The notes under the pieces: model-generated | The model's database searches: none | The model's input: only the letters and a program-made list of their open reading frames with translations | Told to the model about the DNA's origin: nothing | In this document: positions 1 through 64,000 of the stretch, one piece after another | Layout of the letters: each line of letters starts with the position of its first letter | Position numbering within the stretch: position 1 is the stretch's first letter | Made by a program: the position numbers and the translations under genes | From: Epithemia pelagica | Taxonomy: Eukaryota; Protista; Bacillariophyta | Length of the DNA stretch: 64,000 nt | Assembly: GCA_946965045.2 (NCBI GenBank) | Contig: OX337231.1 | Location: 3,224,001 to 3,288,000, forward strand | Direction of reading: 5' to 3'

Positions 1-69
1 TATCAACATGTTGATTGGTGATGTCTCTCTCTTCATTCTCAAAGCAAAAATCCCAAGAATCTTTGACCC

Positions 70-1110
70 TTGCGACAGGGCAGCGTCAGACGGCTATCAT
101 CAATGACATTCCTGTTACGTACACGTTGCCCATGGTTGACACTTTCATCCAACAAGCAATCATTGGGTGTTGCGTGGTCGGCAAGACATCATCTTACGAA
201 CAACCAGAACGCTTTCTTGTCGTTCCGAACGTTTCGGAACCAGAGTTCGCAGGCCAGTAAGGAGGATCGCCAAGTACTGTTGGACCACTTGACCAATGCT
301 GAAAATGTACCGGGAGGGATTGTATCTATCCTCACATTAAACCGGCCCAATGCGGCAAATGCCATGAGCAAGACCATGTTGCAACAACTAAAAGAAGCAT
401 TGGCGCATCTAGAACACAACCCGTCTAGGTGTGTCATTGTGGCATCGTCTTCAAACAAGGTATTTTCTGCGGGTGCTGATTTGAAAGAGCGCCGGACCAT
501 GACACTGGAGGAAGCACAAGACTTTGTGACAGACTTGCGGCGAACGATGCACCGAGTAAGCGAGTTGCCCATGCCGGTCATTGCGGCCATGTCGGGGACG
601 GCCTTGGGAGGAGGTCTGGAACTGGCCTTGTGCGCAGATATACGAGTGGCCAATCGATCTGCAGTTCTTGGGTTGGTTGAAACATCTTTGGCCATTGTTC
701 CTGGTGCAGGAGGAACCCAACGGTTGCCTCGAATAATTGGAGTTTCCAAGGCCAAGGAACTCATTTTCACCGCAAGCAAAATATCGGCCGATCAAGCGCT
801 CTCATATGGGCTTGTCGACTATGTGGTTCAAGATTCCCAGGCTTACGACAACGATGATAAAGACAAGAGCGCCGAGTATCCACCAGTGGTTGATAAAGCT
901 TTGGATATAGCATGGAAGATCGCACGAAATGGTCCCTTGGCCGTAAAGGCTTCGAAAAGGGCTATTGATCAAGGCATGTTTGCCCCCAATATGGAGGTTG
1001 CACTGGATGTGGAACGAGAATGTTATGCATCAATATTGAAAACAGAGGATAGACTCGAAGGATTAGCTGCTTTTGCTGAGAAACGAACTCCTGAATACAC
1101 GGGAAAGTAA
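70..1110 (+). CDS. AUH: Enoyl-CoA hydratase/isomerase, methylglutaconyl-CoA hydratase (AUH)-like, probable mitochondrial presequence
   Basis: Crotonase motifs LTLNRPNAANAM, FSAGADLKER, ALGGGLELALCADIR, LAIVPGAGGTQRLPR and C-terminal DRLEGLAAFAEKRTPEY; Arg/Ser-rich N-terminus. Confidence 0.85.
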   Translation: MRQGSVRRLSSMTFLLRTRCPWLTLSSNKQSLGVAWSARHHLTNNQNAFLSFRTFRNQSSQASKEDRQVLLDHLTNAENVPGGIVSILTLNRPNAANAMSKTMLQQLKEALAHLEHNPSRCVIVASSSNKVFSAGADLKERRTMTLEEAQDFVTDLRRTMHRVSELPMPVIAAMSGTALGGGLELALCADIRVANRSAVLGLVETSLAIVPGAGGTQRLPRIIGVSKAKELIFTASKISADQALSYGLVDYVVQDSQAYDNDDKDKSAEYPPVVDKALDIAWKIARNGPLAVKASKRAIDQGMFAPNMEVALDVERECYASILKTEDRLEGLAAFAEKRTPEYTGK

Positions 1111-1207
1111 GCGTTGCAAGACACCATGCTGCTATAATAGAGTAGGCTAGAAGAAATGATGTACCAACCTCCATTTTCAAGCCAATCCTCTGATCAATTC
1201 ATCAACT

Positions 1208-1996
1208 TCACAGCTCCACAACTTTGGTGTCGAATTTGCGTTCCACCAAAACATAGAACATGCCAGCCAACACAATAGCGTTCGCGACCGAGTGCACCTG
1301 ACTTTGCCAATCCACAGGGGTGATACCATCCAGAATTCCGCTCGTAACGGCAATCAAGGCAATGGCCCCCGCAATACGTGGTCTTGTTTTCTGCCAGTAT
1401 TCTTGATGATAGTTTTCGGCCCGATAAAAGGGCGTTTGCTCTTCAATTTGGGTGAAAGTGGACGGAAAACCATCTCGGTTGCGACGTTCTTGTTGAATCC
1501 ATTCCTTGGCCACTCGTTCTTGATCTGGATTGTGTGGGAAAATAATAGATGCATATTGTCTGGAGCCAATCTTTGGTTCTTGTGCTTCAAAAAAGGCTTC
1601 AAGCAACTGAGGGTAGGTAATTTGAGTGTCGTCGTAGATGACACGAACGCCTTCGACCCAGTCTCGACTGAAGCAAACATTCTCATACGTGGGTGGTCGC
1701 TCGACGTCCTTGACACCCGTGTATCCAACGATGGTGTCTATTACACCTGGTTCTTTGAGTAATTCTTCCGATGGCTTCCAAAAACATCCCATGCCGAATG
1801 TCGCCTCACAAGTGGCATACAACGGACGAGGTCGTGATTGGAACTTGGAAGACGAAACAAAGCCATCGGCATATGACACCAGCAGTAATAGCGCAAGAAA
1901 GGGAAACGCGTTACCACTGTGTCTCTCCATGATTCTCCCGTTCGTCATGTTGGCCGCCATGGTGTAAAGAATTTTGGAGCCTGGTCCCTGGTCCAC
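1208..1996 (-). CDS. msrA: Peptide methionine sulfoxide reductase MsrA, plastid-type presequence, C-terminal hydrophobic helices
   Basis: Catalytic GMGCFW, GYTG, FYRAENYHQEY motifs; signal peptide FLALLLLVSYADG-FVS; true start may be the downstream Met near 1930. Confidence 0.9.
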   Translation of the reverse strand: MDQGPGSKILYTMAANMTNGRIMERHSGNAFPFLALLLLVSYADGFVSSSKFQSRPRPLYATCEATFGMGCFWKPSEELLKEPGVIDTIVGYTGVKDVERPPTYENVCFSRDWVEGVRVIYDDTQITYPQLLEAFFEAQEPKIGSRQYASIIFPHNPDQERVAKEWIQQERRNRDGFPSTFTQIEEQTPFYRAENYHQEYWQKTRPRIAGAIALIAVTSGILDGITPVDWQSQVHSVANAIVLAGMFYVLVERKFDTKVVEL

Positions 1997-2169
1997 GTCA
2001 TCGAAAACAAGCGACCCTCTCGCGGCTTAGATGTCCTCCGCGCGACCTTATACGCGACTAGAGACGAAGCTTTCTTTGTTTCGCCGGATTGACACGATCT
2101 TTGGAATGGAATTATCAACCTTCTTTGCAATGAAAAGGCGAAGAACCCACAAAGTTTTATTGTTGAAGC

Positions 2170-4936
2170 ATGCGAAACATGATGAAAGTGCCTGATGCGA
2201 TCCGTGGCTATTGTAGGCATGCAAATGGCCGCTCCGGGTTCACAAACCATGTGAATCAGCTGTGGAACCGGAACCGTTCACCATCAAATCCGTGTCCAAA
2301 GAGAGTCGAGACCTGCCGCAACACTTTCTATACAAGACCACCACATGCGGCGTTTTCTTCCTCTACCACGACAAGTTCCCAGTCAGAGCCTCGCATCCAA
2401 GTTCGGTCGAATCGACGAACCAACCTCATTTTTGGTGCCAACACTGATGTGGGAAAAACAATCGTTTCTGCAGGTTTGACAAGAGCATGTCTTGCCAACG
2501 GTCATGCAGTTCATTACATCAAACCCCTACAGTCGGGTGGAGTGGATGATCAATTTATCCACAAACATGCATTCCCATCTACAACTGACGTTTCCGCGAG
2601 CAAGAACCTGTCGACCAAAGTTTTGTTTTCCTGGCAAACACCGTCCTCGCCTCATGTGGCTAGTCGCATAGAAGGACTACCCTGTAGCGACCAAGAATTC
2701 TGGAACGCTCTTCATAGCGAACTTACCTCCACAGCATCGATTCATGATGCTAATGGTGGAGAATACAGGACAACGTTGATTGAAACAGCAGGAGGTGTCT
2801 TGAGTCCAGCTGCGGCATCTCCCGATAACCAGTCGCCCAAACATGCACGTCGACCTGCAGCAGCATCTTCGGAAAGTGACCAGGAGAACCCGTTCACATG
2901 GGGATGGCAACCACAAGCAGATCTCTATCAGCCACTTTTGGGACAATTCCCGGTCGTATTGGTAGGAGATGGAAAGTTGGGGGGAATCAGTTGTACATTG
3001 TCGTCCTTAGAATCCCTCTTGTTGCGAGGGTACGATGTAGCTGCCGTCGTATTTGTCGAAACCTCAGAACATTCCGCACACAATGCCGAGGCCCTTGCTG
3101 AGTACGCCGAGGGAAGACACTTTAGGCTTCGCAGTGGTGCCGGACAATCCCTCCTCACCCATACATCCCAGTCCATTATTTCGTTGCCTCCCATTCCAGA
3201 AGATCCACACGTTCCCCTACATGAGTGGTTTGCCTCGGAACAGGTATCCAAGTCCTTTGCCAAGCTGGATCGCTTTTTACAAAGTACGTGGGAAGGACAA
3301 GTATCGGACCTGCAAACTATGCGACGAGATGGACGTGAAGTTATCTGGTGGCCCTTTACACAGCATGGAAAGATTGAGTCGGATGATAAAGTTACCCTTA
3401 TTGATAGTGCATCTGGGGACAACTACAACGTTGTGGCTAACAGCCACTCAGCTGAGACCTTGGAAGGAACGTCCAAGGCAACGGCATCATCTGGTTTAGA
3501 GCGCGTGCCCATGTTTGATGCCTGTGCATCCTGGTGGACGCAAGGGATTGGACATGGCGAATCCAGTATGGCCTTATCGACAGCCGCTGCTGCGGGTAGA
3601 TACGGTCATGTGATTTTCCCTGATGTAGTGCATGCTCCTGCCGTCGCCTTGTCTCAGAAATTGGTGGGTCCGAAGGGACCGGGATACCCCTGGGCCAAGC
3701 GCGCATTCTTCACCGACAATGGGTCTACTGGTATGGAAGTAGCACTGAAAATGGCCATGAAAACCTATCAGAAACGACAGGGCATGACTGATAAAGAAGC
3801 GGAAGAGTGGCACTTGGATTGTATCGCACAGGTGGACTCTTACCACGGCGACACATTGGCTGTTATGAACATGTCCGAGCCAAGCATTTTCAACAAAGGA
3901 CAGCATCCCTGGTACGAGCCAAGGGGATTGTTCCTGGAACCACCGACGATTGGTAGGTACTGATTTGGAATGGATGGAAACGTTGCACAATGCCTTGGTT
4001 GTCTTATTGGAGATATTGTTTGTGATTACAGGGTTTAAGGAAGGTCAGCTGTCAATCTCGCTGGGAAAAGATTCAGAACTTCCTGAGGATGTTGCTTCCG
4101 AATTTAACACCATTGAGGAAATTATGGATGTACCTGGACGAATGATTAGCCGGAAAATGATTGCAAGCTATCGGCAATATATCGACATGCATTGGCTATT
4201 TTATGAGCACAAAGAAGCGGATACGAAAATAGGTTGTGTCATCATCGAGCCTATACTAATGGGTGCTGGTGGTATGAAATTTATTGATCCATTGTGGCAG
4301 AGAGCATTGATGGACATTGCCAAGGAAAAGAACGTTCCCGTCGTGTTTGACGAGGTGGCGTCAGGGCTCAATCGTGTTGGCGTCACCAGCTGTCGTGATA
4401 TCCTTCAAAGCAATCCCGATGTTGCCTGTTATGCCAAGCTGTTAACTGGTGGATTGTTGCCCATGAGTGTGACACTCGCGTCCGAAGAGGTTTTTACCAC
4501 ATTTTTGGGTGATGAGAAAAGCCAAGCGCTTTTGCATGGACATTCTTACACGGCCAATCCAGTTGGATGTGTTGCAGCACTGCATGCATTGGACGTGTAC
4601 GAAAGTGTTCTGGGCAATGCGAAGAAAAAGGCCAGGCGAGGACCAAATAACTTGTTTGATGAAAACCAAGTACGAGAACTTTCCATGTTACCGATTGTGG
4701 AACAATGTTTCACATTGGGAACCGTGCTTTCGGTGACAATCAAACCAGAAGCTGGTGGTGCCGGTGGCTATGGAGCATCTTCTCGTACGATTCCGTTGGT
4801 AAAACAACTTCGAGAGAAAGGCGTTTACGCGCGTCCTCTGGGAAATGTGATCTATATTATGGCGTCGCCCTTGACACCTAGAGAGGAATGTGTGCGCTTG
4901 ACGGATATGTTACATCAAGTGTTGGGCAACCCATAA
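2170..4936 (+). CDS. BIO3-BIO1: Bifunctional dethiobiotin synthetase / 7,8-diaminopelargonate aminotransferase; 2 exons (intron 3953-4031)
   Basis: BioD motifs GANTDVGKT, YIKPLQSG, ETAGGV; BioA motifs WWPFTQH, DACASWWTQGIGHG, FDEVASG, AKLLTGG, HGHSYTANP. GT-AG intron joins the two ORFs in frame. Confidence 0.95.
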
Positions 4937-5021
4937 GAACACGTCGAAGAACAGAACTTTGTCCGGAGCGTCCATTTGATCAAAACCGTGGCATCTCGGA
5001 TGTCGATAGACACATTCGATC

Positions 5022-5342
5022 CCTCTTTATTCGACGGATGAACCAATACCAGACGTCTGGCCCGGTTCGACGGTTACGGACCCAACAACGTCGGTTCCGG
5101 CAATTTTTCCGCCCTGCAACCTCCGGTCTGTAACTGCTTCCCCCTTGTTCACATCACCACCTTCCACTCTTTATCTATTCTCCTCTGTTTACATGGTTCT
5201 TTTCATATTGGTGGGACGTTCCGTTCCTTTCTTTCACTGTGGTCGCCTTGGACCGGCGGGACTATGTCTCCTTTAGTGCCCAAGCGACGTTAAAGCCCTA
5301 GGCAGTTCGGTAAAGAACTAATCAATGAGTTATTATTATTAT
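5022..5342 (+). mobile_element. 5'-truncated non-LTR retroelement (LINE 3' end or SINE) in the BIO3-BIO1 3' flank
   Basis: Identical 15-mer TAGACACATTCGATC at 5007-5021 and 5343-5357 brackets 321 bp ending in a (TTA)n tail immediately before the second copy. Confidence 0.6.
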
Positions 5343-5791
5343 TAGACACATTCGATCGAGTTGTCAAGTCCTGCTATTTGATCAGACTTGATAATTCCGT
5401 ACACCGAGTCTTACAACATGGACAGCAACATGGGCAATCCAAGGACATATCCGTATTGGAGAAATAGAATCAATTGGCGAAATTGGCACTCAATAAGCCA
5501 CTTCCATCGAGTTGCACGAGTGCGGTACTGAGTAGGAGTAGTGATTATACTACTCTATGAGTAGTATAGCTAGCTATAGCCTTAGAACTTGCGGGATTAC
5601 ACGGCAAGCATAGAATACGGGTCGGATATGCAATATTCGGAATACGGAACGCGTAAAACGAAAAACATAAATTAAAGCGACCGATGCCCCATCAGAATCA
5701 GAAATCAGAACGCTCTCTTTGAGTTGTTTTGCTTCATACGATAGTGGTCCGCTCAAGGAGGAAAGAATGATCGCATCTGGCATGCCATCTG

Positions 5792-7879
5792 ATGCCTGAT
5801 TCTAGTAAAGAGGATGATGAAGTATCCAGGAAGCGGAAATTGCCGGCTGACGACCAAGGACCCCATTCCAATGTAGCCGTAGAGACCCCGTGCAATCTCT
5901 CGCCAGATTTCAGGTCGGGGAAGAATGCATCTCGATACGTCATAAAAGTTGAATGGACCTCAAAGCAAACCGCGCGTGTGCTTTTTACATCAAGTCAAAC
6001 CGCGTCAACACCATCCACGCTCTTGGTTTCAGGGCGTGGTTATATTACCTGCCTACGAGGCACCGTGGAAGTACATGGTTTTGTCTTGTCAGCCGATCCA
6101 AATGGAACAAGTCAGCCCCAACGCCGTATTCCCTTTGATTGCCCGTCCTCTTGGTCAAACTGGTTGACTATCGGCCACAATAGTTTTAGCGATGCCGAAC
6201 TGGATACTTGTCTACAAATTGACTCGATGAGATTGGAATTATCTGAAGAGAAACAAGAAAATTCCAGTCCATCTTCGAGACAAGTCAAGCAGAAATCGGA
6301 ATCATCTGCTTCCTTCGATATCCAGTTGCTTGATATTGGGATAAACCACAAGAGCATTCGTCCAACAATTTTTCCAGATGCGTGGGAACAAGTAGCAACC
6401 GAAATACTGTTTGATCAGGCTAGGTATGCTCGAACTGACTCTAAAGATATCGGGCAATCGATTCGATCGCCTGACGTGATAAACGAGATCAGAACAGGAA
6501 CGAAACAACGTACATCAACATCATTTGTTGTGGCTATTTGTGGTGCAAAGGGAGTTGGTAAGAGCACATTCCTGCGATACTTGTTGAATCAGTTTCTGAG
6601 CAGAATTCAAGATGTTACTGTGGGTGTATTGGACGCTGATTTGGGACAACCCGAGTTGTCACCCCCTGGACTGGTCTCCCTGACGATTCCTATAACAGAA
6701 CCCTTGTTGTCTTCTCCACACATGCATATGGTCGTCAACTCTGCGGACAAGAATCATCCCTTTTGCTCCTGGGGCAACGCATTGAAGTCCGAAGATCATT
6801 TTTTTCATAAGAATCAAACTGCCTTCTTCTTGGCAAGTACCTCATCTGCTAACACCGATACAACAAGTTATATGCAAAGTATTGACAAACTTATGCATGA
6901 CTTTCGGATGAGTTCTTGGATGGATGTTAAGAGCCCGGACCATAACTCCCCACCAGCCGTCTTGTTGGTAAACCTTGATGGTTGGGTCAAGGGCCTTGGA
7001 CGTGAATTGTTACAAGCCTTGCTACAGCAAACCATACGGCCAACCCACATTGTGCAGATTCAAGGAACAACTCCTTCTCAACAGTTTGAGTTAGATCGAT
7101 CATCACTGGTCGCAGACGACGGAAACAGCACCTGTATTCATGTGATTCCATCTTATCGGAGCCACTACGTTCACATGAAAGATCGAGAGGAGCAGACTCC
7201 GCCAGTAGCTGGGCCTATCAACTTTTCTGGTTCTGAATTCCCCGAAGAGGACATACGTTCAACTTCGCAGAGGATATACGCTCCAGTAGTACTTCCATCT
7301 ACCACGATGCGGACTTTGCGTTTGTGTACCTACTTTCTTGACAATGATATTTCTCTCTGGGAACGCCTATCCATCAATCTCAGGTCTGGTGGTACTGGGA
7401 TTTCGGACCCTGAGTTTGAAATTTCGAAGCGCTTGGCAGCCATGTCGCCGTATGAGGTTCCTCTTCAATCTATGATGTTGCTTGACCCTGTAGTTGGTAT
7501 AGACTCTGATTGTACGGAGCTGTACTCATGGAACGCCACAATTGTGGGACTATGCTATGAGAAAACGAAGGAAAATCAAACGCCTTGGCACTTGCTCCCA
7601 TGTGTGGGACTTGGAATCGTTCGATCAATTGATGTTATAAAGGGACTTTTCTATATTCTGACCCCTGTGGATCCACACGCTTTGACAAAAGTCAATGTGT
7701 TGGTGAAAAGCCAGACCATGGGGCTACCTTTAGAAATGACTTATCGTGGTGTTCATTCGGAATGTTTCCCTTACATGGAAATGAAGTCCACACCGGACGA
7801 AGACATGATACTGTTAGGAGCCGCCCCTATCAAAAGTCGGAATACGATCGGCCGGAGGAAATTTCGTCCAAACGATTAA
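5792..7879 (+). CDS. NOL9: Polynucleotide 5'-hydroxyl kinase NOL9/Grc3 (Clp1 family)
   Basis: Walker A CGAKGVGKST, LDADLGQPELSPPG, VNLDGWVKGLG, C-terminal CVGLGIVRSID. Confidence 0.9.
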   Translation: MPDSSKEDDEVSRKRKLPADDQGPHSNVAVETPCNLSPDFRSGKNASRYVIKVEWTSKQTARVLFTSSQTASTPSTLLVSGRGYITCLRGTVEVHGFVLSADPNGTSQPQRRIPFDCPSSWSNWLTIGHNSFSDAELDTCLQIDSMRLELSEEKQENSSPSSRQVKQKSESSASFDIQLLDIGINHKSIRPTIFPDAWEQVATEILFDQARYARTDSKDIGQSIRSPDVINEIRTGTKQRTSTSFVVAICGAKGVGKSTFLRYLLNQFLSRIQDVTVGVLDADLGQPELSPPGLVSLTIPITEPLLSSPHMHMVVNSADKNHPFCSWGNALKSEDHFFHKNQTAFFLASTSSANTDTTSYMQSIDKLMHDFRMSSWMDVKSPDHNSPPAVLLVNLDGWVKGLGRELLQALLQQTIRPTHIVQIQGTTPSQQFELDRSSLVADDGNSTCIHVIPSYRSHYVHMKDREEQTPPVAGPINFSGSEFPEEDIRSTSQRIYAPVVLPSTTMRTLRLCTYFLDNDISLWERLSINLRSGGTGISDPEFEISKRLAAMSPYEVPLQSMMLLDPVVGIDSDCTELYSWNATIVGLCYEKTKENQTPWHLLPCVGLGIVRSIDVIKGLFYILTPVDPHALTKVNVLVKSQTMGLPLEMTYRGVHSECFPYMEMKSTPDEDMILLGAAPIKSRNTIGRRKFRPND

Positions 7880-8087
7880 AGTCAATATTATAACACATCT
7901 CCAACATCCAAAGCTTTCACTGCCCTTTTCTGTGACGCATAACTTGTCTGTCTCCGAACTTGTTGATTCAGCCGCCTTCGCTTACCGCAAATTGATCTTC
8001 CAAGTGCAAACATATTTCTATGTACATGATAAAGCAATGGGGTAATGTGTGTCTCATGATCAAATATGAATTCTAGTTTAGAAGTAC

Positions 8088-10299
8088 CTAAGACGAAGGA
8101 GCAGGCCGCCGGAAAGCGCCACGGGAGGTTGTTTCCACAATCGTTGGTTCAGCTGAGCCCCTTTTGGAACCTCCCTCATCCTCATCATCACCACCCTCGA
8201 CTTCGGGATATTTATCGACGGCTTTCTTCCACGTCATCTTATTGTGGACGATCATAAAGATAAGTGTGGTAACATCTTCCTTAGGAAGACGAATTTGCTT
8301 CATGGAGTCACGCTCACGCATGGTAACTGTACCATCCACCAACGTTTGGAAATCAACAGTCACAGCAAAAGGGACACCAAGTTCATCGACACGGGCATAA
8401 CGCCGACCCAATGCGGCCGATGATTTGTCAACGCGCGTTGCGAGATCCGTTTCCATCAAATCAGACGCAATTTCGTCAACAACAGCATTGCACTCCGGGT
8501 TGCTACTAATCGGTAAGACGGCACATTTCTCGGGAGCCACCTGAGGCTTGAATTTCATGAAACAACGTTGTTCGTCAGCCTCACGCTGGTCAAATGAGTG
8601 TTCCAAAAGCGAATACAGAATACGACCCATGCCGAACGACGGTTCAATCACAGAAGGAGTGAACTTGATTTCGTGCACCATTTTCTTGTTTTTGGTCCAT
8701 GTGACCATATCTTTGGTGATCTCGAAACCATCCACTGTTGTCTTCCCGTCCTTCTCCAGGGCAGTCGCAACGGGTTCAAAGTCTTCCCAGTTCTCAGCCA
8801 GAGTTTCAAGCAGACCAGAAACGACTCGTTGATCACCTTTGAATGCCTGACCGAGCAGCTTACGATCGAACTTGAGTTTTGCCATTTCAATCTCTTGCGG
8901 CGGATCAACCTTCTGGGTGGCCAGCATTGGCGTTTTGGTTGCCTTGCTATGGACCTCCAAGTCGTAGCAGGCCCTGTCTGCGTGGCCGACACACTCAACC
9001 CAGCCATAGGAAGACTCAATCTCCAAATCCCAGCAATCAGCGGCATAGTGAGCCATTTCAGTGGTCAAATGCTGACGAAAACGAAGGCGCTCCGTATCCA
9101 TACCGATTCTCTCCATGTATAGTTGGGTGCGTGCCATGAAGTAGGCCAGGGTCTGATTATTGATGAGACCAGTCTTGACAGCCTCACCGCAAGATAATTT
9201 CTTGGTTTTGCCTGATCCCAGCTGATCTTCTCGTCCAAACAAAACAAGCTCTTTTTTCTCTATCGACCCAAAGTTCGGGTGGTCCTTATCTTTGGGGTTG
9301 ACAAAATGCTCAATCTCTGCCATGCAGAATTCTCGGACACGTAACAAACCCGAGCGAGGAGCAATTTCGTTACGGAATCCCATACCAACTTGAGCCGCCG
9401 CAAAAGGCGTTTTACCGGCATTCAGGTCGAGCAAGCGCCGGAAATTAACAAACAATCCTTGAGCAGTTTCCGGTCGTAAGTATCCCACGGACGTCCCTTC
9501 CGGACCAATGCTTGTTTTGAACATAAGATTAAAAGGAAAAGAGGGCGAGTATGGTGTGCCAGAGGGACCTTTGCATTCGTACTTAATCAGAAGCTGGTCC
9601 AACTCTTCGGGAGAGAATGCATCCGCCTGCCGTTGGATACGTAAATGTTCCTCTTTCTCTTCCGAAGGCATTGATGGATTCGCCTCAAGGAGATTGTCGA
9701 TGGCATCTTCTAGTAATTTATCAGCACGGAAACACTCTCCTGTCGGTGGATCTTTAACCATGAGATCTGTAAATCGATCAACATGCCCAGAAGTTTTCAA
9801 AACAACTTCGGGTGTTAAGTTCGTACATTCCATTTCCAACATACTTTCATTCAACACGAAATGCTTGCGCCACAAATCAATCATAGCAGCCTGAAGGATA
9901 TTGGAAACAATGTCAGCTGAAGAGATGTTCTCATGAAACCGCTCATATATGTACGCAAGATATGATTCCTACCTTGAGGGCGCATGCCGGAGGACCAAGA
10001 TCAAAGAGACCTTTGACACCACCATGAATCTCGAAGCTAGGTACAACAAACATTTTTCTCAACACTAAATCATCAAAGGCTTTTCGGTTGAATTGAGGCT
10101 TGTTGCTCTTCAGCTTCTCAGTTAGCTCGGCGGCTTCCATTTTGAGTGCCTGAAGGACCTGAACAGCTTCACCGATTGCTTCCGCTGTTCCACCCTCCTT
10201 CTTCAACGTGCGAACGGTTGCACCTTGAGACGTGATCTTGGCATTAAGCGCATCCAGACGATCCTGAAGCTCAGTTTGATCATCTTCTTCAGACGACAT
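8088..10299 (-). CDS. GARS: Glycyl-tRNA synthetase (eukaryotic type, N-terminal WHEP domain); intron 9891-9972
   Basis: WHEP-like QGATVRTLKK, YLRPETAQG, FRNEIAPRSGLLRVREF, VIEPSFGMGR, anticodon-binding RRYARVDELGVPF; splice LK|AAMI is in frame. Confidence 0.95.
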
Positions 10300-10651
10300 T
10301 GTTGGGATTATAAATGGCGAACAGCGTCACAATAATGTGTTCAATTGCTGATGGACCATACGTCTGATGAGCTTTCGTCGGTTGTGGGTTGTGGTGGTCT
10401 GTATTGGTGGTCCCAGTCCAGGTCCCAGCCTATCAGCGGGGGGCGGGTTGAAGGATATTTACCGCGGCATGTGAAGATCCCCCCACTAACTGTGCTATCC
10501 TAGCTAGCAGCTCGGAGCAAAAGATCTTTGGACCCGGTCGCACATAGTCATGATTCGCATAATCGCGCGTCCCCTGAAAGCGCGACGCGATTATCAACGA
10601 AATCGCGCTTTTACTTTTTTTGTTCGGTTAGGTTAAAACTAAAACCGCATC

Positions 10652-11311
10652 ATGGGAAGAGGAGCTTTGACCTTCAAAGGGGATGACAAGCCCAGAAAGA
10701 AGAAGAAGAAAACGAAACACAATGCAAATGTTGATACTCAAAATCATGAAGAGAGCCAGACAGGGTCAGGACCTTCATCATTCAATGAAAGGAAAGCACC
10801 TCTTTCCCTGACAGCGAACTCCACTCCCATATTTGTGCCACAGCAACATCAGCAACAACAGCCAAAGCTACAACCTGGCAAAGGCCAAATCACCACGTCA
10901 GGTACGGTGGTCATGGGTCATAATGGCACTGAATTCACTCGGCAGTTGAGGGTAGGGGATGCAATCTTGGTTGGCGGTGAAATGAGGGTTGTCACCATGT
11001 GTCTGTCCGAAGTTTCAATCAATCTTAGCAGTGCCTTCTCATCCAACTACGTGAAACCCACGAGTTTTCAATTCATTTGTAAGCCAAGAAAGATGCCGAC
11101 GGATTCCGAAAAGGATAAGAAAAAACTCCAACAAGAAGAAGAGCAATCAAAATCAGCAGCTGGAACTTATGCATCCAATACCGAACTTGTATATCGACAG
11201 AAAACTGCGCAGAACTCATACAGAATTGTCAGAGAGACGCTAGATCAAGAAGCCTCAAGAGGAGATTTGCTGGAAATGAGAACTAAGAAGAAAAGCGACA
11301 AGTACTGTTGA
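10652..11311 (+). CDS. Basic nuclear protein with FRG1-like termini and a small beta-rich core
   Basis: N-terminal LTFKG plus poly-K NLS and C-terminal DLLEMRTKKKSDKYC resemble FRG1 ends (from memory); the core is not recognised as fascin-like. Confidence 0.45.
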   Translation: MGRGALTFKGDDKPRKKKKKTKHNANVDTQNHEESQTGSGPSSFNERKAPLSLTANSTPIFVPQQHQQQQPKLQPGKGQITTSGTVVMGHNGTEFTRQLRVGDAILVGGEMRVVTMCLSEVSINLSSAFSSNYVKPTSFQFICKPRKMPTDSEKDKKKLQQEEEQSKSAAGTYASNTELVYRQKTAQNSYRIVRETLDQEASRGDLLEMRTKKKSDKYC

Positions 11312-12059
11312 CTATACTATTGAATTAACCGTTCATTCTCGCCGTCAAAGCTACATGGAAAGTTGTTTCTTGGTCGATGATGCTCTTGCTCTTTTTTCAT
11401 ACAGGAGAGTATTTCAGGAGCACGCAGTGTGAGTCGATATTTCCTTCTAGCTTCAGGGAGACCAATTGGACTTCGTGTACACGAGAAGAAGACTTTGATG
11501 CAAAATTTGTTTATGATAAGCTCTGGAATCATTTTCAAAATTGTTGTGTCATGACGCCGTCCTCAATGCGATTGCAAAATTGCTTTGACTTTTGTTCAAG
11601 GATAGTTTTAATAGTTTAGCCCCATGAAAATAGCACTATTGGGTTTCGTTACACCAAAGGATACCAACGTACCCAGCACAGTGTTACTTGAATATGCAAT
11701 CAACTGGAAAGAGTTCATTGTTGATGGAGAATTTCTATGGATAAATCGTCAGCAGGGCGCTCCTGAAAAGTAAGGAGACCATAGAGAGCAGGAGTTCAGA
11801 GCACGACCTCCATGACAACTTACCTGATAATGTGATTTCTTGTTTTTCTTAAGCGGAAATCGTACTTGACTTCGCTTCGATCTTGATGCCTCACTGAAAG
11901 CACCCATCGATGTTGTTGTGAGTAAGAAACATTGGATACAAGTTTAGGTCACATAATAGCAATGCTGCGAGTATCCTTCTGTCGTCCTTTCCCGCTTAAC
12001 GGAAAAGAAAGTTCGTCGCGTTGAATCTGGGTGCAGAAGTCGAGCACGAAACCACATTC

Positions 12060-13034
12060 TTAGAAGACACCAAAATATTTCCGCGCCTCTGCCGCCTCGT
12101 CATCGTCCATTTCATCAACACGAAGGTCGTCTACACGATCCAACTGATCATGATCTTTTCTTGAAGGTTTCTCACGACGGAAGGCATCAGATAACCTCTC
12201 TTTTAACTCGTCTGTATCAGGGAAGCGTCCTTCACTAAACCGATCCCATAACACGGATGATAACTCAGGAGATTGAGTGACCACAACCTGGTAAGCCCCA
12301 CCTTTGTTTGGTGGTCGACTGGGAATCAGAGTCAATGAGTTTATTTTCTCGTCGAAGGAAGACATGAGCTCTTGTCCGTGGTAAGCAGCTCTCAATAACC
12401 AGCGGCACCCGACGCAGTAAGTAATTGCAACATTGGGCGTCGAAAGAAACTGAGCACCATTCAACTGTACCCCATCAAGTACGCCTGTATGTCTTGAAAC
12501 ATTCGAACTCAAATCGATCACAGTTTCTTGGCTGGTGGTACTCTCAGTCTTCTTTGATTGATTCTGTAGCGTGTCGCTGTGGCCAAGATATAAATCAGGA
12601 TTAATTTTATCTCGGAGACGCTGTTTGAGATCCTTTGCCTCAGGGAAGGACCCTTCCTTCTCGCGATCCCACAGCAAGGAGAACGAACCATCACCATTGT
12701 TGGTTTTAACGACAAAAACTCCAGTGGGGCTCGATGGAGATCGAATAGGAACCACGGTCACATCGCGCAACAGTGCCTCTGAAGAAAAGGTTGTAAGGAT
12801 CTCTTGTGCAAGCCAGAAACTTCGTAATCGCCACTGTGAACTAGCACAGTACTCGATGCTGAGGTGATAAATCTCAGATAAATCCGGGGGAACAGGCTGG
12901 TCGCACAGACGAGTTTGGGGAGAGAAACTCTTAATCGAAGGTGATCTAAGCAAAAAGAAAGCGTTTGTCGTCTGCCACAACAGGCTGATGCCGAAAAGGC
13001 ACTGTGTCGGAATCCAGAGCGCTGAGATCGTCAT
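12060..13034 (-). CDS. Tandem Rdx (SelT/SelW/SelH-type) thioredoxin-fold protein, plastid-type presequence
   Basis: Two repeats of the I.YC..xW.LR...EL..F and W.R...G.FP...ELK..L pattern: EYCASSQW and TYCVGCRW; signal peptide ending TNA-FFL. Confidence 0.85.
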   Translation of the reverse strand: MTISALWIPTQCLFGISLLWQTTNAFFLLRSPSIKSFSPQTRLCDQPVPPDLSEIYHLSIEYCASSQWRLRSFWLAQEILTTFSSEALLRDVTVVPIRSPSSPTGVFVVKTNNGDGSFSLLWDREKEGSFPEAKDLKQRLRDKINPDLYLGHSDTLQNQSKKTESTTSQETVIDLSSNVSRHTGVLDGVQLNGAQFLSTPNVAITYCVGCRWLLRAAYHGQELMSSFDEKINSLTLIPSRPPNKGGAYQVVVTQSPELSSVLWDRFSEGRFPDTDELKERLSDAFRREKPSRKDHDQLDRVDDLRVDEMDDDEAAEARKYFGVF

Positions 13035-13361
13035 TGCTGAAATTTTGATGTCCTTCGTCCTTCATGGCGCCACATGAAAAAATAAAAATAGGAGTAAGAG
13101 AATTTTCTATGTCAACTACCTACCTAGAGGCAGAGGTGGACCCTTGAATGCGCAGTTTATGGCCTTACCATTTACACCTTCTACTCCTAACAAAAAGAAA
13201 ACTTGACTTTGAAGAAAACGATGATTGTATTTAGGTCGGGCCAAACTCACAAAAATGCTTACACATCATTTCCAACCATGAACATAGGGTCAAAGCAAAT
13301 GCACGTCCCTTGATTCGTTCAGTTTTTGTCAGGGATTGATTGACTTCTGACATGAACTTCA

Positions 13362-14900
13362 CTAGTGGCTCTTGCGTTGCCGTTTTCTTTTGCCTTTAAT
13401 CACGAACAGTGCACGCATCCCAAGAAGGAGAAAGGCCGCACTCAGCGTCAGTGGCAACAGGAAAAGCATTTCACCTTCCTCAGTCCATGCTGGCGGATTT
13501 GTCCCCGCCCCGCTGTTTATCTTTGACGGATCCGTCATTGTGAGTTGAATGCAATGAGAAAGCCCCATGAACACCCCTTCAACTTCAGACGATCGTGGCA
13601 CGAGTTGAGTTGTACGGTTGAAGCACACGGCCCATTCCTGTTTTAAAACTGCTGTGTTGTTTTGTATGACCTCCACGAGATGATCCACAATGATTTGTCG
13701 TCGAATACTAGTGCCGTTGCTACTTTCGTCAGTTGACTTTTGCTTCTGCATATGGATGGCAGCCCATTCGTTCAAGGGCAAGAGACCACGTACAAATATA
13801 GTTCGCGCTCGGGTCTCGTCCCGTTGCAGCAGGGCCACTTGGATCCACCAGAGCAAATTCTCGAGCGCGGTTTCAGTAACATTGTACATCGGAGCGGCTT
13901 CGCCAACGTCGTAACCACAATTTCTATACACATCGCCTCGCAAAGATATCGTATCTGGGGCTTGACGGGCTAAGCAAACAATCGAGTCCAACCAGGTTTT
14001 CAAGGATGCTTTCTTCTCCAGGACCGGACCAGAACTATCAACTCTCATCGATAGCATGTTAAGTGGAGTATCGCTGCGACGTCGAATCCCATCCAGCCAA
14101 CGCCAGAGTTCTTTTTGGCGCAGCAGCGTCGAAGAAGATTCTGACGACGCTGCAAGCTTCACATGCTCGACCGTTAGACCCGTGGCTCCCAAAGAAAGTC
14201 CCATACAAACGGCATATAAAAAGGGTACACGGTCTCGGAGTGAAAAATCATTTTCTTCGCGGATCCTTTTTCGAAGCAACCCTTCAGAGGCTAACTCTGG
14301 GGCAACGCGGACAAACTTCTGAAGCAGCGGTAACGGTGCCACCAGCGTAGACGGCAGGGCCGCGGCATAACCTAATTCATACCAGGCATCCATGACACCA
14401 AGAACGCGTTGAAAAGCGTATCCAAAGGCATGTTCATGGCCATCATAAGATACCTCCTCGCCGTCCATGAGCCACATTTTGAGGGCGCGGGGTGATTGCG
14501 CCTTTTTTTCCAACATGAGATCAAGCAATCGGTCCAAAGGCGACCAATCAAATGTGGTATTGCAATAATACCAATCTGTATCATCAGGAATATAGGGAAG
14601 AAAAATCTTGTCACTGTGAGTTCTATCCCTACTAATGTCCACCAAGAGATGCTTCTTTTCTGACTTCTCAACAGGTAAGTTCGGCAAAGGCATCGCGGAA
14701 TTCTCTCTCCGCTGAGCAATCCAGCTGAGTTGCTGAGTCCCATTGAGTTGTGCAAATAATCTTGTTTCTGCTATCAAACGAGGGTTCCATATAGCCTTGC
14801 GGCAAATTCCTTTTTCGTCATACCAGGGAGCTGGACGTTGATATATGCCGCCAGGGCTTCCCGGTATCGCTGGAAACCAGCCCGTTCCAAATTCTTCCAC
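13362..14900 (-). CDS. Hypothetical protein with C-terminal transmembrane helix; possibly the 3' exon of the HMG-box gene
   Basis: 512-codon ORF with TM LFLLPLTLSAAFLLLGMRALFVI then a basic tail; no family recognised. Confidence 0.6.
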   Translation of the reverse strand: MEEFGTGWFPAIPGSPGGIYQRPAPWYDEKGICRKAIWNPRLIAETRLFAQLNGTQQLSWIAQRRENSAMPLPNLPVEKSEKKHLLVDISRDRTHSDKIFLPYIPDDTDWYYCNTTFDWSPLDRLLDLMLEKKAQSPRALKMWLMDGEEVSYDGHEHAFGYAFQRVLGVMDAWYELGYAAALPSTLVAPLPLLQKFVRVAPELASEGLLRKRIREENDFSLRDRVPFLYAVCMGLSLGATGLTVEHVKLAASSESSSTLLRQKELWRWLDGIRRRSDTPLNMLSMRVDSSGPVLEKKASLKTWLDSIVCLARQAPDTISLRGDVYRNCGYDVGEAAPMYNVTETALENLLWWIQVALLQRDETRARTIFVRGLLPLNEWAAIHMQKQKSTDESSNGTSIRRQIIVDHLVEVIQNNTAVLKQEWAVCFNRTTQLVPRSSEVEGVFMGLSHCIQLTMTDPSKINSGAGTNPPAWTEEGEMLFLLPLTLSAAFLLLGMRALFVIKGKRKRQRKSH

Positions 14901-15067
14901 TTGTCTTTCTCAACTTGAGGCAAGGACTGGAACTGTGCCGAGACCTGTTTGAATCGTTCGTAGCTCAGCGGTGGCTCGTTGTTAGAGGTTTGTGCTTGTC
15001 GGTACAGTTCAAAGGCACGCAAGGGTGGTCGAGGTCGATCGGGGTCACTAGTGCAACGGTGGACCAT
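14774..15067 (-). CDS. HMG-box protein (single box)
   Basis: RPRPPLRAFELYRQ...FKQVSAQFQSLPQVEKDKWKNLERAGFQRYRE matches the HMG-box helix pattern. Confidence 0.75.
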   Translation of the reverse strand: MVHRCTSDPDRPRPPLRAFELYRQAQTSNNEPPLSYERFKQVSAQFQSLPQVEKDKWKNLERAGFQRYREALAAYINVQLPGMTKKEFAARLYGTLV

Positions 15068-15855
15068 GATTGCACGTGAAACAGCCGTGTCATCAGAAGA
15101 AAGGTAGCAACAGTATCAAGTACATTGCTTCGAACTTCTTCGAGTTCGAGGGTACCGTTTATCGTTCAAGACGTGGTTGAGTGGACCGAGGAAAAAGTGA
15201 GAAGAGGGCACGAAACATGTTTGCGCGACCAATAACGGGTAGATGAGGTAGATGAATAGCTTCACAACTCACAACCAATTCGAGCGAAGATAGATGTAGG
15301 AGTGCGGATAAGTCACGTGTCTTCCTCCTCCATCTCCAGATTGAACCATGTGGACATGTGTGAGGGATAAAAAACGAACAATCAAGTGCAAAACATGCTT
15401 TCTCAACGCTCGCCTCAATGGCCATTTTTAAATATCAAGTATATGGATTATAGACCTTGTCCCCACCCATGCCTGTGTCTCTGACAGTCGCGAAACCGAC
15501 TTCTACATGAAGGATCATTCAGGGAAATAATTATTTTTGGACGATAAATAGTGAACGTGAAGCTCCTGGAGAGTCAGTCACTTCGATAGCAGACTCAATC
15601 AGCATTAGTTCAGATAGACACGGGCGTGTGTCTTACCAGTAACAACAAAAACTTCGTCTTTGAACATGATTTTGAGGATCAGATTGGGGGCACTTTCAAG
15701 ATACTTCCAACGTGTCGACTGGGAAAGGTACGAAAGAGGGACCCAGAGGCTCCACAAACGGTGTGCTCATGATCGCCACCATTTAGCAAGATCAAACCCT
15801 TCCGTAAGGAATGTACATGATTGCTGTGTTGGTGAACAGTTTTAACCGACCGTCT

Positions 15856-17279
15856 TCACGATGAACCAACATCAAAAGGCAATTCATCATCGTCTTTATC
15901 TTCGCCTCGATATTTGATTCCCGCCTTTTGCAGCTTTTCTCGAAGCTGTGCCTTTTTCTTGCGAAGCATTCGATAAGCAAGTTTTAATCTCTCAAAAAGA
16001 CTATCCGCGTCCATGGCCTGCACACATAAGAAAAAGTTAGAATTCAAAGTAACCAGAATGACAAATATTTGCACCAACGATGCTGGATCACGGCCTTACC
16101 TGGATGCGGTAAGTGGCTTCCTCTGTGGCAACAAGCTCAGTACAAAAGGCAGCCCAACTGATGGCAGTCAATTCTCGAGGGGACAGGGTGTTTTCGTTTT
16201 GGCTGTTGGTGGACGAAACACGGTAGCCCTGGGTATCTGTGGACAGCGCTACTTCATAGGCACCCCGGAAACGTCCTAGACGATCGTCCAACTTATCGAC
16301 TTCGTCATCATCATCATCATCGTCTTCGTCCGTGTCAACGTCTTCTTCTTTTTCGCTCTCTTCGTCAATGATACTACTTTGTTCATCATCAGTCTTATAA
16401 AAACGTTCCTCCTGTTAGTCAGTCGTGAGACTTTTAAGTTCTTCATTACAAGCAACATCAGACACATGGAAACGTACCAGTTTGGCAATCTCAATTCTCT
16501 GTTCCATCTCCTTGTCCTCGGACTCACTGTTCTGCTTTGCCTGATTTAACCGATACTCCATACTCGACAGCAAAAGCATAGAATTTTCAATGTTGCCAGC
16601 CAACAAATTCGGCAGTTCCAGGTTCGGAGGAATGTCATCAGCTATTTCCATGCAAGTCGCTCTCAGATACGGTTCCTGCTGAGAAATTTCGAGCAGCTGC
16701 GCTCTGCCCACCGCAGCTATGGTGACAAATATGCCAAAACCTTCCATTGAATTGTATGCCTCAACCTCACAAAGCGGAACGGTTTGAATGACACCTGTAT
16801 AAAGATGGCCTCGTTGTGCGTGAGCTCGAAAACTTTCCGAACTTTGAGAAAACATTAATTGTTGACCTACCAGACTGAGCCATCAATCCCATTGCTACTA
16901 CACCATCATGATTGTCCATAACGTCACGAAAAAGCTTTATGAAACGATCTTCATAAAGACGAAGTTGCTTAGTTTCACCTTGAAGCAACACATCTTCGAA
17001 AGAAAAAGGCAGGACACATATTGACTTCGGAGGACCTCGACCTGAAGTATCCAAGCCAATCTGTGGTTCACTTCCGGGTAAACCAAAGTCGTGGTCTCGC
17101 CACTCCGCGATTCCCCATAGCTCTGTCCTTTGTCGAGAGTCGCCTTTCAAGGAAAGAGTTGAAGATCTTGGTTGAAGCCATGGTAGACGGTGTGAACGGA
17201 TGTGGATTGATTGTCCTGAGAAACCACAGGTGTAAGATAATGATTGAAAAAGTAGTATCAAAAGAAACAACATGACCAT
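15856..17279 (-). CDS. Lon N-terminal substrate-binding-domain protein, plastid-targeted, multi-exon
   Basis: ICVLPFSFEDVLLQGETKQLRLYEDRF and GRAQLLEISQQEPYLRA in successive ORFs separated by GT..AG gaps; signal peptide ending YTCG-FSG. Exact internal splice sites not all resolved. Confidence 0.75.
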
Positions 17280-17717
17280 TCGGGAAGAAGGTACTGGCGA
17301 TTTACTTCCTTCTGTCCCTATTACTCCTATGAGAATTGTTTCTAAAAGAGTGATGGACGAAGTGCCAAGTGCCAACTAACTGCGCCAACTCCACGCTCCC
17401 TGCCATGTCAGGTTTACCTTGACGGGTATTTTATCGTTAGTTTATTTGCCGGGTCTGATATTCGGGATATTTTCCGGTAAGTGCTCATCCTGTATTTTAG
17501 ACCACATAGATCAGGTAGTTTTAGGTAGGAGGAGAAAAACCCAAAACATTTTTTTGTGTCCCGTCCGATCCCAGTCCATTGTCCATTTGCATCAGTGTTT
17601 CGGTCTGTCTCTTGTCTGAATTAAACATCGAGAATCGAGACAGAAGAGCAATATAGAAAGTTGTTTGAGTTAAGAAGCAAAGCTCTGCCGTAGGACAGTG
17701 AGAATTTTTGAAGCAAC

Positions 17718-19193
17718 ATGGCATCAAATCACCCGGGCACTACAGATGTCTCATCACATGCAATGACCAACTCATCTGGTCACCCAAAGGTATCGCCTAA
17801 GGATTCTTCATTGGGTGACATGACCAAAGGAAAAGGGGGAGCATGCGATTCATCTTCCGCAACTCCTACAATTGATGAAGCCTTCTCTGCCATGGAGGCA
17901 ATGGTAAAAGATGGCCGCATCACGTCGGAGTACGAGAAGAAATGTATTAAAGTGCTACTTTCTGACCATGATGCATTGAAAGACAAGATCGGGAAGCTTA
18001 AATCTCTACTCGGGAGGTCCGCAAAAGCCCAGCGGGAGGCAAAAATTGAGTTGGAAACTACGCAGAAGAAGTATCAAGAAGCTTCTCTTGAAGTCGAAAG
18101 ATTGAGGGCCAAAGTCGATAAGCTTGCGACGCGTCCGACTCATATGGATCTTCTAGCTGACTTTGAAACAAACTTCGACAGAGCACTTTTGTCTGTGAAC
18201 CAACAAGCTGGAGGGGAGAGCACGGCGGCTCCGACCGTAGATTCTCAGGGTCGTGGAAGTATTGCACAGACTCCAGATTCGGACTCAGCAGTAGTCGATG
18301 ACTTGCTTATGCAAGAACTGCAGGAGTCCAAGAATCGAATTGAAAAACTTGAATCGCTCAATTCGGCACTACTTCATAGGTCTTCCCAGCTTGAGAGCGA
18401 AGTGAAAGACCGACGCAGAGAACGCGATGAACTACAAAGCCGAGTCACACACTTGGAGTTGGAGAAGCGCATGGCCGTAATGGAAGCGGAACATGCGACT
18501 AAAGCGATGGAAGAGAAATCCGCATCCCTGGCTGAAATGCAGATGGAAATTGATCTGGTTAGTAAGGCCAGTGTCAAAGCCCAACGTCGTGCAGCAAAAG
18601 AAGAAGAGCTCATCAAGTCGGTGAAGACGGACCAGAAACACGTGCAGCAGCTGGAATCACAGGTTCAGGCTCTTCAGGAATGGGCCACTGCAGCCGCAGA
18701 ATCGAAGACATTAGCGCAAGAGCGAGTTCGCCTTTTGGAAGCTCAAGTACGATCCCTTCAAGAGGGTGGCACTGCAGGGGATGCGGGTCGACAAAAAGTA
18801 CTGTGGGAAAAGAAAGGCTCTTTCGTGGTGGGAGCTGGTGATATTGGTGTACGCGTGTTTGAATGCGATAGTAACCTAGCCAACCTGTCGCAGCGCGTTA
18901 TCCTGCGATGGCAGTTTGATTTGACTGCTGATGATCTAAACGTGGACTTCTCGGCATTTCAGGGTCGCTGTGAGTCTAAGGATGACCGTAAGAAGGCGAT
19001 TGCCAACAATCGCGTTCTCATAGCAGACAGAGTTGTCAAGGGTGGCGCCGCTGGTGATTTGGACAACGCTTTCTTTTACCAAGACACATGTACTTTGGCA
19101 TGGTCGAACCTAAAGTCCTGGGTCAGACCTCGAACCGTACGGTATACTATTCAAGCTGTTGCCATTTCGATGAATGAAGTGATCCATGAATAG
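17718..19193 (+). CDS. Coiled-coil protein with C-terminal GOLD domain
   Basis: Long heptad-rich middle; VILRWQFDLTADDLNVDF...CTLAWSNLKSWVRPRTVRYTI fits the GOLD pattern. Confidence 0.7.
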   Translation: MASNHPGTTDVSSHAMTNSSGHPKVSPKDSSLGDMTKGKGGACDSSSATPTIDEAFSAMEAMVKDGRITSEYEKKCIKVLLSDHDALKDKIGKLKSLLGRSAKAQREAKIELETTQKKYQEASLEVERLRAKVDKLATRPTHMDLLADFETNFDRALLSVNQQAGGESTAAPTVDSQGRGSIAQTPDSDSAVVDDLLMQELQESKNRIEKLESLNSALLHRSSQLESEVKDRRRERDELQSRVTHLELEKRMAVMEAEHATKAMEEKSASLAEMQMEIDLVSKASVKAQRRAAKEEELIKSVKTDQKHVQQLESQVQALQEWATAAAESKTLAQERVRLLEAQVRSLQEGGTAGDAGRQKVLWEKKGSFVVGAGDIGVRVFECDSNLANLSQRVILRWQFDLTADDLNVDFSAFQGRCESKDDRKKAIANNRVLIADRVVKGGAAGDLDNAFFYQDTCTLAWSNLKSWVRPRTVRYTIQAVAISMNEVIHE

Positions 19194-19259
19194 ATGCTGT
19201 TCAAGTGCGCCCATGGAGGAAGATTAAAAGAGCAATTGTCGCTTTAAATTTTGTGTCAT

Positions 19260-19412
19260 GTTTAGGAAAGTGATTAGAGACATGTATGCGTGTGCAATGT
19301 AGAATGTGTAGTCGATTATTCACGTAGCTGAATTCTTTGTTTAGTGTTTAGGGAAGTGATTAAAGATATGTATGTGTGCGTGTGAAATGTGTGTAAACGA
19401 ATATTCAACGGT
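19260..19412. repeat. Diverged tandem duplication (about 86-bp period) between convergent genes
   Basis: GTTTAGG.AAGTGATTA.AGA.ATGTATG.GTG..TG...AATGTGT..CGA.TATTCA at 19260 and again at 19346. Confidence 0.75.
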
Positions 19413-19416
19413 GACT

Positions 19417-21512
19417 TTATACTCCAGACGGAATCGTTTGGAAAGGAAGCTTTTCACGGTTTTTCTCAGCACCGAGAATAGCATAGTCAATTGTTCGGGC
19501 CTTGAATTCGACTAGCATCATTTGGAATTCCTCAGCGGACACCACTTCTTGCTCAAGCAAGACACTTGTCAAGTGTTCAAGAAGCTCCCGGTTGTCAGAC
19601 AAGATTTGCTTGGCGATGAGGTAGGAGTTGTTCACAAGACGTTCCACTTCTTCCTCCACAGTACCCATAATTTTGTTACCCCATTGAGTAGGACGGCGCA
19701 TCATTCGCATTCCCATAAATGGACCTTGGCCTGATGGTTCAGAAATGGCGACACGGCCGACCTTGTCAGACATTCCCCATTCTTTGACCATACGCTTAGC
19801 AATGTTGGCAACTTGTTGAATATCGTTGGAAGCACCAGTTGTAACCATGTCCTCTCCGTAAATGATCTCTTCGGCAAGACGCCCACCCAAAGCGACGGCT
19901 AGCTGAGATTCCAAATATTGTCGGCTGTACATACCAGATTCAAGACGGGATTCCTGAGGAGCAAAGAAAGTCAAACCTCCAGCACCGTTTGATCGTGGAA
20001 TGATGGAGATCTTTTGAACTTGGTCGTAGTCAGGAACCAAAGCTCCAACAATAGCATGACCGGCTTCGTGGTAAGCAACCAATTCCTTTTGTTTCAATTG
20101 AGGATTGCCACCCTTCTTTTCCAATCCAACCATGATACGGTCAACAGCAGAATCAATTTCTTCCCATCCAATGGTGGTCTTCTGTTTACGAGCAGCGGAG
20201 ATGGCGGCTTCGTTCATGAGATTCTCAAGTTGAGCTCCAGAGAATCCAGGAGTACGGCGGGAAACAGCTTCGAGATCGACATCAGGTTCCAAGGGCTTTC
20301 CTCGAGAGTGAACTCCCAAGATTCTGGTTCGACCCTTGAAATCAGGAAGATCAACTGTCACCTTACGATCGAACCGTCCAGGACGCAACAAGGCTTGGTC
20401 AAGAATGTCCACACGATTCGTGGCAGCGATGGTGATAATTCCTGGGTTTCCATCAAAACCGTCCATTTCAACAAGGATTTGATTCACAGTTTGTTCACGT
20501 TCGTCGTTACCTCCAGCGTAACCAGCACCACGTTGACGACCGACGGCATCGATCTCATCAATAAAGATAATGCACGGGGCGTTCTTCTTTGCTTGTCCGA
20601 AAATGTCACGAACACGAGACGCACCAACACCGACAAACATCTCTACAAATTCACTACCACTGATACTGATGAAAGGAACACCGGCTTCTCCAGCAACGGC
20701 CTTGGCCAAAAGAGTCTTACCCGTTCCTGGAGGTCCGTCAAGAATCACACCGCGCGGGATACGGCAACCATTCTTGGTGTAGGCTTCTGGTTTCTTCAAG
20801 AAATCGACCACTTCGGCCAATTCCAATTTGGCACCGTCGCAACCGGCAACATCGTCAAAGGTAACGCCCGTGTCTGGAACCATTTGGATTTGGGCCTTGG
20901 ACTTACCAAATCCCATTGGGTTTCCTGGTCCACCCATGCCACCGCCCATGGGGCCGCCCGCACGTCTGCTCAAGAAGAATAGACCGGCAAAAAGAATGGC
21001 TGGGAAAATGAGGGACTGGGCCAACTCGCCAAGTCCACTTGCTTGTTGGGCGGGGAGCACAGTGACATCAACCTGCAATACGAAGGGAACAAACGATCAG
21101 TATTTGGACGGCTCAGGAAACTCGAGTGGCGCGAAACATGTCATACCTTGTGGTTGGTGAGCTGTGTCAACAGATCAGGATCGTTGGGGAGAGCTTCAAT
21201 CTTCACACGAACACCATCCACATCGACACCCAACAATTGAGTCCCATCGGAGCTGAAGGTGACCTTCTCGATACGATCTCCATTGACCAATTTCAAAAAG
21301 TCAGAGTAACGGACATCAGATGGTTGGCCGTAAGAGTTTTGTTGAATGACTGGGAGATCACTGCTCGCCGGAACAGGGGCGGCGGGGGGCATATCCGCCA
21401 TGAATCGACGAGAACCATTGCGTTGCGTCCGGTAGAGCGGGCTTTGTGGGACGAAAGCACTGGCTTGGTCGGCAAGTACAAGTGCCGCGAGAAAGGAGGA
21501 TGTGAACTTCAT
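19417..21512 (-). CDS. ftsH: Plastid ATP-dependent zinc metalloprotease FtsH; intron 21073-21146
   Basis: Presequence QASA-FVP, Walker [20 protein letters not shown], zinc site HEAGH; splice HK|VDV is in frame. Confidence 0.97.
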
Positions 21513-21881
21513 TGTTAAGAACTGTCAAGTAGAGATTATGAGAAGAGACAGGTCTCTACCAAACTTGCAATCGATGAGCTGCACCGTGTGTTGTGGTGAA
21601 GCAGTCAGAATTGCATAGAATGACACAGAGTGCCGTGTATGTTTCTCGCTTGCTTGGCGAGATCAACTCAAAATCTTGTGCAGAGAGGATACGCCGCACC
21701 CGCACTGTCATTTGACTGACTCACCATGTCAAAATGTGTTCTGTTTTGAAGTTGCGCCCGCCACGCACGCACGACAGACATAAAAGGGACTGAAAAAATG
21801 AACCTATCATCAGCAGCCCCCTCCGTGTCGCGTTTCCCGCAAGATACGCCTAGGAGTGGATAGTGGATACCTCTTCATAGC

Positions 21882-21895
21882 TACTCCTAGGAGTA
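21882..21895. promoter_or_regulatory. Perfect palindrome TACTCCTAGGAGTA, full form of a recurrent intergenic motif
   Basis: 14-bp self-complementary site upstream of ftsH; half-sites at many other intergenic positions (see findings). Function inferred only. Confidence 0.4.
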
Positions 21896-22082
21896 CTGCT
21901 TGTCTTGCAAGGTAGTCATAACTATCATGCCAAGTACTCCTAAGAATTTGTTGGCTCTTAGAATAGGGAAGAGCTTTTGATCAGCAACCCTGCTGCAATC
22001 GAAGCTTCGGATTCTCTTGCTCGAAAGGGGACACGAACACAGGCATCAATTTGCAACAACATTCAGAGCCACATCCTACGGT

Positions 22083-23702
22083 TCAAAATATCAACTTTTG
22101 AAACGAAGTCTCATTGAGGTCCCCCTCTCTCCTATGGAGCCGTTTCACCGCCACAACCCATGCCTCCTTCAGTGCCTTGTTCTTGACTTTGCTATCGACA
22201 GAGTCACGCGGTTCCATTCCAGGGAATCGGTTCACTTCGACAAGCCAGGGATGGCAGTCGGAATCCACCACAAAATCAAATCCTAGAACCTTGGGAATCG
22301 CCAAACAGCCAAGAGATGCTCGGTACGCCTGACACGCGACATTTGTCTGTGCAACACATTTCATATGATACGCTTTCATGACATCTCGAACGGCAGCGGA
22401 AATATTAGACCACAAAAGCTCAAACGAATCTCCTCTTTGGTTCATGACAGCTTCAAGGAATGACAAGTTTTCTTGTTTCATGTCCATGTCACGTCCTGAA
22501 TTCGTCATGAATACCGCATTTTCCGCTTCATGAACATCATCATTCTCATCCATGGGTCTTGCAGCGAGTTTTACTAGTCCCTCTTGCGAAAGAAAGACAT
22601 CTGGTTCAGTTTTCCCATTCATTGGTAAGAAGTAAGCAACGTAAACTCGTATCGAGAACTTTCTTCGACCGGGAGGCAACAAGTACGATGGGTGGATCAA
22701 CCGTTGTAGAAGAAAAGTGTCTGAAGAATCAAGCACTTGCGACGTGTAGACGATTTCGTTGCCGTGAGACCCATATCCCGATCTCTTCTTCTTCATCCAG
22801 ACATATTCTGCAGATGTCGTTTTGAGCTGGATGGTATCGTCTGGAATCACAATACCATGGGGCCAAAAACTCATGCCACCCAAAAGTCTATGAAGCAAGA
22901 TTTTGTCATCCAAATTGAACAACAAAGGATCATCAAATGGACCAATGTTGATCTGAGCGAGTTCAGCAGCCGAAAGATTGGGCAGACATGCGAACTGTTC
23001 TGTGTTCTCTAAGGCCATGATCCATTCCCCTAGCATCCTTTCTGCTGGCGATGTAGATGATTCAACAATGGAATGGTTCAGTTTGCTCCCCATTAGCCAA
23101 TTGAGTGTTTCCAGAAGTGGCGGAATCGGTGAACTAACAGAATATGACGTTCTAGATCGCATGAAATTGAGAGCTAGTGTTGAATTCCCCATCCGTAAGG
23201 AACATGTGACGGCACCATAGATTGCCTTGTCTGAACTTCCATGAGAGAAGCACTCCAATGCTTCTTGATATTTCAAGAGTCTTTGCAGAGAAGAGGCTTT
23301 TCCCAAGATAATCTTCTCTCGGGTTTCGTCGTCAAGTATTTCCTGCATTTTCTGGACTTTGTTGAACGAGACGACTGCTTCTTCATCTTCTCCAACTCGC
23401 ACCAAACAAGATGCCTGCAACACTAGTGACAGAGCTAGAATTCTCGGAGACAAGGATTTTCCGTCCATGGCATGTTCGTCTAGAATCTCAGACCAGAGCT
23501 CACAGGCTTCGTGAGCAGCAGAGATGTTGTTCGCGGCGGACTGAGAGAGAACATTTGCTCGTTGTATCTTTTGCATACGAGCATTATTTGTGGATTGAGA
23601 GTGTTGACTGAAGCTGACAACCGCAAGTACACGGAAGGGTGTCAAGTGCAGACCGGCGAACAACGACAATATGAGGCGGAACCGATTGATGTCACCTCCC
23701 AT
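22083..23702 (-). CDS. Tubulin-tyrosine-ligase (TTL/TTLL)-like ATP-grasp protein with N-terminal TPR-like helices
   Basis: FLLQRLI, RKFSIRVYV, GLVKLA, FMTN, LGFDFVVDSDCHPWLVEVNRFPG; KASSLQRLLKYQEALECF is TPR-like. Confidence 0.8.
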   Translation of the reverse strand: MGGDINRFRLILSLFAGLHLTPFRVLAVVSFSQHSQSTNNARMQKIQRANVLSQSAANNISAAHEACELWSEILDEHAMDGKSLSPRILALSLVLQASCLVRVGEDEEAVVSFNKVQKMQEILDDETREKIILGKASSLQRLLKYQEALECFSHGSSDKAIYGAVTCSLRMGNSTLALNFMRSRTSYSVSSPIPPLLETLNWLMGSKLNHSIVESSTSPAERMLGEWIMALENTEQFACLPNLSAAELAQINIGPFDDPLLFNLDDKILLHRLLGGMSFWPHGIVIPDDTIQLKTTSAEYVWMKKKRSGYGSHGNEIVYTSQVLDSSDTFLLQRLIHPSYLLPPGRRKFSIRVYVAYFLPMNGKTEPDVFLSQEGLVKLAARPMDENDDVHEAENAVFMTNSGRDMDMKQENLSFLEAVMNQRGDSFELLWSNISAAVRDVMKAYHMKCVAQTNVACQAYRASLGCLAIPKVLGFDFVVDSDCHPWLVEVNRFPGMEPRDSVDSKVKNKALKEAWVVAVKRLHRREGDLNETSFQKLIF

Positions 23703-24166
23703 TATAGCAACGTACACACATCGCAACAGGTGAGAGTTCAAGTATGTTCCTTCAGTGTGTTCTCAGGCTCTAGAGGATGTTGGCTCTTTCTGATAGACCG
23801 GTGTTCTCCGGTTCTCCGGCGGCAATGAGATACCGGGGGAATGTATGTAACCCCTAGCGGGTGTGAGTTTTCCGTTGGGTGCAATCCTGTAAGTGTAAGG
23901 GGGAACTGCTGACAATGTACATTATTAGACTCTGGGACGTAGATCTTTGGACTAAGGTAGCTGTCTCAATGAATCCCGGTGGTTTTTCAACTTGACGTTT
24001 GAGGTGGTCCTTGGAGTACACAAGTGAATCAATGAGAGTGTCTCCCTGCTCCCATTCCCACTCCCACCTCTGGGTGTGCGAATTTGGTGAACCTAGGTAA
24101 TTTCACTGTTGGCTCTGACAAAGGAGATTTCAAGTTTCAAGCCATCCTTTCTACTCACTGCCTCCA

Positions 24167-26177
24167 CTACGACTCTGTGCTCTTATCGACATCGCCTGTC
24201 CGATCCTTCTGGTTCCCAAACCCAATCGGAGTCAAGAACGACTCACCGTTTGATGCTTTGTCCCTTTTGAGAAGATGTCGCAAAGGAGTGAGGTGCAGCG
24301 TTCTTGGATTATTGATCTTTTGCATCAGACCAGATGTTATCGAACCAGCAACCTTCGTACAAAGACCGACTGAGAAAGACAGTGCAACAATACTTGCCCA
24401 AAGATTTGCACCTCTTAAGCCTGTCAGTTTTGAGAAAACAGATACAGCATTTTTGCCGATAAATCCCATTCCGCTTAATCCCGCGACTATGAGACCAATC
24501 TGGCCCATTCGATCGAACCTTTTTCTGCGTCCAACCTGTTGAAAAGTGTATTCTTCTCTTTGAAGCATAGCAATGATGTTGGGCTGAAAAATACGTGGCA
24601 TCATTCCGTTGAAAATAGAATCCAATATCAACGGTAGAATAAACGTCACAAAGCCAAGTTTTCCTGGTCGATCCAGGTCACGGGATATCCGAACTAAGGC
24701 CCTGGCTTCACCCGATCTTCTCCGCGAAAACTCCAATACACTGGCCGTAAGATCATTTTCGTACTCATCCAAAATGTCCCCCAAAATCTTTACGTCTTCA
24801 AGGGCACTGTTGGCCCCCAAACCAAAATAGGGTTTGACTGTATGCGCACAGTCACCTAGAATTAAACAGCGATTCCCCTCATGCAGCCGAGGTCCCGCAA
24901 ATCGGAACCCTGGCAGGTACGAAACTTGTTTCTTCGCGACAGTCGCAACTACTTCATCAGAAAGTAGGGCACTGAATTGTGGTAGGTCTTCATCCAAACG
25001 CTTTCGCAGCACAGCTGGATCTGTATCCGCTTTTGCAATTTCATCATCTTTCTTTAGTAGCAACGCGCCACAAAAACTTCCGTCGCCATTTGCAGGCAGT
25101 GCGTCGAACGTAGTCTTGCTGCCCTTTGAACGGGCAGAATAGTTCACATCTGATCTCCAAGATTGGGGTACTTTGAAAGGGATCGTTTTGTATACGCGTT
25201 GATTGTCATCGACATAGCGTTTCACTCGAAAAGGTCGACCTGCAAATAATCTTCTTACTGGATTCATACGAGACTTTCGGGCTGAGTCCATTTGTTCCAT
25301 TTCATTAGCAATCGTTCGGACTGTTCCATCGGCGGCAACTAATAAATCAGTTGCTACGCGGACTGGGTTGTCAACATCACATTCAACAGCAGGAGAGTCT
25401 TCGTTTTTGGCACATTTACATATTTCAACAAGAACCTGAGATCCGTTTGTGAGGTGAAATTCTATTGGTCTCAGTTCATATCCATAATGGAGAGTGATTC
25501 GATCCTTGTAATTGTCCAAGATGTGCTGATGGATCACTCCAACAAGTTTGTCGCGTGGCAATATTTGCGCGGTGACCTTCTTGTCCTTTTTCGTAAAAAT
25601 CCGTTCAACACCCTCTTCTGGCCCGTCTGGCTCCCAATTTCGCCTTCCGACGACGGCAACACATCGCTTCTTAACATCATCCCATACACCAAACTGTTTG
25701 AGGGCAGTTTGGCCTCTTCCTCCCAGACCAATCAGATAGAACTTTGCTGCAAACAAAAGCAGGAATGCATGTTAGACATTATCGTATTCAAAATTGTATC
25801 TACGCCCCTAAAGCCAACTCACCTACATCACTCCATACCATTTCATCATCTGGATTTGGTGGCTCAGAAAGTCGGTCGTACACTCGAATAGATGTAGAAG
25901 ATGGAAGTTTTTGAGCCATCATTATAGCAGCTAACAATCCGGCAGGACCCCCACCGCAGACAACTGCATCTGCATGTTCAATCGAGTCCGCATTTTTTGA
26001 TACTAACTCAGATGAATCCGCCGCCGGCGATCTTGAGGCATATTGTGCCGGTATTCCTGAACCGTATGCTTTCGAGTACCTGACCTGAATGCGAGATAAA
26101 GAGGTCAAGGGGGCAAAGGCGCATGCACCTGATAACTTGATGGCTAAGATAACAAGAGCACCGATGTTTCTCATCAT
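24167..26177 (-). CDS. FAD-dependent monooxygenase, kynurenine 3-monooxygenase-like, plastid presequence; intron 25747-25822
   Basis: GGGPAGL FAD motif, LVAADG, ILGDCAHTVKPYFGLGANSALED; signal ending GACA-FAP. Confidence 0.85.
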
Positions 26178-26428
26178 GGTCAAGGTTGAAGTTGACGCTG
26201 GTTGAAACCTCCTCGCGATTCGCGATTCCAAACCAAATTCCCACTAAAGGTCAAGCTAGACTACCTACTCCTATGCTATTTATCCCCGAACGGAGGCGTA
26301 ACATCATGCAGCCCTATATGCAAAGCTAGTTAGTGGAGATGTACATCTCCTAAAACGACCAAACAGACAGCATAAACGTTGCATGCCTGCTAGGATACCT
26401 TCTCGATCACCCTGATAAAACGAGCGAT

Positions 26429-26968
26429 CTACTGGCACATTCCTCCCTCCATTGGCACTGCGTTTGGGATGTATCCATAGTTGTTCACTTGGAGAAAAAG
26501 AACAATTAGGCCCACAAGGATAGCTAGGAAAGACAAGCCTTCAGCAGCTCCAAGTAGCCCTGCTGGTCCAGCTGGAAGGCCAGATCCTGTCCTGATCTTC
26601 GTAAATGCTGAATATCCAGCAACCCCCACAACGCCTAAGTAGCTGATGCCTTCCGCTAGTCCGAAAAGACCATAAGGTCCAGCAGGCACACCACATCCAG
26701 TTGACGCAAGCGTGTATTCCGAAATGAAAACAATGATAGCACAAACGGTCCCTAGAACGCCAAGTGTCTGTTGTTCCGATATGCTGAGGGGTGGGCTTGG
26801 ATCGCTCGAGGAAAACAGTTGGGATTGTGAACGCCGGTTAGATTCCTGAAATCGTCCATGGAGAGCCTCACATCTTTCAGGGTATCGGCATCTCGGTGGA
26901 AGAGGCACGTTTAATGCATTCAACAGAGAAAAAGTAAGCGAAAGCAAAAGTACGACGATGATCCTCAT
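26429..26968 (-). CDS. Small plastid-targeted membrane protein with an internally duplicated G.PAGP.GL.G.AEG.S.L motif
   Basis: Signal peptide MRIIVVLLLSLTFSLLNA; two copies of the Gly/Pro motif each followed by a hydrophobic helix. Confidence 0.7.
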   Translation of the reverse strand: MRIIVVLLLSLTFSLLNALNVPLPPRCRYPERCEALHGRFQESNRRSQSQLFSSSDPSPPLSISEQQTLGVLGTVCAIIVFISEYTLASTGCGVPAGPYGLFGLAEGISYLGVVGVAGYSAFTKIRTGSGLPAGPAGLLGAAEGLSFLAILVGLIVLFLQVNNYGYIPNAVPMEGGMCQ

Positions 26969-27329
26969 GGTGAAGCTCAAGATCAAACTCCGGTGATTTG
27001 TGGAATTGGTAATTGGAAGTGATGCTACCTTGTCTAACATACTCAGTCGTAAGATGACCCTCTACTCCTAGGGTGACTACTCCTAAGACAATACTATCTG
27101 CGTGAGATGACTGAACACTGAACACAGAAAGACCAGTCCAGTTCTGTACGAATTCACATTTATTTTGTAGCAGACCACGTACGAAATAAACGATGTCATT
27201 TAGATGATGAACCAGACAATCTACTTTATAAAGAACGATTCGTCGGCCCCAATCAACGAGTGTAGTAGAGTGCCATCATCTTCGTTTCATCCAGGAGCAT
27301 GGCAACCGAAGCCACATACATCCTATAGA

Positions 27330-27753
<424 letters not shown>

Positions 27754-28939
27754 TCAACTTAGTTCGAGATATTGGACTTACGTACCGCTGTTTCAATTTC
27801 GGACGAGCTCAAATTGTGCGTTGTGGAATGGAATGAATGAAGGAGTACGCCGGCGTTACTGGCTCCGCTGGACGGTTAAGTTAGTAGGGATTCCTACTGG
27901 ACTTCTACATACGTCTGGTCCAGTACATGTGTAACGGGAAAGGAAGTCATGCTATTCTGGCGCCGTCTGTCTGCACCCATACTCTAAACGCGATCCAAAA
28001 CGTGACTAAAAGCGATTCTTCTACCCCCTCTTTTTTCTGATCTATGGGAATCGGGAATCGATTACTGGGTTCGAGTTCGAGTAACCTAGGCGTAGGAGTA
28101 ACAATGCCTCCCATATGAAAGAGTTTTCTACTCCTAGGTTCGACAGATCCTACTAATCCAAAATAAAGGAGCCGGAGTAAGTGAATGGCCCACTCATTTT
28201 TCGTAGATTTGGATGATATGGGAAAAGGATGGGAGAATGAGCCATCATTTTCATCGATCCCATATGGAAACGAGAGGAGAGAGAGATCTGCACGTCACAT
28301 CCAAAATCTAGAGAGATAGAGGGATGAGAGTTGAGAGTGCTAGGAGACTGTTGAGAGGGGAAAGTCATGACTCATGACGAGGAAGTATACCTCTAGAGGA
28401 AGACGGGTCGCGTATCGGGTAGTTTCGTTCGTGCATGCACGTGGCTTCAATCCAGCCTGCTCACCCAACAAGAAACAAATCGAAACCAGCTGCTAAGGAT
28501 TAGTCGTCACTATGTCAAAAAATCTCTTTTATCTTATTAAAACTCAGTGTTCGAGAGAAAAGCGGCTGAAACGGTCGCAACGGTAAAATCTCAGGAGCAA
28601 GAGCAGGAATTGCATCTCCTTTGTTCCCCTGTTGTGTTTTTGATCTGCCGTCTCTAGTAGATGTTGTGTGGACCAGACAAGGGAAAGGGATTGCACCCTG
28701 TATGAGAGTCTTCTTGGGTCGCCCTCAATCAAAAAACACAAACGTCCGCGAGAGCTTGGTTAGGTTAGCAGGAGCTGTTCCTGGCCCTGCTATTCTCACG
28801 CTTCATCAATTCATTGAAAGGAGATCGAGCGATAGTCCGTCTCTTCCTCCATTAGACGACATCACTTCTGGGCGGAGGTTCCGTTTCCAGTCAAGCTGGA
28901 TTTGCATCGGAAACGACTACAACACCAAGAAATCCTTCA

Positions 28940-31607
28940 ATGGGAAACGAGAGCTCCTTGCCGTCGGAAGGATCCACCAACGCGGCGTCACCCAATCATG
29001 GGAATGAGGTGGAAGATCAAGGTGGTCGAACGCCATCATCACCGGCAGGCCAGCAACAGCTTTCTCCGCAACCATCAACGCCATCGTCAAATGGAAACCA
29101 GACGGAAAAACGTTCAGCGGAACGAGGACAAAGACCGGGAGCTCGAATGATTGGAGCTGTTTTTGGAAAAGGCGCTCGCGCAGTTGCTGGGGGAGGCCAT
29201 CAAAACCAACCACGGCATCACCAAGGTTCTCCCGCTGTTCCTGGTACACCACAAGGCCTGGAAGATCGGGAGAAAATACGACCAAGCAATTTACATCACG
29301 AAAACCCTCCAGATCATGGATATAGAATAGATCCTGGCGGTGTAGTGGCACCAAGTAACAACAACTATCCTGGTACCAATCCACCACATTCATACGCTAG
29401 CGGCGCGGTAGGAGACGATGTCGTCACATCCCACGATTATTTTGCACAAGCACAGCAACAAAATTACTATTCCTCGCAACATCAAGTCAACCCACAACAG
29501 ATACCACCGCCGTATTACGCAGGACAACCTCAACCTGGCTATCATCAACCGCAGCCCGTTCCATACGAGAGATCAATATCATCTTCCTCCCACGATGTGA
29601 ATCATAGAGAACATCCAGCAGTGGGCGTGATGTATGAAAGGCCTGGAAACCCTCCTGTTCAAAAGAAATCCATTTTTCCTGGTCGGGCAACAGCTCGTGG
29701 TGCTGCGCTCATCTCTTCCATGCGCAATTTAACCCTGGCCGGAGCCCTACGTGGCGGAAAGAAGGAAGTCAATGATTGGGAAAAGCAATGGGACGCTGAT
29801 GAAGATGACGATTCAGATGAAGAAGATGAAGACGAGACTGGTACTCCATCAGATGGGACCAGCACCGGCGTTCGCGGTGGGTCGACAAGTGAGAAGCCAT
29901 CTAGTTTTACAGCCCAATCGGCTCCCCTCCATTATCATGGCCAGGTTAGACCAGCCATGGATGCTGGTCACTCCGAACTTCCTATGCAACCCCATGTACA
30001 GTCGGGGGCAATGGAGCCAACTGTCGGTGGGCCATCGGTTCCCATCGAATCCGCTTCAACCCTTCAAAATTTCAATAGTGGCAACAATAAGGTTGCGTTC
30101 GTGACGCACGATTTATCAGCAGTACATCAACATCAGCAGCAACAAGATTTAGCCGCTGAATGGGACATGGCAGGAATTCAGCCACCTTCGGCTATTGTCG
30201 ATGACCAAGAGACAACGTCCACGACCGTACAGACGACATTGCCACAACAACAGCGCGAGGCGACTAAACCGAATGTTCAGATGTTTCTTCCAATGTTGCG
30301 TGTTCTTGGGAAAGGATCCTTTGGAAAGGTCAGTGGATATGGTGAACATTTTCTCATAAAAGTTTGACGTTTCTTGGTTTACTCACGGTCCGGATGAATT
30401 ACAGGTGGTGCTTGTACAAAAACGCACCGGTAAAGAACGTGGTGCCTTGTTTGCCATGAAAATATTACGGAAAACACATTTGGTTAAGAGACGTCAGATC
30501 GAACGGACACGGACCGAGCGGAGAGTTCTATCTGTTGTCAACCATCCATTCATAATGAAACTTCACTATGCCTTCCAGACTCAGGACAAACTATATCTTG
30601 TCCTCGATTATTGTCCTGGTGGGGAGTTGTTCTTTCACCTTTCTCGTTTTCGGAGATTTCCGGAACGAGTCGCGCGGTTTTACGCAGCTGAATTGCTTCT
30701 AGCGATTGGACATTTGCATAAACGTGGAATCATTTACCGTGATTTGAAACCTGAAAATGTGCTCTTGGACGCAGACGGTCATGTCAAACTTGGAGATTTT
30801 GGATTAGCAAAGGCAGGCATCAAGCATCCATGCGAAGGAGCCACCTCAATGTGCGGGACGCCAGAATACATGGCACCAGAGGTTCTAGCGCAGGCTGGAC
30901 ACGGGTTTTGTGTTGATTATTGGGGGCTGGGTATGCTTCTCTACGAAATGATGACTGGATTGCCGCCATGGTACACTACAGATCGAGCAAAACTTTTTCG
31001 TCGTTTGAAGAGCGCACCGCTTGACATACCGTCGTACTTTTCGGAACAAGCCGCGAATTGTGTGAGTGCATTATTGGAACGAAATCCAAGGAGAAGACTA
31101 GGTGTGACTGGAATTCGAAATTCTATGGAGCACGAGTTCTTTCGCAACATAAGTTGGAAATCCTTGTATGCTCGTCGGGTAGAAGCACCCGTTCGACCAT
31201 GTGAAGGATGGCGTCCGCCTGAATCAACAGCTCCAAGCGATAACGACGACAAGATATTTGCCGCGAATGCCGGTCCCATGTCCCTTACTGATATTGAAGG
31301 CATCAATCGGAGCGATTTAGATGCTGCGACTGCCAACTTTGATAATACCTTTACACGAATGCCTGTGGAGTCAGAAGAAATGACAACGGACGGAGATGGA
31401 ATGGACGAAGCTGAGGCAGCGGAGCAGTTGAGCGACGACACCTTTTTGGGTTTCTCCTTTGACAGCAAAGACAGAGAAGCCAGCGCCGGTAGCAACACTT
31501 CTTCATCGTCCTCGGGTTCTTCCAGTGCCAATCCTTCCAACACGAGGCCATGGCCTAACGCAGCATCGTCCTCGTCCGCTGCCCATTCTGTGCACAATAC
31601 GGAATGA
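28940..31607 (+). CDS. AGC-family Ser/Thr kinase (S6K/SGK/Akt-like) with long low-complexity N-terminus; intron 30329-30404
   Basis: LGKGSFGK|VVLV, YRDLKPEN, DFG, MCGTPEYMAPE, turn and hydrophobic motif NFDNTFT...FLGFSF. Confidence 0.93.
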
Positions 31608-31789
31608 GTCGCGCAGTTCTAATAGAAATCAATACTTTGCTACTGCACAAACATAATTCTACTCCTAGGCCATTAGCGATGTCTACTAACGAATACCAAG
31701 CTCCGAGATTGCCGGGTCATGGTAGCGTTTTCGTGGTGCAAACTATTCTCATTTGAAAGAGAAAGACAGACCAAGAGAAACAAAAATAG

Positions 31790-32497
31790 CTATCGTTGTT
31801 CGTTCTCAACGTGACGCAACAACGTCCGACAATTGGGGCAGTTTATTCTGAGCATTCGGGTATCTGTTGATGAGGATGAGGATGGGTTCGACGATGACAC
31901 AACCCACTGTAGGAAGCATTCATAATGGAAAACGTGATTGCACTCCCCTGTCTTGAAGACTTTTTCTCCAGACTTTAGTTCATTCAGGCAAATGGAACAT
32001 GGAAAACTCATAACCGAGTCTTTGTCGGTAACTCTTTCATCGTCTACATTATCCTCCTCACCATTGCTTGACTTTAACTCATCACAGCTATGAACACTAC
32101 CGCTGCTACTATTTTCCTTCTTCCATTGTTCGACATCTTCGTTGGTGAGGATCACAAACGGTATCATTTCAGACAGCGTCTCCAGCGATATTTGATCAGC
32201 TCTTTCGATACGAAGACTAGCCTCAATATCTCCCGGTTGATCTCCGCTGGGTTGCGTGCGAACGTTCCAAAAGGGAAAGATTTTTCTGAGAAATTCGGCA
32301 ACTTGTCTGCGTCGACGACCGCCGTCCAAACTGATACATATATCCAACGTGAAGAACAAAGCAAAGCGACATGTCGCTAGAGCAATTAGTGCACCAAGAA
32401 TGGCACCACCAATCAACAAGGCTTCTTCATAACCCAAGTCCGAAGAAGACTGACTCGATCCGGAACCGGAAAACCTCGATGAGGTTGATGATGACAT
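31790..32497 (-). CDS. Transmembrane RING-H2 E3 ubiquitin ligase (ATL-like)
   Basis: N-terminal TM helix; CSIC...CNHVFHYEC...W...CPNCR. Confidence 0.9.
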   Translation of the reverse strand: MSSSTSSRFSGSGSSQSSSDLGYEEALLIGGAILGALIALATCRFALFFTLDICISLDGGRRRRQVAEFLRKIFPFWNVRTQPSGDQPGDIEASLRIERADQISLETLSEMIPFVILTNEDVEQWKKENSSSGSVHSCDELKSSNGEEDNVDDERVTDKDSVMSFPCSICLNELKSGEKVFKTGECNHVFHYECFLQWVVSSSNPSSSSSTDTRMLRINCPNCRTLLRHVENEQR

Positions 32498-32673
32498 TGT
32501 TCTCGTTACTGCGAGATTTGATTGTAACTGAATGTGAAGATGTCACGGAAGCATGACAATCGAATATCGACCAACGCTCATAGTCCGCCTTGCCTCGGAA
32601 CTAGGAAACAGATAGACGACTTGTTTGATCGACAGCAGCGACGCAGTGATTCATACATATTACATATACCGAC

Positions 32674-33312
32674 GGAGTTTGGGGAAATCGACCCGTCCGC
32701 CCGGACCATGAGATAAGGCTATCTCCACCCGAGCGCCGTTATGCTGACGTATTGGGGCTTTCTGATTGGCCTCGCTATCCGGATAGTGGATTAGCGGAGC
32801 CAAAGGTCCACGATCTCCGTTAAAAGAACGCCGCTATCTCGCGTTGCGCGTACGCATTGCGCATATGCCCTCTCTTGTTTCGGTTAAAAAGGGGTGCGAC
32901 CGCGGAAGTTGCGGAATTCAAACAAGCCCGATTAGATCGGGTGGAGCCCGATTAGATCGGGTTGAACCCGATTAGATCGGGTTGAGCCCGATTAGATCGG
33001 GTTGAACCCGATTAGATCGGGTTCATCGAGATAAGCCCACTACAATGGCCCTGAGTCACATTTCAGAAAAAATGAGGAAACGAAATACCACACACCCAGA
33101 CGACTGGTTCGCGTTCTCGTTCCCTTATCGTCAAAAAATAACACGATTTAATTAGTGTTAAGGTACATGCTCATGGCGGACGGAGTCCTCCCCGTTGCAA
33201 AACCTATCTACCCGCAGAAGTGTCCTCTTAGCCGCCCTAATTTCTTGTTGCGTCCCTAATCTATTGCCTATAACCCTGATTGTGCATAAAAGGGTCGATT
33301 TCCCCAAACTCC
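32674..33312. mobile_element. Non-autonomous DNA transposon (MITE-like), 639 bp
   Basis: Perfect 21-bp TIR GGAGTTTGGGGAAATCGACCC at 32674-32694 and its reverse complement at 33292-33312; GAC directly flanks both ends (3-bp TSD); no ORF. Confidence 0.85.
32927..33023. repeat. Five tandem 20-bp units, each containing the hairpin CCCGAT-TAG-ATCGGG
   Basis: Units start at 32927, 32947, 32967, 32987 and 33007, inside the MITE. Confidence 0.95.
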
Positions 33313-33595
33313 GACGACATGAACTTCGTTGATGAGTCTTGTTGACCTTCGATGGAATTCTTGCCGTCCATTCTCTTTGTGACGTGGCACAGTCGCACTC
33401 TATCGCGGTTACGTCTACCTCTATATCATCAACCTCAGTTCTCGACTTTGAATTTTTCGACCTAGAACCATGTTAAACCATGTGAATGCTGATCAGCTAT
33501 GTGCTCGACTTCATAAGAGCCATTGTAAGGGTAAACGAAAGAGAAGAAATTTTGCTTGCTGGTCAACCGTGTAATGAGCGCTGTCTGTATCGTAG

Positions 33596-33835
33596 GTGTA
33601 CGAATGCAACTTGAGAAAATACTATTTTGTTCTCGAATATCCTGACGAGCGTGAAGGACCTCGTCCCAACCAGACCAAACATCACGCTTCATGGCCAACC
33701 AACGGCAGCCATCCTCACGACGGTGAGGAGGACACCACCCGTAAGGTTATTGTGTTGGCAGGACCCACAGCGGTTGGAAAATCCGATGTTGCAGCCAAAT
33801 TGAACAAGTCGGTCGTAGTATCGGCAGACAGTGTT
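33596..33835 (+). pseudogene. miaA: Truncated 5' fragment of tRNA dimethylallyltransferase (MiaA/IPT)
   Basis: RKVIVLAGPTAVGKS...VVVSADSV is the MiaA P-loop plus SADS motif; similarity stops abruptly and the next gene's 3' end lies about 250 bp downstream on the opposite strand. Confidence 0.65.
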
Positions 33836-34085
33836 CTCTGGATTCCAGTGAGCAGAAGGCATCCAATTTCTGCGCGGCCAGGGCTAGGGATGACCGTTGC
33901 GTTATCTTACAACAGGATCGACCACTCGCAGAAACATGATTTCAGAAGAATGATGAAACTATTACGGTGATTGTACTAGTAATAGCGTTATCTCTGACGC
34001 GTAGCAGAGTTTGTGAATTTATAGAAGTCTGGCAACTTTTGTATGCATTCACCACCGGAACAAACCAACAACCACTCCCATTTGT

Positions 34086-35133
34086 TTACCATTGTCCCAA
34101 GTCACCAAAGGGGCCATTTTGCTGCGAAAACTTGTCGAATGAGTTGCCCGAAGATCCATGCCGTGCCGGTGCTCTCTGTTGTTGCGGCGGAGGTTGTTGC
34201 TGGTGGTGGACCTGTTGATGTGGAGGATAAGAGGGACTGGCTGCAGGTGGTGCCGCCATACCCAATAGGTCGGCATGGTGGTGATGACCATTGGTTGGGG
34301 CATGGCCAGTGGATCCAAAATCACCCAATAGGTCTCCCCCACCGGCTCCTGCAGCGACCCCCGGACCTAAGTTGGGAGGAGAGGACATGTGCATGTTTGG
34401 CTGTGCCTGTGCTGGCGAGGGGCCACCAAAAATATCGATTGGCGTCTCCGCTTTCGGTGGCACGGGTGCAGTTGCTGCCGGATGAGGCTTGTGATGTGGC
34501 TGAGCTGGTGCTTGAGATGGAGTTGCCGCGGGCCGACGTTGAAAGTCTTCGTCGTCATCAAAATCTTCATCATCGTCGATACCAACGCGAGTGACTTTGG
34601 CAATTATTGTAGATTGCCATGTTGGAACAGGTTGGCGATCGTCCACACAGTCCATCCAAACTCCAAATTGACCCTTCTCACGGTCTGCACCTGGAGTAAG
34701 GGGTGTTTTGAATCGAAAATGATATCGGCCAGGAATAGGAAATGCTTGTTTTATCTGACCAAGCGTCGGAGCCGCGCCCTGGTGGCGAGGTTTCGGGGCT
34801 AGGAAGACATTAGGTTGTGACTCCGTATCTCCATCTTCTGGGATGAAATATCTACCGTCGATTTGCGGCCCGAAAATTAGCCCCAATCGATATACAGCAG
34901 TAGAACAAACAAATAAATGATGAACAAAGAATGTCAGATATGGTCAAGTGGCAATGACACACGGTCTTTCCACCGAAACCGAATTGTGGGTCGGTGATTC
35001 CTGCATTGATTATCTCGCTGTTTCCAAATTCATTCTCCATCATCAGATAAAGAATCAAACTGTTAACGGACTTAATCTAAATATCGCTGAGAAATGGCCA
35101 AGGCAAATCACTTCCTTACCGAACAGCCGCCAT
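34086..35133 (-). CDS. DIX-domain protein with Pro/Gln/His-rich disordered tail; exon 1 35120-35133, intron 34852-35119
   Basis: Spliced N-terminus MAAVRYFIPED; PTLGQIKQAFPIPGRYHFRFK...VWMD...PVPTWQSTIIAKV matches the DIX pattern. Confidence 0.75.
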
Positions 35134-35612
35134 GGTGATTGGAAGGTGGTCCTGCTTCCGTTGCGTGATAGACGACACACGATTTGACCAGTAAACGTGC
35201 TTTCCAAAGAAAAAATGGGACTACTATTGTTTGTATAGTACATGACTCAACGGATCGAAAAGTGAATCACTATAGATTCTATTGTATAACCCATTGTACT
35301 ATACCTTAATATGTACAATGCGCACGTGCCACAATTTCGCGTGAACCCAAATGCATGCCGCGCTCTCTTTTGTTTGCGCGGGCCAAGTCTCCGCCTCTTC
35401 GATCGCTCCCCTTCTCCTTTCCATTGCCATTGTCATCACGAAATTGGCCCCTTCCGTCTCATTCGTCGTTTGCGGACCTCCATTGGACGAGGCCAAAGAA
35501 GCATCATCGCAGCCGAGAAACAGATTGTTCCAGGCTTGCTGTGGTCTCCACCATTTCTGTCACCAGGACATCCCAACGTGATTTTTTAGATCGTCTTCGT
35601 TCAGATCCCACC

Positions 35613-38392
35613 ATGAGTCGAAGAAACAAGAGCTATCTAAAGCATCATCCTCACAACAATGACGGGCTGCGCTTGGAGAAAACGCCTGTGAAAAAGGTAT
35701 GTTCAATCAGTGGTATTCAAGAAAACGGATCGTAGAAACGAAGAGCCAGTGCAAATATTCTCTTACATCCTTGTTCTCACACTTATTTTGTCCGTTCATC
35801 GATCGACAGTACTTTCCCGACAAGGGCTGGGTGAAGGGCGTCGTTGTTTCCTGTAAGATGCGTTCCAGACCCGAGAACAGCACGGGGGCTGTGGATGACT
35901 CCATTATTCCTTCTGAATTGAAGTACCAAGTGCGATACAGCAATGGCACGACAGAAGACTACCCACACTATGTGTTGATGGAGCTCATTGTGTTTGCATT
36001 GGTGGAAGTTGGCTCCCACGTGGTGATTTACTCGTACGAAATGGATCGACATTTTCACTGTGTCGTGAAAAAGGTGGATGATTCCAAAACCACCAATATC
36101 CATGCCTCATTCGAAACCACGCGCTCTGATTGGATTGATTTGAGGAGATTCAAGTTTCAGATCATTTCACCAAAGAGAATGCCCAATCTGCTTTTTCCAG
36201 ATTCTCTCTATCAGTTGTTCAACACTCAAAGAAAAGAACTGGTGCATCAAGGCACTCAAACGACAGAAAAGCTTGGACTCAGTCAATCCTCACGGCCGTC
36301 TCCCGAGCAACGACAGGACCAGTCAACGCAAACAGATGTACGAAAGCACGATCAATCGACACAAACGACCCAGACCAAACGAGACTGTTCAACACAAACA
36401 ATAGAAGCAATACAAACAAAACAAACAGAAAAGAAGCATATATCAACACAAACCAGGGATAGTAATAGTAACCGGGATCAGTCGACACAAACAGTGGAAT
36501 CCAAACGAGATCAATCCACACAAACAGTTGAGAAGAAAATGACACAGGATCAATGCGTTCAAACAAACAACAAAGCTCAGCAACATCAAACAACACAAAC
36601 AAACAACAAAACTCTACAAAATCAAACAACGCAAACATTGGCACAATCGAGACGGTCAGAAGCAACTCAGACATGTCTTGAACTCGGAAACCATCAAGCC
36701 ACACAGACGGGATGTGATTGGCAGCGCGACCAAATCACTCAAACGGTTTTCGAAAATAAGGCTCAGTCCACGCAAACATTGCAAACAGTGACAAAGACAC
36801 AGCATACACAAACATCTCAAACAATAACAAAGACACAGCATACACAAACATCGCAAACAACAACAAAGACACAGCATACACAAACATCCGTGGAAACGAG
36901 ACAGGAGCAAGCAGCGCAAACAAGTCAATCTTTCATTAGTATGGAAGAGAAGGAAACTCAAACTATCCAGGCGACATCCCCAACAAGCAACTCCTCGCTG
37001 CAAGAGGTTCAAACCTCCGACGAAACACAACATAAGTCGACCAAAGCAGAGGTACAAGGGACATCACGTCGTGCCCAACGAAAGAGTCCAGGCAAGCGTG
37101 GTGCCAAGTTTGATACCAGAACGCGTCGAGCTCCATCAGCGGAAGCAGAGGAACTTCTAGATTCGGAAGATGAAGGAGATGCATCAGACAAGGGCAAGGC
37201 TGATGATATCGTTTTGTTTGACTCTTTGACGGAAGATGCATCTCAAGAGGAAGAAGGTGAATCCTCTAAATCCTCCACACCATCGAATGGTCCACTTCTT
37301 GTTCTAAAGTCTCCCCCACTGGCATCAGTAAAGAAAAATACGCGACTTGCAATTCTTTGGGATATGGACGAAGAATATTACGAGGCAACTGTTTTGGAGA
37401 TTCGAAAATACAAGTCTCGTACCATTGCTTATCTAGAGTATACTCAAGACACCTTCAGAGAATGGGCGGCGCTAGGGGATCGAGAATTTTATATCCTAAG
37501 CGACTTTATGGCATACGAAAAGTATCTGAACGATCAAAGAATCGGATGTCTTCCATCTGAAAATATTAGAAAGATCAAGAATGACGAGGAGCAAGAGCGT
37601 GCCTACGGAAGGCAACAGTATGAATGGATTCGCGATCCCTTCACTCGTATCGAGATACCTTTGGACACGACGAGCAATGCCGACTTGTATGCGGCTCATC
37701 TTAAGTCCATCAAAGCGGTTCGTGTTGGTAGTCGTATCGCTATATGGTGGGTTGCGGAAAAGAGATTCTACAAGGGGAACGTCATTGATGTACGAACAAG
37801 AAAAGGAATTCACCAATATCAAGTGAAGTACGATGACAATGACAAATTATGGGTTAACCTCGAAAAGAACTTTTTCTTCGTGCTCCTTCCTCCCCAGCAA
37901 ACGGCAACTGCCGCCGGGATTGTGGACTGGGGGGCAGAAACTGATGAAGAGGCGAAGGCACCTACGAAAGAGTCGCTTGCGGAGGAATCCCATGAGCCTG
38001 TTGGAAAACCAGACTTGGAGAGCATCCATGTTGGGTCGCAGATTGAGGTCGATGTTTCTTGGAGTAGGCGATATAAAATTGGGACTGTGAAAGACATCAA
38101 ACGAGATGTCAACAAGTTTTTGGTCGCGTTCGAGTTTGGCCATGCGGAGTGGATCTCGTTGGAAGAAGTTGATTTCCGGCTGAGTGGTGTCACATCACAC
38201 GATACTGAACAAACGCAACCAAAGACAGGAAAACGAAAGTCGACAGGTAGACAGTCTACCGGTAGCACGGGGAGTAACAAACGAAGAATCTCTTCGAGTT
38301 CAGCTAGGGTACGGAGAGGATCAAACTCGATTGATAAAGTGGACGGGGCAAACGCCCGAGATTCCAAACGGAAGCGGTCCCCCCGGAGCTAA
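35613..38392 (+). CDS. Multi-Tudor-like-domain protein with central TQT repeat array; intron 35697-35809
   Basis: About five Tudor/SH3-like modules (e.g. VGSRIAIWW...FYKGNV...YQVKYDDNDKLWVNL), about 18 TQT motifs, basic NLS-like C-terminus. Confidence 0.75.
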
Positions 38393-38842
38393 CATAGTTT
38401 ACCACTGTTGGGCAATTGCCGAGCAACAATTGTTGCTCCTTGGAATCATCATGGCAATGAACGAACAGTTTACTCCCTCTTCTCTGTCGTTGTGGTAACA
38501 AACTCCTTTGTTTTGGAGCTGCAATACAAAGGCAGCGTCGAGTATGTAGGTTGTAGAAGCCACAAGAGCAGTCTTAGATTTCGAAGGTTGGAATTCACTT
38601 GTCAGAAACAAACATTAAAATTTTGTGTTTGAACAGAAGTAGCACTACCTAGGAGTAGTCCCCTCGTTTCATAGTATTACCTGAAGGCATAGTGTGGCAA
38701 GTGGCAAGCCATAATTTCGACCCCTCAGTCAATCCAAAAACAGTTTTGCGCAAGTTCTTGAGACATGTTTGGCAAGGACTGATGCCGCCCATCGAATCCT
38801 ATGTCAAGGTGACCAGAATCCGTTCGCTCAAACACCTAGTAC

Positions 38843-39712
38843 CTAGTCGTCATCCACGGACTTGCCTTCGCGACGCTGTTGCTCTTTGTACAGCTCATTG
38901 ATATCCTGACCTTCCAATTGTTTCTGAATATCAGCCATTTCACTTTCCGTCGGTGCCCGAAGATCTTCTTGACTGGGTGACTGGATTTCTGGCATGACTG
39001 GGGTCCCATCATCATTTCTCAATGTACGAAATCCTTCTTCACCGCCTTCGTACATTTCGCCTTGAAATCCCATTAGCATCGATTTGAGTCCATCCGCCCC
39101 CTCTACTTCGCGATTCATTTTCTCCATTACAACGTCCGGTCGATTGTACGCAACGTCCATCTCCGAATCACCGGGGGCAATCCAAATGTCCAACGACGCT
39201 CGACTGGGAAACAACTCAATCGGTCGTAAATGAGCTGCATGCGTCTCGATCAGATTCCATTGTCGACTGACCGCCTGGGCCGGTGAAACATCACTGACAC
39301 GAGCAATTTTGCCCACAAACCAAAAGACGCTAGACTTGGGTTCGTGCACATAGACATCGTTGGTCAATTCTTTGCCAGCCGCCTCACGAATGGCCACGAA
39401 GTTCTTATTCTGGCGCATGACATTGCGGGGCAAGTATTTCATGTCTGGCTTCACTGGGGGTCCATCCAACGGCTCCAAAAGCTCGTCTTCATTCACTTCA
39501 TCGATCCAATCTCTGCTTTGGTGGAGTGCTCCATGTACCCGTCTTGCCGCTGGAAATGGTGGACCACTGGTGCGCCCTGACCCAAACCGCCTTCCACCGC
39601 AGCTACGCTCGATTTTATGCAGAGGACCATGAATGCTAAAGCCATGGCAGCCAGAAACAATGAAGAGGAGAACATAATGTAGTGCAATCATGGAGAATAT
39701 CATCATTGTCAT
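38843..39712 (-). CDS. Plastid-targeted protein of unknown function
   Basis: Signal peptide ending GCHG-FSI; well-formed globular core DVYVH...FWFVGKIA. Confidence 0.7.
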   Translation of the reverse strand: MTMMIFSMIALHYVLLFIVSGCHGFSIHGPLHKIERSCGGRRFGSGRTSGPPFPAARRVHGALHQSRDWIDEVNEDELLEPLDGPPVKPDMKYLPRNVMRQNKNFVAIREAAGKELTNDVYVHEPKSSVFWFVGKIARVSDVSPAQAVSRQWNLIETHAAHLRPIELFPSRASLDIWIAPGDSEMDVAYNRPDVVMEKMNREVEGADGLKSMLMGFQGEMYEGGEEGFRTLRNDDGTPVMPEIQSPSQEDLRAPTESEMADIQKQLEGQDINELYKEQQRREGKSVDDD

Positions 39713-39950
39713 CGGACTATCTCTTTGAAAGATCCATGATCCTTGTGGAAAATCGAAAACCTTTCCAGTCGCTGTTAGGTCACCGTTATGCTGATGTTTT
39801 ATGACGCACTTACCTCAAAGAACCATCAAAACGACATCTCATGCGAAGGCCAAAGATACAACCAGGCTGTCTCCCATTCTTTGTGTCGAAGAAGTCGAAT
39901 CAACAACGCTGAAAGGCAGGAACAGAAGTGAAGTCTATTGTTCGTTTTAG

Positions 39951-41687
39951 ATGAGGTTTTGCTTAGCTTACCTCCTCTTGCTTGTCTTGTCACAAAAGGT
40001 CAGCAGTCGAGAGTGTTTGGCTCCATCGAGAACCCACGGCAAAAGGGCTCCTGCCTTCCAATCAAACGGAGAGATTCCATCGGTACCAAAATTGTCCAAG
40101 CGAGCGATTCTGGACAGTCTTAATTCAGTGCGAGGAGGGACCGCATCTGCGACCATGCAAGCGGCTTCCAGCCAGAATGTCCCAAATGAGCCTCAACAGG
40201 TTGGATTTCTTACCAAGGCGCGGCAAACCATTTTTCCGATCTACGGCAGCCATGAAGTGGCAAAATTTCTCTTGATTGGATCCATCAAGTTCTTTATTAT
40301 CTTGGCATTGACGTTGACCAGAGATACCAAGGATACTTTGGTTGTGACACAGTGTGGGGCCGAGGCAATTGCGTTCTTGAAAATTTATGGTGTTTTGCCC
40401 GCTGCCACTGCTTTTATTGCCTTGTACTCTAAAATGTCCGATGCCTTTGGAAAAAAGACACTGTTCTATGTCACCTGCATCCCATTTTTTGCTTTTTTTG
40501 CCATCTTTGATTTACTCATTTATCCAAACACGGCATCCCTTCATCCATCTTTGGAGGCGGTGCAAAAATTCTTGCCAGGAGGGGCGGCCGCTTCTGGTGG
40601 AATGGCAGTTCTGGCCAAGATTTGCGCCCACTGGACATCGGCACTTTTTTATGTCATGGCCGAAATATATTCGTCTGTTTCCGTCGGACTGCTCTTTTGG
40701 CAGTTTGCCAATGATGTTGTCTCTGTGGACCAAGCCAAACGCTTTTATCCCCTCTTTGCGCAAATGAGTGGTGTGGCCCCCGTCTTGGGTGGACAGTATG
40801 TGGTTCGATATGTGAGTCGCGCGGCCGATTTCAGCTCGGGTATGCACCGCCTCACAGCGGCCGTAACAGTGGCTGGCGTAATGATTTGCTTCTTTTATCA
40901 TCAGGCCACATCATACCTGGAACGGACCGAAGTCTCCGACCCATCCTCCACCCAAGACAAGAAAAAGACCAAAAAGAAAAAGCCGAAAATGTCCATGATG
41001 GAATCTGTCAGATTCTTGGCTAGCAGTGAATACCTCAGATTAATTGCAATGCTTGTCATTGGGTACGGACTAAGCGTCAACTTTACCGAAGTCATGTGGA
41101 AATCATTGGTGAAGAAGCAATACCCAAATCCGATGGATTATCAACGGTTCATGGGAAATGTGTCTTCGGCGGTGGGTCTGAGTACTTGCATAGTCATCTT
41201 TTTTGGGGTCCATGTGATCCGTCTACTCGGTTGGAGGATTGGAGCCATGGCGACACCAGGCATTATGAGTGCGCTGGCTATACCCTTCTTTTCCTGTATT
41301 GTCATGGGTTTAGACAGTCCGACAAGGTTGCAATTGGCTGTCATTCTGGGAACCCTGCAAAGCTTGTTGAGCAAAACCTCCAAATATGCACTGTTTGATC
41401 CAACTACCCAAATGGCGTATATTCCGCTGGATGAGGACTCCAAAGTTAAGGGCAAGGCCGCGATTGATGTACTGGGCTCTCGAGTCGGTAAAAGCGGTGG
41501 ATCATTCATTATACAGGGACTGGTGTTTGTTTTTGGAGATATCATTAGTGCTGCCCCGGTTGCTGGCGTCATTTTCTACAGTGTCCTACTGACCTGGATG
41601 GGTGCCGCCAATAGACTGAGTGGCCTGTTCCAAGCACAAACAGAGGTCAATGATGCTAGCAAGTCGGATTCCAAAAAGGGAAAATAA
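39951..41687 (+). CDS. NTT: Nucleotide transporter of the TLC/NTT (ATP/ADP translocase) family, with N-terminal presequence
   Basis: TLTRDTKD, LLFWQFAN, SKYALFDPTTQMAYIPLD, DVLGSRVGKSGG; about 12 TM helices. Confidence 0.93.
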   Translation: MRFCLAYLLLLVLSQKVSSRECLAPSRTHGKRAPAFQSNGEIPSVPKLSKRAILDSLNSVRGGTASATMQAASSQNVPNEPQQVGFLTKARQTIFPIYGSHEVAKFLLIGSIKFFIILALTLTRDTKDTLVVTQCGAEAIAFLKIYGVLPAATAFIALYSKMSDAFGKKTLFYVTCIPFFAFFAIFDLLIYPNTASLHPSLEAVQKFLPGGAAASGGMAVLAKICAHWTSALFYVMAEIYSSVSVGLLFWQFANDVVSVDQAKRFYPLFAQMSGVAPVLGGQYVVRYVSRAADFSSGMHRLTAAVTVAGVMICFFYHQATSYLERTEVSDPSSTQDKKKTKKKKPKMSMMESVRFLASSEYLRLIAMLVIGYGLSVNFTEVMWKSLVKKQYPNPMDYQRFMGNVSSAVGLSTCIVIFFGVHVIRLLGWRIGAMATPGIMSALAIPFFSCIVMGLDSPTRLQLAVILGTLQSLLSKTSKYALFDPTTQMAYIPLDEDSKVKGKAAIDVLGSRVGKSGGSFIIQGLVFVFGDIISAAPVAGVIFYSVLLTWMGAANRLSGLFQAQTEVNDASKSDSKKGK

Positions 41688-41828
41688 ATTCTAACATGAA
41701 TTGCATTGTAGAAAGGCAATTTCCTTGTGAAGTGAGTAATTCTATGTTGTTCCATTGTTTAAATGATAAACGCTGTTATCTATAATTATGATACACTGGT
41801 AAACATGTCAATATTCTTTGCTAGTGGC

Positions 41829-42439
41829 TTAAAAGTCCAAGTCATCCAACACGAATGCCCGCACATCCGTTGGTGAATCCATTCGGACTGGATGAGTCTT
41901 GCTTTTCTCCGGTGGAGAGTGGACTGTTTGTTTTCCCACAACCACCTCAAGGTCTACTTTATTACCCATTTCTTCGATAGAACCATCTTCATCAAGAATG
42001 ACGTAGAAAGGCACTTGCTTGAAGCCAAGAATTCGTTTGGCGGTCTCCTTGTCTTTCTCCTCCATGAAGTAATGGAGGACGTTTCTCCATTTCAGCTCGT
42101 CGTCCCGCTCAATTATTTCTCGTGCTCCATCCAGTCTGTCGCAACAAATGGAGAGGAAACGCACATTGTCTTCATTCTGGGATGCTAGCTCATCCAGTTT
42201 GTCCAAAGCCTGTGGACATTTGGTACATCGTGTGGTCCAAAAGTCTAAAGAGCCAAACCGACAGCAATCTGTGAGGAATATTATCGACTCTGGCCAAGGT
42301 GAGGGCCTCAAGACGAACGTGTCGTACCAATGACAGTCTTTCGACCCTGACAAATCTCGTGCGTATTGGTTTCTTGGGCGGTTGCCAGTGATATTACTGG
42401 CAAGCAAGGAAAGGATGGGAGTTCGAGTGATGAGGACAT
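41829..42439 (-). CDS. Redoxin/thioredoxin-like protein (CxxC); intron 42245-42327
   Basis: Spliced GRKTVI|DFWTTRCTKCP, GFKQVPFYVILD. Confidence 0.8.
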
Positions 42440-42802
42440 GTTGCCAAGGTTACGGATACGGAGTTTTGGTGTGGAATGTGATCTGAAAATGAATGAATGG
42501 GAATGACGCGAAAGGACGGTGTTCGCGCGGCACAATCAATTTCTCACTTAGATGCGCCAAAAAAAGGAGGTTGCCGGCGTGACGCGATGCACATGCACAG
42601 GTACAAGTCTCCCTGGTAATATTTCCCAATGCGCGTCCGCCTGCGTGCGACACGGGGTGAAAGCTCGTTTGCAGTGGTGCCACATTTTCTTTCAATGACA
42701 ACGAACTCTTGGAAGCAAAAGGCTGAGGACAATCGTTGAGGTCATATTCGTAAGACAAAGCACACAGGAATCAGTGAACTCTACTGAAATATATTTTTGA
42801 AA

Positions 42803-44206
42803 ATGAACGAAGAATACTGTGCCGGGGACTATGATCGAGATCTTGTGGTCGCATGCGATTCTCGCAACAGATCTGACAGAATCAACGATGAGCACGGGAA
42901 TCCTTCATATCGACCGACAGCACTGGACACCGCAGAGGTTCTGAGGAGAATCGAGTTTGTGGCACATTCCATACTTCTTGATTTAGAGGAGGACGGTAAG
43001 CTGCCGTGTCTTGAAGAGTTTGATGGTCACGAGTTTGGTTCGAGTCAACTCTCTTCAATCCCGGACGATACTCAAGAGGACTTCTCGGCGGCACGAGAAA
43101 TCTTTTCCTCACGACGCAAAGTGTTCAAGGAGTTCAATCTCCAACAGTCACGATCCATGACAAGCATTGTAATGGTTCTTTCATATTGTCACAATCTGTT
43201 GTGTGAGGGAAAGACAACGACGATTCGAGAATTGTACTATTTCTATGTCACTCATTTCCGAAATCAAAAAGAGTGTGATTTGGCAATTCGTGATGCTGCC
43301 GTCCTTTTGAGTGTTCCACGACATGCACTGGGACTCAAGGCATCTCCCAAGGGTTGGTACTGTGGCGATTTACAAATCACAACAATTGTACCAACGGGGG
43401 AAACAATCGTCACAGACGCCAGATCACTGACCTCATTACACGGAGCTCCGATTGACAGTACATGGATACACCTGTGTAACGAGCATACTGCGAGTCAGGA
43501 GGGTTGTAGAGTTCCGTTTTGGGTTGAGCAAGGGACTCGGGTGTCAACGTACAGAGCTCAGTGCATTCTTGTGGTGGAGAAGGAAGGGATTTACAATCGG
43601 CTTGCGGAAGATCGGTTCTACGACCAATATCCCTGCATTATCATGACCGCGAAGGGTTTCCCAGATTTGGCCTCACGAGCCATGCTCCATTATCTCCACA
43701 AGAAGCTGCAATTGCCTGTATGGGGGCTGTGCGATTGCAACCCCTTTGGGATTCTTGTCATGCACACATATTTTCGTGGAAGTATGGGGAGAGGAAACTT
43801 GGATGGAGGTGCGCGATTCGCCGTCCCCATTCAGTGGATGGGACTTCGGCCCTCCCAAGTCGAAGCCTTGCGAAAGGAAGCCACTCAAGCTTCCAATGGT
43901 GAGGTCTCTTTGCCTCCTCAAGTATTTCAGGAACTCACTTCTCTGGATCGGAAGCGCTTGGAAGACTCTTTGATGGGTTCTCTCGGGTATGAATGGACCT
44001 CGTATTCGGAGCGAAGACTAGAGGAGCTGGAGCTCATGAGCAAAAATGGATACAAAATGGAATTGGAAGCACTTCATTGGTTGGGGATGGACTTTTTCAA
44101 TGTGTGGCTCGGCCGTATGTTCCAACATGAGTATGCGAAGCAAAGCAACCAGAACCATCACCGTGAGGAAGACCCATTTCCGGAAGACGTCCGCGATATC
44201 ATTTAG
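42803..44206 (+). CDS. SPO11: SPO11/TopoVI-A, probably the meiotic SPO11-2 type
   Basis: Catalytic TIRELYY, Toprim VVEKEG, TAKGFPD, DCNPFG (DxN as in plant SPO11-2), YKMELEAL. Confidence 0.9.
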   Translation: MNEEYCAGDYDRDLVVACDSRNRSDRINDEHGNPSYRPTALDTAEVLRRIEFVAHSILLDLEEDGKLPCLEEFDGHEFGSSQLSSIPDDTQEDFSAAREIFSSRRKVFKEFNLQQSRSMTSIVMVLSYCHNLLCEGKTTTIRELYYFYVTHFRNQKECDLAIRDAAVLLSVPRHALGLKASPKGWYCGDLQITTIVPTGETIVTDARSLTSLHGAPIDSTWIHLCNEHTASQEGCRVPFWVEQGTRVSTYRAQCILVVEKEGIYNRLAEDRFYDQYPCIIMTAKGFPDLASRAMLHYLHKKLQLPVWGLCDCNPFGILVMHTYFRGSMGRGNLDGGARFAVPIQWMGLRPSQVEALRKEATQASNGEVSLPPQVFQELTSLDRKRLEDSLMGSLGYEWTSYSERRLEELELMSKNGYKMELEALHWLGMDFFNVWLGRMFQHEYAKQSNQNHHREEDPFPEDVRDII

Positions 44207-44586
44207 TTTTGTCTTGAATAGGAGCACAGAACAAAGTAAGTCCAAATATCATGTAGCATGGGTATAGTATGATCCGACATTTTGCACCCAGTGGCATCCA
44301 TTTTCCCTTGATTGCCTGTCTACCTCTCAGAATTCAGAATGGTTGATTTCTTCACTCAAAGGGAACTCCAGCATTGGTGAAAAGAAAGCCAAATAGTTTC
44401 ACATCCTCTGAATCGTCGTCAGTATGTGTGCCTCATCGTTCGGATGAGACTATGCTCGACTGTTCCGTCTTAGTATAGGCGATCCCAAAACTTTCGATCC
44501 AACGGTCGGTCATGGAACGACAGCCATTGTCACAAGAAAAAATCATTTCTATGGACAGTTTATGTGATCAATAAAGGTTCAGGGCA

Positions 44587-45502
44587 ATGGCGAATAATTT
44601 ACTCCTGGTTGTGACTGGGGCATCACGTGGTCTCGGGAGAGCTATTGCAGTTGCTTTTAACCAGCAACCAGCTTCGTACATAAAAACGATATTACTGGCT
44701 CGCTCAATGGACGGTCTTGAGGAGACGAGAAAGTTGATATTGTCAGGAAAACAAGACAACACTCAAAACGACGTTACATTGCATACGGTGGATATGGGAG
44801 ACCTGGAAAGTCTCAATCAGTGCATTGACAATGTGTTCGAGGACACGACGTCCACTGGGAACCAATCAGTCTTTTTCGATCGCATGGTGTTTATCAATAA
44901 CGCAGGTTCGCTCGGAAAGCTAGGCCCCTGTATGGAGAGCACGTCCCTTGAAGAGATGAAGATGGCCGTTGATCTTAACGTCACGTCGGCCATGTGGACG
45001 TCTGTTCGTTTTGCACAGGCCGCAAACCAGTGGCACGGGTCTTTGATTGGAGAAACTACCATTGTCAACATCTCATCGCTTGCTGCAATCCAACCTTTGC
45101 CAACAATGGGCATTTATTCAGCAGGCAAGGCGGTACGTAAGCTGTGAGCGACAAGAAAGTTCATCAATTGGTGAGCCCAGTTTGTGGCCGTGTCTTTTCA
45201 CTCCCTCTCTGTTTGTCGTTGGTCAGGCCCGTGATATGTACCATGCATGTTTGGCAAAAGAGTTGGAAGATGGGAACAGAACATTTCTCAAGACACTGAA
45301 CTATGCGCCTGGACCACTCGAAACTGATATGGCTACAGAGCTACGAGCTGCTGAAAATCTCGATGCTTCACTCCAGGAAAATTTTCGTCAGAAACTTGTG
45401 GACCCCAATGAATCTGCCAACGTGTTGGTGCGCTTGGTTCTTGAAAATTCATTCACGAACGGATCTCATGTCGACTTCTTTGATGTTCGAGGAGACCCAT
45501 GA
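44587..45502 (+). CDS. Short-chain dehydrogenase, sepiapterin reductase-like; intron 45133-45226
   Basis: TGASRGLG, INNAGSLG, NISS, YSAGKA|ARDM, LNYAPGPLETDM. Confidence 0.88.
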
Positions 45503-46183
45503 GCAAAATCTCCTTTGCAATTGGACACAATGGCTTTCTTTTCTCAATGCGATACGGTACGACACCGTGTCCAACTTTCAAAGGCGCGCACCTGCCTGAT
45601 GAAGCACAGCATCGAAAGGAAGATCCAGGCAGCTGCATGTACTAAAAACATTCTAAGAGGGAACTTGAACGAAACACCATTAGCTTCTCCTTTGTCGTGT
45701 CGAGGCCTGCTTTTCCAGGTTGGAAATACCCTCTGTCATTCGATTCTCGTCGCACCATCGTCAAAAAAAAATTGTGGGGGAGCAGAAAGTTGCGAAGTGC
45801 GACAATGCGTTGGGCCTTTGGGACACGCTCACAACGGAAGCAATCTATAAGTATCTTGTACGATGTGACAAACAGATCTTGAAAGGCCCTATCAAAGTTT
45901 CTCGTAGAAAGAAAAATAGATACCTACTTAAGGAAAGTTGGTCTTGGAAGATCAGTGCGACATTATTATTTAGAATGTGGTATCCATTCACTAATTAAGC
46001 CTACGGGATAGCTCGGCCTAAGAACTTGGTATCGTCAATATTAATTTTCTCTCAAGTGACAGCAATTGAAGTTGGCCTCACTTTTTGCTTGCTTACGACG
46101 AGCCGTTGGACGGAGATGTGGGAGGTTGGAGTTGACGGAGAGATGTTGATCTGCCAGCCCCTAAATACAACGAGGCCTCATAG

Positions 46184-46882
46184 TTGCTTGTCATTCTTAC
46201 GATGTATCACATAGCGAAGGACATAATACAAAGGAAGAAAGAGAAGTTTCACAATTCGCCAGGCCTGAACGGCAGGAACGATCATAATCACGACGAATCA
46301 CTGAGGCAGAAAGACGACTCAGCGAAACAAGCACCCGACGAACTCAGAATTCATTGGCCGTCGTCTTTTGCACAGTTAATTTTCTGCGAAAAGAAACATG
46401 TTATCCACCATCAAGGATCATGTGTAACGAGTAGAAGATTGAGTATGGAGGATAACAAAGCAACACTTGGAAACTCCCCTGGTACCCGTCGTCGAAAATC
46501 GATGGACGACGTCAAGCGAGCTATGGCAAATCTTCCTACAGGAAAGAAACTATGGAAGAAGGCTTCTCACGACGTATACATTCAAAAACTAGTATCTGGG
46601 TCTCGTTCTTTTGAAAACCTTCCGCCTACAACTGGAACCAGGCACACTTCATCAAAATTGGGAAAAACAATGCCGTCTCCTAGACCTTCTCAGTTTCGAA
46701 ATAATGTTACGCATGAAACAGAGGCACGCAACGACGCAAGTCCACGGAAATTCTATCGATTTATTCCCAAAGCTCCATTTTCCCGTCGGTATCGGAAATC
46801 TATGGATAGGGAAACAGAGGTGGTGGTTTTCGATGACACTCCATCGACTGATCAAGTACACTATGTACCATTGCTCACATGA
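46184..46882 (+). CDS. Hypothetical basic, low-complexity protein
   Basis: 232-codon ORF with no recognisable domain. Confidence 0.4.
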   Translation: MLVILTMYHIAKDIIQRKKEKFHNSPGLNGRNDHNHDESLRQKDDSAKQAPDELRIHWPSSFAQLIFCEKKHVIHHQGSCVTSRRLSMEDNKATLGNSPGTRRRKSMDDVKRAMANLPTGKKLWKKASHDVYIQKLVSGSRSFENLPPTTGTRHTSSKLGKTMPSPRPSQFRNNVTHETEARNDASPRKFYRFIPKAPFSRRYRKSMDRETEVVVFDDTPSTDQVHYVPLLT

Positions 46883-47347
46883 AATGGTTTTCATCTTCTG
46901 TTTTATATGTTTTCATGTCATTGTGATTTGTACAACAATTGTTGTCGATGGAATGGAAGCTTCATTCGTAAGAGTAAATGTTTGGGGGAATAGATCAGAA
47001 ATAGACAAGGATTACTACTCCTATGAGGGAAAACGTCCTGTTTCAACATGAAGGCCGCATGGCATTCCGCAGCTCGCAGTTGAGCACACAAGTGTTAAAG
47101 ATAAAGTCGCATTTTACGATAAAAGAGCTCATATATACTGTATTAGCTTGCGTAAAATCATTTGTATCTAGCCTTAGCGAACCAAACAGTGAACCAAGTC
47201 ATCTTTGGACTCATCAGTACTCCCCTCATTCGTGCACTGCCTCATAGGCTTCGTACAAGCGCGCTTGTGCAACGTATCGAATCTCATGACTGTACGCAAA
47301 AAGAACCTCTTCGAAAACAGTGTAGCAATCGTTCCGTAAACCTCAAC

Positions 47348-50107
47348 TCATTTGCGCCACAACTTTCCTTGTGCTCCTTTGTGTCCAGAATCTGTTGACG
47401 ACGATGCCACCCTCAAAGAAGCCGCGTCCATTTCACCTTCGGAAGCAGATGCTGGAGACGCAGCTTGAGTTGTTTCGCGTGCCAGCAACTTGTCAAAGCG
47501 GTTTTCCGTCGCCAGCAGTTTAACTGCTTCGGTCACCTGTACATCTTTCTTAACACCTCGTTCAATCAACATTCTCTCTGGTACGTATCGTGCCAAGATA
47601 CTCTGCGATATGTCTTCTTTGATATCCTCGCGGTATTTGTCGAAATCGCGTTGAATATCACGGACAATACTCGCTTGTAACGCTTCCACTTCCCGTTCCG
47701 AACCCTTGTAACCACTGGCCTTTAATGTTTTCTTTAACTCGTCCAAGGATTTGCTGTAGAGGACCTCCAGCTGCATATCACCGACTCGCTGCTTTTCTGC
47801 AACAAAGCTTTGAAAGCTTCGGTACGTATCGTCGTCCACTCGGAAGTTGTTCGTCAGCTCATGAGTTCTGCTCCAATCAGCAGCAAAATCTGACATTACA
47901 CCCGATCGTAACAATACCAGTTCAAGCGCAGACGACTGTTTCGAAACAAGAGATGAATTGATCAGCAACAAGACAGAAATATCATTCGATCGGTCCATCG
48001 TCACTTCGGTGACGATCTGATTGTCCAGGCTCGTCTTGAAATATGCAGATCTAACCTACCTTGGGAGCATCCACTTTGAAGTCTGCTTCAATTCCTCCTC
48101 CATCACGAACCACACGACCATTCTTGGTGTAAAATACCGCTCGCTGCTTCTTTGGAATCTTACTGGCCGTGTATTTACCATCTTCTTCGCGCAAGCCTCC
48201 GCCTTCTTTGTAGTTGACTCCTTGAATGCAGCGCCCGCTGGGTGTATAGTATTTGGCCACTGTAAATTTCAACGCTGTGCCAAAGGGAAGCTCTTCGACA
48301 TTTTGGACCAGACCTTTTCCAAATGTACGGTCGGATCCAACAATGATACCCACATCCAAATCCTGTACGGCTCCCGATACAATCTCGGCGGCCGACGCTG
48401 TCCCCCGATTGACCAAGACTGCCAATTTCGTGCTGGGATCCAACACTGGATCGACACGGCTCCGGTACAGTACACCGGGAAAGCCTCGTCCCTTGGCCGA
48501 AACAATGTCACTTCCCTTGGGGACCAACAGAGAGGCTACATCGACGGCCGACGTCAATAGACCACCCGGATTGCCACGCATATCCAACACCAGGCCTTGT
48601 AGAGAATGGGAACCATCTGATGCGTCTTCCGAAACCTGTTGGAGGAATCGGATCGCGTTGCGCATTTCCCTTCCGGTATCCGACGCAAACCCCGACAGTT
48701 GAATGTACCCAATACCATCCTTGGGATCACCGAGCAGGGTGGCCAATTTGACATCCCGCACACTCACAACTGACCGTGGCATGGTAATGGTTTGGATCCC
48801 CGAAACACCCTCTCGTTCAAAACTAATGCTCACCGAGGTTCCCGGTTCCCCCCGCAATTTATTGCGAACGTCCTCGACGGTCATTTCCGCCGTGATGGGT
48901 TGTTCATCCACGGCCACCAATTTATCTCCCACTCGCATTCCTATTGAAACGAAGCATAGAAACCAAATGGCAGAGACAACGAAAATGATTTCGAGAGTGC
49001 GTGAGAACGAGGCCCCCATGTGGTAGGTCTGTAGAATAGGGCGACCACACGTGTCGTCTACGTACCATAGTCAAAGGCATAATTTTCAAAGGCATTCACG
49101 ACTCGAATGCCTTGTTTTTGCGCCTTGGTTCGGAGGCGTTCTTCTTGTTGGCGTTCCCACAACTCATCGGTATCCAAATCATCCTCCTCGTCCTCATCCT
49201 CCAGAAAGAGTGGCGTGGGTCGTTCACCACCTGCCTTGTTGTTCCTGTTGGAGGAAGGCGACGAGGAAATGGGTTGTCCCTCCATGGGACTGCTCGCACC
49301 ATCGACTGGAGTAGGGGGCGCTAGCATTGGGGAAGATTGTTCCATATCCTCCAACAATGGATCCGCCGCCGGCTGTTGCTCTGTTGTTTTCTGCAGTTGC
49401 TCTTCCGAGTCGTTTCCATTGTTGTTGATGGGTTTGGCTTGTGTGTTTCCCGAAATGACCAAGCCAACGCCGCCGTATTTGCCTTCAATGCTTTCCGTGA
49501 GTTGGACGGCTTCCTGCGGTCCTTCGTATTCGGTATAGGGATCCAAGGATCGGAGCATGGCCGAAACGCCCGTTTCAAAGAGTTTGTTGGTATCCACGGG
49601 ATCCACATAGCTCTGTTCCAAATCGGTCAAAATGGTTTCAAAGAGCGTCACGGGTTTGGACAAGCTTTCCACCTCGTGATAAATTTGAGCAAACAGGACG
49701 CTGGTGGCAAATATGGTTCCTCCGACAAAACTCAGAGCCACCCATCGGAATTGCACGACAAATCCCCAGGCCTTATCACCGAATTCTCTCAAGGGCTGTG
49801 GTAACCAAAAAAGTGTAATGGTTTCGTCCTGGCTCTCCGACTCTACGATTGATTTTTGGTCGTCGTCGTCCTCCTTGAATGAATTGTTGGGTGTTTCTTT
49901 TTCTTCTGGTGCTTCTCCAGTGTCGTTGGATGCTGAACCGTGCAACATGACATTGCTGTGTCTACCATACCAAGTTGAGGCACCCAATGATTTTGGAGAA
50001 CTATTTTCTGTGAAAAGGCTGAGCACAAGGATGCGCCAGAAACGAAACAAAGAATCGAAACAAACGACAAGAACCATGGTTAGCATCCTATTCAAATGTC
50101 CCGGCAA
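47348..50107 (-). CDS. ctpA: C-terminal processing peptidase (S41A, CtpA/Prc-like) with PDZ domain; 3 exons
   Basis: LDPYTEY, YGGVGL (PDZ), DMRGNPGGLL, catalytic TASAAEI and TFGKG, KYYTPSGRCIQ; ORFs linked by GT-AG gaps near 49063-48950 and 48058-47980. Confidence 0.88.
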
Positions 50108-50894
50108 ACCTGAATGAGCTCATTCCAAGTTCCCTGGTGGCATTGGTTTGTTTCACCTTGGTAGACGTACTTGCGACAAACGGCCACGGATTTTGGTGTT
50201 GACGACGACTTGGAAACAAAGGCATTTGTGACGCATGCCGTCGATAGAAGAGCCACCACGACCAAGTACATCCGGTTCCATGGGCAAGTCTTGGTACGCC
50301 TGCCACAAGCGGGCATTGGTTTCTGGATATCCTTGCCATCCTCCTGTCGTGGATAGGATGGGGAGAACGACGACGGCGTCATTTCGACCACAACTGAGAT
50401 TTCGATTTCGACGTAAAGCAAATGACAACCAAAACCACTCTACTCTTTCCTGGATGGTGCTCGGAAGGAGAATGCAATGAATGACCTTTCTTGTTGCAAT
50501 ACAGAAACGTGCTTGGTGGTGGTTGGTAATACAGGAGGGTCTCGGGATCAAGAGTATGATTCTCGGTCGACAGATGACAACATCTTTGATGGACAGAACA
50601 ACAGAACAAATGCCGACTGCTGACTGATGCCAACAACCAAAACCCTCTTGTCAAAAATTCCCACAGAACAACAACAGATGTGGTCACGTCGTGATGACGT
50701 GTGCCGCAGATGTGGATTGTTCTCGCAATTCGTGACTTCGGTGGAGGAACCCGGGACTACAAAAGGTCCGTCAGGCGTCCGTCAAAGTACCGCGACCGCT
50801 CAACAAGATCCACTGACCACATATTCGACAACGACCATGGACATGGAGATCTTTCGTCCATCCACAATCCACAATCCACTCGTCCATCCACAGC

Positions 50895-51881
50895 ATGTTA
50901 CCATCACGTTCGTGTTCGGCAGCAATTGTACCATTGCAACGATATTCGCGTTCCAGTATTGTCAAACATGTCGTTGTCGACACTGCGGTACGGCAGCTTC
51001 CGAAACGAACGCCTCAGCTCGCGGTTGTTGTCCCATCGTCCAGTCCTCGGTGGTCCACCGTTGCGGCTCGACGAAGACCACTCTCCACATCTCAACAACA
51101 ACAGCAGCAGCAACAACAACAACAGCAACAAGCGGTACATAAGGAAATTCTGGAGGTGATTGGTCGAAAAACAAATCGAATGAAATCGTCCTCGGCCGAA
51201 TCCACGACAGTTGCGAAGCACAGTGCCGCATCGACCAAGGGAACCACCACGCCCGAGAGACCTTCACCTCCACCACCACCATCATCGTCGTCGTCGCCGT
51301 CCACGAATACTGACGCTGCGACGCAACGACGGGACCGCATCATGTGGATTGCCACCATTACCTTTGTGACAACCGTCCTCACGGCACAATACCTCCGGGT
51401 CGAAAGCATGAACAATCAAATCAAGGCCGAAATTGCGGAATGCGATCAACGAAACGATGCCCTGCTGGACCAATTGCGATCCATGTTTTCGGCCGACACG
51501 ATCCAGAACTTGGCCGACGCATGTTACGACGAAGTGCAACAACACCAACAACAACAACAACTCGTAGCCGCACAAGGTGGGTCGTCGTCCTCGTGGACCC
51601 GCTGGTGGCGCCCCGCACAACCACCAGGAAACGTTGCGTCACGAAACGAAGCGGAACTCAAGGCACGATATGTGACCATTATTCAACAAGAAATGGAAAA
51701 GTTGGTTCAGGAAAATGAATTGATGGATTCCGAGACCATGAAGGATCTGGATGTCGTGCGCGTGTTAAAAGAAGAGGAGGAAACGCAACAAACTGGTCCA
51801 GAATCGGGCCATGATCCAGAAGCGGTCGACGCACAAGTGCCTTTGGTCCCTCACAAACAACAAGAGAGTTTCACAATGTAA
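50895..51881 (+). CDS. Hypothetical single-pass membrane protein with polyQ tracts and coiled coil, possible mitochondrial presequence
   Basis: Arg/Ser-rich N-terminus, Q12 tract, TM IMWIATITFVTTVLTAQYL. Confidence 0.55.
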   Translation: MLPSRSCSAAIVPLQRYSRSSIVKHVVVDTAVRQLPKRTPQLAVVVPSSSPRWSTVAARRRPLSTSQQQQQQQQQQQQQAVHKEILEVIGRKTNRMKSSSAESTTVAKHSAASTKGTTTPERPSPPPPPSSSSSPSTNTDAATQRRDRIMWIATITFVTTVLTAQYLRVESMNNQIKAEIAECDQRNDALLDQLRSMFSADTIQNLADACYDEVQQHQQQQQLVAAQGGSSSSWTRWWRPAQPPGNVASRNEAELKARYVTIIQQEMEKLVQENELMDSETMKDLDVVRVLKEEEETQQTGPESGHDPEAVDAQVPLVPHKQQESFTM

Positions 51882-52092
51882 TACTCATGTCTACATTATT
51901 ATTCTGGAGAGATACGAAATAACTTTGAGTTTTGGTATATAAAAATGTACACTTCTTTCATGATGCTCTCTTGGAATAACCTATCAATTTGTTCTACATG
52001 TAGAAGTTTTCTACATTTCTTAGCACATTGTCATTGTCACACACTTTACACTATATCAAGTATTTGTCAAGATTATATTCTATAGGGCTCTA

Positions 52093-53775
52093 TTATTTAA
52101 AGTCATGAGCAATGAATGATGAATTCTCAATCTCACGAAACGAAGCCGAACGGTCTTCTTGAAGCAATCGTCGCACCGACGCATCTTGAACCAGTGCCTT
52201 ACGTGCATGTTCGACAACACTGGCATCGCTGACGCGGTGTGGTGCCGAACGGAGTACCGAGCTGCGGCGACGGGAAAGACGAGGACGAGGACGTTGCCCC
52301 TCTTGCGCACTGGCGAGATTGGTCAATTTGTCAATTTGACTCTCCACAAGGTCCTTGTACCAACCTCGCAATTCCGTGAGACTGTACGAAGACTTGCTTT
52401 CCTTTTCATCATACAGGCTGATAAATTGAAAGCCAATGTATCCGATTGTGGCCTTGACCTCTTGAATTGTCTCCTCATTCACGTTTTGCAAAGGAAGATT
52501 TTCAATAAAGATACCGAGCCAATACAACACATAAAAGAGAAACAATCCAGTACTTGGCAGACTTTGACGAAATGCTTTCTCCAGGTATGCTTCATCTTTT
52601 GACCCTTGCTCGACCATTGCCTGCGTGTACGCATCAAAGAAATCAATATTGCACTGAAGCAAGCTCAACGCAACATCCTTGTGACCCTGAGCTGCATGCG
52701 CCATGGCACAAGCAATCGGCCAAGCTTGAAAAAGGCCCACATCCTTTCCCAAGGGCCCCATGATGGACATTTCCCAATCACACAACACGAAGTCCCCGCT
52801 TTTTCCAAACTGATCCATGTTTTCCACGTCGGGCTTTTGTTCAACAAGCATATTGAATTGATGAAAGTCGTTGTGGCAAAGAACCTCGCGACACTCCAAC
52901 AGCTCGTTGCGTTGGGTCTCAACAAGATTGGCATATCGCTCACTTCCCATATCTTTTGCGAGTTTTAGGGCAAAGTCGGCGGATTCATAGGGAACGGCTG
53001 CCATCTTGTCCAAAACTTCCTGCTTCACCGCTGGAAACAAACTCGCAAGCGTCGGTCGTACATTATCGTTCCAACTGGGATCGACAGGCTGTAGATTGAG
53101 AGCCGCGATTGTTTGGCCAAGACCTTTGACCACTCTCGTGTCAACTGTACCATCAATGAATTGATTGGCAAATTGTTCATCGGTTGCCACCCACTCTGTC
53201 ACAAATAGTTTGACGTCTTCTTTTACATCAACCATGAAGTATGGTGTCGCAACATGTGCTTTCTTTGCACCACCCATGGCCTTGGCAAAAGTTTCCATCA
53301 TTTCGAATTCATTAATCGTTCTTTGCAAATCGTACTTGACTGTGCGGTCTGGGTTCCAGAGAGCGTAGTTGAATGCAAGTTTAGCGTACAAGACAGGATT
53401 CTTTTCTCCATCCTTTGGAAAGAAGACCTTGTAAGAATAGTTTGTTTTACCACCAGAAATGATGCTGCATGATAGCTTCTCCCCCCGGTTCATTCTCGCA
53501 CCAATAGCATTCAGGTCAGCAAACTCGGTTTTTCCAACAGTGCAATATTCCGAGATTGTCTTCAGGACCAACTCCTTCTTTTCTTCCCTATCAGCATCGT
53601 TCAGGGCTTCCAATTGTTTCAATTCCTGTTCAGTGGACATGTTTTTGGTTTTGATGCAATGTTCTTGTTTTGTTGCTTTGAGTTTTGAGTTCTCTTTTTT
53701 TGTGGAGAGCTGCAGATCTTTCTCGCAGTATATTTTTGATTCGGGCTTGGCTTGGTAACCTTGCGGATATGGCAC
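52093..53775 (-). CDS. APH/choline-kinase-fold phosphotransferase, 5-methylthioribose kinase-like
   Basis: GGKTNYSYKV, LYAKL, LCHNDFH, CDWEMSIMGPLGKDVG; likely start MSTEQE near 53640. Confidence 0.75.
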   Translation of the reverse strand: MPYPQGYQAKPESKIYCEKDLQLSTKKENSKLKATKQEHCIKTKNMSTEQELKQLEALNDADREEKKELVLKTISEYCTVGKTEFADLNAIGARMNRGEKLSCSIISGGKTNYSYKVFFPKDGEKNPVLYAKLAFNYALWNPDRTVKYDLQRTINEFEMMETFAKAMGGAKKAHVATPYFMVDVKEDVKLFVTEWVATDEQFANQFIDGTVDTRVVKGLGQTIAALNLQPVDPSWNDNVRPTLASLFPAVKQEVLDKMAAVPYESADFALKLAKDMGSERYANLVETQRNELLECREVLCHNDFHQFNMLVEQKPDVENMDQFGKSGDFVLCDWEMSIMGPLGKDVGLFQAWPIACAMAHAAQGHKDVALSLLQCNIDFFDAYTQAMVEQGSKDEAYLEKAFRQSLPSTGLFLFYVLYWLGIFIENLPLQNVNEETIQEVKATIGYIGFQFISLYDEKESKSSYSLTELRGWYKDLVESQIDKLTNLASAQEGQRPRPRLSRRRSSVLRSAPHRVSDASVVEHARKALVQDASVRRLLQEDRSASFREIENSSFIAHDFK

Positions 53776-54326
53776 AGAAAACGGGGCCCAATCATCGACT
53801 TTGTGTAGGATCCGCTACACTACCTAAGCCGCTTTGTGGGGGATTGCAAGGCAGTTGTTGGTTTTGGGGGTCTTGGTCTTGGGTCATACCACACCTACCT
53901 AGTTTGAAAGCGCGATGCGAGATCGTTCCTCCGGGTATCCATGACAAGGACAGATTAGAGAGATACTCCGGAACATCGCGAAATTGCCTTTTGTGCGCCT
54001 GGTCCGCAACGTCGACAAGATGACAATCGTAGCAGTGGCTCGTAACAGGTAGAACTGTAGCTTAAACTGTTGACCTCAATAGATACAATCAATTAGCATC
54101 CAAATAGATAACTAGAACATTCAGTAGCAACCGAATAAGATTGAGTCGCAGAACTAGTAGCTACAGAGTTTAAAAATTTGTCCAAGACCCAAGACATAGA
54201 GTTGGTGTGAGCGACTCGGGGATCAGCACATAAAGAAGACAGAATCATTGCTAAGAAGGCTCAAGCTAAAAATTCAAACCGGGATATTAAATTGTCATGG
54301 ATCAGTCCTACTTACTACGTGCTCTA

Positions 54327-54735
54327 CCGTTTAGCTCTGATCTGCCGATTAGCTCCGATCTGCCGATTAGCTCTGATCTGCCGATTAGCTCCGATCTGCC
54401 GTTTAGCGCCTTTTTGCCGTTTAGCGCCTTTCTGCCGTTTAACGCCTTCTAGTACAAAATCCTACGTGTTTTCTCGTAGCTCCTTCCGTTTAGCGCCTTT
54501 CTGCCGTTTAGCTCCGATCTGCCGTTTAGCTCCGATCTGCCGTTTAGCTCCGATCTGCCGTGTAGCTCCAATCTGCCGTTTTGAGTTTTCAGCTTATCCT
54601 CATTATTTGGCTAGCTTCACCGTTTAGCTCCGATCTGCCGTTTAGCTCCGATCTGCCGTTTAGCTCCGATCTGCCGCGTAGCTCCAATCTGCCGTTTTGA
54701 GTTTTCAGCTTATCCTCATTATTTGGCTAGCTTCA
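54327..54735. repeat. 18-bp minisatellite (about 16 units, CCGTTTAGCTCCGATCTG and CCGTTTAGCGCCTTTCTG variants) with a 116-bp higher-order duplication
   Basis: Directly visible units; the block GTAGCTCCAATCTGCCGTTTTGAG...GCTAGCTTCA occurs at 54562 and 54678. Confidence 0.95.
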
Positions 54736-55259
54736 TCGTAGCTAATCCTATGTTGTGTGTGTGTCGTTTGTCTCCATCTCATTTTTTCATTCTATCAGTG
54801 CATTGGTTTGTTGTGTCACATAGCAGTGCATAGCACACGAAGGGCTGAGGATGGAGGATGCACACCGATCACAATTAGCTACGTAGATAAAGAATAACAT
54901 TGCCCTAAATCAATGAACATGGATCGCACTCAATCGTAATCTTGATAGTTTCTATTATCTTATTCTCGCTAGCTTAGCAGTTTGGTTCCACATCACGGTG
55001 GGTTGGGATTTTGGTTTGCCATTTGCCATCCAATTCTCGACCCAGAACGCAAAACGCAATTTCGCGGTGTTCCTCCTAGGAATAGAAGACATTAACTGTT
55101 GGGCACCTCCATGTCCCATCTAAATTAGAAGAGAGAGATTGAAAATGATGGCACCATCATGGATCATGGTGGGTACACACAGGGTTCTATCGCTGCTCTC
55201 TAAGTTTCGTTAGCAGTTGCCCCACTCCATATGTTTTACAGATATCTTCTTGTACAACA

Positions 55260-55795
55260 CCATTCTGACAAGGGTGACAAGGGCAATGGATGCACTCGAT
55301 AGACTCAAGACTCCGAGATGCTCTTGATCGCAACTTATTACTCCAATAAGTCTTATTACGTATTCCCGTCATATCTGTGTTAGCGCCAGCGCCGTAAGCC
55401 TACCGTTGGTCTTGGGTGATTCTACGTCACAAAGCGAGGCACATACTGCTTTCGTTCATCTGGGTACCATGATTAAAGAGAAAACACACATCATGATCAT
55501 GGCATCGGAGTCCCATTCTTAATCTCCATGTCCCGTCGAGAGGTAAGCTCAAGACAAGAGCCTTGCATTTGCTCCATACAGGTCGGCACAGACAAAGTTC
55601 TCTCCTTTCTCTCCACGCTTTGCCGTCACTTGTCTAAAGTTGGCAGACCCGATCTGTTTTACATATGTCCTAGAACGCCACTCTAACGACTGGTAACAAG
55701 GTGCATCGATGCTCCTGACCAATGTTACCAAGACGCCAAGATCTTCTTGATCGCAACATTTTACTTCAATCAATCTTGTTTATTTATTCACCATG
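55260..55795. repeat. Degenerate direct repeat (about 110 bp, copies about 420 bp apart)
   Basis: 55260-55372 and 55685-55795 share e.g. CTTGATCGCAAC.T..TACT.CAAT.A.TCTT.TT and ACAAGG...GATGC.C. Confidence 0.55.
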
Positions 55796-55890
55796 ACTGC
55801 GTAACCTTGTATCTCCTTTCAGAAATCGTACACAGCCTTCGCGAGATCGCATCCATTTGATCAAACGCCTCGCAGCCGAAAAAGTCCCTC

Positions 55891-57837
55891 CTAGCTATAT
55901 TCTTGCTTCACGACAGAGTTCTCTGGTTCACCTTGCGGTCTCTCAGTATCCTTGGCCGAGGGAGCCGCAATTTTGCGTGGCGGGAGGGCAATCGGAGGCA
56001 CTCGAACTCGTGCGCCCTCTTGGAGACCTCTCTGATAGTCAACCATGTACGACAATGCCCCACATTGACTAGCTAGCAAGGAAGCCGTAGCTTGTGTCTG
56101 AGCCGACGTCAGGGCACCGATCCGAGAACGACCACGACTCCGCAATATATCGTTCAGCACAGGATCAGTGTCTTCCAACGGTGGACACTCCAGACTTACC
56201 CGAATTCGAACCTGCACGGGGAAGGGTGAAGATGTGGCATTCGGATTCTTTGAAAATGCTGCAGGCTCAATGTTCATTCTGGACGGTGTCAAGGCTTCAA
56301 AAATTCCAAATAAGAGTCGATCTGTCACATTGAACAAAAAAATTGTTGTTCCGGGTACAATGGCCGCGGCAGCAGCCGCTTTCATATGAGCTGGTAGGCC
56401 GAGAATACCACGTCCAAGGCATTCGTCCATTGTATCACTGCTGCAACCAAAAATGAAGCCAGGACCTGGTGCCACTGGCCAGGCAATTTCATCTGGTTGT
56501 GGTGCCCGGAAGTCAGTCAACAATGCATCGGGCGCCGGAGGATCCTCTTCTCCGGCCCACGACTCGTAAAGAGTGACGAGTGGAGCATTCCAAATTGCTT
56601 TCATAAGAGACTCTCCCGTCGTACTGGACATATCCTGACAATATTGGGTTTGTCGTGTCGGTAGCAAGAGATCCGGTGCCGCTTCCAAAGCAGTATCTAC
56701 CAAAAGCTCTGTAGTTCTGTACCACTCCAGTTTAATTCGATAACAGAAGGGATCCTCTTCACTCATTCCGTCATGCGCCAGGTCGGCATATTTTTGATAC
56801 ACTGCCATGGACGTCATGAGTGCTGCACCCTGAATATGCCTCGAATCGCTGACCATAAAAAACAACATGACTTGTTTTCGACCATCATGATACGATTGAT
56901 TCAATCTTTCTGCATGCTTTCTTTGAACAAACCACTCGCCCCGGACAGTGCTAATGGCCAGATCTTCCAGCGATGCAGCTCGAAGTATGTAAAAGTGTGC
57001 CTGTTCCGGCTCCAAGATGGGACTTGGCTTACCGCCACCAGACGCCCCACCCGTATAATAGTCCACAGTTGTATTGTCTGTATTCGCAAACATGTTTTCC
57101 GTCAATTCTGTCCCACCTCCTTCACCTTGATCTCCATCCTGACCTTGTTGTCCTGGATTGTCGCCTTGTCCGCGTCGAGGAAAACTTCGAAGTTCAGCCT
57201 CACCATGTGCAAAATGGCAGCCTTCACCAAACGGACATTCTCCTTGCATGAAATGCTTGCATAAACTTATTTTGTAAAATTCATTTGGCTTGGGTGCGGG
57301 TCGTCTTGGTGCCGTCACACATTGTGGCCCTCCAGCTCCTCCATCCTTGTTGGCTTGCATCTGTGACAATCCCAGTGTAAAATCGGCTACTACGGGTAAG
57401 TCTTCTCTGTTGCGTCGAATGTGTTTGTATCTACAAAAGGGACCATGAATGCAAAAGCCCTGCGAATAAAAGACACATTCCATACGATTGGCCTCGCTAA
57501 TGTGTCGGAACGGGCAGTCCTTGATTTTACATCGTTCCCCGTGTCGACACAATGGCATTTTACTGAGATCGTATTGGTGTAGAAATTCGCACGCGGCCCC
57601 TTTCATGCACAAGTCTCGCAACCAATGTCGGCACACGACCGTTCGCAATCGAGGATCATGTTTGGCGCTGGTTAGCACGGGCTCGGCTTCCTCCCCCGTG
57701 CCAAAGACAGAACCTGCCTTTCTATAGGGAAGGGGATCTAATGTTTCTGGAATCCCATGCTCTAGTACGAAATTTTCAAAGTCGTATTCGACTTGATCTG
57801 CGGTGAGAGGCTGCGACGAGGGAACAACTCCAGCCGT
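55891..57837 (-). CDS. CPSF30: CPSF30/YTH1 homologue: CCCH zinc fingers + YTH + DCD domain
   Basis: RTVVCRHWLRDLCMKGAACEFLHQYDLSKMPLC is the CPSF30 signature; YTH-like HFYILRAAS...GEW...VMLFF.V.DS.HIQGAA; DCD-like GFIFGCSSDTMDECL...FLFN...LFGIFEA...NIEP.AF...FP.QVR. Confidence 0.85.
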   Translation of the reverse strand, partial: TAGVVPSSQPLTADQVEYDFENFVLEHGIPETLDPLPYRKAGSVFGTGEEAEPVLTSAKHDPRLRTVVCRHWLRDLCMKGAACEFLHQYDLSKMPLCRHGERCKIKDCPFRHISEANRMECVFYSQGFCIHGPFCRYKHIRRNREDLPVVADFTLGLSQMQANKDGGAGGPQCVTAPRRPAPKPNEFYKISLCKHFMQGECPFGEGCHFAHGEAELRSFPRRGQGDNPGQQGQDGDQGEGGGTELTENMFANTDNTTVDYYTGGASGGGKPSPILEPEQAHFYILRAASLEDLAISTVRGEWFVQRKHAERLNQSYHDGRKQVMLFFMVSDSRHIQGAALMTSMAVYQKYADLAHDGMSEEDPFCYRIKLEWYRTTELLVDTALEAAPDLLLPTRQTQYCQDMSSTTGESLMKAIWNAPLVTLYESWAGEEDPPAPDALLTDFRAPQPDEIAWPVAPGPGFIFGCSSDTMDECLGRGILGLPAHMKAAAAAAIVPGTTIFLFNVTDRLLFGIFEALTPSRMNIEPAAFSKNPNATSSPFPVQVRIRVSLECPPLEDTDPVLNDILRSRGRSRIGALTSAQTQATASLLASQCGALSYMVDYQRGLQEGARVRVPPIALPPRKIAAPSAKDTERPQGEPENSVVKQEYS

Positions 57838-58387
57838 CATGGTTGTTTCGAAGGGTCTTACGGCGATTGTGAGTGTGAGGCTGGGCACGGCGGAAAGGCG
57901 GATCAATCACACTAAAGTCGCACTGTCTGTACTGATTTCTCGCTCTAATTAGACTAGCTAGCGCTACGGTATTTTGTGATTTTCTAAAATGAAAATTTAT
58001 GAGTCGAAAATGGTCAAAAGCGGATTTGAGACCGCGATCAGTTTCGAATTCCTCTATGCCTTCAGACGTGCATACTCCTCAGATGATCTTATGAGGATTG
58101 TGTAATAGAATATGTAATCATTCCATTCTATACCGCTTCCGAAGTCCAAGGCATGACTTTTAGAGCGAATGATATGCGACAGAAGTCGCTTTTATACAGG
58201 AATTTTGGATTTCGGGAAAGCTGATCCACAAGAATGGAAAAGAAACGCGTGGGCAGGATTTTTAGATCCAGAAGCAAAGAAAGATTCGATTTTCGCTTCG
58301 ACCAACATCTCGTCATTTCCGGTCCCATAAGATACACAGTACCGTGTCGAATCAGCGATAGACGAAAAAGGAAAGAGAATACACAAG

Positions 58388-60007
58388 ATGAGTTGCGATG
58401 TTGGTTTGTATGGTTTGGCCGTCATGGGTCAGAACTTTGCCTTGAATATGGCCGAGCATGGCTTCAAGGTCTGTGTGGGTAATCGCAGTCCGGAAAAAGT
58501 GGCCGCAACCGTTGCTCGCGCCAAGGCCGAAGGAGATTTACCCTTGATTGGAAGTGAATCTCCGGCCGATTTTTGCTCCAAGTTGTCCAAGCCTCGAAAG
58601 ATTGTCATTCTCGTACAAGCGGGGAAACCAGTTGATCTTACAATTGAAGCACTTTCGGCGAGCTTGGAAGAGGGAGATCTCATTATTGACGGGGGAAAGT
58701 AAGTGGATCTTATACGTCAAATGCTCCCTTGTTGACAAAGAGCAGCTCATCTTACTCATTCGTTCGTGCAGTGAATGGTTTCCCAATCAAATCCGCCGTT
58801 CGGAAGAGCTTGCCAAAAAAGGAATCATGTTTGTAGGCATGGGGATTTCTGGTGGCGAAGAGGGGGCACGGAATGGACCATCGCTCATGCCTGGAGGTCC
58901 GAAAGAAGCGTACGATTTGATTGAGCCAATTATCACAAAGGTGGCTGCCAAGGTCGGTAGTCCAGAAGAACCATGTACAGGATATTGTGGACCTATTGGA
59001 GCAGGAAACTATGTCAAAATGTAAGTTTGAAACGTATTCTCGTTTGGAGGTGGAAAGTAAATTTGACGTCGACTCATGTGCTTGGTGCCTGGGACAGGGT
59101 GCACAATGGAATCGAGTACGGTGACATGCAATTGATCGCCGAAGTCTACGACATTTTGAAACACGTGGTAGGAATGTCAAACGAAGAAATGGCGGCTTTG
59201 TTTCGAGAATGGAACAAGGGTGAGTTGGAGTCATATCTTATTGAAATCACTGCAACCATCTTGTCCAAGAAGGATGACAAATCCGACGGTTATGTTGTCG
59301 ACCATATTCTGGACAAGACTGGTATGAAGGGCACGGGCCGATGGACCGTTCAAGAGGCTGCCGAACAGAGTGTCGCTGCACCTGTCATTGCCGCAGCCTT
59401 GGACGGTCGTTACATTTCGGGCCGAAAAGAGGAGCGTGTGGCTGCCTCCAAGGTATTGCAAGGTCCGGCCATGAGTATCCCAACCGTGGATAAGGACCAA
59501 GTCATTGCCGATCTTCAACAAGCCTTGTATTGCGCCAAGGTTGCCTCGTATGCGCAAGGGTTGGGTATCATCCGTGCTGCATCGGAAAAGAATGACTGGA
59601 ACGTGGACCTCGGTCTCTGTGCTAAAATGTGGCGTGGTGGCTGTATCATTCGTGCGGCCTTGTTGAGTAAGATTACGGCTGCCTTTGAACGAGACGGAAG
59701 TTTGGCCAATTTGCTGGTGGACCCTGGCTTTGCCCAAGAAATCAATGACCGACAAATGGCTTGGCGTCGCGTCGTATCCTTGGGTGTCTCGGCAGGTATT
59801 GCCACTCCTGCCATGTCGGCCGCTCTCGGATACTTTGATCAATATCGTCGAGCATCCCTCCCAGCCAACCTGATTCAAGGACAACGTGATTTCTTTGGTG
59901 GACACACCTACCAACGTACCGACCAGGAAGGAACCTTTCATACATTGTGGGATGACACGCACAAGGATATTGGAGACTTGACTGGTCGAACGGCCGGCGA
60001 AGTTTAG
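58388..60007 (+). CDS. gnd: 6-phosphogluconate dehydrogenase, decarboxylating; introns 58699-58771 and 59021-59097
   Basis: [17 protein letters not shown]|[21 protein letters not shown]|[24 protein letters not shown]. Confidence 0.97.
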
Positions 60008-60285
60008 CTTTGCATCTGTGACACTTGTAGAAAGCCATCAATATTGAACCATTCTTTTTTTAAATAAACGGATACAAGTAGAAAAAGGTATCCGATGACT
60101 ATCAAATTGGTTCTGTTTCGTGACGAAATGGTTGACTCTGACCTGTAGGGTTACAGTGACGATATCCACAGGCGAATGGCGCAGAACTTTTACCATTACT
60201 ACCAAACTACAGTCATGCTGCATTTCATGATTTCACTCATGACTTGCAAAACTACCAAATCCTAGAATTAAAAGCAGATTCTGCT

Positions 60286-61077
60286 TTATCGGCCCTTTGT
60301 ACGAATGTTTTGTTTCATCATAAAGTCGCCACGTTCATAGGGTCCATTCTCGTCTTCCCACGCTTCGCATTCGGCGCTAAATTCATTCATTTCACAAGGG
60401 TTAATTGCGCCGTATTGTTGTCCACCGGGGTAACTAATGATTCGCAGAGAATCAAAGTTCAAGGGACCAATCCCATTCGCATATTGTCCAATGTCTTTAT
60501 CCATTGGAACAGCTGCGACAAAATCAAAAATGACCTTTTTGTCCGATGGTGTGATATTTTCAATCATGGCAAATTGACCCGCATCGGTGGACAAATCAGG
60601 ATTGTTGGCCAAGACGGAATCACCCGAATCACCATCGACAACAAACCCGTACACTCCGACATCTTTCAAGTCTTTGGGTGACGCCTCTTTCAAGGTTGCT
60701 TCCACAGTCACGCAGAGACCACGCATTCCTTTCATGGCCATTTGTCCCGGAATGGGTCGACTGGGAGGACAGGGTGCTGCCGTATAGGAGAGAGGTGTCA
60801 AGGCAATCTTGACTGGACCAACTGCTTGCGCCGATTCGGGTTTGCCACCCAGTAAGAGGGAGCTAGCCATGGCCGCACTCCCAGTCAAAAAGGCACGACG
60901 ACCAAATCCTTCTGTCTGGGAATCTTGTTCCTGTGCCGGCAGAGCCATCATAGTGCACCTCCGATAGCGAGTCGAGGAGGCATCCTGTGATGTAAACGTT
61001 CGGAACGGGCTATTCCATCCAAAGCAATGGACACCACTGGCCAGCAAAGATAAAAGGACGACAGAGCGAAGCCACAT
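60286..61077 (-). CDS. Thylakoid-lumen protein of unknown function (tripartite presequence with twin-arginine signal)
   Basis: Signal ending GVHC-FGW, transit peptide, GRRAFL plus hydrophobic stretch plus AQA cleavage site. Confidence 0.75.
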   Translation of the reverse strand: MWLRSVVLLSLLASGVHCFGWNSPFRTFTSQDASSTRYRRCTMMALPAQEQDSQTEGFGRRAFLTGSAAMASSLLLGGKPESAQAVGPVKIALTPLSYTAAPCPPSRPIPGQMAMKGMRGLCVTVEATLKEASPKDLKDVGVYGFVVDGDSGDSVLANNPDLSTDAGQFAMIENITPSDKKVIFDFVAAVPMDKDIGQYANGIGPLNFDSLRIISYPGGQQYGAINPCEMNEFSAECEAWEDENGPYERGDFMMKQNIRTKGR

Positions 61078-61262
61078 GTTGATTCAACAGCAACACAAGG
61101 ATATCAAGAGAACTTGCTTCACATTAACGCAATGGGCAAGCGCTGACGCGAAGAATGACACGAAAGATCTATGAGTCAGTCCCGAGTGGAAGTTGAATCC
61201 ACGACCCATTTCATTCTGGCACAAAACAGCTATCATAGCTGCTTCCGCTATGACCAATCACC

Positions 61263-62210
61263 ATGGACGCTGACGCTGTCGTAAACAACGACACAGCCAT
61301 TACATCTCCATCTGCCAAGGCCTTCTTCGCCGCCTTGGATGCCAGAAGTACTGCAAACGGAGGTGAGACACGTTCGCAAAGTTCGTTTGTCAACAAACGG
61401 ATTCAAACATTGGGATGGCGCAATCGTTATTCGCAACAAGAGAATTATCCAGTCACAATTGTGCGACGACAGAACGAAGAAGAAGAAGAATCAATTCATT
61501 TCTCGGTTCGTCAGGTTCAGCGAGGTGAAGTCGAAGGCAAATATGGAACGGGTGCCACAGTATGGCCAGCATCCATGGTATTACTGAAATTTCTAGAACG
61601 TCATGCCACCCGTTTGGTTCGAGGACAACGAGTTGCCGATCTTGGAGCTGGAACAGGTGTCACGAGCATTGCGGCAGCACATTTGGGTGCCAAGGAGGTT
61701 GTTTGTACAGATGGCGAGCCCAACGTAGTGCGATTGTCCTGCGACAACATACAGGATGGATCCGACGAGCAGGAAAGCTCTTGCACAGACACCTCGATCA
61801 AGGAGGCAACAAACGAAACCTCAACAGAAACTGAAAAAGTCCAAACTTTTCGGATCAACAATGTCCCCGTTCATGTTCAAAAATATTGGTGGGGCAGTGG
61901 GACACTTCACGGAGGGAATTCGTTTGACCTTGTGATTGTTTCCGATTGTGTGTTACCCAAACTCTATCCCATTGCCCCGTTGGTCGATGCCATTGATGTG
62001 CTTTTGCCACGCGATAATTCGGAAGCAATGGCAGTCATATCCTATGAACATCGATATTATCCTCACTACGACCCACGAAACAAATTCCGAGAGTTGGCAC
62101 ACGCCAAGTCTCTTGAGGTGGAAACAGTGCCCATAGACGATCATCACGAGGTCTATTCAGTAGAAGACATTGAAATCTGGCTGGTAAGGAGGAAAAGAGA
62201 AGTGAAGTAA
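61263..62210 (+). CDS. METTL21/family-16 protein lysine methyltransferase
   Basis: TGATVWPASMVL, motif I DLGAGTG, VCTD, IVSDCV. Confidence 0.88.
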   Translation: MDADAVVNNDTAITSPSAKAFFAALDARSTANGGETRSQSSFVNKRIQTLGWRNRYSQQENYPVTIVRRQNEEEEESIHFSVRQVQRGEVEGKYGTGATVWPASMVLLKFLERHATRLVRGQRVADLGAGTGVTSIAAAHLGAKEVVCTDGEPNVVRLSCDNIQDGSDEQESSCTDTSIKEATNETSTETEKVQTFRINNVPVHVQKYWWGSGTLHGGNSFDLVIVSDCVLPKLYPIAPLVDAIDVLLPRDNSEAMAVISYEHRYYPHYDPRNKFRELAHAKSLEVETVPIDDHHEVYSVEDIEIWLVRRKREVK

Positions 62211-62571
62211 CTGCCCCATTTTGACCCCGCGAAAATTAACGCATGCTATAATATATTGTACCTTACTCTGAGCATGATCCCCTTGAAAGCTTGGCTTCGT
62301 CAAGGCACGTGTCATGTTGTGTTTCTGGTTGACCATGTTAAAACCCAAGTAAAACCAGGACAGTCAACGATTTCTCCTCGTGGCTGTAACGTTTGGAATT
62401 TCATCTCCATGATCATGCCGTGAGCAAAAGAGCCTTCGTTCAAAATGATAAATCGGCTTGACTGAAGCGCTAATTTCTTCGCCATCTTCGCGTGAATTGA
62501 TTAGCATTTTGGTACAAACGTTCAGGGGCCACCAGAAAACAGATGCGACAAAGACGGTAAGCTTTACTACC

Positions 62572-63156
62572 TCAGAAAAAGTTGCTTAGTCGGTATGCTT
62601 CATCCCTTTCATTTTCTTCCTTTTCTTTTCTGTCCTTTTTGTGTTTCTTTTTCTCTTTTCGTCTGCGTTTTCGGCGTTCATGGCTATCCTCACTTTCACT
62701 GTCGTAATCATCACTGCTTCGGTTGCGAGATTCATCATCATCTTCTTCTTCCCGTCGGTGGCGTTTCTTTTTCTTCTTTTGACTTTCATGTTTCCGTCGT
62801 TTGGAGTGTTTACTACTTTTCCGCTCATGTCGATCTGACGAAGTCGACGAATCGTCGTCATGGTCATCTCGCCGCCGGCTACTACTTTTTCGTTTGGAGC
62901 TTTTCTTTGGGCGATGATTGGTGCCTCGAGCAAGCTTGGCATCCCGTTCTCGATCCAACTGTTCCCGGTACGCCGCCATGGCCTCATCTTGTTCATTGAC
63001 CCCGAGCATTTTATCCTGATTTTTCAGTTTGTAGGATTCCCAATCCGGCCTCGAAGAATCTTGAAATCGTTCGCGGATGGTGGTCAAGGGAAGCTCCCCC
63101 GTCGATGCTGCCGCCGCGGCCCGCTGTTGCTGCCATGAAGACCCAGTTCCACTCAT
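62572..63156 (-). CDS. Lys/Arg/Ser-rich nuclear protein, FAM133-like
   Basis: RPDWESYK followed by a highly charged KKKKKR/SS tail. Confidence 0.55.
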   Translation of the reverse strand: MSGTGSSWQQQRAAAAASTGELPLTTIRERFQDSSRPDWESYKLKNQDKMLGVNEQDEAMAAYREQLDRERDAKLARGTNHRPKKSSKRKSSSRRRDDHDDDSSTSSDRHERKSSKHSKRRKHESQKKKKKRHRREEEDDDESRNRSSDDYDSESEDSHERRKRRRKEKKKHKKDRKEKEENERDEAYRLSNFF

Positions 63157-63348
63157 TATCAGACCCCAAAGTGGCCAGATTTACTAGCCTTCACTTCCTT
63201 GTCTTTGGGTGTTGATGATTCCACGAGGGAGAGTACCTTACCCACAACACTTGAGAACGTTATGTAAGGCAGTCCCATCGCTACGATCCCTTCTCTCATC
63301 CAGACTAGTGACCACCCCGACGTCCGTCAATGGTGCGCGTATCGCGTA

Positions 63349-63953
63349 AGGGCTGGGGATACCGATCCATGTACATCTAAGTAGGCTCAGTACAAAAGCT
63401 ACGTAGAGTACATAAAATCAGATAGTACACGTCACGCCGGAAATGGTCGGAATTTCAAAAACATGCAAAAACGCTCGACAATGATGGCGAGATCCGGTGA
63501 CGCCGTATGCATTCACCCATGCATCGCATAAACATCCAACCACCGTAAGTCCTTTGCCTTTACCTTTGAAATTGTTGTCTGAAATTACAGAAGATTTGCC
63601 AAGTTGGCTGAAAAGGTACGCTCATTTTTCTGCAGTGATGAAATCGAACGACCGCCCTAACTCATTCATTTTTCAAGGGTGCCTGAATCAAAGTGAAAGC
63701 AAAGTTGCTCTAGTAGTAAAGATTCTTATTGTAAAAGTGATTCAGGCAGGCTCAATTGTTCCGGAAGTTATTGCCATGGGGGTGATGCCTTCCACCATTG
63801 TCGAGCGATGGCTTCCAATTTGCATTGTTTCTCGTGGCAGCAAGTTTTCAATTTGAGACCATCCGCCCCACTTGTTACACTGATGAAAATAGTACTACGT
63901 ACCTTAATGTACTGACCCTACTTAGATGTACATGGATCGGTATCCCCAGCCCT
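63349..63953. mobile_element. Non-autonomous DNA transposon (MITE-like), 605 bp
   Basis: 37-bp perfect TIR AGGGCTGGGGATACCGATCCATGTACATCTAAGTAGG (63349-63385 and 63917-63953), imperfectly extending to about 58 bp; TA flanks both ends. Confidence 0.9.
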
Positions 63954-64000
63954 TATGCGCCTTCTCCACTCTCCACCAATTGTTCGTCTTTTGTGCAAGT

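Follow-up and report, generated by a model that had tools for sequence, protein, structure and literature searches.

The window analyzed here, a stretch of 64,000 nucleotides from the diatom Epithemia pelagica (contig OX337231.1), contains on its forward (+) strand a gene of two exons, at positions 35613-35696 and 35810-38392, with a predicted product of about 888 amino acids. An earlier note on this DNA, made from the sequence alone, had proposed 35613-38392 as one gene. The span was retained, but it is not a single open reading frame, as a 113-nt GT..AG intron is present at 35697-35809. The exons, protein parts and DNA repeats of the locus are as follows:

35613..35696, + strand: exon 1, 28 codons as counted from the translation.
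35697..35809, + strand: intron of 113 nt, GTATGT...CAG, with GT..AG ends, seen as a gap in the contig of run X4.
35810..38392, + strand: exon 2, an open reading frame of 860 codons and a stop.
35664..35992, + strand: predicted Tudor module 1, split by the intron, with a disordered loop insertion and a partial aromatic cage, as seen in the model of the P0002 equivalent.
35993..36202, + strand: predicted Tudor module 2, structure match to 7de9_A (the RDM15 Tudor) with Z 8.4 and rmsd 1.9 A over 58 residues.
36254..37015, + strand: array predicted to be disordered, with 18 TQT and VQT/SQT/AQT/IQT variants, candidate LC8-binding sites.
36311..36531, + strand: five direct-repeat copies of a 33-nt (11-codon) family, 66-83% identical.
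36560..36637, + strand: 36-nt tandem repeat, 2.2 copies.
36758..36888, + strand: about 3 tandem copies of a 36-nt (12-codon) unit, 83-92% identical.
37016..37327, + strand: linker of mixed basic and acidic character, disordered by charge-hydropathy and poorly conserved in the ortholog alignment.
37328..37501, + strand: predicted Tudor module 3, model pLDDT 79-91, matching 6if4_A (Tudor) with Z 7.2 and a PWWP domain with Z 7.8.
37502..37711, + strand: conserved segment linking modules 3 and 4, for part of which helices are predicted, some of them at low confidence.
37712..37894, + strand: predicted RDM15-type Tudor (module 4), Pfam Tudor-knot at 21.9 bits (cut-off 20.8).
38018..38194, + strand: predicted Tudor module 5, with matches to the PHF19 and PHF1 Tudors (Z 8.4-8.9).
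38195..38389, + strand: basic and serine-rich tail with K/R clusters resembling nuclear localization signals, the last 65 residues being 28% K+R.

The first strand region of Tudor module 1, which the intron splits, is made up of the final 11 residues of exon 1. Unspliced read-through from exon 1 reaches a stop after 40 codons. The start of exon 1 is the single ATG within 35451-35615, and in the Epithemia ortholog P0002 the residues equivalent to exon 1 are joined in frame. Expression of the two-exon model is backed by a spliced, transcript-like contig of one public run (X4), which is gene-length (3034 nt) and covers 35451-35694 and 35808-38597; this run carries no RNA label, no run being labelled RNA, and the support consists of this one contig. 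Minus-strand open reading frames beneath the array (36279-36704 and 36656-37057) were considered as well and rejected. They represent a C/L/F-rich mirror of the A-rich repeat, and the + strand gene is preferred because both the GT..AG intron and the orientation of the contig fit the + strand.

The architecture is the one that had been described from the sequence, a tandem Tudor, a TQT array, three Tudors and a basic tail, and the product is a probable chromatin-reading protein. AlphaFold models and structure searches agree with the two N-terminal and three C-terminal Tudor-like modules, and a Tudor fold, a five-stranded beta-barrel, is supported by the models for all five flanking modules. Modules 1 and 2 together, in the model of P0002, align with the tandem Tudor of 53BP1 with Z 6.2-6.7 over 104-109 residues. 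Module 4 is closest to the RDM15 Tudor (7de9_A), both in sequence (E 1e-4) and in structure (Z 9.2, rmsd 1.8 A over 58 residues, 31% identity), and its mono-methyl-lysine cage is complete, with W, Y, Y, D and D at the positions of RDM15 W616, Y623, Y641, D643 and D645 (cage positions from PMC8184781). This cage is kept in six of the six orthologs that cover the module, with F in place of Y623 in two of them, P0005 and P0006; P0008 is a fragment that stops short of module 4 and does not enter this count. Module 2 is the most conserved part of the protein, and its cage is altered, with S, F and F at the positions of W616, Y623 and Y641 and without the acidic pair. Module 3, for which no PDB sequence match was found, has kept the aromatic triad W, Y, Y while the acidic pair is replaced. 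Module 5, which is absent from the orthologs P0006 and P0007, retains the fold with a degenerate cage (V, K, F).

In the checks suggested earlier for the Tudor modules, the aromatic cage is present in module 4 (5/5 residues), limited to the three aromatics in module 3, partial in modules 1 and 2 and lost in module 5, and in Pfam scans of the N- and C-terminal pieces only module 4 scored above threshold, the remainder being sub-threshold Tudor-clan families or noise (DUF5334, DUF2442). The Pfam input was the exon-2 protein, and module 1 was examined via the intact ortholog P0002. The segment between modules 3 and 4 is conserved in every ortholog, had no Pfam match and could be a self-association element. 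The K+R content of the C-terminus bears out the basic tail that had been claimed, and the K/R clusters suggest that this tail may direct nuclear import.

Exactly 18 TQT motifs are present in the + strand reading frame, where about 18 had been reported; the first lies at 36254 and the last at 36956. Next to these, five to six variant anchors are found: VQT at 36557 and 37007, SQT at 36815 and 36851, AQT at 36914 and one IQT. Shuffling the residues of the 250-aa array 20,000 times resulted in 2.7 +/- 1.6 TQT with a maximum of 10, versus the 18 observed, and of the 22 TQ pairs within the array 18 are extended to TQT. When all anchors are counted, 13 of the 23 spacings are 11-13 residues, in line with the spacing first noticed. 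The 18 motifs are spelled with nine different codon combinations, indicating selection at the protein level, and among the Thr codons of the array ACA is used in 41 of 58. The 33-nt repeat expansion was recovered as the five copies at 36311-36531, and 36-nt families, absent from the earlier note, are also present, of which the repeat at 36758..36888 is the latest expansion in the array. Since young DNA repeats make up some of the array, its regularity is partly inherited and not selected.

The array is predicted to be disordered by charge-hydropathy, a test of composition only, with 13% hydrophobic residues, which agrees with the disordered repeat region that had been proposed. The whole disordered middle stretch of about 265 amino acids holds three prolines and 22% charged residues. 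An ice-binding-like beta-helix with 12-residue TxT repeats was rejected, as there is no hydrophobic or cysteine core, the stretch is rich in charge, the distant orthologs are irregularly spaced and the context is a Tudor protein with nuclear-targeting-like signals. Mucin-like TQT repeats were likewise rejected on the low number of prolines and on an N-terminus that, by eye, does not resemble a signal peptide. An ESM Atlas feature search with the array gave no usable match.

The number of repeats, whose comparison had been suggested from the first reading, differs widely among species: 18 TQT are found in the window, 21 in P0004 and 34 in P0002 (Epithemia clementina), with diverged flanks in these close orthologs. 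A period of 11-12 residues is dominant in both: P0002 shows it in 31 of its 37 spacings, P0004 in 15 of its 20. In three distant orthologs (P0005, P0006 and P0007), only 4-12 islands of the form [I/V/M/S/T/C/F]-Q-T are present, and the island is followed by D or E in 8 of 12 cases in P0005 and 4 of 4 in P0007. QT is enriched over shuffled sequences in all three: P0005 has 12 versus 3.1 (0 of 20,000 shuffles reached 12), and the values for P0006 and P0007 are p=0.001 and p=0.02, respectively. The anchor motif is thus conserved across orthologs while the surrounding sequence drifts, and from these alignments the Q-T core is judged to be under selection. The multi-Tudor protein has 275 relatives in a representative library, the sole named ortholog is annotated as 'hypothetical protein', and in the literature searched no paper describing this protein was found, in line with the earlier term 'undescribed'. 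A word-index search with the 7-ortholog alignment, which was dominated by low-complexity words, returned the query alone.

TQT is an anchor recognized by the dimerizing hub protein LC8 (DYNLL); the LC8 anchor triplet has the form T/V/I-Q-T/V, which the 18 TQT and their variants fit. LC8 is present in 24 of 24 eukaryotic genomes surveyed, including those of the diatoms Thalassiosira pseudonana and Phaeodactylum tricornutum (PMC2239267). Published flank preferences for LC8 are a polar residue or D at -4, a large residue at -3, no bulky aromatic residue at -2, D, E or P and no hydrophobic residue at +2, and no internal proline (PMC6607443). Most sites in the window have K or R at -5, D, E, H or T at -4 and a small residue at -2, and the motifs are free of proline, in agreement with these rules. 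At +2, V, I or L is found in about 40% of the sites, which LC8 disfavors. Q, itself a large residue, is present at -3 in 14 of the 18 TQT sites; the same is seen in 4 of 79 listed binders versus 4 of 32 non-binders. A rough count matrix, built from the hand-tallied binder and non-binder lists of Table S4 and with thresholds that are not comparable with those of LC8Pred, gave the arrays mean binder-versus-background flank scores of 0.6-1.0, with binders at 5.1 +/- 2.3 and non-binders at -1.2 +/- 4.5, a gap that is inflated because these means were scored on the sequences that built the matrix. On this rough score, 6 of the 23 window sites reach the range of binders. The flanks fit the published rules in part only, and on this score they lie between binders and non-binders. 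Three sites are nearly identical to proven LC8 binders: RDCSTQTI to RDCSTQTE of AMOT, KTQHTQTS to NTQHTQTC of fly ASCIZ, and QDQSTQTD to QDSSTQTD of SPAG5.

Several explanations of the array compete with LC8 binding. It might be a fast-evolving, repeat-expanded low-complexity spacer without a specific partner, in which slippage of the 33- and 36-nt units carries TQT along and the region, lying between the Tudor sets, acts solely as a flexible tether or as a polar tract prone to condensate formation. The direct DNA repeats that form part of the array, the over-use of ACA, the wide variation in copy number among species and the intermediate LC8 flank scores all fit such a spacer. It does not account for TQT remaining exact even in older, diverged units in which the synonymous codons vary, nor for the near-invariant T at the third position after TQ. 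Enrichment of x-Q-T-[D/E] in distant orthologs without recent repeats also argues against it, as do position-specific preferences at -5, -4, -3 and -2, which are unexpected for a neutral spacer, and we regard this explanation as rather unlikely.

The array could alternatively be an S/T-Q cluster domain, in which TQ is phosphorylated by ATM/ATR-type kinases and bound by FHA or BRCT proteins, as in a DNA-damage mediator like 53BP1, Rad9/Crb2 or the TQXF repeats of MDC1. The 22 TQ in 250 aa of the window array far exceed the usual definition of such a cluster, 53BP1 and Crb2 characteristically pair Tudor domains with S/T-Q clusters, and a weak, below-threshold Pfam match to the Crb2 Tudor (Tudor_3, E 0.007-0.012) was obtained. 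As LC8 and S/T-Q sites overlap in ASCIZ, this explanation and LC8 binding are not mutually exclusive. Most sites of the distant orthologs, however, have I, V, M, C, F or G in front of Q, so that the conserved core is Q-T and not S/T-Q, and the T after Q, which ATM/ATR-type kinases do not require, is conserved as much as the T before it. The x-Q-T-[D/E] islands instead match the LC8 anchor together with its +2 preference, which argues for an LC8 anchor over an ATM/ATR site. In addition, neither BRCT nor FHA domains, including the C-terminal BRCT pair of the 53BP1/Crb2/Rad9 mediator family, were found in the Pfam scan of the exon-2 protein. A kinase-regulated cluster is considered improbable. 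Another partner might read the islands, either a diatom-specific one or one docking after CK2-type phosphorylation of the T before D/E. This T is mostly followed by D or E in P0005 and P0007, often with further acidic residues, resembling the CK2 consensus, and the imperfect flank fit to LC8 also leaves room for such a partner. Yet in the three TQT-rich species most +2 residues are S, V, I, L or T and not acidic, so that the CK2 feature is not conserved, while the [T/V/I]-Q-T core is, and we know of no alternative reader of this core. A different partner is accordingly considered highly improbable.

LC8 binding is the preferred reading. From these features, we infer LC8 binding, formation of a rod, nuclear location and reading of histone marks, and consider it on balance probable that LC8 dimers join two chains, zipper-like, in a rod, thereby doubling and spacing the Tudor readers. 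The gene product would be a chromatin-reader scaffold of about 888 aa, starting with a tandem Tudor, followed by about 265 aa of disordered sequence with the anchors, and ending in three Tudor barrels and an NLS-like basic tail. Each anchor, an eight-residue strand, would dock in one groove of an LC8 (DYNLL) dimer, and successive dimers would zip two parallel, in-register chains together, giving a close-packed rod of the 'beads on two strings' kind. The 11-residue period equals the 8-residue motif plus a 3-residue linker, and with a linker of this length adjacent LC8 dimers have been shown bound in fly ASCIZ. In the KANK1 rod, each LC8 takes up about 3.5 nm (bioRxiv 10.1101/2025.07.16.665182), which fits 11-12 extended residues, and about 19-20 non-overlapping sites at this length would give a rod of about 65-85 nm. 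Dimerization would provide avidity for weak methyl-lysine contacts, through the RDM15-type Kme1 cage of module 4 and the aromatic triad of module 3, as LC8 does for 53BP1, and the rod would keep the N-terminal and C-terminal reader sets a fixed distance apart.

A stronger version, offered tentatively as it is itself unlikely, is that the protein is an LC8-stiffened molecular ruler for chromatin. About 20 LC8 dimers zipping two chains would form a rigid rod of about 70 nm, and about 36 in Epithemia clementina one of about 130 nm, with the tandem-Tudor pair and the triple-Tudor set kept at a defined distance. Species would adjust the length by gaining or losing units of 11-12 codons, and free LC8 would be needed for assembly. 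If this were true, no natural LC8 client would have a higher valency, and LC8 rods would for the first time be seen to organize chromatin spacing. Should LC8 bind, this protein family would surpass all known natural LC8 clients in multivalency, its 18-34 canonical TQT at even spacing comparing with 15 sites, mostly weak, in KANK1 and with 11 in ASCIZ. The family would then be a clean natural system for the effects of linker length and site number on the length and stiffness of LC8 rods, would extend the idea from 53BP1 that LC8 oligomerization boosts weak histone-mark reading to another eukaryotic lineage and an RDM15-type Kme1 Tudor, and would open a way into a large multi-Tudor family that lacks annotation. 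Should LC8 not bind, the strongly conserved x-Q-T-[D/E] islands would still indicate a novel short linear motif that is worth a partner search.

Multiple known systems resemble parts of this protein. In KANK1, 15 LC8 dimers on the disordered L2 linker form a rod of about 53 nm (2026 preprint, bioRxiv 10.1101/2025.07.16.665182), and the highest valency is no longer that of ASCIZ, which the earlier note had cited. A long disordered region with many closely spaced sites and a design of short linkers and cooperative weak sites are common to both, experimentally in KANK1 and by prediction in the diatom. The KANK1 anchors are mostly weak and non-canonical (TST, VNT, IGC) and about 17 residues apart, whereas those of the diatom and its close orthologs are canonical TQT at 11-12 residues and more numerous (18-34); KANK1 is also a cortical adaptor, not a Tudor protein, and shares no sequence homology with the diatom protein. 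In yeast, five evenly spaced LC8 sites of Nup159 form with Dyn2 a rigid stacked rod that dimerizes its client, which differs in the number of sites (five versus 18-34), in its location at the nuclear pore and in the lack of homology.

The transcription factor ASCIZ/ATMIN has 11 LC8 sites in human, as had been cited, and 7 in fly. It resembles the diatom protein in its multivalent TQT array within a disordered Q/T-rich region, with an 11-residue period in fly ASCIZ. It differs in its N-terminal zinc fingers and in mixed long and short linkers, which lead to heterogeneous, sensor-like occupancy, while the diatom protein has Tudor domains and uniform short linkers that are predicted to favor saturated rods. 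The C2H2 zinc finger that is the hallmark of ASCIZ was not found in the Pfam scan, the N-terminus being a tandem Tudor, and neither was any other DNA-binding domain, leaving the earlier suggestion of ASCIZ-like LC8-level sensing without support.

The second precedent cited for this locus, 53BP1, proved correct: it combines a tandem Tudor with three LC8 sites, and LC8-driven oligomerization raises its recruitment to chromatin. Tudor domains beside LC8 motifs (candidate sites in the diatom) are shared, and the N-terminal tandem of the diatom protein superposes on the tandem Tudor of 53BP1. A trimeric oligomerization domain, a ubiquitin-dependent recruitment motif and BRCT repeats belong to 53BP1, and as none of these was found by Pfam, the diatom protein is not a 53BP1 ortholog. 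The Tudor of Arabidopsis RDM15 (PDS5C-type) is an H3K4me1 reader (PDB 7DE9), present as a single Tudor without a TQT array. Its residue E647, which binds H3R2, is a leucine in module 4 of the diatom protein, so the target peptide of this module may differ from that of RDM15.

A scan of the window for open reading frames places one long ORF on the + strand, from 35699 to 38392. The ATG at 35613, the sole one within 35451-35615, lies in a different frame, which runs for 28 codons up to a GTATGT at 35697 and which without splicing reaches a stop after 40 codons; the long frame resumes at 35810, behind an AG at 35808-35809. The start at 35613 given in the earlier note was kept, but its single span 35613-38392 is not one ORF: it consists of two exons (35613-35696 and 35810-38392) with an intron between them. 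Contigs from four public sequence runs, all from one study, were aligned to the region. The contig of run X4 (3034 nt) covers 35451-35694 and 35808-38597, skips 113 nt with GT..AG ends, and resembles a spliced mRNA in length and shape; it is good, though short of formal, proof of transcription, as the run type is not on record. In the Epithemia clementina ortholog (P0002), the equivalent of exon 1 is fused in frame. The predicted product has 28 + 860 = 888 aa. Searches were performed exon by exon, and the first Tudor module, which is split by the intron, was examined via the intact P0002. The contigs of runs X2-X4 and a related protein, P0001 (99% identical, an allele or strain variant), carry 19 differences from the window over 35854-38310, suggesting a second haplotype or strain; the contig of run X1 shares one of these (37583 G>A).

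Exon 2 contains exactly 18 TQT motifs, between 36254 and 36964, in agreement with the roughly 18 counted earlier, and the variant anchors, reported as VQT and AQT, comprise VQT, SQT, AQT and IQT and extend to 37015. The array (250 aa) is 23% T and 21% Q, and shuffling its residues 20,000 times gave 2.7 +/- 1.6 TQT (maximum 10) versus the 18 observed; of the 22 TQ pairs, 18 continue with T. The proposed 11-13-aa spacing is found in 13 of the 23 anchor spacings. The array lies on the disordered side by charge-hydropathy, as had been proposed, with 13% hydrophobic residues and three prolines. The 33-nt DNA repeats were recovered as a family of five copies (66-83% identical), next to two 36-nt families (83-92% identical), so the array is partly a recent expansion. 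The 18 TQT have nine different codon spellings, which indicates that older units kept the peptide while silent sites drifted. Four of the variant-derived changes are located within the array, all of them outside the TQT motifs; one changes the residue at -3 of a site (Q = 0) from C to H.

LC8 sites have a core of Q at 0 with buried T, V or I at -1 and +1, and P, D or E are favoured and hydrophobics disfavoured at +2 (Jespersen et al. 2019, PMC6607443). Bulky aromatics are excluded at -2, -3 has a large side chain, -4 is polar and often D, -5 has a slight positive bias, and internal proline is absent (PMC6607443). Among the window sites, -5 is K/R in 10/18, -4 is D/H/T in 14/18, -3 is Q in 14/18 and -2 is S/T/H/A in 15/18, and no motif contains proline. 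The residues at -5, -4 and -2 and the lack of proline accord with these rules; Q at -3 is large yet fits less well, occurring in 4/79 listed binders versus 4/32 non-binders (Table S4). The +2 position, where about 40% of the sites carry V, I or L, is also a poorer fit. Multiple sites are one or two residues away from proven binders: RDCSTQTI resembles AMOT RDCSTQTE, KTQHTQTS resembles fly ASCIZ NTQHTQTC, and QDQSTQTD resembles SPAG5 QDSSTQTD. Also, KEKSIQTE of the ortholog P0007 resembles KSIQIQTE of Mokola virus P, another proven binder.

The LC8Pred matrix is published as a figure only, and two log-odds matrices were built instead from the Table S4 residue counts. On these rough flank scores, which are not LC8Pred and which score their training sets on themselves, binder-versus-background gave 5.1 +/- 2.3 for binders, -1.2 +/- 4.5 for non-binders, -6.1 +/- 4.4 for random sequence and 0.6-1.0 for the arrays, and binder-versus-non-binder gave 4.5 +/- 3.2, -4.6 +/- 3.6 and 1.1-3.5 for binders, non-binders and arrays, respectively. 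By the same rough measure, 6/23 and 16/23 window sites, respectively, are in the binder range. By these scores the array sites are far above random and nearer to binders than to non-binders, though on average below validated single sites. For KANK1 (bioRxiv 10.1101/2025.07.16.665182) and ASCIZ, weak sites are reported to become effective through just such close spacing. None of the papers searched deals with a diatom LC8 client or with this protein.

Relatives, P0001 among them, were collected with a word index and with an exhaustive search by profile. The two close orthologs are P0004 and P0002, the latter being Epithemia clementina ACA910_000815 with the annotation 'hypothetical protein'; three distant full-length orthologs (P0005, P0006 and P0007) and a fragment (P0008) were also recovered. 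P0002 has 34 TQT and P0004 has 21, with a period of 11-12 residues in 31/37 and 15/20 spacings, respectively; their flanks have otherwise diverged, and young repeat units are particular to each lineage. The distant orthologs have no long arrays and keep islands such as KSIQTE, AGIQTD, KGMQTE, RGIQTE, KSVQTD and KESQTD. Compared with shuffled sequence, QT is in excess in P0005 (12 vs 3.1; 0 of 20,000 shuffles gave 12), P0006 (p=0.001) and P0007 (p=0.02), and D or E follows QT in 8/12 sites of P0005 and 4/4 of P0007. The islands, the enrichment and the following acidic residue point to [I/V/M/S/T]-Q-T-[D/E] as the ancestral conserved feature; the regular TQT ladder is an expansion of it in one lineage, including Epithemia pelagica and Epithemia clementina. 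Beyond the orthologs, about 270 multi-Tudor paralogs match best to module 4, and none of those listed has at least two TQT. They form a large, unannotated family with 2-8 RDM15-type barrels of the pattern WW...YY.G...YDDGD.EW. In another relative, P0003, the place of the TQT array is taken by a disordered region in which E-T-I-T-[P/L] and E-T-V-S-P islands recur; these may represent a separate short motif.

The earlier note had described two Tudor-like modules before the array (1-2) and three after it (3-5), and structure models gave a tandem and three barrels. The N-terminal model (P0002 residues 30-176, alignment with six orthologs; mean pLDDT 78.9) matched tandem Tudor domains throughout in Foldseek (UHRF1, SETDB1, BAHCC1, 53BP1). 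In a second structure alignment of this P0002 model, module 2 aligned with the Tudor of RDM15, an Arabidopsis H3K4me1 reader (Z 8.4, rmsd 1.9 A, 58/58 residues), and modules 1 and 2 together with the 53BP1 tandem Tudor (Z 6.2-6.7 across 104-109 residues). In the C-terminal model (window 37289-38200), low-confidence linkers connect three five-stranded barrels (pLDDT 75-90): module 3 matched a trypanosome Tudor at Z 7.2 and a PWWP domain at Z 7.8, module 4 matched RDM15 (Z 9.2, rmsd 1.8 A, 58/58 residues, 31% identity), and module 5 matched the PHF19 and PHF1 Tudors (Z 8.4-8.9). Only module 4 is recognized at the sequence level (Pfam Tudor-knot, 21.9 bits, cut-off 20.8; 7DE9, E 1e-4).

RDM15 reads H3K4me1 with W616, Y623 and Y641 plus D643 and D645 (PMC8184781). 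These five positions are kept in module 4 and in 6/6 covering orthologs (Y623 is F in P0005 and P0006). Leucine replaces E647, the residue with which RDM15 contacts H3R2. Module 3 keeps the three cage aromatics only and modules 1 and 2 keep the cage in part. In module 5 the three aromatic positions are occupied by V, K and F, and this module probably does not read methyl-lysine. The 70-aa segment that separates modules 3 and 4 (window 37502-37711) is shared by all orthologs in conserved form, with some predicted helix; it has no family match in Pfam and is a candidate element for self-association or for binding a partner.

An 8-residue motif and an 11-12-residue period leave linkers of 3-4 residues. 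Two sites of fly ASCIZ that are separated by a 3-residue linker form duplexes that are stable and saturated and show lateral LC8 contacts; complexes are homogeneous with linkers of 6 and 9 residues and heterogeneous with linkers of at least 30. In the KANK1 rod, 15 LC8 dimers occupy about 53 nm, which gives about 3.5 nm for each bead (bioRxiv 10.1101/2025.07.16.665182), and 11-12 extended residues would span about 3.7-4.1 nm at a strand rise of ~0.34 nm per residue. From these linker data and lengths, the period dominant in three species would be about the shortest that permits all sites to be filled, and the predicted rod at full occupancy measures roughly 65-85 nm for this protein and about 130 nm for that of Epithemia clementina. 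LC8 is present in all 24 eukaryotic genomes analysed by Wickstead and Gull (PMC2239267), including the diatoms Thalassiosira pseudonana and Phaeodactylum tricornutum, independent of dynein content.

The best reading, which we consider somewhat probable, is that LC8 dimers zip two chains into a stiff ladder. LC8 dimers would bind the anchors of two parallel chains, dimerizing the protein into a Tudor reader that displays ten barrels per complex, with the N-terminal and C-terminal reader sets kept apart by the ladder. The functional logic is modelled on 53BP1, in which LC8-driven higher-order assembly improves the chromatin recruitment of a Tudor reader, and the physical logic on the Nup159 and KANK1 rods. 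By every feature tested except the flanks, the diatom protein would work like a multivalent LC8 client. Sensing of LC8 levels as by ASCIZ, an option raised earlier, is unlikely because the Pfam scan shows no DNA-binding domain and the linkers are uniformly short. In the Pfam scan, membership of the 53BP1/Crb2 family was ruled out by the absence of BRCT, and that of ASCIZ by the absence of the zinc finger.

A neutral spacer, enlarged by repeat expansion, is an unlikely account of the array, as it does not explain why the third T is invariant, why the flanks are position-specific or why QT is enriched in repeat-free orthologs. It is more improbable still that the array is an ATM/ATR S/T-Q cluster; such a cluster could coexist with LC8 binding, as in ASCIZ, but the conserved core in distant orthologs is Q-T after I, V or M. 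Recognition by another partner, or by an acidophilic kinase, is given slightly less weight again.

The genes on either side are as follows.

34086-34886, - strand: upstream neighbour, 266-aa ORF with a clear DIX domain (PF00778, E 7.9e-10, 38.9 bits, cut-off 22.2)
38843-39712, - strand: 289-aa ORF with an N-terminal hydrophobic stretch, also a gene call on the ENA contig
about 40017 onward, + strand: next downstream gene, with a TLC ATP/ADP-transporter domain (PF03219) according to the genes tabulated for the near-identical ENA contig (L001:7187-8562)

The ORF at 38843-39712 has no Pfam match. The upstream ORF has a His/Pro/Gln-rich tail after its DIX domain. DIX domains are best known in animal Dishevelled and Axin and in the plant SOSEKI polarity proteins, and for this reason the diatom protein may merit separate study.
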